Notes under the pieces: generated by a model
The model's database searches: none
What the model saw: the letters and a program-made list of their open reading frames with translations, nothing else
What the model was told of the DNA's origin: nothing
Translations under genes and position numbers: made by a program
In this document: positions 1-64,000 of the stretch, piece by piece
Numbering within the stretch: position 1 is the stretch's first letter
Layout: each line of letters begins with the position of its first letter
Source: Takakia lepidozioides
Lineage: Eukaryota > Plantae > Bryophyta
Reading direction: 5' to 3'
Assembly (NCBI GenBank): GCA_030704615.1
Contig: CM060731.1
Span: 12,586,001 to 12,650,000, forward strand
DNA length: 64,000 nt

Positions 1-27
1 GCTGGGGGCTACCTGCGCACACGAAAT

Positions 28-3000
28 ATGGCACGAAGCAAGGTATTTCTACAGTCTTAATTGACTTCTCTATCCTTCTGTTATTTAACATGTAAAACCG
101 AAATGCTGTGAGGGCCTCCACCTATGGGTGGTAGGAGAGATTATTGGAAGAACCACCAATTGTCCTTTGGATGTCGATTGTGTGTGAGATCAAGGACAAA
201 GTGGGTTGTTTGGGAAACAAAGGGATTGAGAGACAGTGTGGGAAGGCGACTTAGGTCTGTACATACTTACTTGGCAACCACGAGTTTGTGTTGTATCGTG
301 AATTGGGCATGTATCACAATGTCTACCGACACATAGCGCCTAAAGTAGAAACACTTGTGGTGATGTCTTTTAGTGCTGAATTGGGCCTCCCGTTGTAATG
401 TTCCAGGATTGTTTTGGTATTGTCCGCATCCTCTAAGCTTTACTTCTGGTTCTTGGGTTGGGGCGTTATCCTTGCTGAATCCATCAGTTACATCTACCGT
501 ACCTGTTAGAATACTTCTTGGGTTTTGAGCATTTGTGTCATCCATACATTCTAGCTGCTTCATGCAGAGACCAAACACCCGGCAGGTTGATGCACAGTTT
601 CATCCATTTGCCTGACCACATGTGTCAAATTTTTGGTCTCCATGTAGCTGCTCCTGATCAGAGCTTGTTTACTTGGTGGAGTGGCGTGTTGCAGGAGACA
701 CTAGTGTTGCTACTGGATGTGAGTGCCAGCATGCATCCCCATCTTCCTCTGGCAACAAAACTTTTGTCGACTGTCTTAGACCGAAAGGTATTGACAATTC
801 GTTGTTTCGCTCTTTCTATTGGCTTGAAGTTGTTCCATTCTGAAGCTTGTAATGTCAAGTGATCAGTAAGTTGCATTGATGTGAGAATGGGTGCCGGATG
901 CAGCTGATGCTAAGTAAAAGTGATGAGCTTGGTCTGGTTCTTTTTGGCGCAACTGGTATTCCCATTCCCTTCAACCTGCTGCAATAGTAAGAATGCACTG
1001 TATGACATCCATGAATGTTACCAGAATTGCTTTACTCGTGAAGCTGCTCCTCCATGTCTTATCAACAGGGATGCATTCACAGGACTTCACTAGTTCTTGA
1101 AAGTGGCTTTCATAGAGTCTTGTATGACCATGTCATGTGAGGAGCTTCACTAGAAGGTTGTTATCAGGAGCCCAGCCTCCAAAACTCTTTCCCCCCTGGC
1201 CATCATGAGCATAAAAGTTGAGCTTATTATTGATCTGTGCTGTGGAGACTTGTTTGGACATTCTCAGAGACGGAGAATGAATTGAATGAGGAGTTGGGGG
1301 GCTATGAGAGCATCGTGGTTTCTCGGCCTATTGCAGTTGTTGATGAAGACGTTTCACAGTCATTGGAGAACATTCCCCGAGGGACGGGTGCTAGTGACTG
1401 TATCCTTGTTTGGTAGACCAATTCGTTGCATTTGTTGTGGTTGTGAGATGTGTTGCCTGTGTTCTCTCAGGTCGATCGCTATGCTAAGACTCAAATATGT
1501 GCTATGGAATGGTGAAAGTTTGCTTATAAGCTCATCATTCCCAAGCCTAAGCCAAGAAGTGTTACAGCTCCCATGATAGAGTACATGTACATAATATCTC
1601 TAGAGAGGGAGTTTGGGACTGAAAGTGAGGAGTAAAAAGATGGAGAGAGTTAAAGGGAAGGAAAGAGGGAGCTAACAACTTATCCTCCACATTGAGTTTC
1701 TTAACCCCTAAGGGCCAGTTCTGGATGCCATCGTGGTTGGCATTGACATGATCATCAAGAAGCTTGGGCAAGGGAAGAAAGCCAACAAGCGCATCTGTCT
1801 TATCACAGATGCTGAGTCCCGGATCAGAGAACCCGAGGAGGGTACGGTAGAAGAGCAAGTTGACAATATTGCAGGGCAAATGGCTAAAGAAAGTATCAAA
1901 TTGGAGGCTATTGTTGTCCGAATCGGACACCAGACCCCCTCAAAATCAACGATACGGAAGGAGAACGAGGCTTTCTTGAGAAGATTTGAATCACAGGCCC
2001 AAGCAGAGATGTCGATTGTGCGGAGCGCAATACCAATGCTCGGAGCAATCAGGCCTCGCACAGTGGCGCCAACAACTTTGTACCGAGGTGATCTGGAGCT
2101 GACTCCAAGCATGAGTGTGAAGGTGGGCTTTGCATCCTGGCTTCCGTTGTGGAGTTTTTCTCGGTCTAACAATAGACAATGCTCGGCTTTGGTCTGGGGC
2201 TTACATGGTAGCATGTTTGTGTTCACGGATTTGATTTAGTTTCACCACTTGGAGATTCTAAATTGAGAGAGAATCCTAAATTTCACATTATGAGCAGAAG
2301 TAGACATCATGGTTTTTTCTAATAGTCAAAACACTGTTTTTGTCCACATGGCTGCACACTTTGTGTTGGATTGCTGAGTTGGTTTCCAGCCAAGTATGAC
2401 CAGTCTCCAATTGAGGTTGAGGGCTTGGAGGCAGTAGCATTGCAAGAGGCCCTTCAGCCAAGGTAATGAATGCCTTTTGAGCTGTAAATTCATACAGGTT
2501 TGGGTGTACAAGAAGACTGCCCAAGAAAAGTTTCCAACCCTGAAGAAATTCTCAGACAATGCACCCTCCACAGATCCTTACACAACACATGAAGTGAAAG
2601 TGGACATGGAATATAAGAGTTCAATCGACCCAGATGTGTCAATTCCGCCTGAGCAGCGCACTAAGGCGTACAAGTATGGGCATCAATATGTGCCCATATC
2701 TGGAATGATGGAGGAAGCTCACAAGTTCAAAACTGAGAAGGGCATTAAGCTCATTGGCTTCATGCATACCTCTAAAATTCCTCGGTATTTCACTCTCACC
2801 ATCCAGTCTTAGAATGATTCAGCATGTTCTAGTCCCTTGAACTCTCTTGTCCAAGGTTCGAGTAGTAGCTTGTATCGCTAACAGCGAAGAACTTGGATCA
2901 TTACCTCTACGCTCCTAGATCTTTTGGTTAGTATCTTGTACCGGCTGTTATTAATGATGGCTGGATTGGCATATTGTAGGCACTATTACTTGAAGGAGTC

Positions 3001-5767
3001 CAATGTGTTTGTTCCAGAGCCTGGCCACACAAAATCAATGAAAGCCGTCTCAGCCCTTGCTCGCGCATTGCAGGCCTCTGATCACTTAGCGCTGGTACGC
3101 TGTGTCTGGAGGCAAGCGCAAGTCAACGTTGTTTTGGGTGTTCTGACTCCCTATATTTCTACTCAAGATAATGTGGTGAGTCCTGCATGAATGTTCCAAA
3201 CTGTCGGTTTACTTCCACCCAGGACTACCTTACGAATAATGCTGGTGGCCTGTAGGGCAAGCATGAAGACAGTCAAATGAGATCAATTCCCAAAATTATG
3301 AGAACAAAATGTTCTGGTGGGTTCTGGATGTCCATCTTCATGGATGTTTAAGCATTACTCACCTCTTGCAAATGTCCAAATTGCAGTTGTACTGTTATAA
3401 CGCTTTCCCTGCAGGAACATCCACCTTGTGCCACTTTTTCCTTAAATAGACTGATTTACTTTCTTATTTATTTGCCTCAAAAAAGTGGAGACTTCACTAG
3501 TTGCAGAAAAATCAATTGTTTGTGCTGTTAGGCGGATGGATTCTACTTCAATGTGATTCCATTTGCGGATGACATGCGCGAGTTTCCGTTCAATTCCTTC
3601 AGCACATCTCCAGAAGCTGTGCAGCCATCAGAGGAACAGCAAGAAGCTGCAGACAATTTAGTAGGCATGCTGAACCTGGCTCCTGATGGAGGAGAGGAAA
3701 AACTCCAACCAGAGCTCACTATCAATCCTATTTTGCAGGTAGGTTCACCACAACAATATGACATCTTTTATACCAGTTATAATTCTTCCAATTCCCCTAC
3801 TGGAAACATGTCTGGGGAGGCTGTTGATCTCTCATAGTCCAACTTATTCTGGGGTATACTTTGTTCATACTGGCACCAGCTCGTGGTATCGTCAAATTAC
3901 CCCAACATTTGTATTAGTTGTCAATTTTCCTTTTCATGTTGAACTAACTTGAACCAACAAGGAGCTTATTTCAGATCTCTTGTTTTGTGGATTTGGATCT
4001 GCTTAGAAAGGTCTTGAAGTCTCATCACGAGTTATTGTCGACGCTGTGGTGCATTGGGTTAAGCTGGCAATGTACATCCAATTGTGTCTCTCTCTTTCTT
4101 GCAGGCTTTCTATCTTGTTCTTGTCTTGGTTGCCATTTTACTTGCAGGAGGCACAGCCCTGATAATGTGCAGAGTCTTTGATGTGATTGTCTACCGTCCC
4201 CATGGGTGCTCAGTCCCCCCTTGGACATTATATAGCTTCGATTTTTGGGCTGAATGTGGAGGGCCCTCTTGTTTCATTCTTTCTTGTCCCATTAGCTCTT
4301 TGAGCTTTCCGCAGACGTTATAAAGTATTATTTCATTGCATTTCTCTCCTGTATCATGCTTTCTTTTGTCCCATAAACTCTTTGAGCTTTCTACAGATGT
4401 TACCAAGTGTTTCTCTCTTTGATTCAGGTTAAAGGACTTCTCAGGTAAATTCTTTGGTTGGGATGGCTGACAGCGTTTCTACAGATTCCTGCATGCAAGA
4501 GCACTGAACCCACAGGCTGATATACCACCCCTGGACGAAGCTCTCTGTTCCATCGTGAAGCCAGATACCGAGATGTGGTCCAAAAACAGTTTTGTGCTCC
4601 AACAATATTGCAGACAGTTCACTTTGATCCCAAATGTCCAGGTTTGCATTTCACCTTTTCATACATTGTGCACCTTTGCTTCTCAGTGTAATGTCCACCT
4701 CCATTCTGTTTCTTGAGCTGAACTAGAGCCTTCAAAAAGTTGATTCTTTAATCTTGTATATGCTCATGCCTATTGCTCTTGTTTCTCCGCCCCCCTCTCT
4801 CTCTGAAGTAAAAAAAACCATGCTTTGCCGCGTTATTAGGCTGCCTTCGAGTAGGCGTCTGCAGTAAGGGTTGGTAACTCCAAACAGGCTAAGTCTCTAG
4901 AATCCATTCAGTGGGGGTGCTTAAGGAGTGCATGCCAGCATTATCCAAAACAGCCAACGTGGCTGTTCGGGGTGAGTTTGTCATCCCTTCCTTAAGCTCC
5001 CAACGAGATGAATTCAAGGTCAGATGGTGGTGTCAGCTGCAACATCCTGTCAAACAGGCCAAGTCCTGGCGGAAGAGAGTAGAAGAGATTCTCAAGCATC
5101 TGAATCTAAGCCTGCAAGTCTTGACCCTGCTGGATAAATCTGACTTAGCGGCTGTAGTGTCCAAGCCATGTCTGTTGCCAGGAAATTGTCTGATGAAAAT
5201 GAAGTTAGGCAGAAGACTTCCCTGAACTTGTTTCCAGTCATGACATGGGAGAGGCCATCATGGATGACCTCGAGGGTTTACCCACCCTCGGTACTAGACT
5301 GAAATTTAAACTCAGGGTGGGAAGCCTACCCTTGAACAGCAAACAGATGCAGAGAGGAAAGAGGATTGCAATTGCCCGTTGTGTGGGCAACCTGAAGACA
5401 ATATTCATTTTCTGATTCATTGTCCTGGGTACTCTCATGAGAGAGATGCCCTCTTCAAATCCATCAAGGGAATTGTGCCTGAACCTCTGTTTACCAACTT
5501 TGAAAGTCTCGAGGCTGAGCCAAAATCCCAGGCCCTTTTGGGGCCTAGTTATTGGGCAAACCACACACAGCAGATTGATGCTTGTGTGAAGGGATTTCTA
5601 GAGGATATCTGGAAAACTCAGATTAATTGTCTGTTCCAAGGTCAGTCATACTACCGGCATCTGCCCCTGACAAAGGTAGTTTCTATCCCATTGTGTTCCG
5701 CTCAAACTGAGCACGGGGTTAATGGCCACAAGGCTACGGCAAACAATGTCTTATGAGTACATTCTCG

Positions 5768-5805
<38 letters not shown>

Positions 5806-8307
5806 TTCACTGTTTTATTTCAAGGTAAGTCTTACTACCAACGGCAGCCCCTGACAGAGGTAGGTTCTGTCCCTTTGTGTTCCGCTCAAACTGGGCTCGG
5901 GGTCAATGGCCACAAGGCGGCGGCAAACAACGTCTTATGAGGACATTCTCTCTCACACATGAGATTTGGGGACCATAGATCACGAGGATCAGTGGCAGAC
6001 AATGGTTGGACCATTACAGATCTGTTTCCTGTGGAGAATGGTCTGTGTCCAGTGCACTGTATTAGTTTAGGTCATGTGGGTACAATTGACAATCTTCTCC
6101 TTCAACATGAGGCAACCTTCAGGGGTTGGGGCTAGAGATACAACACCGTCACAAATGTCATATGCAGAATTTGCATGTGTACTGCTTCAAACTGTGGCCA
6201 TCTTCCGGCTTACAATGTTTCTAGCAAGGTTGCGAGCCCTGCCACCCAAATAGCTATCAGCCCGGGCCTTGCAACCTCTATCAGATTTGCAAATTCTGGT
6301 CTCAAGACTTCCTGTTATCCAACTTCATTGAGCGCTTCGTTGCTTCCCTACTGCCACAAAATACAGAGGGTGTGGAAATTTTGTCCAAGCACGACCACAA
6401 CAGATGCATCAGACAGGAGCTGATACTTCATGTCAGCTGACCATGGAAACCACCCAATCTTACAACAAGACTGCGGGTTTATCCAGAGTCATTCTTGGTC
6501 CTCTGTAGAATCTTGCAGCCCAACTACCTGTCTGCAGCTCTATCTCCACCTCTTTTAAGGGGGTGGGCTCCTACAGTCTGGGGATGGAGACTGGTAGGTG
6601 GGAAAACCTGCAGCATGAGGACCACCTGTGCCTCGCTCACGCTGAGGATAACAGGGAAATCAAAAATGACATTTCTTTACTCGCTGTCCTTTCTGCATGA
6701 GGCGTTGACTCTTAGACAATCCGTCTAATTTGTACCATCAGTGAAGTGCAGACAGCATCATTTCTTCTCATGGCTTGTGTACTGTCTAATAACGATTGCA
6801 CTTTCCAAACCATGCCACATGCATCAAGTAAAAAAGAATGCTTATAAGATCTGGGGCAGATAATGGTGTCTCTTTAGAGGTTTCTTATCCCTGCAGAAAC
6901 AATTATGAGAACCCAAAGTGCTTAGCAGCTGACCTGCAAGAGGCAGTCTGCCTCCATACAAACTTAAGCTTTGAGTTGTTCTTTGGTTAAGTGGCCCTAC
7001 TGTTTTGCTGTTTGTGGTTGTATGTTCTGTTCTTGTATCCCTTTTGGGCTGCTTATGGGGGACCCCTCTTTTTCTTGTTTTTTGCTTGCTCTTATCCCAT
7101 AAGCTCTTTGAGCTTTCCACGGACGTCATAAAGTACCATGTCATTTCATTTCTCTCTCTTTCTGTGCACAAATATAATTTTTTCTCGCTCCCTTCGCGTT
7201 CACCCAAACCCCCCCTTTTGTCAGTCAAAACTGATAGTTCTAGAAACCCAGAGGGGCCACTCAACTCAAGACTGCATTATTTGGCAGAAGGGAAAAGTTG
7301 GACGACGCTTCTGGAGGGACAAAGGGGAAGGAGAAGACAAACAACGTGATGAGGGACAAGCAGCAGCCATGGACGTTGACACCGGTGAGGGTGAGGGGCA
7401 GATATCCTTTGATAGTCTTACAGGAAGGCAAGTTGAGGAAGTTGGCAGTGTGAATCCAGTGAAAGACTTTGAGGCACTCTTGGCACGACGTGATAGTGAT
7501 GACTGGATACCCAAAGCGGTGCAAGGCATGAAGAATATAATCCGTGATCTTTTGGATTCAGCTTATAATGGCAACACATATGAGAAAGCTCTTGCGTGCC
7601 TGTGTGCTCTCCGCGCAGGTTGTGTGGTCCATGAGGTATGGTTTCTCATTGGTCAACTCATCGTCTAGTTTGATTGTGAAAGGATACGAGTGCACGCTGG
7701 CTTCTATCGACAGCAATTGGCAAGCACAGTGACAAAATTATTTTGTAGTATGGCACAAATGGTTTAATCCACAGCCCCCAAATTAAACCAGTTGCTGTTT
7801 TGCAAACATTAACATGAAGACATTTTCGGCCATGTTCCTAGCAGGAACCTCAGGAATTGAACAATTTTCTGCGGGATTTGGCGAAGAAATGTCGAGGGAA
7901 GCGGCTGAATGACTTTTGGGAGCAGATTGTCGGAAAGGGAGTCACTCTTATTTCCAAGGAGGAGGCACCTGACAGGTATGGTGTTCCATCACCCACAATA
8001 ATGTGTCAAAATGCATTTGCCACCAGTTCTACGTGAAGTAGGGGGGAAAGAGGGAAGTATACTGATTGACACATTGCCCATCGACCATTGCCTGTCAGTG
8101 TTTTCCATGATGTAATCTTGACAGCATAGGCCCCCAGGATCTCAACCCTCTGTTTGTGACTTCTGTTCTGTTTGGCAAAACAGTGATGTCTTGCCAGAAG
8201 AAGCTGCAGCATTCCTGGCTGGTGGGAAAGAGGGAGGAGAAGGCCCTCAAGCAGCCCCTGAAGATGAGATTGACGAAATGGAAGCACTCCTTGGAGAGGC
8301 TATGTGA
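28..8307 (+). CDS. KU80: Ku80 (XRCC5) NHEJ DNA end-binding subunit, 12 exons, ~718 aa
   Basis: Hand-spliced GT-AG exons 28-42, 695-787, 904-955, 1268-1399, 1719-2122, 2498-2784, 2980-3175, 3532-3738, 4474-4641, 7288-7635, 7845-7975, 8184-8307 give 2157 nt in one frame. Peptides MARSKETLVLLLDVS, DFLDAIVVGIDM, VWVYKK, YKYGHQYVPIS, FYFNVIPFADDMREFPF and NPVKDFEALLARRD match plant Ku80 (vWA, core, C-terminal domains). Confidence 0.96.
1400..1718 (+). other. U12-type (minor spliceosome) GT-AG intron in Ku80
   Basis: 5' splice site GTATCCTT at 1400; branch-point-like TTTCTTAAC at 1697-1705, 13 nt before the AG at 1717-1718; no polypyrimidine tract; splicing restores the conserved DFLDA peptide. 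Confidence 0.88.
4243..4420 (+). repeat. Two tandem 3'-end copies of LINE family 2 (motif ccataagctctttgagctttc...tttctctc)
   Basis: Same ~100-bp motif recurs at ~7042-7195, 46464-46575 and 48287-48400, and more degenerately at ~50895-50940 and ~58540-58575. Confidence 0.75.
4940..5805 (+). mobile_element. 5'-truncated non-LTR retrotransposon (LINE family 1, RTEX-like) with (CT)n(CA)n tail, in Ku80 intron 9
   Basis: Degenerate ORF2 C-terminus with TRLKFKLRVGSLPL and zinc knuckle CPLCGQPEDNIHFLIHCPGY; stop codon in CTTATGA followed after ~7 nt by a (CT)n tail. 5' boundary approximate. Confidence 0.8.
5806..5957 (+). mobile_element. Second short 3'-end copy of LINE family 1, abutting the tail of the previous copy
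   Basis: Near-duplicate of ~5625-5775, ending ggccacaaggcggcggcaaacaacgtcttatgaggacattctctctc. Confidence 0.8.
5960..7200 (+). mobile_element. Degenerate non-LTR retrotransposon (LINE family 2, RTE/RTEX-like) remnant
   Basis: ~6567-6700 translates to GSYSLGMETGRWENL...HLC with frameshifted HFFTRCP, the ETGRW/zinc-knuckle C-terminus of RTE/RTEX-type ORF2; ends in the family-2 3' motif at 7042-7195. Confidence 0.6.
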
Positions 8308-10034
8308 ATGACATGGAGGCAATTGCACAATGTTGCAACAGTCATGGAAGGAAGCCTGTGCACAGTTCCAACTTTTGACGAGCCAGTACTTAATAGCAGA
8401 ATCAACTTTTTCACAAAGAAGTGCTTGGCTACCCTGGCAGCCTTTCTTTGTTTGATTGGAACTGGCAGGTCCAGGGATCAGGAAGGTCCAATTGCAGCAC
8501 GTGTACTGACGCATCGAGGGTGGAGGCACCATGGGTACCATACCAAAGCAACGAGTGCACCTTGAACAAAGTAAGACCATGTCAGACTTACAGATTGAGA
8601 CCGGGAGCACTTTAACATAACTGGCATTTTGCCCAGAGTGGCCCCTGTCTGCTTTCCTTGTGGGTAAAAAGCTATAGAGAATGTACAGGTTATGACAGAC
8701 CACTACAACACTGAGAGGACTGAAGCAATGACCAAAGGCAACCAAATTTCAACCAAAGTCGGGGCAAACTTTCCGAACCGAATTTCTAGTACTCAATTGT
8801 GAGAGACATTTTTGTTTGACGCCGATATGAATATGTACATTTTACTCGAGGATGTGACCAGATTCTGCATTTAGTGTTTGGAGTCTCTTCAAGAGCTGGA
8901 AATAAGCATCAACCAGGCTCTGGGAGGGTCCTAATCTCTCTGCACAGAGTTTGTCAAGTTTTGTCTATCTCAGCCTTGTCTCCATCCAGATGGATATAAA
9001 TCTCATGTTTTGCAGCACTGGAAAATAGACCTTCGTTTATGTACTGTTACATCTTAAGCAAACTCGCTTAAGTTAGCAGCCAAAAGATGTGGTCATTAAT
9101 GCGATTGTTACCAAGGTTTAATGTTTCAGCATGCTTTTCGTTTGTTTGTTTTGTTTTGTCTTTGGATGACAGGGAGCAGAGGCCCTGGAAAGAACTGGTC
9201 ATGCTGGTTATGAAAAACACCAAACTTATCTTGGGACATCCATGACCCAAATATAAATAAGCACCACAATCTCTAGCTTCAAGACTTTAGCAAGAGAAAG
9301 TGAGGATATCCAGCCACTAGTCCTTTCCAAATGATCTAGCAGCCTCATACTTTCATCAGTTGAGCTGTGAAGCATTGCCAATAAAGCTTTGAAGTTTACA
9401 ACTTCGTGTGGTGGAAAGTGTACTTGGATTTGAACTTGAAGAGATCCCATCCACTTACCTTTTTTTTAATTAATTTTCTTTTTGGGAAAAGGACTGAGCC
9501 CAATAGACTAGAGGGGTGGAAAAAATAACCACCTAGAGGCCATGGAGGCTTACTGTGGGGAGACTTCCCCCTAAGGGAGGGTTCAAAGGGAACCACAATG
9601 CCAAGGGAGACCAGGGAAGAAGGCCATAGGGATTCTATCCTGCGCAGATGGAGAGGATCCTACAAAGGCAGCTTAGAAAGGCAGCTTAGGATATCTAAGA
9701 TGCAATGAAGATGAACAAAGTGACCAGGGACAGTGTTCAGGGACACAGTCGACAGTCTGAATAGACCAAGCACAAAGGCTCCTAAAATCTGAGTTGTCTT
9801 CAGCTTAGAGTCTCTGGATCGACGATGCCTCCAATTTAGTCCCCTTCTCCATGGGGACCTGCCATTCCGTGGGGAAGAGTCCTGCCAGTGAAATGGAGTG
9901 TCGGTAGTCGAGAATGCCGCCTCCACCTAAGGAGGGTCGAAATCTTGGAGAAGTTGCCTTCTCCTCCGCTGAGAAGCCTGGGAAGAGCTGTAGACAAAGT
10001 GAACCACCCTTTCCTTCCCTCAGTCCTCAGCACA

Positions 10035-10270
10035 TCGGCTGGTAGCTCAGTTGGTAAGTGCACAGTGTGTCGCCCTGGTGGTTCAGGGTTCAAACCCGCT
10101 GCCCTGCCCCGTGTGTGGGACTGTTCGCGACGGTTGTCTGGGCGTTGGTCGTCCGGTAGGCCTCATGGCCCATAAATGAAAGGGGGTTAATTTTTCTCCC
10201 TCCTCAAGGGCCTGAATTGTGGGCTGCCGCTCCCAGGTTTCCTTTAAAAAAAGAAAAAAAAAGAAAAAAA
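10035..10270 (+). mobile_element. tRNA-derived SINE with A-rich tail
   Basis: A-box TAGCTCAGTTGG (10043-10054), B-box GGTTCAAACCC (10087-10097), unrelated body and A-rich tail at 10246-10270; its 3' end resembles the reverse complement of ~28480-28545. Confidence 0.72.
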
Positions 10271-10624
10271 TTAACACCAAAATATTATGCAATATCTTAT
10301 CAATTTTCTCTTTTACCATAGATTGTTTTTTTTTGTGTTTTGTACATATTGAAGAACATCATATATTCTTTAAAACCATTAAATTATATATTAATGGAAA
10401 TAACTATCCATACCCGGAAACTATTCATACCCTCAGGGTATATTTTGGCATGTATATCCATACCCGGGGGTTATATAGAAATCTGAAAAGTTAATTTACC
10501 CATACCCCGAGGGTAAATAAGTTTTTGAGATTTCAATTTATCCATACCCCGAGGGTAAATGATTTGACAAAAATAATTTACTTATACCAGGGTATATTGA
10601 AATCAATATACCCGCACAACACTG
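10271..10624. mobile_element. One end of a hAT-like non-autonomous DNA transposon with subterminal repeats
   Basis: Terminal CCGCACAACACTG (10612-10624) is identical to the TIR of the MITE at 60246-60355; ~6 subterminal (T)CCATACCC(C)G repeats; AT-rich; other end not found. Confidence 0.6.
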
Positions 10625-11940
10625 GTAGGTACCAATGGGACAGGGAATCCAGATTCCAGGTAATCTCTCGGAATGAGAGCTGTCAGTGAATCTTGCGGAA
10701 CTCTGCCCAGATATTTATAAAGCCCCGGACAGGTGTTTCAAATCCGAGACAACAGGTAAAAATCCTGGCGAAGTTTCCAGGACTGCCCTCCTGCTACACA
10801 GTCCGTAAGGGATCAAGGGGTCTAAAATCCTGGAGAGTTGTGGTCCTGGATTTTACCTCTTCCAAAATTTAAGTAGCAGACAACAGTCCACCACCCTCCT
10901 CAACTTCTTTTGTCGGTACACAATCCAGGAGCTTTCTCAGCAACTCAACCACTCCCTCTTCCCTCTTGTCCTGATTATTGGCATGATACTTATTCCAATT
11001 ACATTGGTGTTTCTCGACCCGACCAACTCCTGGACGGTGTCCTTTGATCCGGCGCAACTCCGGCCAAAGCTAAAGCCAAAGCCGGTTATGTAAACAAGAG
11101 CCACTTCACCTCATGGCTACTCTCCCTTGTGGGGGTGGACTGTAGACAGCCCTCCATTGCTTTAGAGGAGCTGGTTCCCAAGGTACCCAGACCCTTAGAA
11201 AAATGTGGGCACAGGCTTCTAGGGATCTAGGGAACCGGGTCAATGAAAGACTGACTTTTACCCACGTGTTCTGACTTGTGTTCATGTTCTGAAACGTGGG
11301 ACAAGGGAGGCTTGGGGCCCAAGGAACTTGATAGGGTAGCTGGGGCCCTATGGCATCCTTGTTTATGTTGCTGAAGCTCCGAGTGCATGGGGCCCACTGT
11401 GACAGCGCTGAGAAACTTCTAAGTTACTCTTGATCAGGCTGTGGTGATGCTAGATCGGTTTGATTTGCTTTTGTGGATCTCTATATTTCGCTTTGTTTAT
11501 GGGGTCTTTTGTAAAGCTGTACAGAGACAATGATAAGTACAAGGTGGGATGTTTGCCTAGACAGACTAAGGCATTGCCTGGAGTACCAGCAGCAGAGGTA
11601 AAAGGGAGCAAGGACGTCGGTTGTAGATGTTGCAATCTGATGTGGGTCCCGCACGGCTTCACCGGAGCCGGATCCAAACTGCATGTCAAGTGTCAGGGCA
11701 CAGAGGTGCCACCGACCTCCTTCTCATATTTGTACCTTCCTTCTCTTCAATCTCTCTCTCTTTCTCCATCTCTCTCGTTCTTCTATCTCTTCGGTTCTGG
11801 TTCCTAGGACTAGTTGGGTCTCCTCTGGGATTCGGAGGTCGTCTTCTTCTTTCGTCTCTCTGTCTCTGCTGCAGCTGGTTGTCTGATCCGACGTGTCTAA
11901 CACGAAGAACGGGGGCTCGTCCTTTCAAATTAGTATCCCC

Positions 11941-14410
11941 ATGGCACATGTTGAGAGGGAAGCTACCGCCCCGGGCAATGGATTCAGAATGATGGAGATG
12001 TGGACGTTCGTGGCATCCATTGCTGGGTTGTGGGCATTCTTTCAGCATCTGATGCCACCTGAGTACCGGAACGTTTTAGAGGTTTGGGTCAAGACTGCCT
12101 TCAACTTCCTTTCGCCCTATGCTTTCTTCGATGTTCCCGAGTTCTATGGAGCAGGTGGCAACGAGATCTATGACTATGTGCAAACGTACTTGAGCTCTTC
12201 CACCGCCATTTCTGCCCAACACGTCAATTTGTGCCGGCCCAAGAATGCGAGTCAGAATACCTTCTCATTGGCCAACAATGTGTCGATCCAAGAGAAGTTC
12301 ATGGGGGCTCCTTTATGGTGGACCCATCACGTGTCTGAACGCCAAAGTAACCACATCAATTGGAGTGACGATGCAAATGATGAGAAGCGCACATACACTC
12401 TGAAGATTCGCAAGTCCGATAAGACTAGAGTTCTGGAACCTTATGTGGAACACGTTTTTACGACAGCCAAGGATGTGAAGGAAAAACAGCGAGACAGACT
12501 CCTCTATACCAACGTCGCGAGCAGCGGGTATGTCTCTCTCCCACTCGTCTTCAATCCTTTCTAGATAATTCATCAGTTCATGTCCAGGCGAGTTTTCATT
12601 GGGAAAGATGTATTAAAGGACTTCAGTAAGTACTTGCGAACCTGTCAGGAGCATTTATAGATTAATCAGCTGGTATTGTTCGATGTCTAGACTCTTCCTG
12701 ACACATCAGTGGCACTAAGGAACTGCCCTTATGTCCAGAGTAACTCTCGCATCATGGACTGTGTTTTTTGTAATCTTGAAGCAACGCACCTCGAGTCACT
12801 CTTGGTCTTCAAGTAGGCAGACAGGTAATCGTGACTGGGCTGATCTTGCAATTTTTGTACATGGGGAGTTCTAGGTAGCTGAATGGACTTACCTGATGAG
12901 ATAGTATCTTAGAAGTATCCATTTGATTGCAAGTGCAGTACCTAACGGGCGGTCCGTGTGTTGTAGAAGATATAAGCCCCGCGTATGGGAGTCGGTGCCT
13001 TTCAAGCACCCTTCGACATTCGACACTCTAGCCATGGACCCAGAGCTTAAAGCAGAGATAAAGGAGGACCTTGAGGACTTCACCAAGGGAAAGGAATTCT
13101 ATCAAAGAGCAGGAAAGGCTTGGAAACGAGGCTACTTGTTGTATGGGCCTCCTGGTACTGGCAAATCAAGCATGATAGCAGCCATCGCCAATTTTCTTCA
13201 TTACGATGTGTATGATGTTGAACTCACAGAAGTAAACTCAAATTCTGAGCTGAGAAAACTGCTAATTCAAACCACCAATCGTTCTGTCATTGTCATTGAG
13301 GACATTGATTGCTCCATCGACCTGACGGAGCGCGCCAAGGCCCGCAAAAAGGAGGCAAAGCCGAACGCCGGTAGCAGGATGCCTGGCCAGCCCGACAACC
13401 CCGAGGTCAGACTTCTACTTCTTCCTCCTCCGCGCCCTTTCAAATTTGAAGGCATATCTGCAGAATTAAAGCTTTTCCGTCAATTCTCTTGAAATTCTCT
13501 CCAGATGCAGTGATCACTGAGATGTCACGCAGTCATTGCATTCAGGAAAGTGCAGATCTATTTACATTCTCAAGTGTCAAGGATAGGTCTGTGACTTGTG
13601 TGACTTCAGCTGCACATAACCGTTTTGTTGGGTTCTCTTGGAAAAAAGTATCCCTTTCAAAGCCGTAACTACATTAAAATACTGCAACTGCAGTTCATCT
13701 AAGATCTGGGTACCGACACCAATTCAGTGAGATCAGCATCTTTGGCAAAAGAATGGCAATTTCTAGTATTGAAACCGTATATTCTGATCTTTCAGGAATG
13801 ACCAGATTCCTGAAAGTCGATCCTCAACCTGTACTCGACTAGCTAATAACTGGATCGTGAATCAACTTGAACAATATAACCAATTTTCTAGACGATTCTG
13901 ATCAACATGTGCGTGCAGGTGAGCAAAGTTACTCTCTCAGGCCTCCTCAACTTCACAGACGGGCTGTGGTCGTGCTGTGGGAGCGAGCGCATCATCGTCT
14001 TCACCACCAACCACATCGACAAGCTGGATCCTGCGCTGCTGCGGTCGGGCAGAATGGACATGCACATTCACATGTCGTGGTGCTCCTTCCCCGCCTTCCG
14101 CGTGCTGGCCCTCAACAACCTCCTGCTCCACGACCACCCCCTGTTTCCGGCCCTGGAATCCGCCTTCGCCGGCAAGGCCATCACGCCGGCCGACGTCAGT
14201 GAAATTCTGACGAGAAAGAAAAGAGACCCCACAAATGCGCTCGAAATCCTCTTGGAATCCCTCGCTACCACAAAGAACATTTCCGACCTTCCGGCGCCGG
14301 CTCCGGCTGCCGCATTAAACGACGACCAAACCTCAGAAGACGACTCGCCCCCGACGGATGACAACTCCGACGAGGTGGCCCCGGAAATTAAACCGGCCAC
14401 GGAATTGTAA
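11941..14410 (+). CDS. BCS1-like plant AAA-ATPase (AAA_assoc + AAA domain), 3 exons, ~505 aa
   Basis: Exons 11941-12527, 12967-13405, 13919-14410 (1518 nt, in frame; alternative ATG at 11989). Motifs HPSTFDTLAMD, KRGYLLYGPPGTGKSS (Walker A), IVIEDIDCS (Walker B), VTLSGLLNFTDGLWS, FTTNH, DPALLRSGRMDMHI. Confidence 0.95.
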
Positions 14411-14865
14411 TTTTTCTCTAGAAACATATTATTGTTATGGAACACAGTGCAAAAGTTGAAGTTGGAACACTCTGCCCTTGAAATTCACTCTTGGACTCCC
14501 TTGCTGCCACAAATGAACTTTGGGCACCAGCATTGGACTAACTTATGATGATGATGAAACCTCAGAAAACGACTCGCCCCGCGGATGACACCTACAAGAC
14601 CTGGGACAATAAGCCGGCGACGGAATTGTAATTTATCTCTAGAAACATTGTTATGGACAGACTGCCAAAAGTTGAGGTTGAAGTTTAGTTTACCCATCAT
14701 GGAACCCCACAATTGCACTTGAAACCCTCTTGGACTCCCTTCCTGCAACAAACAAACTTTCGGCACCGGCATTGGGCTATGATCAAACCTCAGAAGACGA
14801 CTCACCCCCCACGGATGACAACTCGACGAGGTGGCCCGGAACATTAAACAGGCTTTGGAGTAATA
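14248..14865 (+). repeat. Three tandem ~240-bp copies of the AAA-ATPase C-terminal coding end and proximal 3' UTR
   Basis: ctcttgga.tccct...aaacctcagaa.acgactc.ccc...ggatgaca starts at ~14249 (in CDS), ~14488 and ~14727. Confidence 0.85.
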
Positions 14866-17695
14866 ACTTTTCCATAGTTAAAGTTTGTTTATCGGTTGCG
14901 GAAAGACCCGCTTGCTCATTTCGGAGTGGTTTAATGAGCTTGAAGGGCCCTTTAGTGTGTCAAGTTATTTTACCATTAATGTGAAGTTAGCTAGGAAATA
15001 GCTAGCTTTTATATATTGACATTTGGGATTGATCCAAGTGTCAATCCAGGAGCCAATACATGTTTGGGCACCTGACGTTGTTATCTTCACGGCAGATCGT
15101 GGTGGGCTCATCTTTATCGAGTTGAGCCTCACCGCGTCTAGCTATGGCGCCGTAGTGTGGATTTCCCATGGCGTGGGGTCACTTGGCTCGACTTAATATA
15201 TGAGTGATGTTTTCATGTGCGAGTGTGTGAGTTTGAGAGAGCTTGTATGCTTGTATCATTCCCTTTTCTTATCACTCGAGAAAGATCAGTGCTACAACTA
15301 ACTCGAACCTGACACTCACAGACTCGAGCTTGTGTTTTCAGATCATGAGAAGCGGTTCAGCCTAGAGTGCATGGAGCCGTGCATGAGCCTATCCAAAGCG
15401 GATAGAGTGCAAAGGCGAATAGGTTGCAGGTTTGCCATGGATAGAGAAGCGGGTAGCCTATGTTGAAGAGCGGTGTTGCATAGCTCAATGCTATGGCAAC
15501 CAAGTTTGGGCTTCTAGTGTGAAGCGGAGGAGATGCTAGCCACGAGTGGGCGAATTGGTGGTCGACTTCTTCAGCTGCAGGCCGAGTTAAGGAGCTGCTG
15601 AAATGTGGGTTGCGCATGGGAAGTTAGCATGTTGCAGGTTGGAGATGACATGATCAGCTCCAAGTATTTCTAGTTGTTGCGGGTAGATGAGGAGCAGCCG
15701 AATGGTGGAGCTGCGAGGAGATGCATTGCGCCCATTGGGAGCTTCAGCTCCAAGCTCATGAAGAGGTATGAGTGAAGAGAGGGGGCCGGTCCCTCTTGTG
15801 TGCAAATCAGTGCACTTGTGAAACATGTGCTGAGTTGGAGTTTCAATCTGAAACTCAGCAGTGTAAGGGCTCTTGGAGTGGCAAGAGCGGGGCTGGAAGG
15901 GCAACAACGAGGCGCCCTAGAGCCAAGGGAGATGCATGAGAAGTGCAGGTGTACCAATTTTGTAAACGTGTGTATTTTCATATTTGTTTTTGTGAGCTTC
16001 ATGAAGAAAAATGAGCTTGTTGGGCAGCATATAGCTTGCTTGTTGAGTTGGGGGCACTTCTAGTGGGCCGTGAGAGCTCAGGAGTGCAGGGCGACGGGGC
16101 TGATGGCTCCGCAGAAGCCATAGCTCAGCAGCAGCAGGTGCAGGAGCAAACCCTAGCTCGGGAACGCGTGGGAACGCCGGGAACACCTCAGGAATGCATG
16201 GGAACTCGTTGGGAGTTCCAGGGATCGCAGGGAATAGTGGTCGTGATGGGCCGTTGGGGCGGTATCACGAGATACCACGAGCCCAGGTCGTGATGGTTGA
16301 CCGTGACCGTTGACTGTGACCGTTGGAAGTCGTGGTGCGGATATAACGGGTGGGCACGGTGAACAGATCGTGGGGATGGTGGGCCGTGAAGGCTCGTGGG
16401 AGTGGTACCACGGGGTATCACTGGGCAGCCCGTGGCCAACGAGTGCCTAGGGCGGGCCGTGAGGAGTCGTGGCGGTTAGAGCCACGGAAGGCCGCAAGGC
16501 AGAGTGAATAAAATAAATTAAAAAATAAATAAATAAAAATCACTCGTTTCGTGGGACCTTGATGGGGAGGCTGGGCTCTGAAGAACAACGGTTTTGAGCT
16601 AGCTGATCCGGCAGAAAAGTCGGAATTGCCTCCTTGTTGCGTTTTAACAAAGGGGATTACTTCCCTGCAGGTAATCTTTTCGGGTTTTCAGCCCAATTCT
16701 TAACTATGGGGAAGACCAGCCTGCAGGTAATTCCTTTGGACAAAATGTTGTTGGGGCCTATATGTACCTCTATTTGCTCCATTTTTTAACCTTCAGTGAA
16801 CGGAGTGGTTTCCTGAGATGGTTCCATTAGGAGGAATGGCTGGTGGACGTAAGGAGGCATTGGCGGACCCTGTGAAGGCTTGCATGGGGCCTTGGAGGCC
16901 AAGTTTCATGAGCTCGTGGAGGGCGGTTTGAGGAGTGTATTCAGGATGCTCTCATGGTTATGCAAGTGAGAGAAGAGAGGAAAAAAGAGGGTGTTGGAAT
17001 GAGAGCGTGCTTGGGATAGACATTGTTTTAGCTTCTCTTCCTTGTAGCTTTCCACCTTCTCTGTAGGCCGAGACCTTTCTGTAGGTGGAGGCAAGAGTCA
17101 GTCCGGGTTTGGGCTGGGTTGCAGGAGCGACACTATGGAGTTATTTTTGGTCTGGGGGAGTTGTTGTTTTCATTCTTGTGTTTGGATCCCCTCCACACAT
17201 GCATGCTTGATTGTGCGCCATGCTAGTTTTGTGTGGGCGCTTGATTTTATAGGTGGTGGACTCAGGCTTTATCGCCGATCCCACCCTAGAGCATGTTGTC
17301 GATGGTGAGGCTGGGTTGATGACCAGTCAGACCATCTTTGTTTCTCCTGTGGTGAGGTTGGAGGTGATGACATGCCAACCATAGGAGTGTCTACGGTGGA
17401 TGCAGGTGCAAGTGCAGGCTATGTTAGGAACCTAGTATTCCAAACCATAAACCGCATCATGTTCTCTACCCGGTTACCTTGTGGAGAGGGGGTTAGAGAC
17501 AGGTTCATGACCGGTTGAGTGTTAGTTTGTCAACACGGAGGTGCCACTAGTTGCTGGGGAAAGTGCCGGTACGAGCACTAGCGATACTAGCGGGTATACG
17601 AGACGAGGTGTGCGGTTTAGGCCACCTTTATCTCCTGTGTCTTCTACGGAAGGTTCTAATTCGGATGGTGAATCAGGAGGACTCTCATCGGCGGT

Positions 17696-19462
17696 GTGCA
17701 AGTTGTTTCCTTGCCATTGTTGTGGGACACGATGGAGGAGATGTATGGAGCCACCAAGGAGCCACGAAGGTACTCTGGGGCGGTGGGCACCATTGAGTTG
17801 GATGATTTTATCCAAGAGTTTGATAGTTGGTGTGACTTGCAGCAAATGCGCAATCCACAACTGTTTACACCTTTCATGGCATGGAATGGGCTGTTTCAGC
17901 ACCTTGAAGGGCCGCCCATGGATGATTACCATGAGTTTAGACGGGGGCACGATGTTGAGATCGAGGAGTGGAGGATGTACTGGTCACCCGACTATGTCTC
18001 CATCACTAGAGGCACTAGAGGCACTAGAGGCACAAGGGCAGCAGCCACACCGGCAGCTGCGCCAGCAGCAGCAGCTATAAGAGCAGCTTCCACGAGTAGT
18101 AGTGGGACTAGTGGTACATCAACTACGACGTCCACCCAAGCTGCTGCTGCACCAGCACCAGTGGCGGTGCCTGCCTTCAATCCTGTTGTGGAGAAGTTGA
18201 GAAGGAACTACCAAGGGGTGAGGATAGAGAAGTTGAGGAGCTTGCAAGAGTTGCAACGGAAGCCTACTGAGAGCTTGAGGGAGGCTTTCACTCGCATGAG
18301 GCGCTTGATTAATGTAACCCAAGGGGTTACGGAGGCTCAGGCAGTCCAGTTCTGGTACGGGATATTGGACAAGGAGCTGAGGAGAAGGGTGTGGGATGCA
18401 ACTCTCCTACGAGTGGCCCAACCCACCTTAGCAAATGTGTTTTTGCTGGCAGAGCGGATAGAGCTCAACATGGTGGAGGAACGAGTGGTCATGGTGGGAT
18501 TTGCTAAGGAGGCACCACGGGGTAGTGGTGCTCCTAGCCAGCCACTACCTCAACATGCTCAAGGCAGCAAGGGGGCTCAGGTGAAGCCTAGGAAAGGGCA
18601 GAGAGGACCTCAGATGCAGGGGTCTCTCCCTTCATTTGCTGGCCAACAACGGGCGGATGTGGTGTGCTGGACATGTGGAGGACCCCATGTCAAGAAGGAT
18701 TGCCCAGAGGGAGGCAATGGTTTGGCACCGGCACAACCTGCACAGGTGCAGTGTAGGCATTGTGGTAGGTACGGGCATGGAGAGGCCCAGTGCTATGGTT
18801 TGCACCCTGAGTTGTGCCCATGCCAGTTCGAAGGGAACAATGGTGGACGTGGGCAAGGTGGAGCAGCCCAGAGAGGAGGAGGTGGCCAGAAACGAGGTGC
18901 AGGCCAAGGGCAGGCTCAACATGGCCAAGGACGCGGAGGTCAGGGTGGTGACCAAGGCATGGCCGACCGGCTTCAGCAGCTAGAGCAGAGGTTCGCTGCC
19001 ATGGCCACAGCTCAGGTGGTACCGGCTCCAAGGCTGGATGGTCCACCTCCTGCTCCTGAGGGAGGAGACTTAGGAGGCATGGGATTCATGTGCGGGGCAG
19101 CACTACCACTAGTAAGGGGTGCCACTACCACTACCACTATGGGTGGGGCACCACTACCACTGGTGAGGGGTGCCACTACCACTACCACTGTGGGTGGGGC
19201 ACCACTACCACTAGTGTCGAGCAGTACTACCACTACCACTATGTGCGGGGCAGGATTACCACTAGTGCAAGTGGAATCCGCTGCGGCAGTGACTCGAGAA
19301 GCAGCACGAGTTCCTGAGCCACGGGGTGTGGAGGTGGAGTTGGATCCACAACGTGGGGAGGCAAGCCGTCAGGCCAGGCTTCCTCAGTCAGTAATTAATT
19401 ACATAGCCCGCATTTTTGCTACGACTCCGGAGTCGTTGACCCCACTTCTGCCCACCGTCTGA
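17696..19462 (+). CDS. gag: Gag of the Ty3/gypsy element (C-terminus reads into inserted sequence after ~19390)
   Basis: 588-aa ORF with retrotransposon gag-type core (LQRKPTESLREAFTRM, QFWYGIL) and zinc knuckles CWTCGGPHVKKDC and CRHCGRYGHGEAQC. Confidence 0.85.
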   Translation: MQVVSLPLLWDTMEEMYGATKEPRRYSGAVGTIELDDFIQEFDSWCDLQQMRNPQLFTPFMAWNGLFQHLEGPPMDDYHEFRRGHDVEIEEWRMYWSPDYVSITRGTRGTRGTRAAATPAAAPAAAAIRAASTSSSGTSGTSTTTSTQAAAAPAPVAVPAFNPVVEKLRRNYQGVRIEKLRSLQELQRKPTESLREAFTRMRRLINVTQGVTEAQAVQFWYGILDKELRRRVWDATLLRVAQPTLANVFLLAERIELNMVEERVVMVGFAKEAPRGSGAPSQPLPQHAQGSKGAQVKPRKGQRGPQMQGSLPSFAGQQRADVVCWTCGGPHVKKDCPEGGNGLAPAQPAQVQCRHCGRYGHGEAQCYGLHPELCPCQFEGNNGGRGQGGAAQRGGGGQKRGAGQGQAQHGQGRGGQGGDQGMADRLQQLEQRFAAMATAQVVPAPRLDGPPPAPEGGDLGGMGFMCGAALPLVRGATTTTTMGGAPLPLVRGATTTTTVGGAPLPLVSSSTTTTTMCGAGLPLVQVESAAAVTREAARVPEPRGVEVELDPQRGEASRQARLPQSVINYIARIFATTPESLTPLLPTV

Positions 19463-19577
19463 AATGCCCCCTGTGGGCCCACATTGTCCGTTTCGACTCT
19501 CCAGTAGTCCCGCTTACCGCCAAGTGGTTCCCGGAGTGGTTGGTGGACACCCAATCGATTCGAAAAAGACACGAATG

Positions 19578-21330
19578 CTTCTAGTGATTCCAGATTTGAC
19601 AATATCACCATGGACCTCTTTGCCCTTTTCCAGGGCTGCCAGACTTGCACAAGCATTGCAATCACACACAAACGTGATGTGGTTAGGCTTCACCCCTTCC
19701 CCCATCATTTGATCATAGGTCTCCAAAGCCACCAACCCACGTCCCTGCAAGCATTGCGTGCCACGACACCACATCTTGTTTAGCCATAGTGTTGAAAACT
19801 CTCTTCACATCCTTACACTTTGGATAATGTGAATGTGCACCTGCTTTCCAGCTTCCAGACCTTTCATCTTGATGCACTTAAGCAAGAGACAAACAAACGT
19901 ATCTGAATATGATGAAATGCCTCCCACATTTGGCAGACATGTCCACTAGGGTATCGTTCAGAATGACATCTGGTACAATTCCAGCTTTCGCGATGCAACC
20001 ATGGACCTCTTTGCCATTTTCTAGGGCTGCATGCAGGCTTGCACATGCATTGCAATCACACACAAACATGAAGTTTTTGGTTTCACCCCTTCCCCCATCA
20101 TTTGATCATAGGTCTCCAAAGCCACCATCCCACGTCCCTGTTGTGCATACCCGCGTGCCATGACACAACATCTTGTTCAGCCACAGTGTTGAAAACTCCC
20201 TTCGCATCTGGTACAATTGCAGCTTTCGCGATGTAACCATGGACCTCTTTGCCCTTTTCTAGGGCTGCCAGGCTTGCACACGCATTACAAATGCACACAA
20301 AAGTGATGTGGTTGGTCTTCACCCCTTCCCACATCATTTGATCATAGGTCTCCGAGGCCACCATCCTACGTCCCTGCTGTGCATACCCTGCAAGCATCGC
20401 GTGCCACGACACCACATCTTGTTCAGCCATAGCGTTGAAAACTCCCTTCACATCCTCAATGCACCCACATTTGGCATACATGTCCACCAGGGCAGTGTTC
20501 AGAATGCTTTGACGATGTCACCATGGACCTCTTTTCCCCTTTTCCAGAGCTCCCAGGCTTGCACACGCATTGCAATCACAAACAGATGTGATGTGGTTGG
20601 GCTTCACCCCTTCATGTAGCATTTACTCATAGGTCTCCAAAGCATTCCTACCACACCCATGCTTGGTAAATCCTTCCAACATTTCCACGTGATCAAAGAT
20701 CGATCGTTGAGGCATTCGGTTGAACACTTGGTGAGCATCCATGATGCTCCCGCACTTAATACATACATGATGACAAGGGTGTTAAAGAGAAAAACACTTG
20801 GCGTGAATCACTTTGGATAATGTGAGTGTGCACTTGCTTTCCAGCTTCCAGACCTTTCATCTTGATGCACTTAAGTAGAAGATAGACAAACGTATCTGAA
20901 TCTGTTGGAATGCCTCCGACATTTGGCATACATGTCCACGAGGGTATTATTCAGAATGACATTTGGTACAATTCCAGCTTTCCCAATGCAACCATGCACC
21001 TCTTTGCCCTTTTCCAGGGCTGCCAGGCTTGCAGATGCAAACAAACATTATGTGGTTGGGCACGTGCATCGCGTACACCACACCTTTTCCAGAGATCCCA
21101 AGCTTGCACACGCATTGCAAACACAAACAAATGTCGAGCTTTTTTCTCCTCATCTCTGCTATCTGTTTTTGTCAAAGTCATTCCAAACTACCACAGATCT
21201 ACCCAATGAGCTAACTTACAGAATTCAATATTCATCTCAGGGCGAGTCTGATGAGAGGGAAAAACAGGCTGAAATAGGTCGAAGAAGAAGGTGCCTTCAC
21301 CACATTGTCCTTGACAATTCAGTATGCATT
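19578..21330 (-). pseudogene. Fragmented, internally duplicated PLS-class PPR (RNA-editing factor type) gene inside the gypsy element
   Basis: Repeated motifs DMYAKCGCIEDVKGVFNAMAEQDVVSWHAMLAGYAQQG, EGVKPNHITFVC..NACASLAALEKGKEVH, TLVDMYAKC, broken by frameshifts and deletions; degenerate N-terminal segment MW*RHLLLRPISACFSL near 21300; no E/DYW domain visible. Confidence 0.9.
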
Positions 21331-22432
21331 CAGGGCAGAGTCTGACAGGGCCTTGTCATTGACTGAGCAGGCAGGGAGTACTGCTCATGAGGTTGCGGCA
21401 TAGCAACCATGGGACGCGTCTACTACCTCTAAGTCTGCTGGACTTAAGGTTGCAGTTACGGAGGGCAATTGGGAGCCTGACATTGGACCCATTGTCACTA
21501 GAGGAGAGAGACGATGTATACGGCAGTTCCTGAGGCTTACATGAATTGCTTTGTCCCTCGTGCTACGGTGGAGGAGCATGAGAGACATGTTCAGCATCGA
21601 CCGGGTTTGGTCAATAGGGATGCGGATGGATTGATTCGCAATCCATGCACGAGCCAACATGATGACACTGGAGTTCGGTGGCATGGTGAGACGGATGAGG
21701 AGATGGTGTCGGGATGGCATGCATCTGCCTTTTTGTGTATCTTGGCATCGGGAGGTCAGGTTGGACCTACAACAGGATGACTATAGACGGAGTGTCTGAG
21801 GACCCTGAGGCTAGTGATGAGCCAAGTGGTGCCAGAGATATACATGAGGATTCGGTTGTGTTGGACTACCTCCGCACTGGAGACACGGCAGCTAGTGTGA
21901 CTGCCAAGGACAGGGATCAGATCCTGCAACGAGCCAAGAGGTTCAAGTGGGAGGGGATACACTTGCTTCGAGTGTGGGAGGATGGTCGGGTGAGGATCGT
22001 GCCTCACCCAAAACATGCACTTAACTTCGGCATGCCCATGAGGAGTTGGGGCATTTTGGAGTGTGACGCACTCATAGTTTACTGCAGGGGCAGTATTGGT
22101 GGCGTGGTATGCACACAGAGGTGCAACAATTCGTGGCTAGGTGCATGGGTGTGACAGGATGCGTGCTTCATTCAACGTCCCTACACCACAGTTGCATCCA
22201 TTACCCATCATGGGATTGGGCTACACGTGGAGTTTTGACTTCGCAGGGCCGTTGCCATTGACAATGTGCCACCACAGATATGTGTTGGTGATGGTGGAGC
22301 ACTTCTCCAAGTGGATTGAGTTGATTCCATTGCCTGACAAGGTTAGTGAGGGGGCTGCGTATGCATTCATGGATCGTGTGCTTAGCCGATTTGGTGCTCC
22401 AGCTGAGGTACTCACGGACCAAGGGAAAGAGT

Positions 22433-23451
22433 TGTCGAGCGGCTTTTACTCACCCATCCCTTCGCTATCCGAGGTGGAAACTCCAAGATAGAAGAGTTGG
22501 ATATCTCTAAGCACTCAGCCCGCTCAGTACAATCAGTCATGACCTGCAGCTAGTGAATCATGGTTGGGCTTCCCCTTTGTATTCCTTCTTGCCTTCATAT
22601 TATCAATTACCTTATCTGATACTGAAGCATCAGATTGCTTCAGTATCTTCTTAGTTCCAGTTAATCATGCATTCATTTCGCAGCTTCACTCATGTCTCTC
22701 TACACAGTGTGCTTGTATCGAATAAGTATCAGATTACAATTTATCAGGTACTATGCCAATGTCAAGTGACTCCAATCCGCCCTACAGTATCACTACAGCT
22801 CTGCATGAAGCAAACATCTACTGTACATCTCTCCTCCTTCTCCGTGCTCTCGTTCTTGCTCTCCGCCTGATCTCCTCTCCTCCATGACCATCCAGTGCTT
22901 CCCCGTGAAGTGTCCTTCTTTCCGTTGTCGCTCTCCTTATCTGCCCCCCAAGCTGTTCTAACCACCTAACTAATTAACCGTTATCCCCGAAGTATCACGT
23001 TCATTCTGCAGATGTCGTTCCCTCACAGTCGTTCCCTGCCATTGATAATTGTTCCCCATGTACTGTGACAGGCTGTGTCAAGCTGTGCCGAGCTGTGACT
23101 GGCTGTGTCAGCTGTGTTGGCTGTGCCGGCTATGACTGGCTGTGTCGGGCTGTGTCGGCTGTGACGGGCTGTGGCGGCCGTGCAAAGCTGTGTCAGGCTG
23201 TGTCGGCTATGATTGGCTGTGACAGACTGTGTCGGCTGTGCGAAGCTGTGTCAGGCTGTGTCGGCTGTGATTGGCTGTGACGGACTGTGTCGGGCTGTGT
23301 CGGCTGTGACGGGCTGTGTCGGGCTGTGTAACCCCCCCTTAAAGTGCGCTGCTATCACCCCTAAGGCTCATGTTGGTCTCAGTCTACGCAAAAATTAAGG
23401 GTACCCCACAGAACCCGTAAAAGCGTCTAAGTCCCAAGCAGCCCTCTAACA
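22433..23451 (-). mobile_element. 3' LTR (~1.0 kb) of a second LTR retrotransposon inserted into the gypsy integrase
   Basis: On the minus strand the PPT GAGAGGGGGGAGGGGTAAA (23452-23470) is followed by TGTTAGAG...CTCGACA; the host integrase breaks right after TDQGKE. Confidence 0.8.
23063..23328. repeat. Tandem array of ~9-10-nt GGCTGTGTC-type units inside the LTR
   Basis: Visible run of ggctgtgtc / ggctgtgac / ggctgtgcc units. Confidence 0.9.
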
Positions 23452-23784
23452 TTTACCCCTCCCCCTCTCAAAAAGCCGTGTCCTCACGGTTTACTATTTG
23501 GGATTATTAAACCTTTGTGAGCGAGCACCCTTCTGACGGTGAGAGTCTCGTGAAGGACTCCGTGTGCGAGCCCGAGTCCTGTCACTGGTTGACGGAGATG
23601 ATTGAGCACTACCTGGAAATGTCAGTCCATCCTTTGGCTGATATCGTGGTAACCAGGCATAGGAGATCCCCGTCGTTTCTTCTCTGCCATCTGAATTGCG
23701 TAGTCCTCTGCCATGTCAAAAGAGTCCGCTGAAGAAACAGTAGTATCAGAGTCTTCGTCGCCCCTCATGTGTTTTAAAGATACC

Positions 23785-25662
23785 ATAGCCCACGGACCCC
23801 CTGCACTTACCGCAGTCGGGTAGGCGGTTCAGTGAGCCCAACCTACACCGCATCTTACCTCGGCCCCCCGTAGACTACTATGCCGTCACCCTGACCGCGC
23901 GCGCTCAGGGCTCGTCATATGAATGGTGCGTCTGCCGGGAGGTAAGTGAATAGTCAGGACTTCTCCAAATTGTTATGGACGGACTAACAATATGTGTTCT
24001 CGTCCTGATTTGTTTCTATGCAATACTTTACTGTTTATTCATGATCTTACTCCATCAGGTGGAGATTGAGGAACCCCATGCACATGAAGATTAGAAGCTC
24101 TTGCATGAGGGTGTTTGGATCATTGTTCATTGAAATTACTAACGCCATGGCAATCATCAAGCTGCAGCATGGCCACCGATCATATGGAAGCCCATCGTTT
24201 TTACTTGTCTTTTGAGGCACGTGTGGTGGGTCTTTACCGTGTTATTTCTGGCACCCGATCCGGCGAAGTGCAAACCGAAGATGCAATCGTAGTTTGCAGG
24301 TTAATGCGCGGCCGCATACTGGACATCGCCGAAGAGTACCGAGGGTACTAGATCTCGGCCAAAGTAGGGCCATTGGGGGACAAGGCTCTCACTGCCCCTA
24401 TCTCTTCATTTTTCAGGTTTAATACACGTTGGCCCGGGTGCTGCCAACCTCCCTTCTCAGGGAATCGCAATGTGCAATCCTCGTTAGAGGCCCATCTCGC
24501 CTAGTGAGTGGCGTATTTAGGGTGCTGCCCCTTGTGTCACACCATCGCCGACAAAGGCATCGATTTCCATCGTCATCTTTCCACTATTCGGAGGTCTGGG
24601 GAGGCCACCTCTTTTTTGAGCAAAAAGAGCTTTATTGATCTTCCATTTGACTAGATGTGTTGGCTATTTGGGTGTGGGTTAGAAGATTATTTGGAGGTAG
24701 AGGAACGCCTACCTTACCCGAACACTACTATCACCTACATTTGTCCACCCAGATTTTACAGTAGTCGCAGTGAGAGTGAAGGAGCACTAATCATCGAATT
24801 GATCACCAACGGGCAGTTGGACGTGGCGCCCACCATACACAACATGGATTGAAGGACGTCCTTTAGCGGCTCCCAAAGGAGTCATTGCGGATCCAGAACG
24901 ACCGCCGCCATTTTACTTTGCACAGGAAATTCCCACAAGTTTCATTCCTCTCATTCCATTAAAGGTCAAACAGATTCGCAGCAGATTTTGGCAACATGAG
25001 CCAGAGATTCGACTTATCACAGAAGCTGACATCGAGCGATTAGCTCAACGGAAATCCATCAAGAAGGGGTGGATTAACGAAAGGGTTTGGTGTGAGCAAC
25101 TCTCGGAAGCAAATGCACCGGAGCATTTCTACTGGTGTTGGATGACTGTAGGTACTGCAACGTGCCCCGACCACTTGAAGACTGGGTAATTCACGGGAAA
25201 TTGCACACTGACGTGCCTCCATTGCCAAGGTTCCATGGAAGGTATTTAAATCTGACCTCGTTTATTCTTGACATGGTTGTTCAAGGTAATATAGGTCCTT
25301 TAGTACAGGCTGAGGTAGGAGAATCCTCATTAGCACAACAGTGAGTGTATGTCTAGCTCAGGATCAAGAGCCACACTCCCAAGCTTGGATAGCATATCCT
25401 TTAATACTAGGTTGCAAAGGAGACTGGCTCGAGAAGCCGTCAGAGATCAACTGTTAGGGAAACGCCCAGCATTGAGTCCACAATCAAACTCAGAAACTAG
25501 AAGTTTGGGTAGGATAGAGTGGGAAGGAGAGAACACTGACAGCTCTTTAGAGATCGAGTGTTCACGAGTGGTTTCCCCTGTATCTAGTCCCCCTTATACA
25601 CCACCGGCCAGGTCAAGGAGCCCTTTGTTAGTGTCAGTTATGACACATGTTCCAGGACCTCC
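23785..25662 (+). mobile_element. 5' part of a third LTR retrotransposon: LTR end, tRNA-Gly PBS, degenerate extra ORF, probable start of gag
   Basis: LTR end ...CAGGGCTCGTCA (23917), PBS at 23924-23941, one long + frame from ~24169 broken only by isolated TAG/TGA stops, then ORF MSSSGSRATLPSL... at 25349 cut at 25662. Confidence 0.7.
23924..23941 (+). promoter_or_regulatory. Primer-binding site complementary to the 3' end of tRNA-Gly(UCC)
   Basis: TGGTGCGTCTGCCGGGAG is the reverse complement of ...CTCCCGGCAGACGCA-CCA, the 3' end of plant cytosolic tRNA-Gly(UCC) as recalled; lies 6 nt after an LTR-terminal CA. Confidence 0.85.
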
Positions 25663-25800
25663 TGACGATCCCTGAGCGCGCGGTCAGGGTGACGACATAG
25701 TAGTCTAGGGGGGGCCGAGGTAAGTTGCGGTGTAGGTTAGGCTCACTGAATCGCCTACCCGACTGCGGTTAGTGCAGGGGGTCCGTGGTCGTACATGGTG
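25663..25800 (-). repeat. Inverted copy of the LTR end at 23790-23917
   Basis: 25663-25788 is the reverse complement of 23790-23917 with few substitutions, ending exactly at the terminal TCA. Confidence 0.9.
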
Positions 25801-25892
25801 GCTATGATCACTATCTAAGTCCTACCGGCAAAGAGAAATCACGTACTCCTCTTCACAGGGTGAGTTTGCGTTTCTAAGTCCTACGATATCCT

Positions 25893-28443
25893 ACCATCTA
25901 CTCAATTCGGAACCGAGTGATCACCAAGGCATCTCCAACCAAGACTCCTGAAGAGATTTGGTCTGGTAAGAAGCAAAGTGTTGATCATTTTAGGGTTTTT
26001 GGATGTAAAGCTTACGCTCATGTTCCAAAAGAAAAAAGAACCAAATTGGAGCCTAAGAGCGTGAAGTGCATTTTTGTGGGCTATAGTGAAGAAGCGAAGG
26101 GATACAAAATGTTTAATCCAAGCACGAGGAAGGTGTTCCTTAGTAGGGATGTGGTATTTGATGAATTCAATACAATACAAGGACATGAGCTGAAATCTCA
26201 TGGTGACACAAAATTGTGGAATCTTTGGGATTTATTTCCACACGATGAAGAGAGATTGCAAGAAGTAAATGTGCAGATTGATCTTGACGACAAAGAGTCG
26301 ACATGTGATAGCATTGCAGATCGTGATGATTTGAGAACAACAATCGAGGAAGATTCATATAAAGAGGTTGAAGCAGTAGCCTCTCCATCTGGACGATCAC
26401 CTTGAGTAGGAGCAAATGAATACCTCAGTTGCCTGGACAATATCAAGGTAAGAACTCAAAAGCCTTCACTAAAAGTCCGAGAAACCCTAGGTCATCCGAT
26501 GAGTTTCTCAGCAATTACCGTACCTGGAAATGTTGACGAAGCATTGGAAAGTGATGCTACCAGATGGACAACGGCTATGCAAGCAGAAGATGACTCTCTC
26601 ATGAAGAATGGAACTTGGATACTTGCTGATCTCCCGGCAGGTAGGAAGGCAATAGGCTGCAAGTGGGTCTTTGCTATCAAGTACAAAGATAATGGGACGG
26701 TCGATAGACTAAAGGCCAGATTGACAGCCAAGGGATATTCACAACGGGAGGGAGTGGATTACTTTGATACTTTCTCACCGGTTGTGAAAATGGCGTCAGT
26801 AAGAACGTTGCTGGTTCTTGCAGCAAAACAAGATCTGGAGATACACCAAATGGACGTTAAAACAACATTCCTAAATGGTGATTTGAAAAAAGAGATTTAC
26901 ATGCAATAGCCCGAAGGTTTCGTTATTGAGGGAGCCGAAGGAAAAGTATGCAGGCTCAAGAAATCTCTGTATGGATTGAAGCAATCCTCACGAGCTTGGT
27001 ACCAACGAATCGATCGGTATTTGTTGGCTCAAGGGTTTCGGAGTGAAAAAGCGGATTCAAACGTTTATGTGAAGCGAGCAGCAAAGTTGTTCGTCATCCT
27101 TGCTTTGTACGTTGACGATGCAATACTGATAAACAACAATCTAACCTTTCTTAATGAGGTGAAGAAGGAGCTCGCTGAGAATTTGAGATGGTAGATTATG
27201 GGGATATTAGCTACTGTCTTGGAATCCACATCATCCGAAACATGGAGAAAAGGACAATCCATATCAATCAGAAACGCTACTTGGAGAATGTGTTGCATGA
27301 ATTCAAGATGGAGGATTGTAAACCTATAGGCATACCCATGGAAGCAAACTCGAAGTTGTCCATTGATACGTGTCCAACTTCAGCAAAAGAGCAGGAGCAG
27401 ATAAAGAGAATACCATATCGAAAGGCCATAGGTTGCCTTATGTATGTAGCTATTCTCACAAGACCTGATCTTGCCTTTGCTGTAGGTCTGTTTAGTCGCT
27501 TTATGGAAAATCCAAGTTACTTCCATTGGGCTGCGGTCAAGTGTGTGTTCAGGTATATCAAACGCACTATTGACTTTGGTATTACATTAGGCACAGATGA
27601 GACATGTAGCAAATCTGGGATTTTGTAAGGATATTGCGATTCGGACTATGCAGGGGATATGGATGCAAGGAAGTCCGCATTCGGTTACTGTTTTACCTTG
27701 AATGGCGGGGTTATTTCCTGGCACAGCAAGAAACAAACAGCCACGGCCCTATCAAGGACAGATGCTGAGTACATGGCTGCCACAGAAGCTGCCAAGGAGG
27801 CCATTTGGTTGAGGAGATTACTCCATGACATTGGAATAAAACAAATTGATCCTCTCAACCTCAAACGTGACAATAAGAGTTGCATTGCACTGGAGCCCTA
27901 AGTTTCCCAAGTTTCACGGAAGATCCAAGCACATAGCAACTCAGTTTCACTTCGTTCGAGAGAAAGTGGAGGAGGAAGAAATTATGTTGGAATACTGTCC
28001 AACTAAATTGCAGGCTGCAGATATTTTTACCAAGCCGCTGCCAAGGGCAAGCTTTGAATTTCACAGGGAAAAGCTACAAATAAGGCCTCTAAGTCGGGTT
28101 GAAAACTGAGCACAAGTGTTAGAATGTGCATTTATTCTACCCTCTGACAACTCTCCCATATTTGTAGGATTAGATCAGGTCTTGTTACCTATCTACGACA
28201 GTGCTTAATTGCACATTGACGGTGATCCTTATCTCTTACTATGAATAGCGACTAGAAGCTCAGCCTCTCCACAGAACTCTCATTGTATATAACCTGTTCA
28301 TGCTTTCCGTTATCAACATTTTTTGCACTCTTGAGCATACTGTTCTTTAGTATGTTGTCTTCTTCTCACCGCCTGGTCATGTGTCTGAATCTATTGTTGC
28401 TGTGAGTGTCTACAGTAGCTTTAGATGTTTATGTTTTCCAACA
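25893..28443 (+). mobile_element. Ty1/copia pol remnant (integrase C-terminus, RT, RNase H) with tentative 3' LTR 28117-28443
   Basis: RVFGCKAYAHVPKEKRTKL, SRDVVFDE, KARLTAKGYSQREGVDYFDTFSPV, HQMDVKTTFLNG, LYVDD, YRKAIGCLMY, CDSDYAG, SKHIATQFHFVRE, ADIFTKPL; several stops and frameshifts; TGTTAG...CCAACA after RNase H. Confidence 0.93.
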
Positions 28444-28479
28444 GACCACATATTCTCCTTTGATTTCAACATGATGCAT

Positions 28480-28545
28480 GTTTTTATATATATATATATA
28501 TAAGGGAAACACCTGGGAGCGACAGCTCACAAATCAACCCCTTGA
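28480..28545 (-). repeat. Short retroposed 3' end with (TA)n/A tail related to the SINE at 10035-10270
   Basis: Reverse complement tcaaggggttgatttgtgagctgtcgctcccaggtgtttccctt(at)n versus tcaagggcctgaattgtgggctgccgctcccaggtttccttta(n) at 10204-10270. Confidence 0.6.
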
Positions 28546-29199
28546 TTGCTGCCAATAAGGATGAGAATTGTTATGTTTTGTTTAAATAGGGGAGGAATCG
28601 GTAAGTTAACTGAAACTAATTTAACTAATTCTGGACTTTTGTTTGGTCCAGAAATAATATGAGAAATATGAATAAATATAATTTATAATATAAATAAAGA
28701 GATATATTTATTTATTTGGCTATTTTATGTACAATATAACCACGAACAATAATGTACCACACAGTTTTTGGAGAAAATATAAGTATGTATTGTGGTTCTA
28801 GAACAATATCCACAGCCAAGTTGACGTGGAGTCATGAAGAAATGGGAGGATGCAATGAATTAAACCATGATATGAGGTTAGATATGCAAAATGTTTTGCA
28901 TCAAGTAGTTACGAACATGGATGACATACAAAACCAAACATAGAACTGATTTCATGGCATCATGACATAAAAAAATGAGTCTGCGGAGACATTGATGATA
29001 AACAATTATATTTTATTAGGGATTGTAACTTTGGCGATGGACTAAGTCAAAATGTAACGTCAATTGTGCATCCGTTCACATTGCACAAAATGTTATCCAT
29101 CGGGTCCAAGCCATACAACGGCTTACACTAACTCATTAATATTACAGAGCCTCCTCCCAAACGGCTCACAGTCAAGGCATGTGTTCGAAGACGCCTCCG

Positions 29200-30306
29200 G
29201 TTAGCACAACCACTTGCAATGGTCTCCGCACTAGAGGAAATGGAAATATTTTTAGGTAACTCAAACCTAGTAACATTATCATCGGAATTGTTACTTGCAA
29301 CTCTCTTGATGATCTGGACGCCCTCGAAGCCTCTCGGGACGCCCACCATTCTTGCCAATCACGAAGCTCTTCTTCTTCTTTTCGAATTTGATCCTTGAAT
29401 GTGATTGGGAAAAACAATTTATATGGGAAATGTCAGGCCAAATCAAGAAGATTTGTAGAATGAGAACATATTTGCAAGGTGCAACTCCAAGTGTAAGACA
29501 CTTTGAAGATCAAATTCTCAATAAACAAGAGACAATGGGATAAGTACATACCAAGGTGATCTGGTTCTTTTTGTTGTGGGATCCAAACACGAAGATCCAT
29601 ATATCTTCCATACCAAGCCTAGTAGGCGTGGTCACGACTGATAGGTTTATGAGAACACTTGGTGGGATTCTCGCTGATGTAATCGATGACTATTGAAACT
29701 CTTGCCATCTTTGATATATATGGCCACACTGCCTTTGTCAGATCATCTTGGTCACACAAGCCCTTTGGTGATGGCTTGAATGGAAAAGGGAAGAATTTTG
29801 TATTCGGTGGGTTTCGGAGGCCCTTTGATGGCTTATCATCGACAATGAATATTTGTCTTTGCATTGCAAACGGTCGACCAGGGTACCTGGCAAGAACACT
29901 GCGAATATCCTTAACGAGATATTTCATCCCAAACATGATGTAAGCGGTAGTATCCTTGCAAACCTCAGCTGACCAGATGAAGCAGAACTTCTTCGCAATT
30001 TTCGTCGGAATGAAGCACTCCAACATCCTACAAAGAACACCTCTTTCAACACACGACCAAATCGCGACGTGAAAATGCGTCTGCCGTCAACGCAAGGTTA
30101 AGAAACTCCAAGATTCCGGGCCGGGGTACCATAAAAAGTCTGTCGGGAACTTGAGCTGTAACTTTCCTGAAACGAAATCTCTCTTTAAACAATTCACCGT
30201 CGGTTGGGGGTGGCCGGTAACAGAGGAGTTCGTTGACACTCAATATTAACAACATCCGTTTTCTCTTCCCCGATGTGACAGATGAAGGTTGATGGACGAA
30301 GCCATC
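29200..30306 (-). pseudogene. NIF/FCP1-like (HAD superfamily) domain pseudogene, intron-containing
   Basis: RKRMLLILSVNELL...PRPGILEFL...FIWSAEVC...KDIRSV...FIVDDKPSKGLRNPPNTKFFP follows the NIF domain motif order; in-frame stops at 30046 and 29619; splice acceptor at 30307-30308. Confidence 0.7.
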
Positions 30307-31489
30307 CTAAGGAATGTCATGACAATCACTTTACAGTTTATCTTGTAAAAAATCACACGACCCAGAAAATATTAAGTCTTTACCAAGTTAACTATAACAT
30401 CCATGTTGGCCGAAATATATGTGTGGCGGGAATGACTTTTTTCCCGAGGGGAGACGATATATCAAAGGGGAGAACACGAAAAGAGGAACGTTGGCTGTCA
30501 AGTGGAGGTTCATGAAAATCTAACATCGATCAAAACGGGAGAAACGATTTACAGTTAACTGAAATAAAAATGGAGAGATTACAGAAAAAAAATAACCTCA
30601 GTAATTAATGTAGGTTTATGTAGGTTTTAAAAAAAAAAGTTTATAGTTTGTAGTCGGCAATAATATTAATTTACTTTTTTTGTATTCAAACTTTATTTGA
30701 ATTTAGATATTTAGATATGAAAAATTATCAATGATATTATGGAGTATCTATTGAGAAATATAACTAAAAAATCCATTAATAATTCCCGATAAACTATAAA
30801 ATATAAAAAATACAATTTATCAATCTTAATCTTAGTTGACATAAAACAATCATGGAATATGGTATGTAACTTGATGGAACATCTAAATGGACCTATGATC
30901 TCAGAGAAACTTGAGGTTGTGGAAAGTGGAAAAACCGTGGATAGTAATGTATCAATCCATAGTAGTGCGTTGGTGAACAATGAGACATGTTTGGATCGAC
31001 TCCAAAACAAAAACAAACACATTTTTGTGTTGAAAATACCTATTAATGTAATCATCACAAGAAAGACAGAAAGAAAAATCCAAACTTAGGCTTAACATTG
31101 AATATTATCACACTGACATAAATATATAACATGTTATAATAAGCATTAATTAATAATTAATAATTATATGTAATAAATATTTGATGAATGATTTACCAAG
31201 GAGGTGCATTTAGGGTAGGGGGGAAGTTCTAACATGGCCTTACTCTTTTTGACATTGATGCGCAGTCTCCTCTTCAGGGAGGAGCCAATAGAACAATTAA
31301 ACTACCCCAACCAATATCATGCTGATGTGTCATAATAATAAATCAACAATTAGGTCTTCAAATCATTTTTAATATAATCTCTTCTATCTTTCTCTCTATT
31401 TGAGAACTTATGTGAAATAACACATTAGTGATCTATACAAGAATATTTATGACACCTGACAACTAAAAAACGAGCTATGTGAGGTCTGC

Positions 31490-31950
31490 TCAAGATGTCA
31501 CTGTAGTACAAAGATTTGAAATGCCGAATAATTCTACAAGATTAATGTGTAGTTACAATTCAGGGGATGAGATGTACAACATACTTGATTGGTGATTATG
31601 CTTACCCAGTTCAAACATAGTTTATGAAAACTATAAGCCATAAAATCCTAAGGAAATAGACAATTTGCATTTCGATTCAAGCATGAACAATAGGAGAGTT
31701 ATGATTAAGAATGCATTCTCTGATAAATCATTGACACATTTTGAAATGTTTAAATTCTAGGGTTGATTCTAAGCAAAAGCGGCAACAATCGCTTGCACAA
31801 TTATTGTCGGGTCATGTCTGAGCTTAGGAACGATGAAATTAAAGACAATTTGGCAGGATTTGATGGAATAAGATTGTCAACCATAAGACAAGGTAAAGCT
31901 GCAAAAAAAGATGAGAGATTGAGAGACATTGATTGGCAATCCATGTGAAT
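31490..31950 (+). mobile_element. PIF/Harbinger DDE transposase remnant
   Basis: TYLIGDYAYPVQT*FMK, FDSSMNNRRVMIKNAF and LHNYC correspond to the GDxAYP, RxxIExAFG and LHN motifs of Harbinger-type transposases; frameshifted. Confidence 0.8.
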
Positions 31951-32339
31951 AGAATAAATTGCATAGTTTGACATGCACACATGCAATGGCTTCAGATTTT
32001 TTGACATAGTTTTTTTTTCATTTACTTCAATTGATGTAAAACAACAAAAATAGAGTTATGAAATCATTCTAGTTTTTCAAGACCTTGTTGTACATTTATA
32101 CAACATTAGTTCATAAGAATGCCATTGGGTCAAATTAGTATCACCTGCAGAACTCGAATTCCCCCAGTTTCCCCATGTCCGGATCTAATGCTGGGTAAAG
32201 AGACTCTCTCAAATATGAAGAGGGCATTTGAAGGGTTCCTGGCTTTTGGAGTCACGGGCTGCTCAACACTGTCCCAACCCCGCGGTACCATAACCCTTGG
32301 AATGTGACAAGACACAAGAGCATGTATAACCTTTGGAGC

Positions 32340-32540
32340 CAATCCTTAATAAGCTTGTCCACAATGTCATAACAATGCTTCTAATAATAATGGGGTGCAT
32401 TGAAAAACCCTGCATTAAGTTTGTCTGTAATGTTTTTCCAACATTTTGTTCTCAAAGGGTCACGCCCATGATCATAGTACATTTCCTCCCAAAGATCTAG
32501 CAACTAGAACACTGTATCATTTGTCCAAACGCGTGTAACT
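32340..32540 (-). mobile_element. Myb/SANT (trihelix-like) DNA-binding ORF remnant, probable Harbinger second gene
   Basis: Minus strand reads WTNDTVF*LLDLWEEMYYDHGRDPLRTKCWKNITDKLN...HCYDIVDKL (three spaced Trp); convergent with the transposase remnant. Confidence 0.7.
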
Positions 32541-34199
32541 TTTTTTTTTTCTAATCTGAAGTTGTGGCATTCTGATACCACACTAATCGAGACTTTTCAT
32601 CCCTGGCAGGGTAGTGAATCTCAAAAAAGTAAAAGCTAGTCAATGGGCGTCTAGAAGATGTGCGCATTCGTTCTCCTCTTGTTGTTTTAATTTAGAGTAG
32701 CTTCAGCGTTGCAATGGCCGACGTTGAGGCCGCCTAATGCAACAATTGGTCCAGGTTGAGCAGAGGATGTGCCATGAGATCCAGCGGCACATCCAAGTGC
32801 AAAACAAGATGAAACAAGAGATCCAAGATCTCCAGGAGAGGAGCAAACGCGCAGAAGGACTGTTTTGAAGTGGAACAATAATGAACTCGCATATGCTTCA
32901 TCAGATGTAGGTTTACAGTAGGGAGGACGCCCTGCTTTGGACGCCTCCCCTCCCAATACTCCTCTGCGGCGAACTCCTCAAGGAGAAAATGTTGGAAGGA
33001 ATTTTAGAGATGAATTACCCCCTTCCATTTTTTACCGTGATCACATTGGAGACCCAAAGAGTCATGGATATGGCTATCATCACTCCATCGGCTCCACCCA
33101 CAACTCCCAACGTTGAAACTCATATATTCCCTTGAGCCGACGTCCCAAAGAGGTCAATAAATCGAGCACTATCTCTAGCCCCCTTATTACTCGCCTCCAC
33201 GACCATGGAGAGTTTGGCGATTGCGCTAGACGCCCCTATCATTGAAGATACTCGCTCAATTGACTAGTTACTCCAGCTTGGTGTCCCACAAGAAAAATGT
33301 TGGGAGAATGTTACAAGTCCCAAAGCTTTCCGCACATTCCTTAGTTGTTGTACCCTTCACGTGGGCCAGATGACAAGCTAGGGCAATTTCTTCACTTGAC
33401 TCAAACTCCCAAAACTACCGAACCTCACACTGTCATTGGTCTTTCGGATGGCTACCATATCTAATTCGTTTTGAGAAAGGTCTCAAAATGGCTTGCAAGG
33501 ATGTCTTGGCAATGACAAAGTCATAATCTGCCAACATGAACATCCTGTTGGGCACATTGGTCCAGAATATGGATAATTCATATCAATCGTTCTCCTATTG
33601 GTGTCTCAATATACTTGTTAAATAGGCACTTAGACGTGGTAAGAATAACACATATAATGTCAATATATTTGTGTATGGTTGATATACAATCGATCTTCAA
33701 TTATGGTTGAAAAAATACAATGGGCAAATTAATAGATATCAAGTGCTACAATATTTCGGATATGTAGTTGTGGTCTCACAAAATGTATTCAAACTTCACA
33801 AAGGACATAAGCTCATCAACCAAATTATTGAACTTTCTTCTCTTTGACTTCATGTGTTATATTCCAAACTTATGCGTTTAAGAAACTCCTAGTGTGTATA
33901 CTGATTGGGCTCCTTCAACCACGTGCGTGCAAATAGTCTCTTTTTCCTATATATTGCCCACAATGGCAAGTATTGATATCCCAACGATTATTTCCTTTTT
34001 TCCCAAAACAAGTCTCTCGTTTGATTTGACCATCAAACAATTCCCCAAGGTCACATACATGAGCATCCACATCAAAATGATCTTTCCAATAAAAAGCCTG
34101 CCCATTGTTTTTTTAAAGGAACCTCATTTATGCTATGCTACAAGATTTTTTGGTGTTTGAATATTTGTGACTTTGGAAAGAGTGACAAAGAAGAATATA

Positions 34200-34727
34200 T
34201 TTTCTTAGGAGCTGATATATGCTTTAACCCCTAAACGCCCACAAGGCCCAAAATGGGCCGAATTGGTTGTTTAAGGATATTAACTTTGGCAGATGTAGGT
34301 TGAATACCCCAAAATTTGGTGCGTGCACAGGGTATCCACCTGTAAGATTGGCTAGATTCTTTAATGCTAAAAAACACTAATTTCTCAAAAGGATCCTTCA
34401 CATGACAATTCCACATCCCCATCTTTTGACCAAGTGCCAAATGGCATAATTTCTTCCAAATTCTGAGATCTTGGGCTTGTTAGACAAGAATGTCGCACTG
34501 TGTTAAGTTGCCTCGAGCATGCCCAACAGATTTCAACCCAACATCCAAAATCTACAAAATCCTGTCATTTTCTAGTTTATTTTTCAAAAATTGCCAAAAT
34601 AGGGCCCATATTCAACGGTGGGGTTTTTGCAGGTCTTCTCTGATTGGTCTCAAATTTGGACCGGGCGTGACCAGTTCTTTATGGATCCTCCGCCCCCGGG
34701 TCCCACCGGGCCGGCTGATCAGCCCTG
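34200..34727. mobile_element. Probable end of a DNA transposon (hAT-like terminus) closing the TE island
   Basis: Ends in GCTGATCAGCCCTG (reverse complement CAGGGCTGATCAGC); the partner end was not found. Confidence 0.35.
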
Positions 34728-35441
34728 CCCGCATCCGCATAAATGACAACAAACAGCTTTTCCCGTCATGTTACATCTAGATGAAAACCTCTGACAAGAT
34801 GAATGTAGGTGAGCATGGATGAAAATATGGGTACATTTATGAAGCTTATCTGCAACAAGACATCTCGATTGGGTGAATCATTTGGCGACTGAGATCCTTA
34901 TCTGAAACTTGATTTTCCATTGGCACACGTGGACTGTCTTGGTACGATCGGGATCTCCAATCGAGTACCCATGGACGGAACTTGTGGACAGAACTACGTA
35001 CCAACATTCATCCACTGGACCGACTGTGGAAGATTCCGGCGAATTCTACCAGAATTAGGGCAGGTCGGCGAGAAATCCTTCAAGAAGGAGCCTTCGAGGG
35101 TTTTCTTAATTGTTTCTGTGTGAAGAACAGAGTTAGAGGTAAAGCACGCTGAAACACTTTGACTGTAAGACGAGATTGTAGGTAAAGCACGCTGGAACAC
35201 TTTAACTGTAAGACGAGAGAAAGGAGATTCTACTGCAGAGAGACGAGAGAGAGAGGAGAGATGAACTGAAGGCTCCGATTGATTGCAGAACATGAGCAGT
35301 TTTGCTTTGGGGGGCCTGGAGAGCAATGGTTGAGAGGATTTGGTAAGAAGGAGCTTGAAATGATTGCATCATCGGTATGAAGAGTTACCCTGGATTGAAA
35401 AGGTTCTGATCGGTTGTTGGGTTTGAGAGAGAGAGAGAGAG

Positions 35442-38400
35442 ATGGCAGGGATGATGTCGAGGTTACAGCAGCCCGTATGGGCCATCGGCTCCGTGCACTG
35501 TAAGACCAGGATGGCCCCGATTGTTTCTCCCGGAAGGTGTTGTGCGTGCCCAGGTAGTGATATTCCGTTGAACGCCCACGAATGTTTTTTCTCATGCGCA
35601 GACTATAGTCCCAAATGTACACGGTGGTTGTGAATTATTTTGGAAAGAATGCAGACTCACATATATATCCCTGTTCGCACACGGACTCGGATGTTTTCAC
35701 ATGTGTCATTCTTATTGTGGTTTACCTTGTGTCTATTCTCCCAATATTATAATGTGCAACGTGTTAGTGCATTACGATCCATACAAGATGAGGGATGGAG
35801 GGACTCTAAACAATTTCTGAGAACTGCCACCTTTCCCCTTCCTACTTCCCCTGGGCTGGATGACCAAAAAACGAGTAGGGGTTTAGGGTTTAGGTGCAGG
35901 TCGAAGAATTGAAAATTAGTCTTTGAATTCATGCTGTCAGCTCAGCAGATGACAGTGGGTTACTCGAATCAAGAACCAAAGTAACGATAGTGAAAATTAA
36001 AGACTTCTATTATTGTTTACAGACTGCATTAATCATAGCTTTGAAACTGACTCTTCAAGAAAAATCTCTCGGCCTTTCACTGCTTCTGACTCTCGCTACA
36101 AAATCCAATGTTGCACCCTGCAGCCAGGGATACAATGTCAAGGCCTTGCCTCAGGCATGCAGCAATGGTGGGAAAATTCAGTCCGTTGAAAGGCTCCCTA
36201 TTATTAGCAGAAGACAGGAGGAGGCTTCTGAATGAGATACCTCGATGCCAGAGAACATTTTCTAAGGGAACAGCCAGGTGCCTAGCAGCTGGAACTTCAG
36301 TGCCACAGGGGGCTGGATGGGAATCGGACGTGGACGTGAGTGTACCTTCCGCTGCAGGTAGAAGAGAGATGAAGTGAGATCTTTCTTGGCTTTCTTTTGT
36401 CCATTGGGTTTGTTCTTTGCACTGCTTGTTCACCCTGAGTTTCAAGAAATTCTAGCCTGTGTATGGTGATATACTTGAGGGATGAGGCCATATTTTTCTG
36501 TGCCATGGGGTTTTGGTGTCCTTAGCAAGAAGGAGCCACCAGGTGACCAGGCAGTATCAAATGTGAGTAGGACTGATTTTGCATTAATTTGGCCTATGTG
36601 AAGTAATTGGTGGGCTGTCAGAGTGAGACAGTATCAGACACGAGGGGTGTCTATGTTTCATCCTGATCTGAGCATGTTGTGCCTAGGCTGTCTAGTTTAT
36701 ATGGGTCTTGGGCCTTTGTCCCAGTGGCATCTCAGGGGTGGGGGGAATATATTGCAGATGTGACCCTGGCTCAGAAGGTACGGGCCTTTGCATTTTACTT
36801 GACAACATTTCTGGTGGCGGCACCTCTTTTCCTGGTGATGCTGGTGTTGCAGCCCTTTGTGCTTGTGTTTGACAAGCACCGCCGCAAGGCCCAACACCTC
36901 ATGAACAAGGTCTATGCCTGTGAGACCTTGAAAATTGGCTTGCAGATCCCTCTCTCTCTCTCTCTCTCTTTCTTTACTTGCCACAAGGCTACGGAAATCC
37001 TCTTATGAGTACATTCTCTCTCTCTCTCTCTCCCTCAATCCCCAGTCTCTGCACCTCTGTTCGCCCACTTTGAAAATCTTGAGGCTGAGCCTAAGGCCCT
37101 GGCCCTGGCCCAGTTGGGTTCTAATGGCTGGGCAGTTTTCGTCGGGCAAGTTTGTGTGAAGGGCTTTCTAGAGGATATCTAGAAAACCCGACCTAATTGT
37201 CTTTATCTTGATAGGTCACGCTACCAGAGTGATCCCCTCACAAAGGTAGTATCTGTTCAGAAGACGTCTTTTGCTGTAGCCTTGTGGCCTTAGACCCCTC
37301 GCTCAGTTTGGGCGGAACAAAATACATTCTAGGTTGCACAGATAGATACTGAGATTGTAAGGTGCAAATGCTTGCTTCAGGTTTGGGCAACGGTGACAGC
37401 TTTTTTCTTCTACAAAACAGAGATTGAAGGTTCTGAAAATTTGCCCTCACCTGATGAGGGTGCTGTGTATATAGCTAACCACCAAAGCTTTCTGGATATT
37501 TACACATTGTTCCAGCTGGGACGGCCATTCAAATTCATCAGCAAAACTAGCAATTTCTTAATCCCTATCATTGGGTGGTCCATGTACCTGACTGGGCATG
37601 TGCCCTTGAAGCGCATGGACAAAAGAAGCCAAATGGTGGGTAACTCTTCAATTGAGTGTTAGATTTGATACTTGTGGATTTTGTGAACAGGAGCTGGCTT
37701 GGGTTTGGCAGTCTCTTTTATCTGAGAATAGCTTGTCTCGCAGATATTGTGGGCTGTGATGGCAACTCTACTGTAAAGTTTTATATTTTGCAACATTTCC
37801 TTGCCTACTCCAGAGTAGCATCTCACCATGACTTCTTCACTTGCATGTAAAGTGGGCGGCCAGGCTTAAATATCAGTAGTATGGGATGGCAGTTGATCTC
37901 TCTGACATTCAGGGTGTTGGGGACCTTCTAGATCTCAATGAGGGAGATAGCATGTTTGAAGCTGAAATGGTTGACCATGTCCCCACTGGTGGTCAAAATA
38001 TCTAAGCTACCTCTTTGCGAATGCAGCCATATATAGCTACTATTTGTAAGTATGATCTAGCCAATGTAATCTGGTTTTGTTGCTGCCTTGTGTACAGGAA
38101 TGCTTGAAGACATGCCTGAAGCTGGTGAAGCAGGGTGTCCCTGTGTTGTTTTTTCCTGAGGGAACTCGCACTATGGATGGCAAAATGGCTGCTTTCAAGG
38201 TAAGCTTGTTGGATTCAGATCAGGGAGTGGAGTGTTACTCAAAAGAGGGGAGTAAGTTCAACAGACTACCAAGCAGTACCGTTGCTTCTTCTGCTCTCCA
38301 CATTCTGGGCTCCTGCTGTCCCCAGAATCAGATTGAAAAAATCCTGGCTGAATCCACATTGATCCAACCATTGCAATTACCTCTGATACAATTCTGTGAC

Positions 38401-38737
38401 TAGGTTGTGAGGGGAGCTTTTTCCCACGAGTCCTCGGTTTCTCTTTTTCTCCCAACCAGCGGATAGGTGCATTGCTGCTGATTGCCATCTTGTATGTGGG
38501 TTGGCACAGAAAGGGGCGTTCACAGTGGCAGCCAAGGGAGGGGTTCCAGTGGTACCCATTAGTTTGATAGGGACTGGCAAACTTATGCCCAATGGTTTGG
38601 AAAGCTCACTACGACCTGGCACTGTCAGAGTAATTATTCACCCTCCCTTGCGTGGAAGCGACGCAGACACGCTCTGTGATGAATCAAGGGCTGTGATAGC
38701 TGAGACCCTGCTGAAGCATGGTCTTCCTGTGCATTAA
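35442..38737 (+). CDS. LPAT1: Plastid lysophosphatidic acid acyltransferase (1-acyl-sn-glycerol-3-phosphate acyltransferase), 6 exons, ~360 aa
   Basis: Exons 35442-35553, 36124-36357, 36758-36909, 37381-37635, 38098-38199, 38510-38737 (1083 nt in frame); NHQSFLDIY and FFPEGTR acyltransferase motifs; transit-peptide-like N-terminus (first two exons less certain). Confidence 0.93.
36980..37325. mobile_element. LINE family 1 fragments in LPAT1 intron 3 (short 3' end inside (CT)n, then a longer fragment with inverted tail)
   Basis: gccacaaggctacgg...cttatgagtacattctctc at 36980-37030 flanked by (CT)n; 37040-37259 similar to ~5480-5690; 37260-37322 is the reverse complement of the family 3' end. 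Confidence 0.78.
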
Positions 38738-39491
38738 AACTTTAAGCAATTCTTCAGTTACAGAGAATCCCTTGTCACATATATTCACTCAACTTTTTTC
38801 AGGGTGCAATGTTTGCAACGTCTGTGCTTGTGGGGTTCAGTGGAACTGCTCTGTATGTGTCTTTGTCTTTGTCTCTTTAAACCTGTAAGTGCTTTGTACT
38901 TGGCTGTGTGGTAGTCCAGTGAGAGAAGGGGGCCGTATCCTGGTGGATGAAATCCATGTGGTGGCAGGAAAGCAAGTATCCTATGTCCACTTCTGCCACC
39001 AGGCTACAGGAGTGCACAATGGAACGTCTGAGGTGAGCTGAATAGGAGATGCACCATTTTTCATCTAACTGGTTAAGTGCCAGAGCCTTCGAAAGTCGCA
39101 ACAATCTCTTTGCCTTAGGTTTCTATGTTCATTTGCCAGTGCATATGGCCATTCTAAGCAGGAACAATCATGCCAATGTTTTTAAGAGAATGACAATTCT
39201 GATATAATTGCAGTGTGTGATGGGTTTAGACAAAGACGAGAGCTCAGAATTCCCACCAGAATTTTGAGCTTGTCAGACAAATCTTACCTGAGCATTTGAA
39301 CAAGGTGTGAGAGGGCTTATGTCATTGCTACTGTACACAATATTTGATTGCTTGTTTTATGTGACCTTTCCATGTCCTTTTCTATCCACCTTTGTCATGG
39401 GCCTGGCACATATCAAACCAGATGCTTGGGGGAATGGACATTTGTTTCCTTGTCACATGTTCGAGGTTCTGTTCCACAACGACACATGCAC

Positions 39492-40260
39492 AGAGAGAGG
39501 GAGAGAGAGAGAGAATGTACTCATGAGTCTTTGTTTGCAGTAGCCTTGTGGCCGTAGACCTGCGCCCAATTTGGACGGAAAAGATGTACTCATAAGACTT
39601 TGTGTGCCGTAGCCTTGTGGCCACCCGCGCCCAGTTTGGGCGGAACAAAAGGGACCAGAAACTACCTTTATGATGGACTCACTCCGGTAGTATGACTTAC
39701 CTCGATACAAACAATTGGTGCGGGCTTTCCATATATCCTCTAGGAAGCTCTTCACTCCAGCATCAAGAGACAATGTTCTTGATTGTCCTGAAGAGGGTCA
39801 TTGTCTGGTGAGAACATCCCGGACAATGTATCAGAAAATGGATATTGTCTTCAGGTTGCCCGCACATCTGGCAGTTACAATCTCCTCTGCATCTGTTTAT
39901 TGTTCAAAGGTAGGCTTCCTGCCCCGAGGTTAAATTTCAGTCTAGTGCCAAGGGTAGGCAGGCCCTTGAGATCATCCTTAAGGTCCTTGCCCATGTCACA
40001 GACCTGGAAACAAGTTCAGGGAAGTCATATGCCTAACTTCATTTTCTTCAGACAGTCTTGGGGCGTCCGACATGGCTTTGGACACAACTCCCTCCAGGTC
40101 AGCTTTATCCAGTAGGGTCAATTCATCAGGACTGTATTCAGATACTTGAAGATCTCATCTACCTTTTCCCGCCAGGACTTGGCCTGTTTAACAGGACGGT
40201 CTTGCTTCCAAGAAATAGATTCGATTATCTTAGGGTATCTGGTATGAGGCATGTTTGGAC
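39492..40260 (-). mobile_element. Two head-to-tail LINE family 1 copies bounded by (GA)n
   Basis: Reverse-complement similarity to ~5050-5775 (including CQMCGQPEDNIHFLIHCPG); short copy 39492-39580, long copy 39581-~40260; (GA)n at 39492-39514 and 40266-40309. Confidence 0.85.
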
Positions 40261-40262
40261 CG

Positions 40263-40304
<42 letters not shown>

Positions 40305-40329
40305 GAGAGGCAATGGATACCAGGAGGTC

Positions 40330-43300
40330 AGTTTACTTGGAGGAGAAGGAAGTAGGAGTGGGCGTATGGCAAGTGAGCAGATTGTTGGTGGCCTGTGTGG
40401 TGTCTCGTAACACTCGACTTGCCTCTGCCAAAAAATCTTCCTGAGCTTGCAGACATAATGATGCCTGACAGTGCCCCAAGAACCCCAGAAATTGGTAAGT
40501 TGGAATCCCTCAATAATTTTGTGCCATTGCATTCATCAACAAGTTAGTATGTGTTGATCTTGGTCACACTTGCAGTTGGTTAGACTTGGCCTGAGTACTA
40601 TGAAGACAATAGGAAACACCCTTTGGCAGTTGCAATATGGAAAAACTCAGCACCTCTAATGCCCTGGCGATGTCCTTTGTGCTGACTATGAGTAATTTCT
40701 AGTCCATGGCTGGACAGACAGCTGCAGACTTGGAATTGAATTGCATCAGCAACTACAGTTATCCAGAGAGGTATCGATGGGAGATAGGAAGAAACCTCGA
40801 TGTTTTCCACAACAAATTGTCCGGACCAACGATATGTCTGTGACTTGTTGGAAATCGTTGAAGTTACAGGCCCAATCACTTGTCTGCCTGCCTTGTTTTT
40901 TTGCAGCGAAAAGTCATAGCTGCAGCATGGAAGTCATGGTTAAAGAGAGCACGCTTTAGACTTGCTTCTATGTCTAAGTTGTTGCTCTACTATCCATGTA
41001 GCCCTCTGTAGACATTTCTTTCTTTCATCTCATTTCAATTCATTTCATTTCTCTATGTTCCCCAAGTGGCCTGTTTTCAAAGGTGTCCTGTCTCTGTATT
41101 TTGCAGATGTGCGTGATTATATCTCATTATCAAAAGTAAGGCTCAACCTGAGAAGCATATGTATTGTCAAATGTAGTTAAATCTTACCTTGAAGGGACCT
41201 CGATGAGTTGACCTCTTGTATCAAGCACAGAGCGTGGTGAATGACGTGAGGTAGCTGAACCCCTCAACCCCTGAGATGCATCGAGACCCACCTCTTTTTT
41301 TTTAACGGACAGCTGTTGCCTTTCTATGGCCAACTTTAGTCTCTCTTCGTCATGCTTTCTCTTCAACTCCATCAACTCTTTCTGAGCCAATTGTGCCTGC
41401 AGTGACAGTGAAGAGGATGTCGATGTATTGTGCGGCACTAAAGGTTGGGGAGGGTACTCCTCCAAGGACCAAAAAGTACCATAGAAATGCAACCTACAGA
41501 TATGTTATTAAAGTTACTCTTCAGCACCGTCTTTCCTGAGAGCAAGTTTGAATGGGCCTTGGTCTTGTCATTTATATCTTTACCCAAGGTGCTCATTTTT
41601 TCCCTCAAGGTTGCTGACCTGTGTGGCAGGTGTAAAGTTTTCCCGTAGAATGGGGAAGGAAACAGACCTGGGCACGCTGGGCATCTATATCATTATATCG
41701 GTGGGATGTCTCATGGTGCAGCGATTCGGCCTCCATCCTCAGTTGTGCTGCTGCTTTCTTCATCTCTATTGCACCTTCAACCTTCTGCTGTGCCTGTGGA
41801 ACATGCATTACCAGTTTGTGGAGTTTCTTGGCTATTAATCCCACTACAACCCCACCCCTTGTTGATCCCTCTGAATTACTGCTCAGTTATGAAGGTTGGG
41901 TTTCAGGGGTTCGTTATGTGAATCATTGTCTTCACTTCTTTGAATGGGGGAAGGAGCAATTGTTTCCACAGGGTAGGATTCTCTCTAGGTTGTCGATCTC
42001 AAGCCTCAGCACAGGAGGGACTATGGCAGTCAGATGTAGTGTCAAAGTGCCCGGCGTGGATTATTCGGGTTATGTGACAGGAGGACGTTAGTTACAGGAG
42101 TTCACCAAGAGGGGAGATGCGCAGAACAATACCTGAAGACCAAAGGCTTGCAAATTGGTGACATCGCGCTCAAAGGCATGGCGCTGAAGCTCAAGCTCAT
42201 GCCTCCCTTCTTCCACTTCTTGGGCAATTTCAGCAGCCATCTCCCGTGCCCTTTCCAGTTCAGTACGCTGCTTTGCCATATCGTCTGCTTCTGGACATAG
42301 AAGGTGAAAATTTGAAGTGTTGGGTTGCATAGCTGTATCCAGGTATGTCCGGTGTGTTTAAGAAGCACTTCGGGTACTCACAGCTGCAAGGTGTCCTCTA
42401 AGGAGCCCAAAATGTCTCCCTCATCTCATAGAGAGATTGGGGGGGATCCCGTAAAGTATAGAGAAAATTTTCCAATCCATAACAGGCGGTATCTGCAGGT
42501 GAGGAGGATACCAGACTGCATACGAGCAGCTTGTTCCAGCAGTTGTTTCTCAATGGCTGATTCTGTCAGCATTGCTTGCTCCTTCATATGAAGCACAGCC
42601 TCCCTTTCTGCTGCAGTCTCCTTCCTTTCCTGTTATTTACAGTCTCCCACTACATGAGCCACATCTAAGATTTATGCAGACTTTGTACAAGTTCAAAATC
42701 AGACTTGGATATGCACTTGAGCTTTTCTACTTCTCTGGTTCTACAGTTTGCTTTCACACTGGTGTCCAATCGGCCTCTCGCTTCTCCCTCTCTTCCCAAG
42801 CACAATGTAATGAATATATCTCTCTCTTTGCTCTGTCCAGTAGCCTCAAGGCTCCTGTAAGCAAACACTGCTGGACTCATTTCTTTGCTTTTCTTCTGTT
42901 GACAAGACTGTTGTGGCAAAGGAACAAAGAGTGGCAGGTTCAAGCACTTGGGGATGAGAGGAAATTGATCCTCTGATTGCAGGTGTGAAGAAACCAGCTC
43001 CTAAAAACATCAGAAGTAATGCACAGAGGAAGGGGAATAGATCCACCTCCATGCACTTGGCGAAGAAAGTCTCCTTTTCAAGAAAACACATGTTGCGCAT
43101 CTCCTCTAGTTTGTGCCGAGCGGTGGCTAGATCTGCCAAGGATTGCGCACGCTCAGCCTGCAGGGATTCCTGTTTGACAGGCGAACACATGTCAACTATA
43201 GATGCATCGGTTTTTATGGAGGAACTACTCTAATACCTGGCACTCTTGTGGGTTAACCCTGTTCCTCTGATGCAGAGTTGTCTCCCACATCACCTGGCTT

Positions 43301-46300
43301 AATTTCAGGATTACTGGAGGAGAAGGAATCAATACCTGCATTGATTGAAGATGGAGATGTTCCTGGTGAAGGCGATCCTTTTCCTCCATTTGCATAGTCT
43401 TCATCTCCTTCACACTTGCCTCCAGCATACCCACCAACCCTTCCAACTGCACCCCCAAAGGCCATCTCATGGGTAACCAGGTGCAGCTGTCCATTAGTAC
43501 AGTATGCAATGTGACTGCATGAAAAGTGCATTACCTCAGATTATGATTAGTTTCATGTTTGTACATATTTCACATTATATCTGGTTCCTAACATAGGCTG
43601 TTGGAAAGTATGACAAAAAGAGGGAGAGGGAGGTTGGTAGATTGGGTGCTGACGGTGTTGGAAAGAATGAGTTGAAATTTACATGTGTACGGATGGTGTC
43701 AGATCGCATCTCCCAGTGATTCATGGATCCTTTTTGTTCAGCAACAGAGCTATCCAACACGTCCATCCAAGTGGCCTTGTCTTTGATGCACAGCTCTCTC
43801 TCGACGACCATGGCTTCTTGCACCACCTTTACTCTGGCTGACCAGTCGTCTGCCTTTATGACTAGTTTTCCCAACATCTCCATTGTGACCTTGTGGTCTG
43901 CCAAGAGTTTCCTCTACACATTTGAAAATTTGAACACATATTACTAGGAATAATACAGCTTAGTTGGGCAGTGCCCTTCACTGTAATCCAAGATGATGAA
44001 ATTATAGTCAGCAAAGGACATACCATAGTGCAAGGTAATCTCACTATGCTAGGCGATCCAATTGTGCTCTCATGTCAGGTCTATAAAGTTAGTTCTGATC
44101 TGCGAGATGCTGCAGATTGTCAAGCGGATGGTTCTGTGTTCACCTCAATATCGAGTTGAGTTTCCTTGCTTTCAAGTTCATGTGCATGCAAAGCCTTCAC
44201 CATCTCCATCTGACACAACAGGTATTTTCCTTGCCAAATCAACTCAAGAGATCCTTGGGTGAATATCCAATTAACTTGATGCTATGGGTAAACAATATAT
44301 TTCTTGAGAATTGTGGAAGGCAAGGACAACTGCCACTGGGGAACTTCTCAGACTGGCTTCTGAAGAGTTTGTATCTGGCAATACTGGACATGAAAACACA
44401 TGTTCTATCCAACGGTGAGCAGTATATTTCTGGTCCTCTTACAATGTCAATTCTAAACAGTCTCAATTGCAGGTGAGCCCCTCGTAGCTCAAAGAAATCC
44501 CTTGTTTGTTTTCCAGACTTACTGTACGAAAGGCTTTAATAGGGTAAGTCAGAGAATCAAGATGCCCCTACCTCTTGTTCATGAATCCTTTTGAGTGAAT
44601 CTAGCTTTTCCTCAGCCAGAATGGAGGTGTTCTTTAGCAACTGGACCTCCGATGACAGCTGGGCAGCCAGGCGCTGTGCCTCCTCTCTTTCCATCCCAAA
44701 CTGTTTCAATACCACTTCTTCCTGTGCTACCTCCATATCCGAAATCTCTTTCTCAAATCTCAACCTTTCGTTTTCGACTCGCAGGACCTAAGAGAAATAT
44801 GATAGCACCGAATCAGAACTCATTGTTTAATTTGCTGTGCCTCTTTCACAAGACGTATGAATAATCTGAACACATCTGTTGTAACTTAAAGAACTCTGGA
44901 AATTTTCTTTCACGTCCACAGGTTCAAGATTGGGAAATGACGGACCTCTTCCTTCAATGCAATGTTTTCATCTTGTAGCTTTTTCGTCTCATTTGCAAGT
45001 TTCTCTCTCTCACTCTTTCCTCCCTCCCTTACAGCAACTGCTTGGCGGAGCTCCTCTGCAAGGGCTTCTCTTTCGTTCTTGGCTTCTTCTATCAGCTCCT
45101 CCTTTTCTCTCTTTCTGAGTTCTGTCATCTCCTCCCTTTCTCTTTCAGAATGTAATTTGTCAGCATCAAGCTTTGCCTGCAGATAAAACTCACATGGTCA
45201 TCTCTTTCAGAACTGTCGCATGTACAGTGACAGGTATGTCTAATGCCTGTCTAATGCTTGTTAAGAAAGGAAATTACTAGTGATGGATCTAGGCATGAGC
45301 TGGGACGTCCAGTATTGTGGTGGATCCCTATGGGTCATGATCGTTCAGTATGTCTCTCGATTTCCACATCCAAAGCACCAAATGCTCTTACTCAAAACAG
45401 CACATATGATGGTCTTAGAGATCTTATTTTGAGGACAGTAATTTATTACCTGTAGATTGTTTCTTTCAGCGATCAACTGATCCATGAACGCCGCCTCTCT
45501 CTTGTTCATGTTGATGTCTCCCTCTTCATTAGCTACAGGGACTGTTTTTAATTTGCCTGATGAGCTCTCTGTAATCTGCAACCAGGCACAACAGTCAGAA
45601 AGCAAAGGTTGGGTGGACAGTCTACTTGACCTATGTATTCTCTATGTTCAGAATAAGGGTGCCACCTGTTTATAAAGCAAACAAGATAGCAACGCGAGCC
45701 CTCTCTTGTTGTGCGATATTACTGAAACACGGAGGGGACAAGGCAAGAGACAGGAGCAGTAGAGGAGACGAGCTTTGGGAGAGTGGAAGAACTGCAATCA
45801 TGAGACACTGCTTCCATGCCTTCTGTCCAAAAAATCCTTGGATGGATCACAAAGGGGGTGAGGAGGAGGAGAGAGGGGGGAAAGAGCTGCAGTATTTGCG
45901 GTGGAAGAGACATAAAACTACAGTGGAAAACACATCCCAAAATGCAACTTACTCTCTATAGATGCTTGTAAAGAAGAGAAAGGACCGACAATCAGTTGAG
46001 GCCTGGGGAGAAATGAAATGGGGAGAGTGAGGGCAGCTTTGTTGGCAGTGAGAGCAAAGATGGAGGCTAAGTTTTGATTTGTTAAGCTTACGCGGTGGGC
46101 TATGTCAACTAACCTCATGAGCTAGGAAGGGCACAAACGACAGCAGGAAGCATGTATGCTGGGACAGCTTTCAGGTGATGACCCTAAAACAAACCTGTAG
46201 TGGTGTAGATTGGACCAGTTTAGCTTGAGAACTGGCGTTCTGTCGGGTCTCTACACTCCGAATGGGTAACTCAGGATTCGGATGTTCTTCAGACCTATCT

Positions 46301-49300
46301 GGATGTTCCACAATGTAGTTATAGTCATTACAACCAAAATCTATCCAGCTGTTTTAGTTGCATCATCCTTTTCTTCCTACAAGCTCAACTACAATCCTCG
46401 CTTGACTGGCAGCTTACCTGCATGAGCCGTTAACTCTTAGACAATCCTTGAGCGATAGCTGCTTTTGGGCTGCTTGTGGAGGGTCCCTCTCTTATTCTTG
46501 TTTGTTTCTTTCTCTTGTCTCATAAGCTCTTTGAGCTTTCCATGGACGCTGTTAAGTGCCATTTCAGCTCTCTCTAAAAATACCTTGTTCTGCCCAAACT
46601 GGGCATGGGGTCTATGGCCACAAGGCTACAACCAACCGCATCTTATGAGTACTCTGCATGATAAGAAAATTTCCCATCGTTAATTTGCACTGCAGGAATC
46701 AAGAGAGCCACGGACGAATGTGAAATGTTCCAAAAAGAAGAATGATCCATTAGCAACCCACCAATGAGGACCTTGGCAACCGTTTGTTGGTGGTCTAGAG
46801 GCAAAGTCATTAATTTGATCGAAGTTCTCCTGGGAACTGAGGTGCTGCTTGTCACCACCACAGTTTCGTGTTTGCTTTCTTGACTTCTCAAAGGTGAGAG
46901 ATTTGCTGAATTTGCAGGCTCAGAGACAGTTGCTGGGACCTCCCTGATGTTCGGACCCTCATTGGTTCCCCCGGTTGCTGGGATATCTGTTAGATTGAAA
47001 AGAGCTTTTCGCCGTCCAGCAACAGGTGATCTTCGTGCACCCATGGTGAGAATTGAAGGTTGATATCCTCCAAAATCTGATGAGGATGCCACTTTGGGAT
47101 CTGGACACTCTTGGAGTTGAATTGAAGTAGTCACAGTAACTTCTTTTCTCTCTCTCTCAGGGGATTTGTTGGTCCCATCAGGCAACATCATCAACACATC
47201 TGAGCCCCCCCACTCATCATCCTTCACCCCACCGTACCGAGTGTTAGTTCCTGGGCTCTCTCAACCAGTAATACATTTTCTGTGGTGGCTCCTCCATTAA
47301 TCTCAGCTTATCCATTTATGATTGTGTCTGTCCTGGTACATATGAATCTTCCTCTCTTATCTCTCTCTCTCCCTCTCTCTAGTTTCAACATTGCAAGCTA
47401 CACAGATGGAGGGTTGAGTACAATTTCTGGCCAGGTGGGTGATCGGGTGTTCCTGGCCTTTACTGCAGCTCCATCTTTCGTGCTGGCTCGGGGTGCCGGC
47501 ACTGCAAGCAAAGGAAAGGCAAGATGACTGGATGTAATACATGTGATGTAAAATACAGATGCTATCTTCAGCTTGGACATGATGGTTTGCGGGCATGAGA
47601 TTTTTTCCATGTTTCAGGACTTGCAGGTGGAGAAATATCATTGGACACAAATGAGTGCTTCTTTCGTACCTGCCTTCCTCTCGCCATATTCTTGCACTGC
47701 TTTACATTCGAACTCCTCAGATAGCCCTGATGGAGTCTGGGATCTGGATTTACTTTCAAGATCATCATGTAAGGCTGGCAAGCGTGAGGCCCGCCTTTGT
47801 GGAAGTATCTCTGGGTTGTGCTGGAAACTCTCTCTGGCACACCCAGCAACCATGCTTGATTGCTCAGTGAATGACAAACTTTGGACCTCAACAATCTCTC
47901 TTCTTGTTTTTTTGTGGACTTTATGAAGTTCCTTTCTTTGTTTCATGACACCTCCCTTGTCCTACTTGATGCCAGCATCTCAGAAGCCCAATTCCTTGTC
48001 TGCACTCTATCTCCAGCTCTTCTACATCGGGAAGGGTCAGGGTGGGCTCACACAACCTGCGGATATAAATTGGTGGATGGGACAACCTGGAGCATGCTGA
48101 TTGCTCGTGCCCTGCTTGCACTAGAGATGACAGACGGGAGATTAGACCGGAGAACAGTTTTTGTTTCACTGTCACCGATATTTTCATTTATTACAGGACA
48201 TCCAACCCCACACTGAGATCTTTCACTATGAGAAACTGAATGCTTGCAGCATATCTATACGAGGCTCTGGACCTTTAGAGAATCTCTTGCTTGTGGGGGG
48301 CCCCACATTCTTGTATCCTGCTTTCTTTCGACCCACAAGCTCCTTGAGCTTTCTGTGGATGTTATAAAGTTTTTCATTCTTTCGCGCTCCCTTCCCCCTC
48401 TCTCTTCCTGGAAATTACTTCACAACAGCTCCCAGTGGGAATGCTCAATGATAAATTTCTCACTACGCATAGGTAATGGTGCATAAAAACTGGGCATGGA
48501 ATTTACTTTCCATTTAGTTGCCATCTATCACTCTCACTCCCTATTTCAGTACCTTCAGCAGGCCGCCGAGTTCTGTCATTCAAGTTTTAGGTGGCGAGGG
48601 AAAGAGAGGGATTGAGAAACTACAAGTTGAAGCTTTTTGCATTTGTGCCAGGTCCAGAGAGCAAGCCTAGCGATTTGAGATCAGTATCCACTATGTCAGA
48701 GCCCATGACAGCTGCCAAGGCAACCCCTGATTCCTTTTTGCGCCGTGAGTCTGTGAGCTCCACTTTTGAGGCAGTGGATGGTCGGTTATTAACTTTCTGA
48801 CTTCCAGGGCATCCTTCCTCCTTCCTTCCTGCATCTGCGCTAACAATGCAGTTTTCAATCATTTCATTGGGGTTGGTAAGCAACTTGAAGCTGAAGAAGA
48901 AAACCTTGCATTTTTACGAGAAAACCAAGGGTTTACCGTCATCTTCAAAAAGGGCATCAATGGAGGCCTGATCTCTTAGATTCGCATGGTGTGCCCCTGT
49001 CAGTGGTGGCGTACCGAGCTGTGCTGAATGTGTGCCATGACCTGCTGAATATACACATGATCACAGTTAATGTTTGCGATCTAGGTGAACTTGTCAAATG
49101 TGGTGCTTCGATATTACGCAGCTTTGTTCAATCTTTCTGGGACTGACTTGGTCATCTGTGGGAATTCCAAACAAGGCCAACACAGATTAGATGCTCTCAC
49201 CTATTAGTCAGTTTGTCATGTGCCTGGTCTTCTTTCTACTTGCCATTTAGTATAGACCTTGGCAACCCTAACTTAATCCTTGTTTGCTATCAATATAATG

Positions 49301-50477
49301 GATTCAACACAAAAGGGACTTCTGAAATGCTTGAGCACATGATGAGATGACTGACTGGAGAGCAAAGACATGCTGAGCGAGAGAAAACAGTGATGAAAGC
49401 AATTTATTTTGTCAGCAGGCGCACAAGTACAGAGAGAGAGAGAGGGCATGAGGAGGCGAGGGGATTAGAATGATAGGTTGTGACAGATTTGTGACCTTCG
49501 GCCCTGATACACAAACCCGCCCAGACTGAATGTTGGATTGTTGACGCCAGAGGGAGAGGGAAATGGAGGTAAGAGGTTGCCTGTGAAGGAGGGAGAGGCA
49601 GTGCGAGGTCGAGCAAGTGAGGGTGCATTGGCCAGTGATGACAACGGCATTGCCACTCGAAACTCGCTGCTATATCTCCTATGCAATGCACAGAACCAAA
49701 TATATCACTTCCATGTGTCTACTACAGAAGCAGCATGTATATCTCAGATTGGTATGTGTGAAGAAAACATGTAGAAATGGCTCACAGTGGGACAAGGGCA
49801 GTGTGAGAAGAGGCATATGAGGCCCTTTGAGCTAAAATCAAAGTACCCTTCCACCCTTATCACTGTTTAATTCTATATTTGAGAAATGGTTGGTGGGAGA
49901 AAATATCAGGCCGGAGTAGTTTCAGGAATTTGTAAGATCCTCAGAAGAAAGCCCTTATGGCTATACTCAGCCCATGGCAAAACGGTGCCAGCCATAGCAC
50001 AGTGGTAAGGCTCCTTAAGTACTTTCTGATTTTTAATCCTTGTGCCTTCATGTTTGGATGACTTAGGCCACAAACAAGCAAAGCAGACTATGAACCAAGA
50101 TGAGAGACACAGACAGATTAGAGCATCAGATGTTGCTTGTTGCTACCAGCAAGGTAGCTTGCACTCAAGAAAGTCTCACCATAAGGAGGGATGCCTAAAA
50201 CTAGCGGGTTTTGCACAGGTCAGCAGGCAAGGGGTTGTCATCGTCATGCATGCAAACAACAGCCAGGCATAATCCTGTGGCATGTGCCATCTCAATGTAC
50301 TGTTTATCAGCATAATGCCTAGAAAGTGAGCACTTGCAATAGGGAACCAAAACCTGTTGGCTCAGCAAACCTGGTGCTGTCACAGGAACGTTGGCCAACT
50401 CCTGAAGATGTTTATCTTTTGATCAGTATCTTACAATTGAAAGGACAACAGTAGATGAATACAACAATGTATACACC

Positions 50478-50524
<47 letters not shown>

Positions 50525-50850
50525 GGGTACTAAACATAACAGACTTCCATGAGTTAGGCAGACACATACAAGTTGTATTGCTGTAAATGACATACATGGC
50601 GTGTCTGTGCTTACTTATCCTGGACCAGATAGCTGGGAACACTCAATTCGACAAAACTGCAGTTTTCACAATGCTTCAAACCTCAGAAAGCCTTGTGCAC
50701 AGATGGTCAACCCCTCCTCTCCCCTGACTCCATGCCTCCTATGCGTTCAAACAGGTCCGAAGTGCTCAGTGCTCTCTCTCTAACTCCGTGCTGCCTACCC
50801 CATTCTCTCCTTGAGATACTTTGCCTCTCTTGGCGCCTCTTGGGCATGGA
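40330..50850 (-). CDS. Large multi-exon coiled-coil protein, FBF1 (Fas-binding factor 1 / DYF-19, ciliary transition fibre)-like; both ends uncertain
   Basis: Approximate minus-strand exons 49680-49519, 49043-48938, 48838-48552, 48200-47650, 47260-46770, 46290-46195, 45575-45450, 45177-44945, 44788-44571, 43913-43683, 43447-43336, 43169-43047, 42611-42512, 42290-42133, 41800-41668, 41398-41188. Disordered N-terminal half, then coiled coil with ERELCIKDK, LEGLVGMLEASVKE, QEHLHLQSMQESLQAER and LEKETFFAKCME, matching remembered human FBF1 segments ERELGIRQR, EVIGKMEARLNE, AESMQRALEEQR and EEQKSVMLKCGEE in the same order. Confidence 0.72.
46464..46655 (+). repeat. LINE family 2 3' end followed by a LINE family 1 3' end (intronic)
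   Basis: Family-2 motif 46464-46575 ending ctctctct, then ttgttctgcccaaactgggc...ggccacaaggctac...cttatgagtac. Confidence 0.75.
48287..48400 (+). repeat. LINE family 2 3' end (intronic)
   Basis: ttgcttgtgggggg...cccacaagctccttgagctttctgtggatgttataaagt. Confidence 0.7.
50480..50520. repeat. (GA)n microsatellite
   Basis: ~20 GA units. Confidence 0.95.
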
Positions 50851-52458
50851 TATTTCAGAAGTGCTCTTTGCTGCCCCACCTACCAAATCCTGTCCTCTTG
50901 GCTTTCGGTGGACATTATAAAGCTCCTCTCTCGCTCTCCCTGCCCCTGATACTCTACCTGTGCTCAGTGCTTCCAATCAAATACTCTCTTTCTCTTTCCG
51001 TGTCTCTCTCTTGGTGGGTCTGGCTATGAGGGAATGGTCCCCTCTTCATCTCTCAGCCTCCGGGCCTGCTGCCCCTGTCACTAACGGTACTAACGGTGTG
51101 CCCCAGGCCCGGGAATCCTGTTTAAGGAACCGCATGAGTTAACCCAACTATTACCAATCAACAAATGCAGTGATTAGAGTGAAGAGCCCTGTATGAAAAG
51201 CCCCATCAAAGCAGAGAGAGAACCTCATGCTGCTCCAGGTGATGGATGAAATGAAACCCACCGGCCTTAGAAAAGAGAGAATCTGTCTGTGACGAGGACT
51301 GAGGCTCCTAATTGTGTGCTGGGGCTTTGTCTCTTCCTTTTCGGCCTTGTGGGTCATGCATTCTAGCCATGATTGTTCTTAGGGTAGTGGGTCCGTTTTT
51401 TGCGTTGTTTCTGTCTCCCTGCTCTGCCTCTCCGTGCTGCTGTCGGTTGTTGGGCTCGAATCTGTAAGGCTTCTTGCGGGTCCATGTCTAGTGGGTCGAG
51501 TGTCAATATTGAAGGGACTTAGCGCAGACGCACAAGACACAATTTTGAAAGGGGGTTTGCTAAGGCTAGTGATCAAAGAGAGAGAAGACTCCGGCCGAAG
51601 CCACTTCACCTTTCGGGCCCCTCTTTCGGAGGTGGGAGGACAGTGATCAAGTAGGTGTGATTGTCATTCTACAGTGTAGATCACCCTCCTCTGCCTCCCC
51701 CTTCTGCCCCGTGTCTGACTGAAGAGTGAGAAGAGGCGAACAGATGAAGCTCGGGTGGCCGGTACTGCTGTCCTTTGTAGGAGCACTATGGAAGAGGTTG
51801 CAGCTGTGGATTCGAACCTGCATCACGATTGCAAGCATCGTCGCGGACGGGCTTCACCAGGGGGACGTCAGATCCGGTCACCTAGCTTGAACCCCCTTGT
51901 ATAATCGTCTTCACCTTAATTCACCTCTAGTTTTGTGCTGGCTCTATCTTCTAGATGGGGAATGTCACTTTGAGCTTGCAATATATCATGTTCTCAAACT
52001 TTTCAGTATTGTTTACGGTGGAAGTTGCCTGATCATGGAAGGGAGATAGCGAGTGGAGCGAACAAATTTTACTAGTCGTAGATCTTTGTGCTCCAATTTC
52101 GTTACGTTTGATGCGTAAGGATGTTATTGTACAGCTTATCTAGTCTCGAACATTGCTAGTGATGAGCCTGGTCTGATTGTTTTTTGTCGAGAGGTAGCAT
52201 GCGCAGCAGAAGGATGACTCGTTGAGACCGAGTAATGGCCCTCTAGCTCTGGAGTATGAATGGCAAGTGCATGGGAGTTACTTTGATAATTTGCTCTGGA
52301 CAATGGAATCAGCTGGGATCGGTGGCCATACTAAAGGATTTGCTCACTTTCCCCTGAGTGTCCCTCAATTTCGTCAACAGTTTGTTGTTCAGCCAGTAAA
52401 ACAGTGTCTGACTGGTACATGATTAGTCTTCTTTTGAAAGGCAGGGCAATTCCCAGCC

Positions 52459-53330
52459 ATGGTGGGAGATCTGAAGGAGTGTGGGGAGGTTGGTGGGTCA
52501 CATGATGTTGTGCTTGTTGGGGCACATATGGAAAGCTGTGCTGCTTACCAGAGAGCAAAAAGGGGTAAGACAATGCTATTGCTGGAACAGTCTGATATCT
52601 CCATCAGAGGTTCATCACATGGGGAATCCAGACTCAGTCGGGCATTATATTTGAAGATTATATGATGAGGGAGGATTACAACATTTGGGAGGAAGCAGAT
52701 AATGATGCTGGCTACATGGGTGTGGACAGGCCACTTGGATTTCAGGCCCTGTGACAGTTGGAGCCTTCAAGCAGAAATTTTATCTTTACATAATGAGAGG
52801 ATTACACACAAGTTCCCCAAGATTTCAGCTCAGTTTTGCCAATCAAGTTGCCAGAAAACTGTCTTGCTGTACATACTCCTCAGGAAGGGACCATCCAAGC
52901 TTCGTAGACAGTAGCATTGTTCCAAGCCCTGGCTGGCAAGCACGGGACAGTACTGACATAGCAAAAAAACTGAGGGTACCACCGAATTGGAGACTGCCAG
53001 AAGGGTCAGATGTTATTCTGGTTGGAACTGGCCGGGGTGCTACTTGTGGACAGACATGTGTCATAGCAGTAGGTTCCTGGACTGTCCAACTTGTCAAAGT
53101 TTTTCAGGCTTGGAACTACCAACCGAATCATTACACACATCTGTGGCCTCTGGGGAGGTCAGAAATCTGCCTGTGATATTGTCTGTGTAGCCCGGGGTTT
53201 TCCTGTCTTGACTATGGCAACCCTCTCATCGATGGATTCTGTGAGTTTCGAGAGCTGATCAAATGCTGTGTCCGTTGTGGCCAACCATCCACGATGGATG
53301 GTCTTCAGGGTGTTGTCAGCCCAGGCTAGA
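52459..53330 (+). pseudogene. Sarcosine oxidase / pipecolate oxidase (PIPOX-like) pseudogene
   Basis: HDVVLVGAHMESCAAYQRAKRGKTMLLLEQ...RGSSHGESR matches the family N-terminus but with a broken GxGxxG; later fragments (TGHLDF, CVIAVGSWT, DYGNPLI, LIKC) lie in shifting frames with stops. Confidence 0.85.
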
Positions 53331-54678
53331 GGCACATTTCAGTAAGGTCTGAGGCTGCCATTATGCCTGAGGATGCACGTATTCAATGACTCCTGATGGT
53401 TGTTGGTCCAGCACTCAGGTGCCCGCTTCCAAAGTTTTGGATGCAAAGGCAGGGACCTTATTACAGAATGGAAGGGAGAAATTGGAAGAATAGAAAGCAG
53501 GCAGTAAGTTTTCCCTGATGCCTGAGGCCACTGACAATATGAGTTAGAAGCCTTCATCCAAAATGGTGTTGAAATTCCAGGCAACACAAACAAAGAGCCG
53601 CCCTAGAATGGGAACAGTGGGATTGGACTATCCGGCATGGTTTGTGGAGGGGATCTTTTGTGTATCACATGATGGTCGATCTGGCTCTCTTTTGGGCAGT
53701 TTGCAAGAACTCACCCGGAGGTTTTTGAGTCTCAGGTGCAGCCGGTGTCACAAACCTTTGTTCAGGGATTATCTCGATTGTCTCATGGTATCCTTGTAAA
53801 TGTATTCAAACTATGACTCTGTCATTCAAAGAGCATGGACTACATGGTGTGAAATTCAGTACAGATAGAGAACCCGAGTTTTTGAGCATTCATTAACAAT
53901 ATGAGTTGTTCTATACCCATCTGCACTTCATAGAATTTGTGGACAATAATGGTTGGCATCACACCCCCTCCTGGAAACTGAGATCAGGCATGGCCTCCTC
54001 ATGTTGCAGCCGGAACCAGGACTTGTTCAATCATCAGCAGCTTGGTTTCTCCCGCAGCTTCTTCTGCAGTTCAGTGGTGGGTGAGCTTCATCCTCTGCTT
54101 GTTGTGAGGGGATTAGGCCTCTTCACCCTTGCAACCATGGTCATGTCTACCTCCTCACCTCCCTCATTAGCTTGGCATTTGAGGCTTATGGATCTTTGTT
54201 GATGTCTTTCACCTCAAATTTCTACCTCAGCTTGTTTTGGCCGCATAAGAGTTTAGAGGTCAGCTCTGTGGGCAATGATTAGTGTCCACTCCACACACTG
54301 ACAAATCCAGTGACGTGGAAGTCATCTGTAACTTGCCTTGACAATGTGATTTAACCAAGTTTTAGTATAACAACCAGTCCACAAAACTGCCAGAGTAGTA
54401 GACATCGGGCAGTTTGGTATTATATCGCTATAATTATATTATAAAAGGCATCTGTCTAATCTACAGCTCTGTTGAATAAATAACACAACAAGCACACAAT
54501 TGGGCTTGAAGTTCCAACAGCTGTCCCACAAGCCTTCACCTGGAAGAGATGATTTGGCTTTGCAAACTTGTCGTGACTTTAACAGAAAGTTTGACAAATT
54601 AGTATACAGTGGAGCCTTTGCCTCTATTTAATTCATGTGTCATAATCCCTTATATGTTGTCCTCTCGCATTGCTATGA

Positions 54679-54811
54679 GGGGAGCCCAACTTAAACAGTT
54701 AGTGCACTCACCATTAACTGAAACTCGATAGCCTTAACTGCAAAATTGGGCCCTACTGTTTGTGCACACCTTCAATTATTTAATGGGTGTAACTAACTGG
54801 AATTAGGCCCC
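54679..54811. mobile_element. Possible Tourist-like MITE
   Basis: Imperfect terminal inverted repeats ggggagcccaac..cagttagt..cacc(a)tta / taatgggtgtaactaactggaattaggcccc; no clean TSD. Confidence 0.4.
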
Positions 54812-55353
54812 ATTATCTTCACAGCCCTACTTCACATTTCCTTCTTCTTAACCTGTGTTCGTCTCCCTCTTTCTGGTCTCTCACTTTGTCCTTCTCTCCC
54901 ATTCTACCTTTGTGCTTCTCCTGTAAGCGGGCCCCCTAACCAAACTAAGTAGCTGGATTTTACACTGTTGTCTTTGAAGCATGTGGGCAGAAGAGTAGTA
55001 TATACCTTCAAAAATATTATGTGGCATACAGACACATGCTATGTTCTCTTTGCTCTTTCCTCCATCTCCTAGTGTGTGGAGTTGCACACCTGCACGAGGT
55101 TAGCAAGAAAGACTAATATGCAACCAATTTGGTGTAATTCATACAACAAGCATCAGGCTTAATCTGCTCACCAACGCCTAGAGTCATAGACCCACAGAAG
55201 CATGTCCATGACGTATCCTCTCCCCCCCTCTCTCTCTCCAGTGTACACCATGAGCCCCATCCATCGACAGCACGAGTTGGGGAGGTGGGTGGTCCAGCAA
55301 TTCACCCTAGTAGCACCTCAATCACCACAAAACACCCTCTAGTACAGAGGCAG

Positions 55354-58300
55354 TCATTCATCTACCTCGTCGATTATTGTACTTGGGCACAAAAATTCCT
55401 CATTGGAGAGGCATGTGTTGAAATCCTTGCCAACATGGCTGATGTTGTATGGAAGATCCTTCCGGGGGGGTGCAACTGATCCGTATGCAATGAGCTGCCA
55501 GGGTACAAGGGTGCCATCGGCGTTGATGCTCTCCATCACAACCTCCACAATAAGGTCTGGGCGTTGTGCCAAAAGCCTCACACCTTGTGTTGTGACCTTG
55601 CAAGCTTGCACCCACAAGGATCTCAAGCATGGGCAGCCAAGTGCGAGCATGGCCATACCTGCACCATTGTCAATGACAGAGGTGAGACTTGCTCACTCTA
55701 ATATGGAACTCCTACAGATATTGATAGAGATATCAAAGAGGCTTTTCCTCATAAATAAAATCGAATCTCCTAACAAAACCGTGGAGGCAAGACACATACT
55801 CGAATCCCCAAATGGGCAATGTCGAAGCTCTAGCTTCCGTAGCTTCACACAGCCAACAGCTATGAAGGCAAGGCCTGCGTCGCTGAACCCACAATTGGTG
55901 AGAGTGATGATGTGCAGGTTGCCTCCATACTCGCCAATATGACGCATACCCTCATCGTTGATCACCGAATTGGACAGCCCAAATCTGCTGAAGCATAGTG
56001 CTAGTCTCCGTGCCTTTGGACACTGCATCAAAATTGCCTTGATTCCATCATTCAGTGTTGACTTCCCTTCAAGTTCAATAACCTGCAGGAGAAGTGCATC
56101 AAAATAAAGTGTCAGAGGATGCCTGCACTTGGAGGTTCAGAACCCATCCTGATATCTTTGCATGACAGCTAAAACTGTGTTCCCAAGCTCAGAATACTTT
56201 TCTGTATTCCCAATTGTTTTTCTAAAGACCTGTACTGTATCCTCATTGTAAATTGGAATCCCTGTCGCTCAACCTCACCCCTCCCCTTTTCCAACCCTCA
56301 CAACAAGCTACCTGTAACGCACAAAACTACACTGTTTCCTCTAGTAAACAACATACACGCACACTGATACAAGCAAGACTTAGAGGATTAGGACAGGAAA
56401 CAGACAGGGTGAGATGGGTTGTATTTTTGAACAAGGCAGATGCGGATGTCCTTGAGGTCAGGGCAGTTGATCGCAAGTGTTTCAAGAGCTTCATTGGTCA
56501 TGTCAGCTGCATAGATGATAATCTTTTCAAGCAAACTGCAACCCTTGGCCACTGCCATGAGTCCATGTTGTGAAACAAAGCCTGCATCGTCTTGCTGGAC
56601 CACCAGCCTTCTCATCAGCTTGCAGCAGCTACCAAGAACTTGGAGCCCGCTGTCCCCGATGATGTCTGTGGCCTGGAAACAGTAACCGTCAATCAGTACA
56701 TCACCCAATGATGTATCCTGCATGCATGCAGATATAGGCACAACAGGTTGATTCCTCAACACATCTGCAAGGAACAAGAAACATAGGACCAGGACCAGCA
56801 AGCCACCAGCTAAGAACACAATCCAGGAAAGAGGATTAAGTTATGTGAACCCTCTGTCCACACCAAAAAAGCATAGATGCTGCTTTTGAATGTGGAGAAG
56901 ACAGCCAATTGACGTATGAGCCCATGCTGCCTTTTGTGCTGCTCAGCTATAGGTTAATGATTGTGGACCATTCTTTACCTGAAGGTCCTCCAGATTGAAA
57001 CAAGTACTAAGTAATTCACAGACTTCAGCTTCGCCAAGCAAGGCATATGTTAGATCGAGTCTTGTAAGGCGAGACGCTATGGGCATCAACACCCTCACCG
57101 AACCTTCATCAAAGTCCCAAAGCCCTGATATATCTCTCAAGCCCTTGCACCTGCCAAATGCCTCTGCCACCTGGTCGGGATTCTCATCCATTTGCGAGTA
57201 AAGTCTGCAAAGACATAAAGAAGAAGAATACCAACTAAGTAGAGGTAGATACACCAACGATGGCAAATTCACACCACAAATAACATCATCCAAGTAGTAA
57301 CAGCAACAGATGTTGGATGTAACTGCAGCCCAATGCGCACATGAATGAGTGAATTATTCGCACGGTTCCTGGATTGCCATAATATGGAAGAGCAATCCAA
57401 GGAATGACATACAAAAGCAGCCTACACCAGGACAGTTGGCCTTGACTGGCGAAGACATGGTCAAAGACATACATCAATGTGAGAACCTAGTAGAAGCCAG
57501 AGGAGAGATTGAATGGAAGGTCTACACCTGAGCATACTAACTAAATGCATAAAGAGTCCCATATTTAAAAACCAACTTCAATCAACCCATCCACCAACAC
57601 ATCAGGAACTGTAAGACCGAACCACTGATGCATGCAACAACACATGCCAGCAAGAAAAGGAAAGAACAGGAAGAGAAGAAAAAAGTTAATTCTAGCCAAC
57701 CTTCCAGCAGTTGAGGTGACATGAGAGTTACTAAAGGAAGATCAAGACAAACAGGGAACAAAAACCTGGCTATAGCAACAAAAGTGTGACGGCCATGAGC
57801 AAAAAGGGGACCGACCCAATGCCAAGGTGGCAGACAGTATTAGCCGCAGCTTGCAGTATGGGCAACACTCGGTCAACCTGCAAGGATTCAGTCAATCTGA
57901 GGGTATGACAGCGGGTGGCCAGGTTGGCAAGACTATTCATATCAACATCCGCCAATTCTGTGAGTGACATATCTAGCACTTGAAGTGATTTTGCAGTTTC
58001 TGCCAGAGTTGTAAGCCACTGAATAGCCCCATAACTGTGAACTACAGCTTCTGCCAGGTTCAAAAAAATCAAGTTCCTGCAAAACATTTGTGCCACTGGT
58101 TACATCCCACAAGCTGATGCAACCTCTAAATTATCAAGAGCTCTGCTGTGGTTGTAACTATCATAGCAGGGAGAAGCTGCAGACTATGTTTCGTTACGGG
58201 AATAATCTGCTAGAATTCTCTTGCAGGTAACTTGAACCAAATCTGAATATGCAAATCCATAACCACAAACACACCACCTCTGAACTGAGGCTTGAAGTGT

Positions 58301-59246
58301 AAGCTGTCAGTCACTCAAGCTTCGGCAGCACTCATCCTAATGAGTTGACGTGCGGGAGTTCCCCGACCTCTCTGTGCTATTCTCTGCTGGAAAGCCATTC
58401 TATGCTCTTAAGCTTTGAAGCTTGTGGGGGACAGCAAGTTGGATGCCATATATACCTTCCCCTCCCCCACCCGTGACTTGTGCTCTCTTTTAGCCTGGCT
58501 GTTTGTTCTTAGTTTGTTAGGCATTTGTGTTTAAGGAATCTCTTGGCTTCCTGTAAACTTCAAGTTTTATTTCTTTCTTTCTATTTATCCTCCCCATTTC
58601 TTTCCTTCTAAGTACCACTTCTGACTCAAACTCACCAAGTGTTACCCCCTATTCAGAAACTACCCAGTTACAATTAATTTTTTACTCCAGACATGAACAA
58701 ATCTCTTTCTCTGTAGATCTAGGTGGAAGTGACCCACCTGCAAGTCCTGGCAATGGATAGAAGACCTGCAGTGCTGAAACCAATGCATTTTTCCAACTCC
58801 AACGACCGTAAACTCTCTCCACAGACACTCACCAAGAGTGCAATATCAGTATCCGTGATGAACATGCGCTTCAGCCTCAAGTGTGTCAACGTCTTGTAAT
58901 TTCTGGTAAGGATTTCGACCCAAGGAGTGGCGTACGCCCCCCAAAGTTCGGAATGGGGAATGAGTGAGAAATCAACAATCCGAGGTTTGCCTTTAATGGT
59001 GATGGACCGCGCATTGGGAAACCGAGAAGCAAGGGTTAAGGGTCTAATGCCATAGCAATTTGAGACCAGCACTGTGTGTCGTGTGTTGCCCTCCAGATAA
59101 TTTAAGCGCTTGCAGACAAGTGAGATCACATTGCGGTCTTCCGGACGATCGACCAGCTCAATCACCTTCTCCAGGATTTCATCAGGAAACGCCAACAGAT
59201 TGCTAAATGGTTCCTCATTGCAATCCCTTGTCAACCTACCAACCAT
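55354..59246 (-). CDS. TIR1/AFB-COI1 family F-box-LRR protein of neither canonical class (XFB-like / orphan), 6 exons, ~616 aa
   Basis: Exons 59246-58738, 58076-57816, 57204-56979, 56672-56406, 56082-55800, 55658-55354 (1851 nt, in frame, all GT-AG). F-box FPDEILEKV...DRNVISLVCK; KGKPRIVDFSLIP..WGAYATPWV; LKRM; MTNEAL; LRKLELRHCPFGD; LRSLWV; YGSVAPPRKDLP. Confidence 0.92.
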
Positions 59247-59827
59247 GCACATGTGGACTGTCATTCTTCGGTTACACCCTCTAGAAAGTTAAGTGAAGCA
59301 CCGTACCAAACAGAGACTTTTCACGTCTCCATGGAATTGGGTTCTTACTCTTTCTGTTGTGACGAGCAACAATGTAGACCACATTGTTGTCTACAAAGAT
59401 TTCCCTCAGGCCCTTTCAGCCGTTACGCTTTTTCCTGGCACGCCCCCACAACAACGGTCCCTTTCTACCCCTCTCTCTTCTGCCTTTCCACTACAGACAC
59501 ATGCACCCCGAGTGTGGCAGTCTTTCCAATTCTGCCTTGCAATCTAGAACTCAATTCCCACGAAAACTGTATTCCATCACCCTCGATTTTCAGAATCCTG
59601 TACTTCCCTCTTGCCTGCTCCTTTCTGCTACCTCCTTCGCTCTTCGCGTAACTTACTCTTTCACCATCAGAACCACGCCTCCCATCCCCACGTCGAAGCT
59701 TTCACCCCTCAGCCTATCGTCTTATCCATGCATCATCTCCCATGCCTGCCTCAGTCATCACGTGCAATACCTCCGGGCATCACACACCCCCCCCCCCCCC
59801 CCCCCACCCACTCTCTCTCTGTCTCTC

Positions 59828-59902
59828 AATGGCCACAAGGCTACGGCAAACAACGTCTTATGTGTACATTCTCTCTCTCTCAATATCTTCTCTCTCTCTC
59901 TC
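59828..59902 (+). mobile_element. LINE family 1 extreme 3' end embedded in (CT)n
   Basis: aatggccacaaggctacggcaaacaacgtcttatgtgtacattctctctctct with CT runs on both sides. Confidence 0.8.
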
Positions 59903-60245
59903 TCAAGGGTCTGCCATCGCCGACGTTTAAATAAAAATTTGCTTCTGAACGTCAGTGAAACACAGATATGAAGCCCCGGTTCGCATCTCTCTCACGCACA
60001 AACCACCATAGCTGCGCTGCACAATTACTCTCTCAATGGCCCGTCAGCGCAGGGCAACAAGACAGACTGATGATCCAGCACACTGGACATGGCAAACGGA
60101 AAAGACGTTTTTAGGTGCCGAACAGCACCGTAGCTTACCGAGAAGACAAATGTCAGTTTACTAATGTACCTGGAGAGGTCCACTTCCACATTAGCGTTAA
60201 TCCTCCCAGCTCTGTTTGGGGGGGGGGGGGGGGGGGGGTTTAATT

Positions 60246-60355
60246 CAGTGTTGTGCGGTCAAAAACCCAGATCCGGACCCGGACTTGGCTCCAAAAAAAA
60301 AACCTGAACCCGGACCCGGCGGGTTCCTTAAAAAGGCAGAACCCGCACAACACTG
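60246..60355. mobile_element. 110-bp hAT-type MITE
   Basis: Perfect 13-bp TIRs CAGTGTTGTGCGG / CCGCACAACACTG, internal (A)CCCGG repeats, flanks GTTTAATT / GTTTATAT (6/8 match to an 8-bp TSD). Confidence 0.8.
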
Positions 60356-60552
60356 GTTTATATCGCGTGAGCCATGGGAGTTTTATGTTTTTCTTAACCT
60401 CCGTCATAGGAGTTATATGTTTCCAAAACGGAAAAACTATAAGCGGGTATAGAGGACCGATGCATATATATGGTACATCTGCACCAATTCCGCGATGCGA
60501 AAACTAGAGTAGCCAGGAACCTGCAGCGACTAGTTTCACATGCAGGAAGACG

Positions 60553-60930
60553 TGGTGATATGGGCACAAACCTATGTAGCGGTGGGTTTTGCATTGAGAA
60601 ACCCTTCTTGGTATTTGAGACAGATTTGGTGATATGGACACAAACGTATGCGGCGGGGGGTTTCGCATTGAGAAACATTTTTTGGTATTTGAGAAATACT
60701 ATGCAGAAAGTGGGTTTCGCTTTGAGAAACTCTTGCTGGTATTTGAGAAATACTATGCAGAAGTGGGTTTCGCTTTGAGAAACTCTTACTGATATTTCAG
60801 AAATACTATGCAGAAGTGGGTTTTGCTTTGAGAAACTCTTACTGGTATTTTGAGAAATATTGTGCAGAAGTGGGTTTCACTTTGAGAAACACTTCTTGAT
60901 ATTTGAGAAATATTTTGGTGATATGGGCTT
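60553..60930. repeat. Minisatellite, ~53-bp unit, ~6 copies
   Basis: Unit gcagaagtgggtttcgctttgagaaactcttgctggtatttgagaaatactat with variants. Confidence 0.9.
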
Positions 60931-62438
60931 GGTGATGGGGACTTCAATAGTGACCTTCTCATACTTTCTGCTAGAGCTGATTTCTTGTCAGGCTAGTTGA
61001 TACAGAGTTTCGCCCTGCGAAGTTGTGTGGTACATATTATTTCCGTGAGAAATTAACTATGGGCGAGGACCTGCAATTTCAGTTGAAGCCTCACTGCTTA
61101 TTTTCATGCTTGTTATGGAGAAAACGACACGCATATAGGGTAACATGCTCATCGAGTATAGGGGCAGTTTTTAGTTTCGCCAAATTTGTTTCGCAATGGA
61201 AATTTCGTGCAAATTCTGGGAATATGCCTTTGTGCTCACATCGCTACCCAACCTCCTCTGTCTTTGGATTGTGCTGGTTTGATGAGACTCGAGCAACTAA
61301 GAAACCCGAATGCCTGCATTTATGGCGTGAGGGTAAGGCGACGTTTGTCCACTCCGGAGCAAGGCATGTCAGCCAAAAAGACATGTGCATGGTAATTTGA
61401 TTGGGTTGCAGTGGGAGGGGATTGTTGGAGGCCGCATGAGGTTACTGATGCAGTGTTGTTTGCTGTACCCCGTGGAGTAACTTTCCAGCGGACTGCCATA
61501 CCCTTCGACAAAATATATATTTATAATAACACACATTCCTACAGTACAACCTGACAAGATTTGAACCACACCTCATGATCACCACCTACCCACCACTTTC
61601 TATTAACCTCTTAAATAACTACTGTTTTATGTGTATATTTTATGTGTTTTGACTCCCGGTAGGGTGGGCAAACCCTTGGCCACCTTGGCCACCACACACA
61701 CAAGCCCCACTGGAACCACATATGCGAGCATTGAAGACGCTATTATCTTTGAAGGAAGACAATAGGAATAATGTAAGAGCTTAATGGATGCAAGTGATCT
61801 GACGATACTTTCGTCGGATTCCTGTTCTAACCATTGTCCCAAGAATGCCCACTTTGCCATTTTTGCTATTTTTTGTGAATTTCAAGCGACCCAAAGCACT
61901 TGGAATTCGACATCTCCCACACCGTAAGGTCCAAAATCGCCCCTCTTCGTCAAGGGGTTTCCAAATTCCAACTGTACCAAGCATGCATGGGACCTTGGTT
62001 TGGGACATGTCGGGTGTTTGGTTTGGCTCTCTTGCTTTGCTTTGGCACAACATAAGAGGAAGGTAAGACTGGGGAGCATGACTCAGCACAACACACCAAT
62101 CAGCGCCTTGACACGGTGTAAGGTACTTTGACCACATTTTCTCCTTTGACTTGCATGTCTCCGCGCAAAGTCTCTCTCTACGAGAGAGCCAACAAACGTC
62201 TTGCTTCATAGATTGATTATCTTCCATCTTTGAATGAGAAGCTCCAAGTACTCCTCTTCAATTATAGCTAGTTCATTTTTTATTTTCATCTTGATATGTC
62301 CGATGATGATAATGGGTCTATGCGGTGATGGCTGATTCGAATAAGGGTCGTCTAGCAAGTAGAACCGAACAGCCATGTACGCAGACTAGGTCGCAGGCTA
62401 GTGTCTGAAGCACAAGCAATTGGTAGTATACTTTGTGA

Positions 62439-63609
62439 ATGGCGGTGACAGGGGCAGATTTGCAGGGATTGGTTGCAGCATTGGACGCAGCACTGCTGCC
62501 CTGCTTACCGGCTCGAGAGCTTCAAGCAGCCGACCGTTCCACGCATCCATCCCATCAAGGTATGCGCTGCTGTGGTGTCTTTCCCTTTTTCCTCTGGTTC
62601 ATCAAGAGTGTGCTACGAGTAGGATCAGAGTCACAGGTAATTTTGTATTTTGGTGGGTTACTACACGAACTGGCTTAAAAGGATTCGTCCCTGTACAGTG
62701 TCTAAGTGTCTTGTCTAAAATTGTCTTTTCTCTCCCTCTCCCTCTCAGGTCGCTTTCCTGTGCAGTCACTCATGAGAAAAGAACGACGACTCTGGGGCAG
62801 TCATTTCTTGAATTTGAGGTTGCTCGTAGGGTTCTGTTGTCAAGGAGATAAATGGGATAGGTGAGTAAATGAGGTTTGCGAGGGAGAGAGAGAGAGAGAG
62901 GGAGAAATACCCATTATTGTTCGCCAGGTACAGAGTTGTTGTCTTGTATTAGTATAGAAATGTCGTGTGGTCTTTTAAAGCAAGCAACATCCAATATTCA
63001 AAGTAATCTTCACCCTGACTAGGGACTAGATGGACTGATATCAAACAGAGGGTCGGGGGGAGCAGAAAGGGGAGGGAGTTTTGAGGCGGGATAGATGGAG
63101 AAGGTTTTAGGTCTGAAGAATGTAAGCAACAGCCATATATATTCCGTGTTTGGTAGTTTTTTGTATGGTGCTTCCGCCTTCACGTTTGAGAGAACTAAGC
63201 TACAGCAGCAAGGTAGGTTATGCAGAGGAGACAGGGTCTGTGGTTGATCTTTGAGAAGGGATACTCAGGTGAGTGTACTTCTAGTCTATTAGACTTTTTC
63301 CAACTGTGGAACAGACAGACACAGCGGCACCCTTGTGAGATCAATAAAAGTACAAGATTGACTCCTAGCTATCAAGCTCTTTATATATAGATTATATGCA
63401 ATATTTTTAAAAGACCACTTGGATCCATTAGAGTTTTCCTAACAAAGTCTGTGTGGTAAGATCTCTCGCTAACCAGGTTATTTGTATGCACTTCAGTTGA
63501 TGTGGAGAGGCATGCTCGGGAGTTTATGGAGGCAGCAAAGAAATTGCAATTGTTTTTCATTCGAGCCCAACATCAGCAACAACCCATCAGAGAAGAAGCT
63601 CTTAAAAAG
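62439..63609 (+). CDS. MED28: Mediator subunit 28, first two exons (no further exon recognised in the window)
   Basis: Exons 62439-62559 and 63497-63609 give ALDAALLPCLPARELQAADRSTHPSHQVDVERHAREFMEAAKKLQLFF, the conserved plant MED28 block. Confidence 0.92.
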
Positions 63610-64000
63610 GTTTTGATTCTACAGACTCTCAGAGATCAAAATTTGTTTTGTGGGGAGGAGAGAAGGATTGTAACAAAATGGTGGGGACTGAGGGTGGGCG
63701 ATTACTTTCAAGGAAATATAATGCCTTGGCATCAAACATATGCTTCTAATATTGGACGAGTAAACCCCTGCCACTGCCACAAACCTCAGCTTATAAGTTC
63801 CGAACTTGGAACTGCCCATAGCTCTTCTCTTTAAGTCACTGAGATCCTCCCGAAATTCTAGTGTGCATTTCCCGTTCAAACTCAAGTGCAACATGAGATG
63901 AAGAGGAAGACTGGGAGACAGATATGTTCATTACGGTAGCCCAATATTCTGGTAGTGGCATTGACATGATACTAGAGAGCATAATTGTTGACTTCTGTAC

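Follow-up and report, generated by a model that had tools for sequence, protein, structure and literature searches.

The minus-strand gene at 55354-59264 of the window, by which we mean the whole 64,000-nucleotide stretch of Takakia lepidozioides DNA analysed here, is with good probability a moss gene of the XFB clade, which in land plants forms a third branch of the TIR1/COI1 family beside TIR1/AFB and COI1. It would encode a putative SCF substrate-recognition subunit with an inositol-phosphate (InsP) site, one that probably does not perceive auxin or jasmonoyl-isoleucine in the canonical way. We found the gene to be intact; it is transcribed and spliced, and selection on it is purifying. Its closest relatives were found in mosses and in Selaginella.

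Phylogenetic placement of the gene

In the careful maximum-likelihood (ML) tree, the window protein was located inside a moss clade (support 100/98) that was sister to the Selaginella XFB (99/99) and apart from both TIR1/AFB (100/100) and COI1 (100/100). The quick tree and the outgroup tree placed XFB in the same way, and in none of the three trees did the protein nest in TIR1/AFB or in COI1. Across trees, the moss clade plus the Selaginella XFB received 97-99 UFBoot and 96-99 SH-aLRT, TIR1/AFB received 100/100, and COI1 received 98-100 UFBoot and 92-100 SH-aLRT, the lower values being those with the long-branched Coleochaete outgroup. The tree with this outgroup (Coleochaete scutata P0134, branch length 4.4) gave no resolved order of XFB, COI1 and TIR1/AFB, and the relic of an ancestral state that the original prediction offered as an alternative is thus no more than conceivable. 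The original prediction, which had called for an ML phylogeny, described the protein as belonging to neither TIR1/AFB nor COI1, and this stood. It also described an "orphan" receptor and treated XFB as something separate; these two points have to be revised, as the gene itself falls in the XFB clade together with mosses and the Selaginella XFB.

Sequence searches pointed to the same clade. The best full-length relatives were proteins of Ceratodon (69.5% identity), Sphagnum (56%) and Selaginella (XFB, 39.8%), and a partial Physcomitrium protein was 63% identical to the window protein. The P0005 cluster includes UniProt D8TEP2, a Selaginella moellendorffii protein named "XFB". TIR1/AFB and COI1 proteins showed 31-39% identity, the top value belonging to a Riccia protein of the COI1 clade. 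This protein, Riccia sorocarpa P0006 (39% identity), was considered as a liverwort XFB and rejected, as it fell in the COI1 clade in all three trees. The window's own protein had no match in the protein collections searched, where the best match was 69.5% identical. Among the best 150 matches listed from 1.84 billion representatives, the closest were Ceratodon, Sphagnum and Physcomitrium, followed by Selaginella, and no closer relative was identified outside mosses and Selaginella, the unnamed-source fragments P0002-P0004 (Logan, JGI) aside. Within these 150 matches, the range was thus the one described for XFB, mosses and some lycophytes only.

Prigge et al. 2020 (PMC7048394) describe XFB, from mosses and some lycophytes, as a third clade whose function is unknown; the name dates from 2010 (Prigge 2010, as cited in PMC7048394). 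A literature search on XFB with TIR1/COI1, auxin or moss returned Prigge 2020 only and returned nothing on "PpXFB"; Prigge 2010 lay outside its scope. The XFB clade is not discussed in Mutte 2018 (PMC5873896). As judged from the trees and searches together, the gene is a new member of an already named clade and not a new kind of system. Besides the two Prigge papers, Bowman et al. 2019 is reportedly a source on the clade.

Gene model, domains and selection

The gene has six coding exons, and its product is an F-box/LRR protein of 616-622 aa of the TIR1/COI1 family. The introns all have GT..AG ends, and the ORF and splice-site check gave an open frame of 622 codons. The five coding-intron joints were matched exactly by contigs of X1 and X2, two independent public runs from two studies, at 99% identity or more to the window sequence. 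The run-type labels of X1 and X2 are guesses with no RNA record, and it is the contigs that carry the spliced form. The features of the gene are:

59349..59774, minus strand: 5' untranslated exon (transcript contig pieces, X1 and X2)
59236..59348, minus strand: alternatively spliced 5' intron (GT..AG), out in one X1 contig and kept in X2
58738..59264, minus strand: coding exon 1 (residues 1-175 and 2 further nt), with the F-box and the initial LRRs, loop 2 among them (ORF, GT donor, Pfam, TIR1/COI1 alignments)
59076..59198, minus strand: F-box, residues 23-63 (Pfam F-box_5 at 25-63, Pfam F-box at 23-57)
58076/58738, minus strand: joint of exons 1 and 2 (X1 and X2 contigs)
57816..58076, minus strand: coding exon 2, LRRs (AG/GT sites, X1 and X2 joints)
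56979..57204, minus strand: coding exon 3, LRRs (AG/GT sites, X1 and X2 joints)
56406..56672, minus strand: coding exon 4, LRRs with the shortened loop 12, Tyr392, Asp413, Arg415 and Cys417 (splice sites, X1 and X2 joints)
55800..56082, minus strand: coding exon 5, LRRs with the long loop 14, the T-L-T-N segment and a basic R-K pair (splice sites, X1 and X2 joints)
55354..55658, minus strand: coding exon 6, with Arg534, the TIR1 R509 equivalent, and the stop codon at 55354-55356 (splice sites, X1 and X2 joints)
55006..55353, minus strand: 3' untranslated region, continuous with the coding end in X2

At the 3' end of the gene, an alternative joint 55089/55366 was observed in X1. Exon 1 contains three in-frame ATGs, at 59264, 59252 and 59246, the third being the start in the span first reported. 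The true start is probably 59246, because relatives open with M-G-V-R about 20 residues ahead of the F-box.

Splicing of the 5' intron takes away all three candidate start codons, and this form was abundant in X1, which counts against our preferred reading and is what would be expected of a decaying or non-functional copy. We consider such a copy very improbable, since transcripts that keep the start codon were seen in both runs, the 622 codons are open over six exons, and in the careful ML tree the window protein did not have a longer branch than related proteins. Comparisons between the window gene and three moss mRNAs gave pN 0.23 and pS 0.77-0.79 (saturated), dN/dS among the three related moss mRNAs was 0.08-0.09, and two of three transcript SNPs were synonymous. 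A pseudogene was therefore rejected on the open frame, the spliced contigs in two runs, and pN 0.23 against pS 0.77. The original prediction was right that the ORF is intact, and it had tied its case to a gene that lies outside TIR1/AFB and COI1, is expressed and is not free of selective constraint, all of which was found here.

Searches, folds and complexes used single exons or the full-length relative P0153 as input, and the joined 622-aa model was used for local alignment, trees and dN/dS. Exon 1 matched Pfam Transp_inhibit (4.5e-17) and F-box_5 (4.9e-12), as well as the solved structures of TIR1 (1.7e-37) and COI1 (1.1e-34). HMMER searches against PDB chains gave alignments to TIR1 or COI1 for exons 1, 4, 5 and 6. 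The predicted fold of P0153, the closest relative (69.5% identical to the window protein), had a pLDDT of 83.4 and TM-scores of 0.86-0.87 to COI1 and TIR1, versus at most 0.5 to MAX2 and FBXL proteins. The combination that defines the TIR1/COI1 family was thus present, with F-box_5, Transp_inhibit and, by the fold of P0153, a TIR1-like LRR solenoid.

When exon 1 was modelled together with Arabidopsis SKP1A (SKP1A_ARATH), the ipSAE was 0.81 versus 0.54 for the best control, a value to which the model's prior exposure to the solved TIR1-ASK1 and COI1-ASK1 complexes may contribute. Of 78 solved complexes, 51 reached the mark applied to the SKP1 model, as did 2 of 108 mismatched pairs. The predicted interface comprised residues 20-81, with at least 90% contact agreement between runs and a partner pLDDT of at least 86. 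The F-box would accordingly dock on SKP1, and the protein would then recognise substrates for an SCF ubiquitin ligase.

Putative cofactor site, loops and pocket equivalents

Residues were compared through HMMER alignments to the PDB chains of solved TIR1 and COI1, with which the TIR1 and COI1 motifs quoted in the original prediction agreed. The equivalents of TIR1 K74, K113, R114, R436, R484, K485, R489 and R509 were kept, and the window protein was basic at 10 of the 12 COI1 positions given as InsP contacts (PMC6058352), in line with the earlier claim that most basic InsP residues remain. By sequence, the protein has the basic solenoid-lining residues of InsP-dependent F-box/LRR receptors, and its LRR solenoid may still hold an inositol-polyphosphate cofactor. 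InsP-site positions were conserved at 14/16 in moss XFBs against a background of 52% (p=0.004), and hormone-pocket equivalents at 12/20 against the same background (p=0.32). The same pocket positions were enriched for conservation in TIR1/AFB (15/20, p=8e-5) and in COI1 (10/20, p=0.006). Within the moss XFB alignment, the InsP site is conserved above background and the hormone-pocket equivalents are not.

The predicted pocket on the top surface is formed by loops 2, 12 and 14, of which the coordinates are:

58938..58994, minus strand: loop 2, residues 91-109 (TIR1/COI1 alignment and clade comparison)
56559..56612, minus strand: loop 12 remnant, residues 359-376 (alignment and clade comparison)
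55960..56010, minus strand: loop 14 region, residues 452-468, carrying an XFB-specific insertion (alignment and clade comparison)

Loop 2 is longer by 2 residues than in TIR1 and COI1, as had been noticed, and this insertion occurs in moss sequences only; TIR1 K74, D81 and F82 are retained, F79 is replaced by Ile and H78 by Arg. Loop 12, described earlier as nearly deleted, is indeed shorter by 6 residues than in TIR1 and by 8 than in COI1, with TIR1 F351 and COI1 R351 in the gap. Val362 aligns with TIR1 R344 / COI1 R348, an Arg that is invariant in 19/19 TIR1/AFB and 9/9 COI1 sequences; XFBs carry V, I, L or E in its place. The COI1-like Tyr beside a TIR1-like segment was recovered as Tyr392 (COI1 Y386) with Arg415 (TIR1 R403 / COI1 R409) and Cys417 (TIR1 C405). 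TIR1 S438 and COI1 Y444 had been called absent next to a longer loop, and we found Ala and Cys at these positions and a loop 14 longer by 8 residues than in TIR1 and by 5 than in COI1. The segment ITLTNCG does replace a receptor pocket segment, such that TIR1 S462, A464 and F465 become T, T and N. These loop and pocket oddities are traits of the whole XFB clade, not of the window protein alone.

Among the TIR1 auxin/degron contacts R403, S438, F82, F351, H78 and L439 (PMC2873998, PMC9403785), the window protein keeps R403, F82 and L439, has Ala for S438 and Arg for H78, and lacks F351. At the COI1 Arg85/Arg348/Arg409 triad and Tyr444, which hold the ligand (PMC5856746), it has R, V, R and C. 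The comparison bears out that the pocket departs from TIR1 and from COI1 at positions that contact the ligand, and auxin or jasmonoyl-isoleucine is therefore probably not perceived in the canonical way. Several ligand-contact equivalents are kept (TIR1 R403 / COI1 R409, TIR1 F82 / COI1 F89, COI1 R85, Y386 and R496), so that an acidic auxin- or jasmonate-related ligand is conceivable.

A divergent co-receptor for auxin or for jasmonate/dn-OPDA, still working with Aux/IAA or JAZ, would agree with the retained equivalents of TIR1 R403, F82, D81, C405, L439 and R436 and of COI1 R85, F89, L91, Y386, R409 and R496. The change of S438 to Ala is also seen in 6/19 sampled TIR1/AFB sequences. We regard this reading as unlikely, however, as XFB forms its own clade, TIR1 R344 / COI1 R348 is lost, F351 is deleted, COI1 Y444 is Cys, and TIR1 F79, S462, A464 and F465 are changed throughout the clade.

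The conserved cofactor site and the pocket equivalents that are not specially conserved would suit an XFB that acts as a ligand-independent SCF adaptor, in which InsP is structural only and the substrate is bound directly or after modification. The short loop 12 and the loss of one of the three COI1 carboxylate-holding Arg point in the same direction, and most F-box/LRR proteins act without a small molecule. On the other side, the protein retains the Arg of the pocket floor and the Phe of loop 2, and the two sister lineages are both hormone receptors, so we hold this as a credible reading that stays short of an even chance.

We give appreciable but less than even weight to the reading of the original prediction, by which XFB is a molecular-glue receptor with its own degron-bearing substrate; the ligand would be a third small molecule and is probably acidic. 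The carboxylate-binding Arg415 and Arg95 (COI1 R85 equivalent) are invariant in XFBs, the InsP site under the pocket floor is strongly conserved, the clade-specific insertions in loops 2 and 14 suggest a surface that was reshaped rather than decayed, and selection is purifying. Against this, pocket equivalents in moss XFBs are at background conservation (12/20, p=0.32), unlike in TIR1/AFB and COI1, and loop 12, which in TIR1 shuts the pocket and holds the degron in place, is almost gone. We propose only tentatively, and with some doubt, that XFBs perceive a third hormone-like signal of mosses and lycophytes. An acidic ligand would then sit on the two retained Arg above InsP and glue XFB to a substrate family that is neither Aux/IAA nor JAZ, and other land plants would have lost this system. 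The reading we prefer, a putative SCF substrate-recognition subunit of the XFB clade with an InsP site, is the one compared with known systems below.

Comparison with known receptors

TIR1/AFB for auxin and COI1 for jasmonate are the standard cases of molecular-glue hormone perception, and XFB is, to our knowledge, their only other land-plant sister lineage. The clade and the question of its function have been in the literature since the 2010 naming, as far as that paper is cited in later work. What is added here is the confirmed model of an expressed XFB gene from a moss, together with a residue map of the whole clade (InsP site conserved, universal Arg replaced, loop 12 lost, loop 14 expanded) that can guide experiments.

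The Selaginella XFB (D8TEP2) is the named protein most like the window protein, with which it shares an ML clade (99/99), F-box_5, Transp_inhibit and an 18-LRR-type solenoid. It differs in its 39.8% identity and in the 2-aa loop-2 insertion of moss sequences only. The XFB clade as a whole resembles the window protein in the hydrophobic residue at TIR1 R344 / COI1 R348, the short loop 12, the long loop 14, the Thr at S462 and the range of mosses plus a lycophyte; the Ceratodon/Physcomitrium group does not include the window protein, which branches outside it.

TIR1/AFB (TIR1, PDB 2P1M/2P1Q) is similar in fold (TM 0.86, relative P0153), F-box and predicted SKP1 docking, and most InsP6-contact basic residues and the R403, F82, D81 and C405 equivalents are kept in the window protein. 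TIR1/AFB forms a separate clade of about 33-37% identity, and the window protein differs in R344 Val, R401 Asp, S438 Ala, F351 deleted, F79 Ile, S462/A464/F465 T/T/N and 8 more residues in loop 14. COI1 (PDB 3OGK/3OGL) is likewise similar in fold (TM 0.87, relative P0153), and its R85, F89, L91, R346, Y386, D407, R409, R440, A442, K492 and R496 equivalents are kept. COI1 is also a separate clade, from which the window protein differs in R348 Val, R351 deleted, Y444 Cys, A86 Ile, A384 Ile, W467 Ile, L469 Thr, a loop 12 shorter by 8 residues and a loop 14 longer by 5.

Charophytes have TIR1/COI1-like "precursor" proteins (Mutte et al. 2018, PMC5873896). Such proteins, for example Coleochaete scutata P0134, are of the same family and, like the window protein, resemble neither receptor in their hormone-contact residues. 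P0134 is unlike the window protein in that BLAST aligns its N-terminal 178 residues only, at 29% identity, and in its branch length of 4.4; XFB, unlike these precursors, is a land-plant clade.

Gene structure, transcripts and constraint

The window gene is an intact, expressed and constrained member of XFB, the third clade beside TIR1/AFB and COI1 in the TIR1/COI1 family. The model built from the sequence and the list of open reading frames (ORFs) describes a eukaryotic, intron-bearing gene on the minus strand, with GT..AG ends at all introns of six coding exons and, as originally predicted, an intact ORF (622 open codons).

Coding exons of the window gene, from the sequence and the ORF list
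59264-58738, minus strand, coding exon 1
58076-57816, minus strand, coding exon 2
57204-56979, minus strand, coding exon 3
56672-56406, minus strand, coding exon 4
56082-55800, minus strand, coding exon 5
55658-55354, minus strand, coding exon 6

Two public sequencing runs of separate studies, X1 and X2, which are RNA by guessed label only, contained a fraction of about 0.42 of the words sampled from the stretch, roughly the exon share. Their contigs were placed on the window at identities of at least 99% with exactly the five predicted joints, and because the spliced form was seen in them, the gene is transcribed and processed. A sixth joint in X1 (59235/59349) excises a 113-nt 5' intron (59236-59348, minus strand) that includes each of the three candidate start codons (59264, 59252 and 59246), and the resulting form has an upstream in-frame stop, no in-frame ATG ahead of the F-box and its next in-frame Met at residue 134. 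The intron was kept in X2 and in a second X1 contig; the deepest X1 contig was the form lacking it, which could represent an isoform that is non-productive, regulatory or devoid of the F-box. Since relatives start with M-G-V-R about 20 residues ahead of the F-box, the ATG at 59246 is favoured as the start, which is also the gene end first proposed.

Other variants were also observed. In X1, an alternative 3' joint (55090-55365, minus strand) with a GT donor within the last four codons exchanges the three C-terminal residues and excises a portion of the 3' UTR. A minor joint (57875/58736, minus strand), found in X2 only at a depth of 5.5 and with 21 letters on one side, suggests an alternative acceptor within exon 2 and may be an assembly artefact. 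A simple pyrimidine-rich repeat lies immediately upstream of the 5' exon (59775-59900), and transcript contigs of both runs carry a 6-nt insertion at 59735.

Three SNPs separated the window from the transcripts, two of them synonymous and one changing Ile to Val. Pairwise Nei-Gojobori dN/dS was 0.08-0.09 among three related moss mRNA contigs; between these and the window gene, pN was 0.23-0.24 and pS was saturated (0.77-0.79).

Elsewhere in the window, the plus strand contained an exon with a Ku C-terminal-like domain (7138-7668), three ORFs of a BCS1-like AAA ATPase gene (11893-14410; AAA_assoc, AAA and AAA lid), a 588-aa ORF in a GC-rich stretch without a match in a Pfam search (17696-19462) and a retroelement fragment with a retroviral polymerase SH3-like domain (25917-26405).

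Relatives and placement in the XFB clade

Searches, fold and complex predictions took single exons or the closest full-length relative as input, and the spliced model joined from the window sequence was used for local alignments, trees and dN/dS. Exon 1 matched Pfam Transp_inhibit (4.5e-17) and F-box_5 (4.9e-12) and the solved structures of TIR1 (1.7e-37) and COI1 (1.1e-34); exons 4, 5 and 6 aligned with the matching portions of TIR1, and the first two of these with COI1 as well. A profile-free scan of exon 1 against 1.84 billion representative proteins gave just ten matches below 1e-30, the best being P0001 (613 aa, 65% identity). Moss relatives were collected by a word search with P0001 as query, which yielded proteins of Ceratodon purpureus (69.5% and 60.6% identity to the model), Sphagnum (55.8%) and Physcomitrium patens (partial, 62.9%), as well as several transcriptome contigs. 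The next full-length match after the mosses was P0005 of Selaginella moellendorffii (39.8%), whose cluster includes UniProt D8TEP2, named 'Uncharacterized protein XFB'. Also noted were long proteins with a mid-chain TIR1-like N-terminal module, namely the P0057 cluster (rice Os11g0462900; module at residues 673-817 of P0057; members named 'RGA5-like disease resistance protein' and 'FBX14-like') and P0101 (Flemingia, 1703 aa), which may represent either fusions between an AFB-like module and an NLR immune receptor or fused gene models.

A careful maximum-likelihood analysis of 31 rows under LG+C20 nested the window protein in a moss clade (100/98), in neither TIR1/AFB nor COI1, which formed separate clades (100/100 each); the moss clade grouped with the Selaginella XFB (99/99). 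A 53-row quick tree gave the same grouping. With a Coleochaete scutata outgroup the three clades remained distinct, and their branching order was not settled by this tree, in which the outgroup branch is very long. This placement, matching Prigge et al. 2020 (PMC7048394), who describe XFB as an uncharacterised third clade present in mosses and some lycophytes, means that the gene is an XFB and not the orphan first described. Both the clade and the question it raises date back to 2010 in the literature; our literature search found XFB mentioned only in Prigge 2020 and found no functional study. What the window contributes is a confirmed gene model for one more moss, together with a clade-wide map of residues, and it offers a way into this already recognised question.

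Within the moss clade, the window protein fell outside the Ceratodon/Physcomitrium group and inside Sphagnum, which suggests an early-diverging moss lineage or an old paralogue. Two C. purpureus proteins, P0153 and P0154, have the chromosome 8 locus tags 8G128600 and 8G134900, respectively. They belong to annotations of two different strains and fell into two sub-clades, with the window protein branching outside both. Judged from this tree, mosses of the Ceratodon group probably have at least two XFB paralogues.

Putative cofactor site, top surface and possible function

The window protein would be an SCF substrate receptor. The fold of P0153, the closest full-length relative, predicted from a 35-sequence alignment (pLDDT 83.4, pTM 0.82; low confidence at the termini, residues 421-423 and the loop-14 insertion), was closest in Foldseek to COI1 (TM 0.87) and TIR1 (TM 0.86), far above FBXL2 and MAX2/D3. 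When paired with Arabidopsis SKP1A, exon 1 (the F-box plus the first LRRs) reached an ipSAE of 0.81 in three runs (best control 0.54), with at least 90% contact agreement between runs, partner pLDDT of at least 86 and an interface at residues 20-81. Of 78 solved complexes, 51 attained the mark for such scores, as did 2 of 108 mismatched pairs; because TIR1-ASK1 and COI1-ASK1 structures are already solved, the score indicates likeness, not binding.

The residue claims of the original prediction all held on alignment to PDB chains of TIR1 and COI1. The basic inositol phosphate (InsP) residues are mostly kept (equivalents of K74, K113, R114, R436, R484, K485, R489 and R509), and the protein is basic at 10 of the 12 COI1 InsP contacts (K79, K81, R85, H118, R120, R121, K144, K147, R346, R409, R440 and K492; PMC6058352), consistent with a putative InsP cofactor site. 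In TIR1, R403 and S438 bind the auxin carboxylate, R403 links auxin with InsP6, and F82 and F351 clamp the degron (PMC2873998, PMC9403785); in COI1, the ligand is held by R85, R348 and R409, its ketone is hydrogen-bonded by Y444, and A86, F89, L91, A384, V385 and Y386 line the pocket (PMC5856746). In the window protein, Arg415 and Cys417 correspond to TIR1 R403 and C405 and Tyr392 to COI1 Y386, and Ala455 and Cys457 replace TIR1 S438 and COI1 Y444. TIR1 S462, A464 and F465 correspond to T, T and N. Loop 2 has two residues more than in TIR1 and COI1, loop 14 is longer by 8 and 5, respectively, and loop 12 is nearly deleted (6 and 8 shorter), with TIR1 F351 and COI1 R351 in the gap and Val362 at TIR1 R344/COI1 R348. 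The top surface thus appears unlike that of both known receptors, which makes canonical auxin or JA-Ile perception unlikely.

Conserved positions (a single residue shared by 88% or more of the sequences; background, the rest of residues 24-559)
Moss XFB: InsP site 14/16 (p=0.004); hormone-pocket equivalents 12/20 (p=0.32); background 52%
TIR1/AFB: InsP site 6/16 (p=0.36); hormone-pocket equivalents 15/20 (p=8e-5); background 30%
COI1: InsP site 7/16 (p=0.043); hormone-pocket equivalents 10/20 (p=0.006); background 22%

For moss XFBs this test, which is less powerful there because the moss set is less diverged, gave no positive indication that a ligand pocket is under special constraint. XFBs may be glue receptors for an unknown acid or ligand-independent adaptors, and we consider these two main readings about equally probable.

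XFBs compared with TIR1/AFB and COI1

Aligning nine moss XFBs and the Selaginella XFB with 19 TIR1/AFB and 9 COI1 sequences indicated that the features originally flagged are traits of the whole XFB clade, except the 2-aa loop-2 insertion, which occurs only in moss XFBs. All aligned XFBs have the short loop 12, and the loop-14 insertion is specific to the clade. XFBs have I, V, L or E in place of the Arg at TIR1 R344/COI1 R348, which is invariant in 28 of 28 TIR1/AFB and COI1 sequences; they also have Thr at TIR1 S462/COI1 L469 and Ile, Met or Leu at TIR1 F79. On this alignment, XFBs combine features of both receptor types, with Arg360, Asp413, Tyr392, Ala455 and Lys159 in common with COI1, and Asp98, Lys132, Cys417, Arg452 and Arg509 in common with TIR1/AFB.
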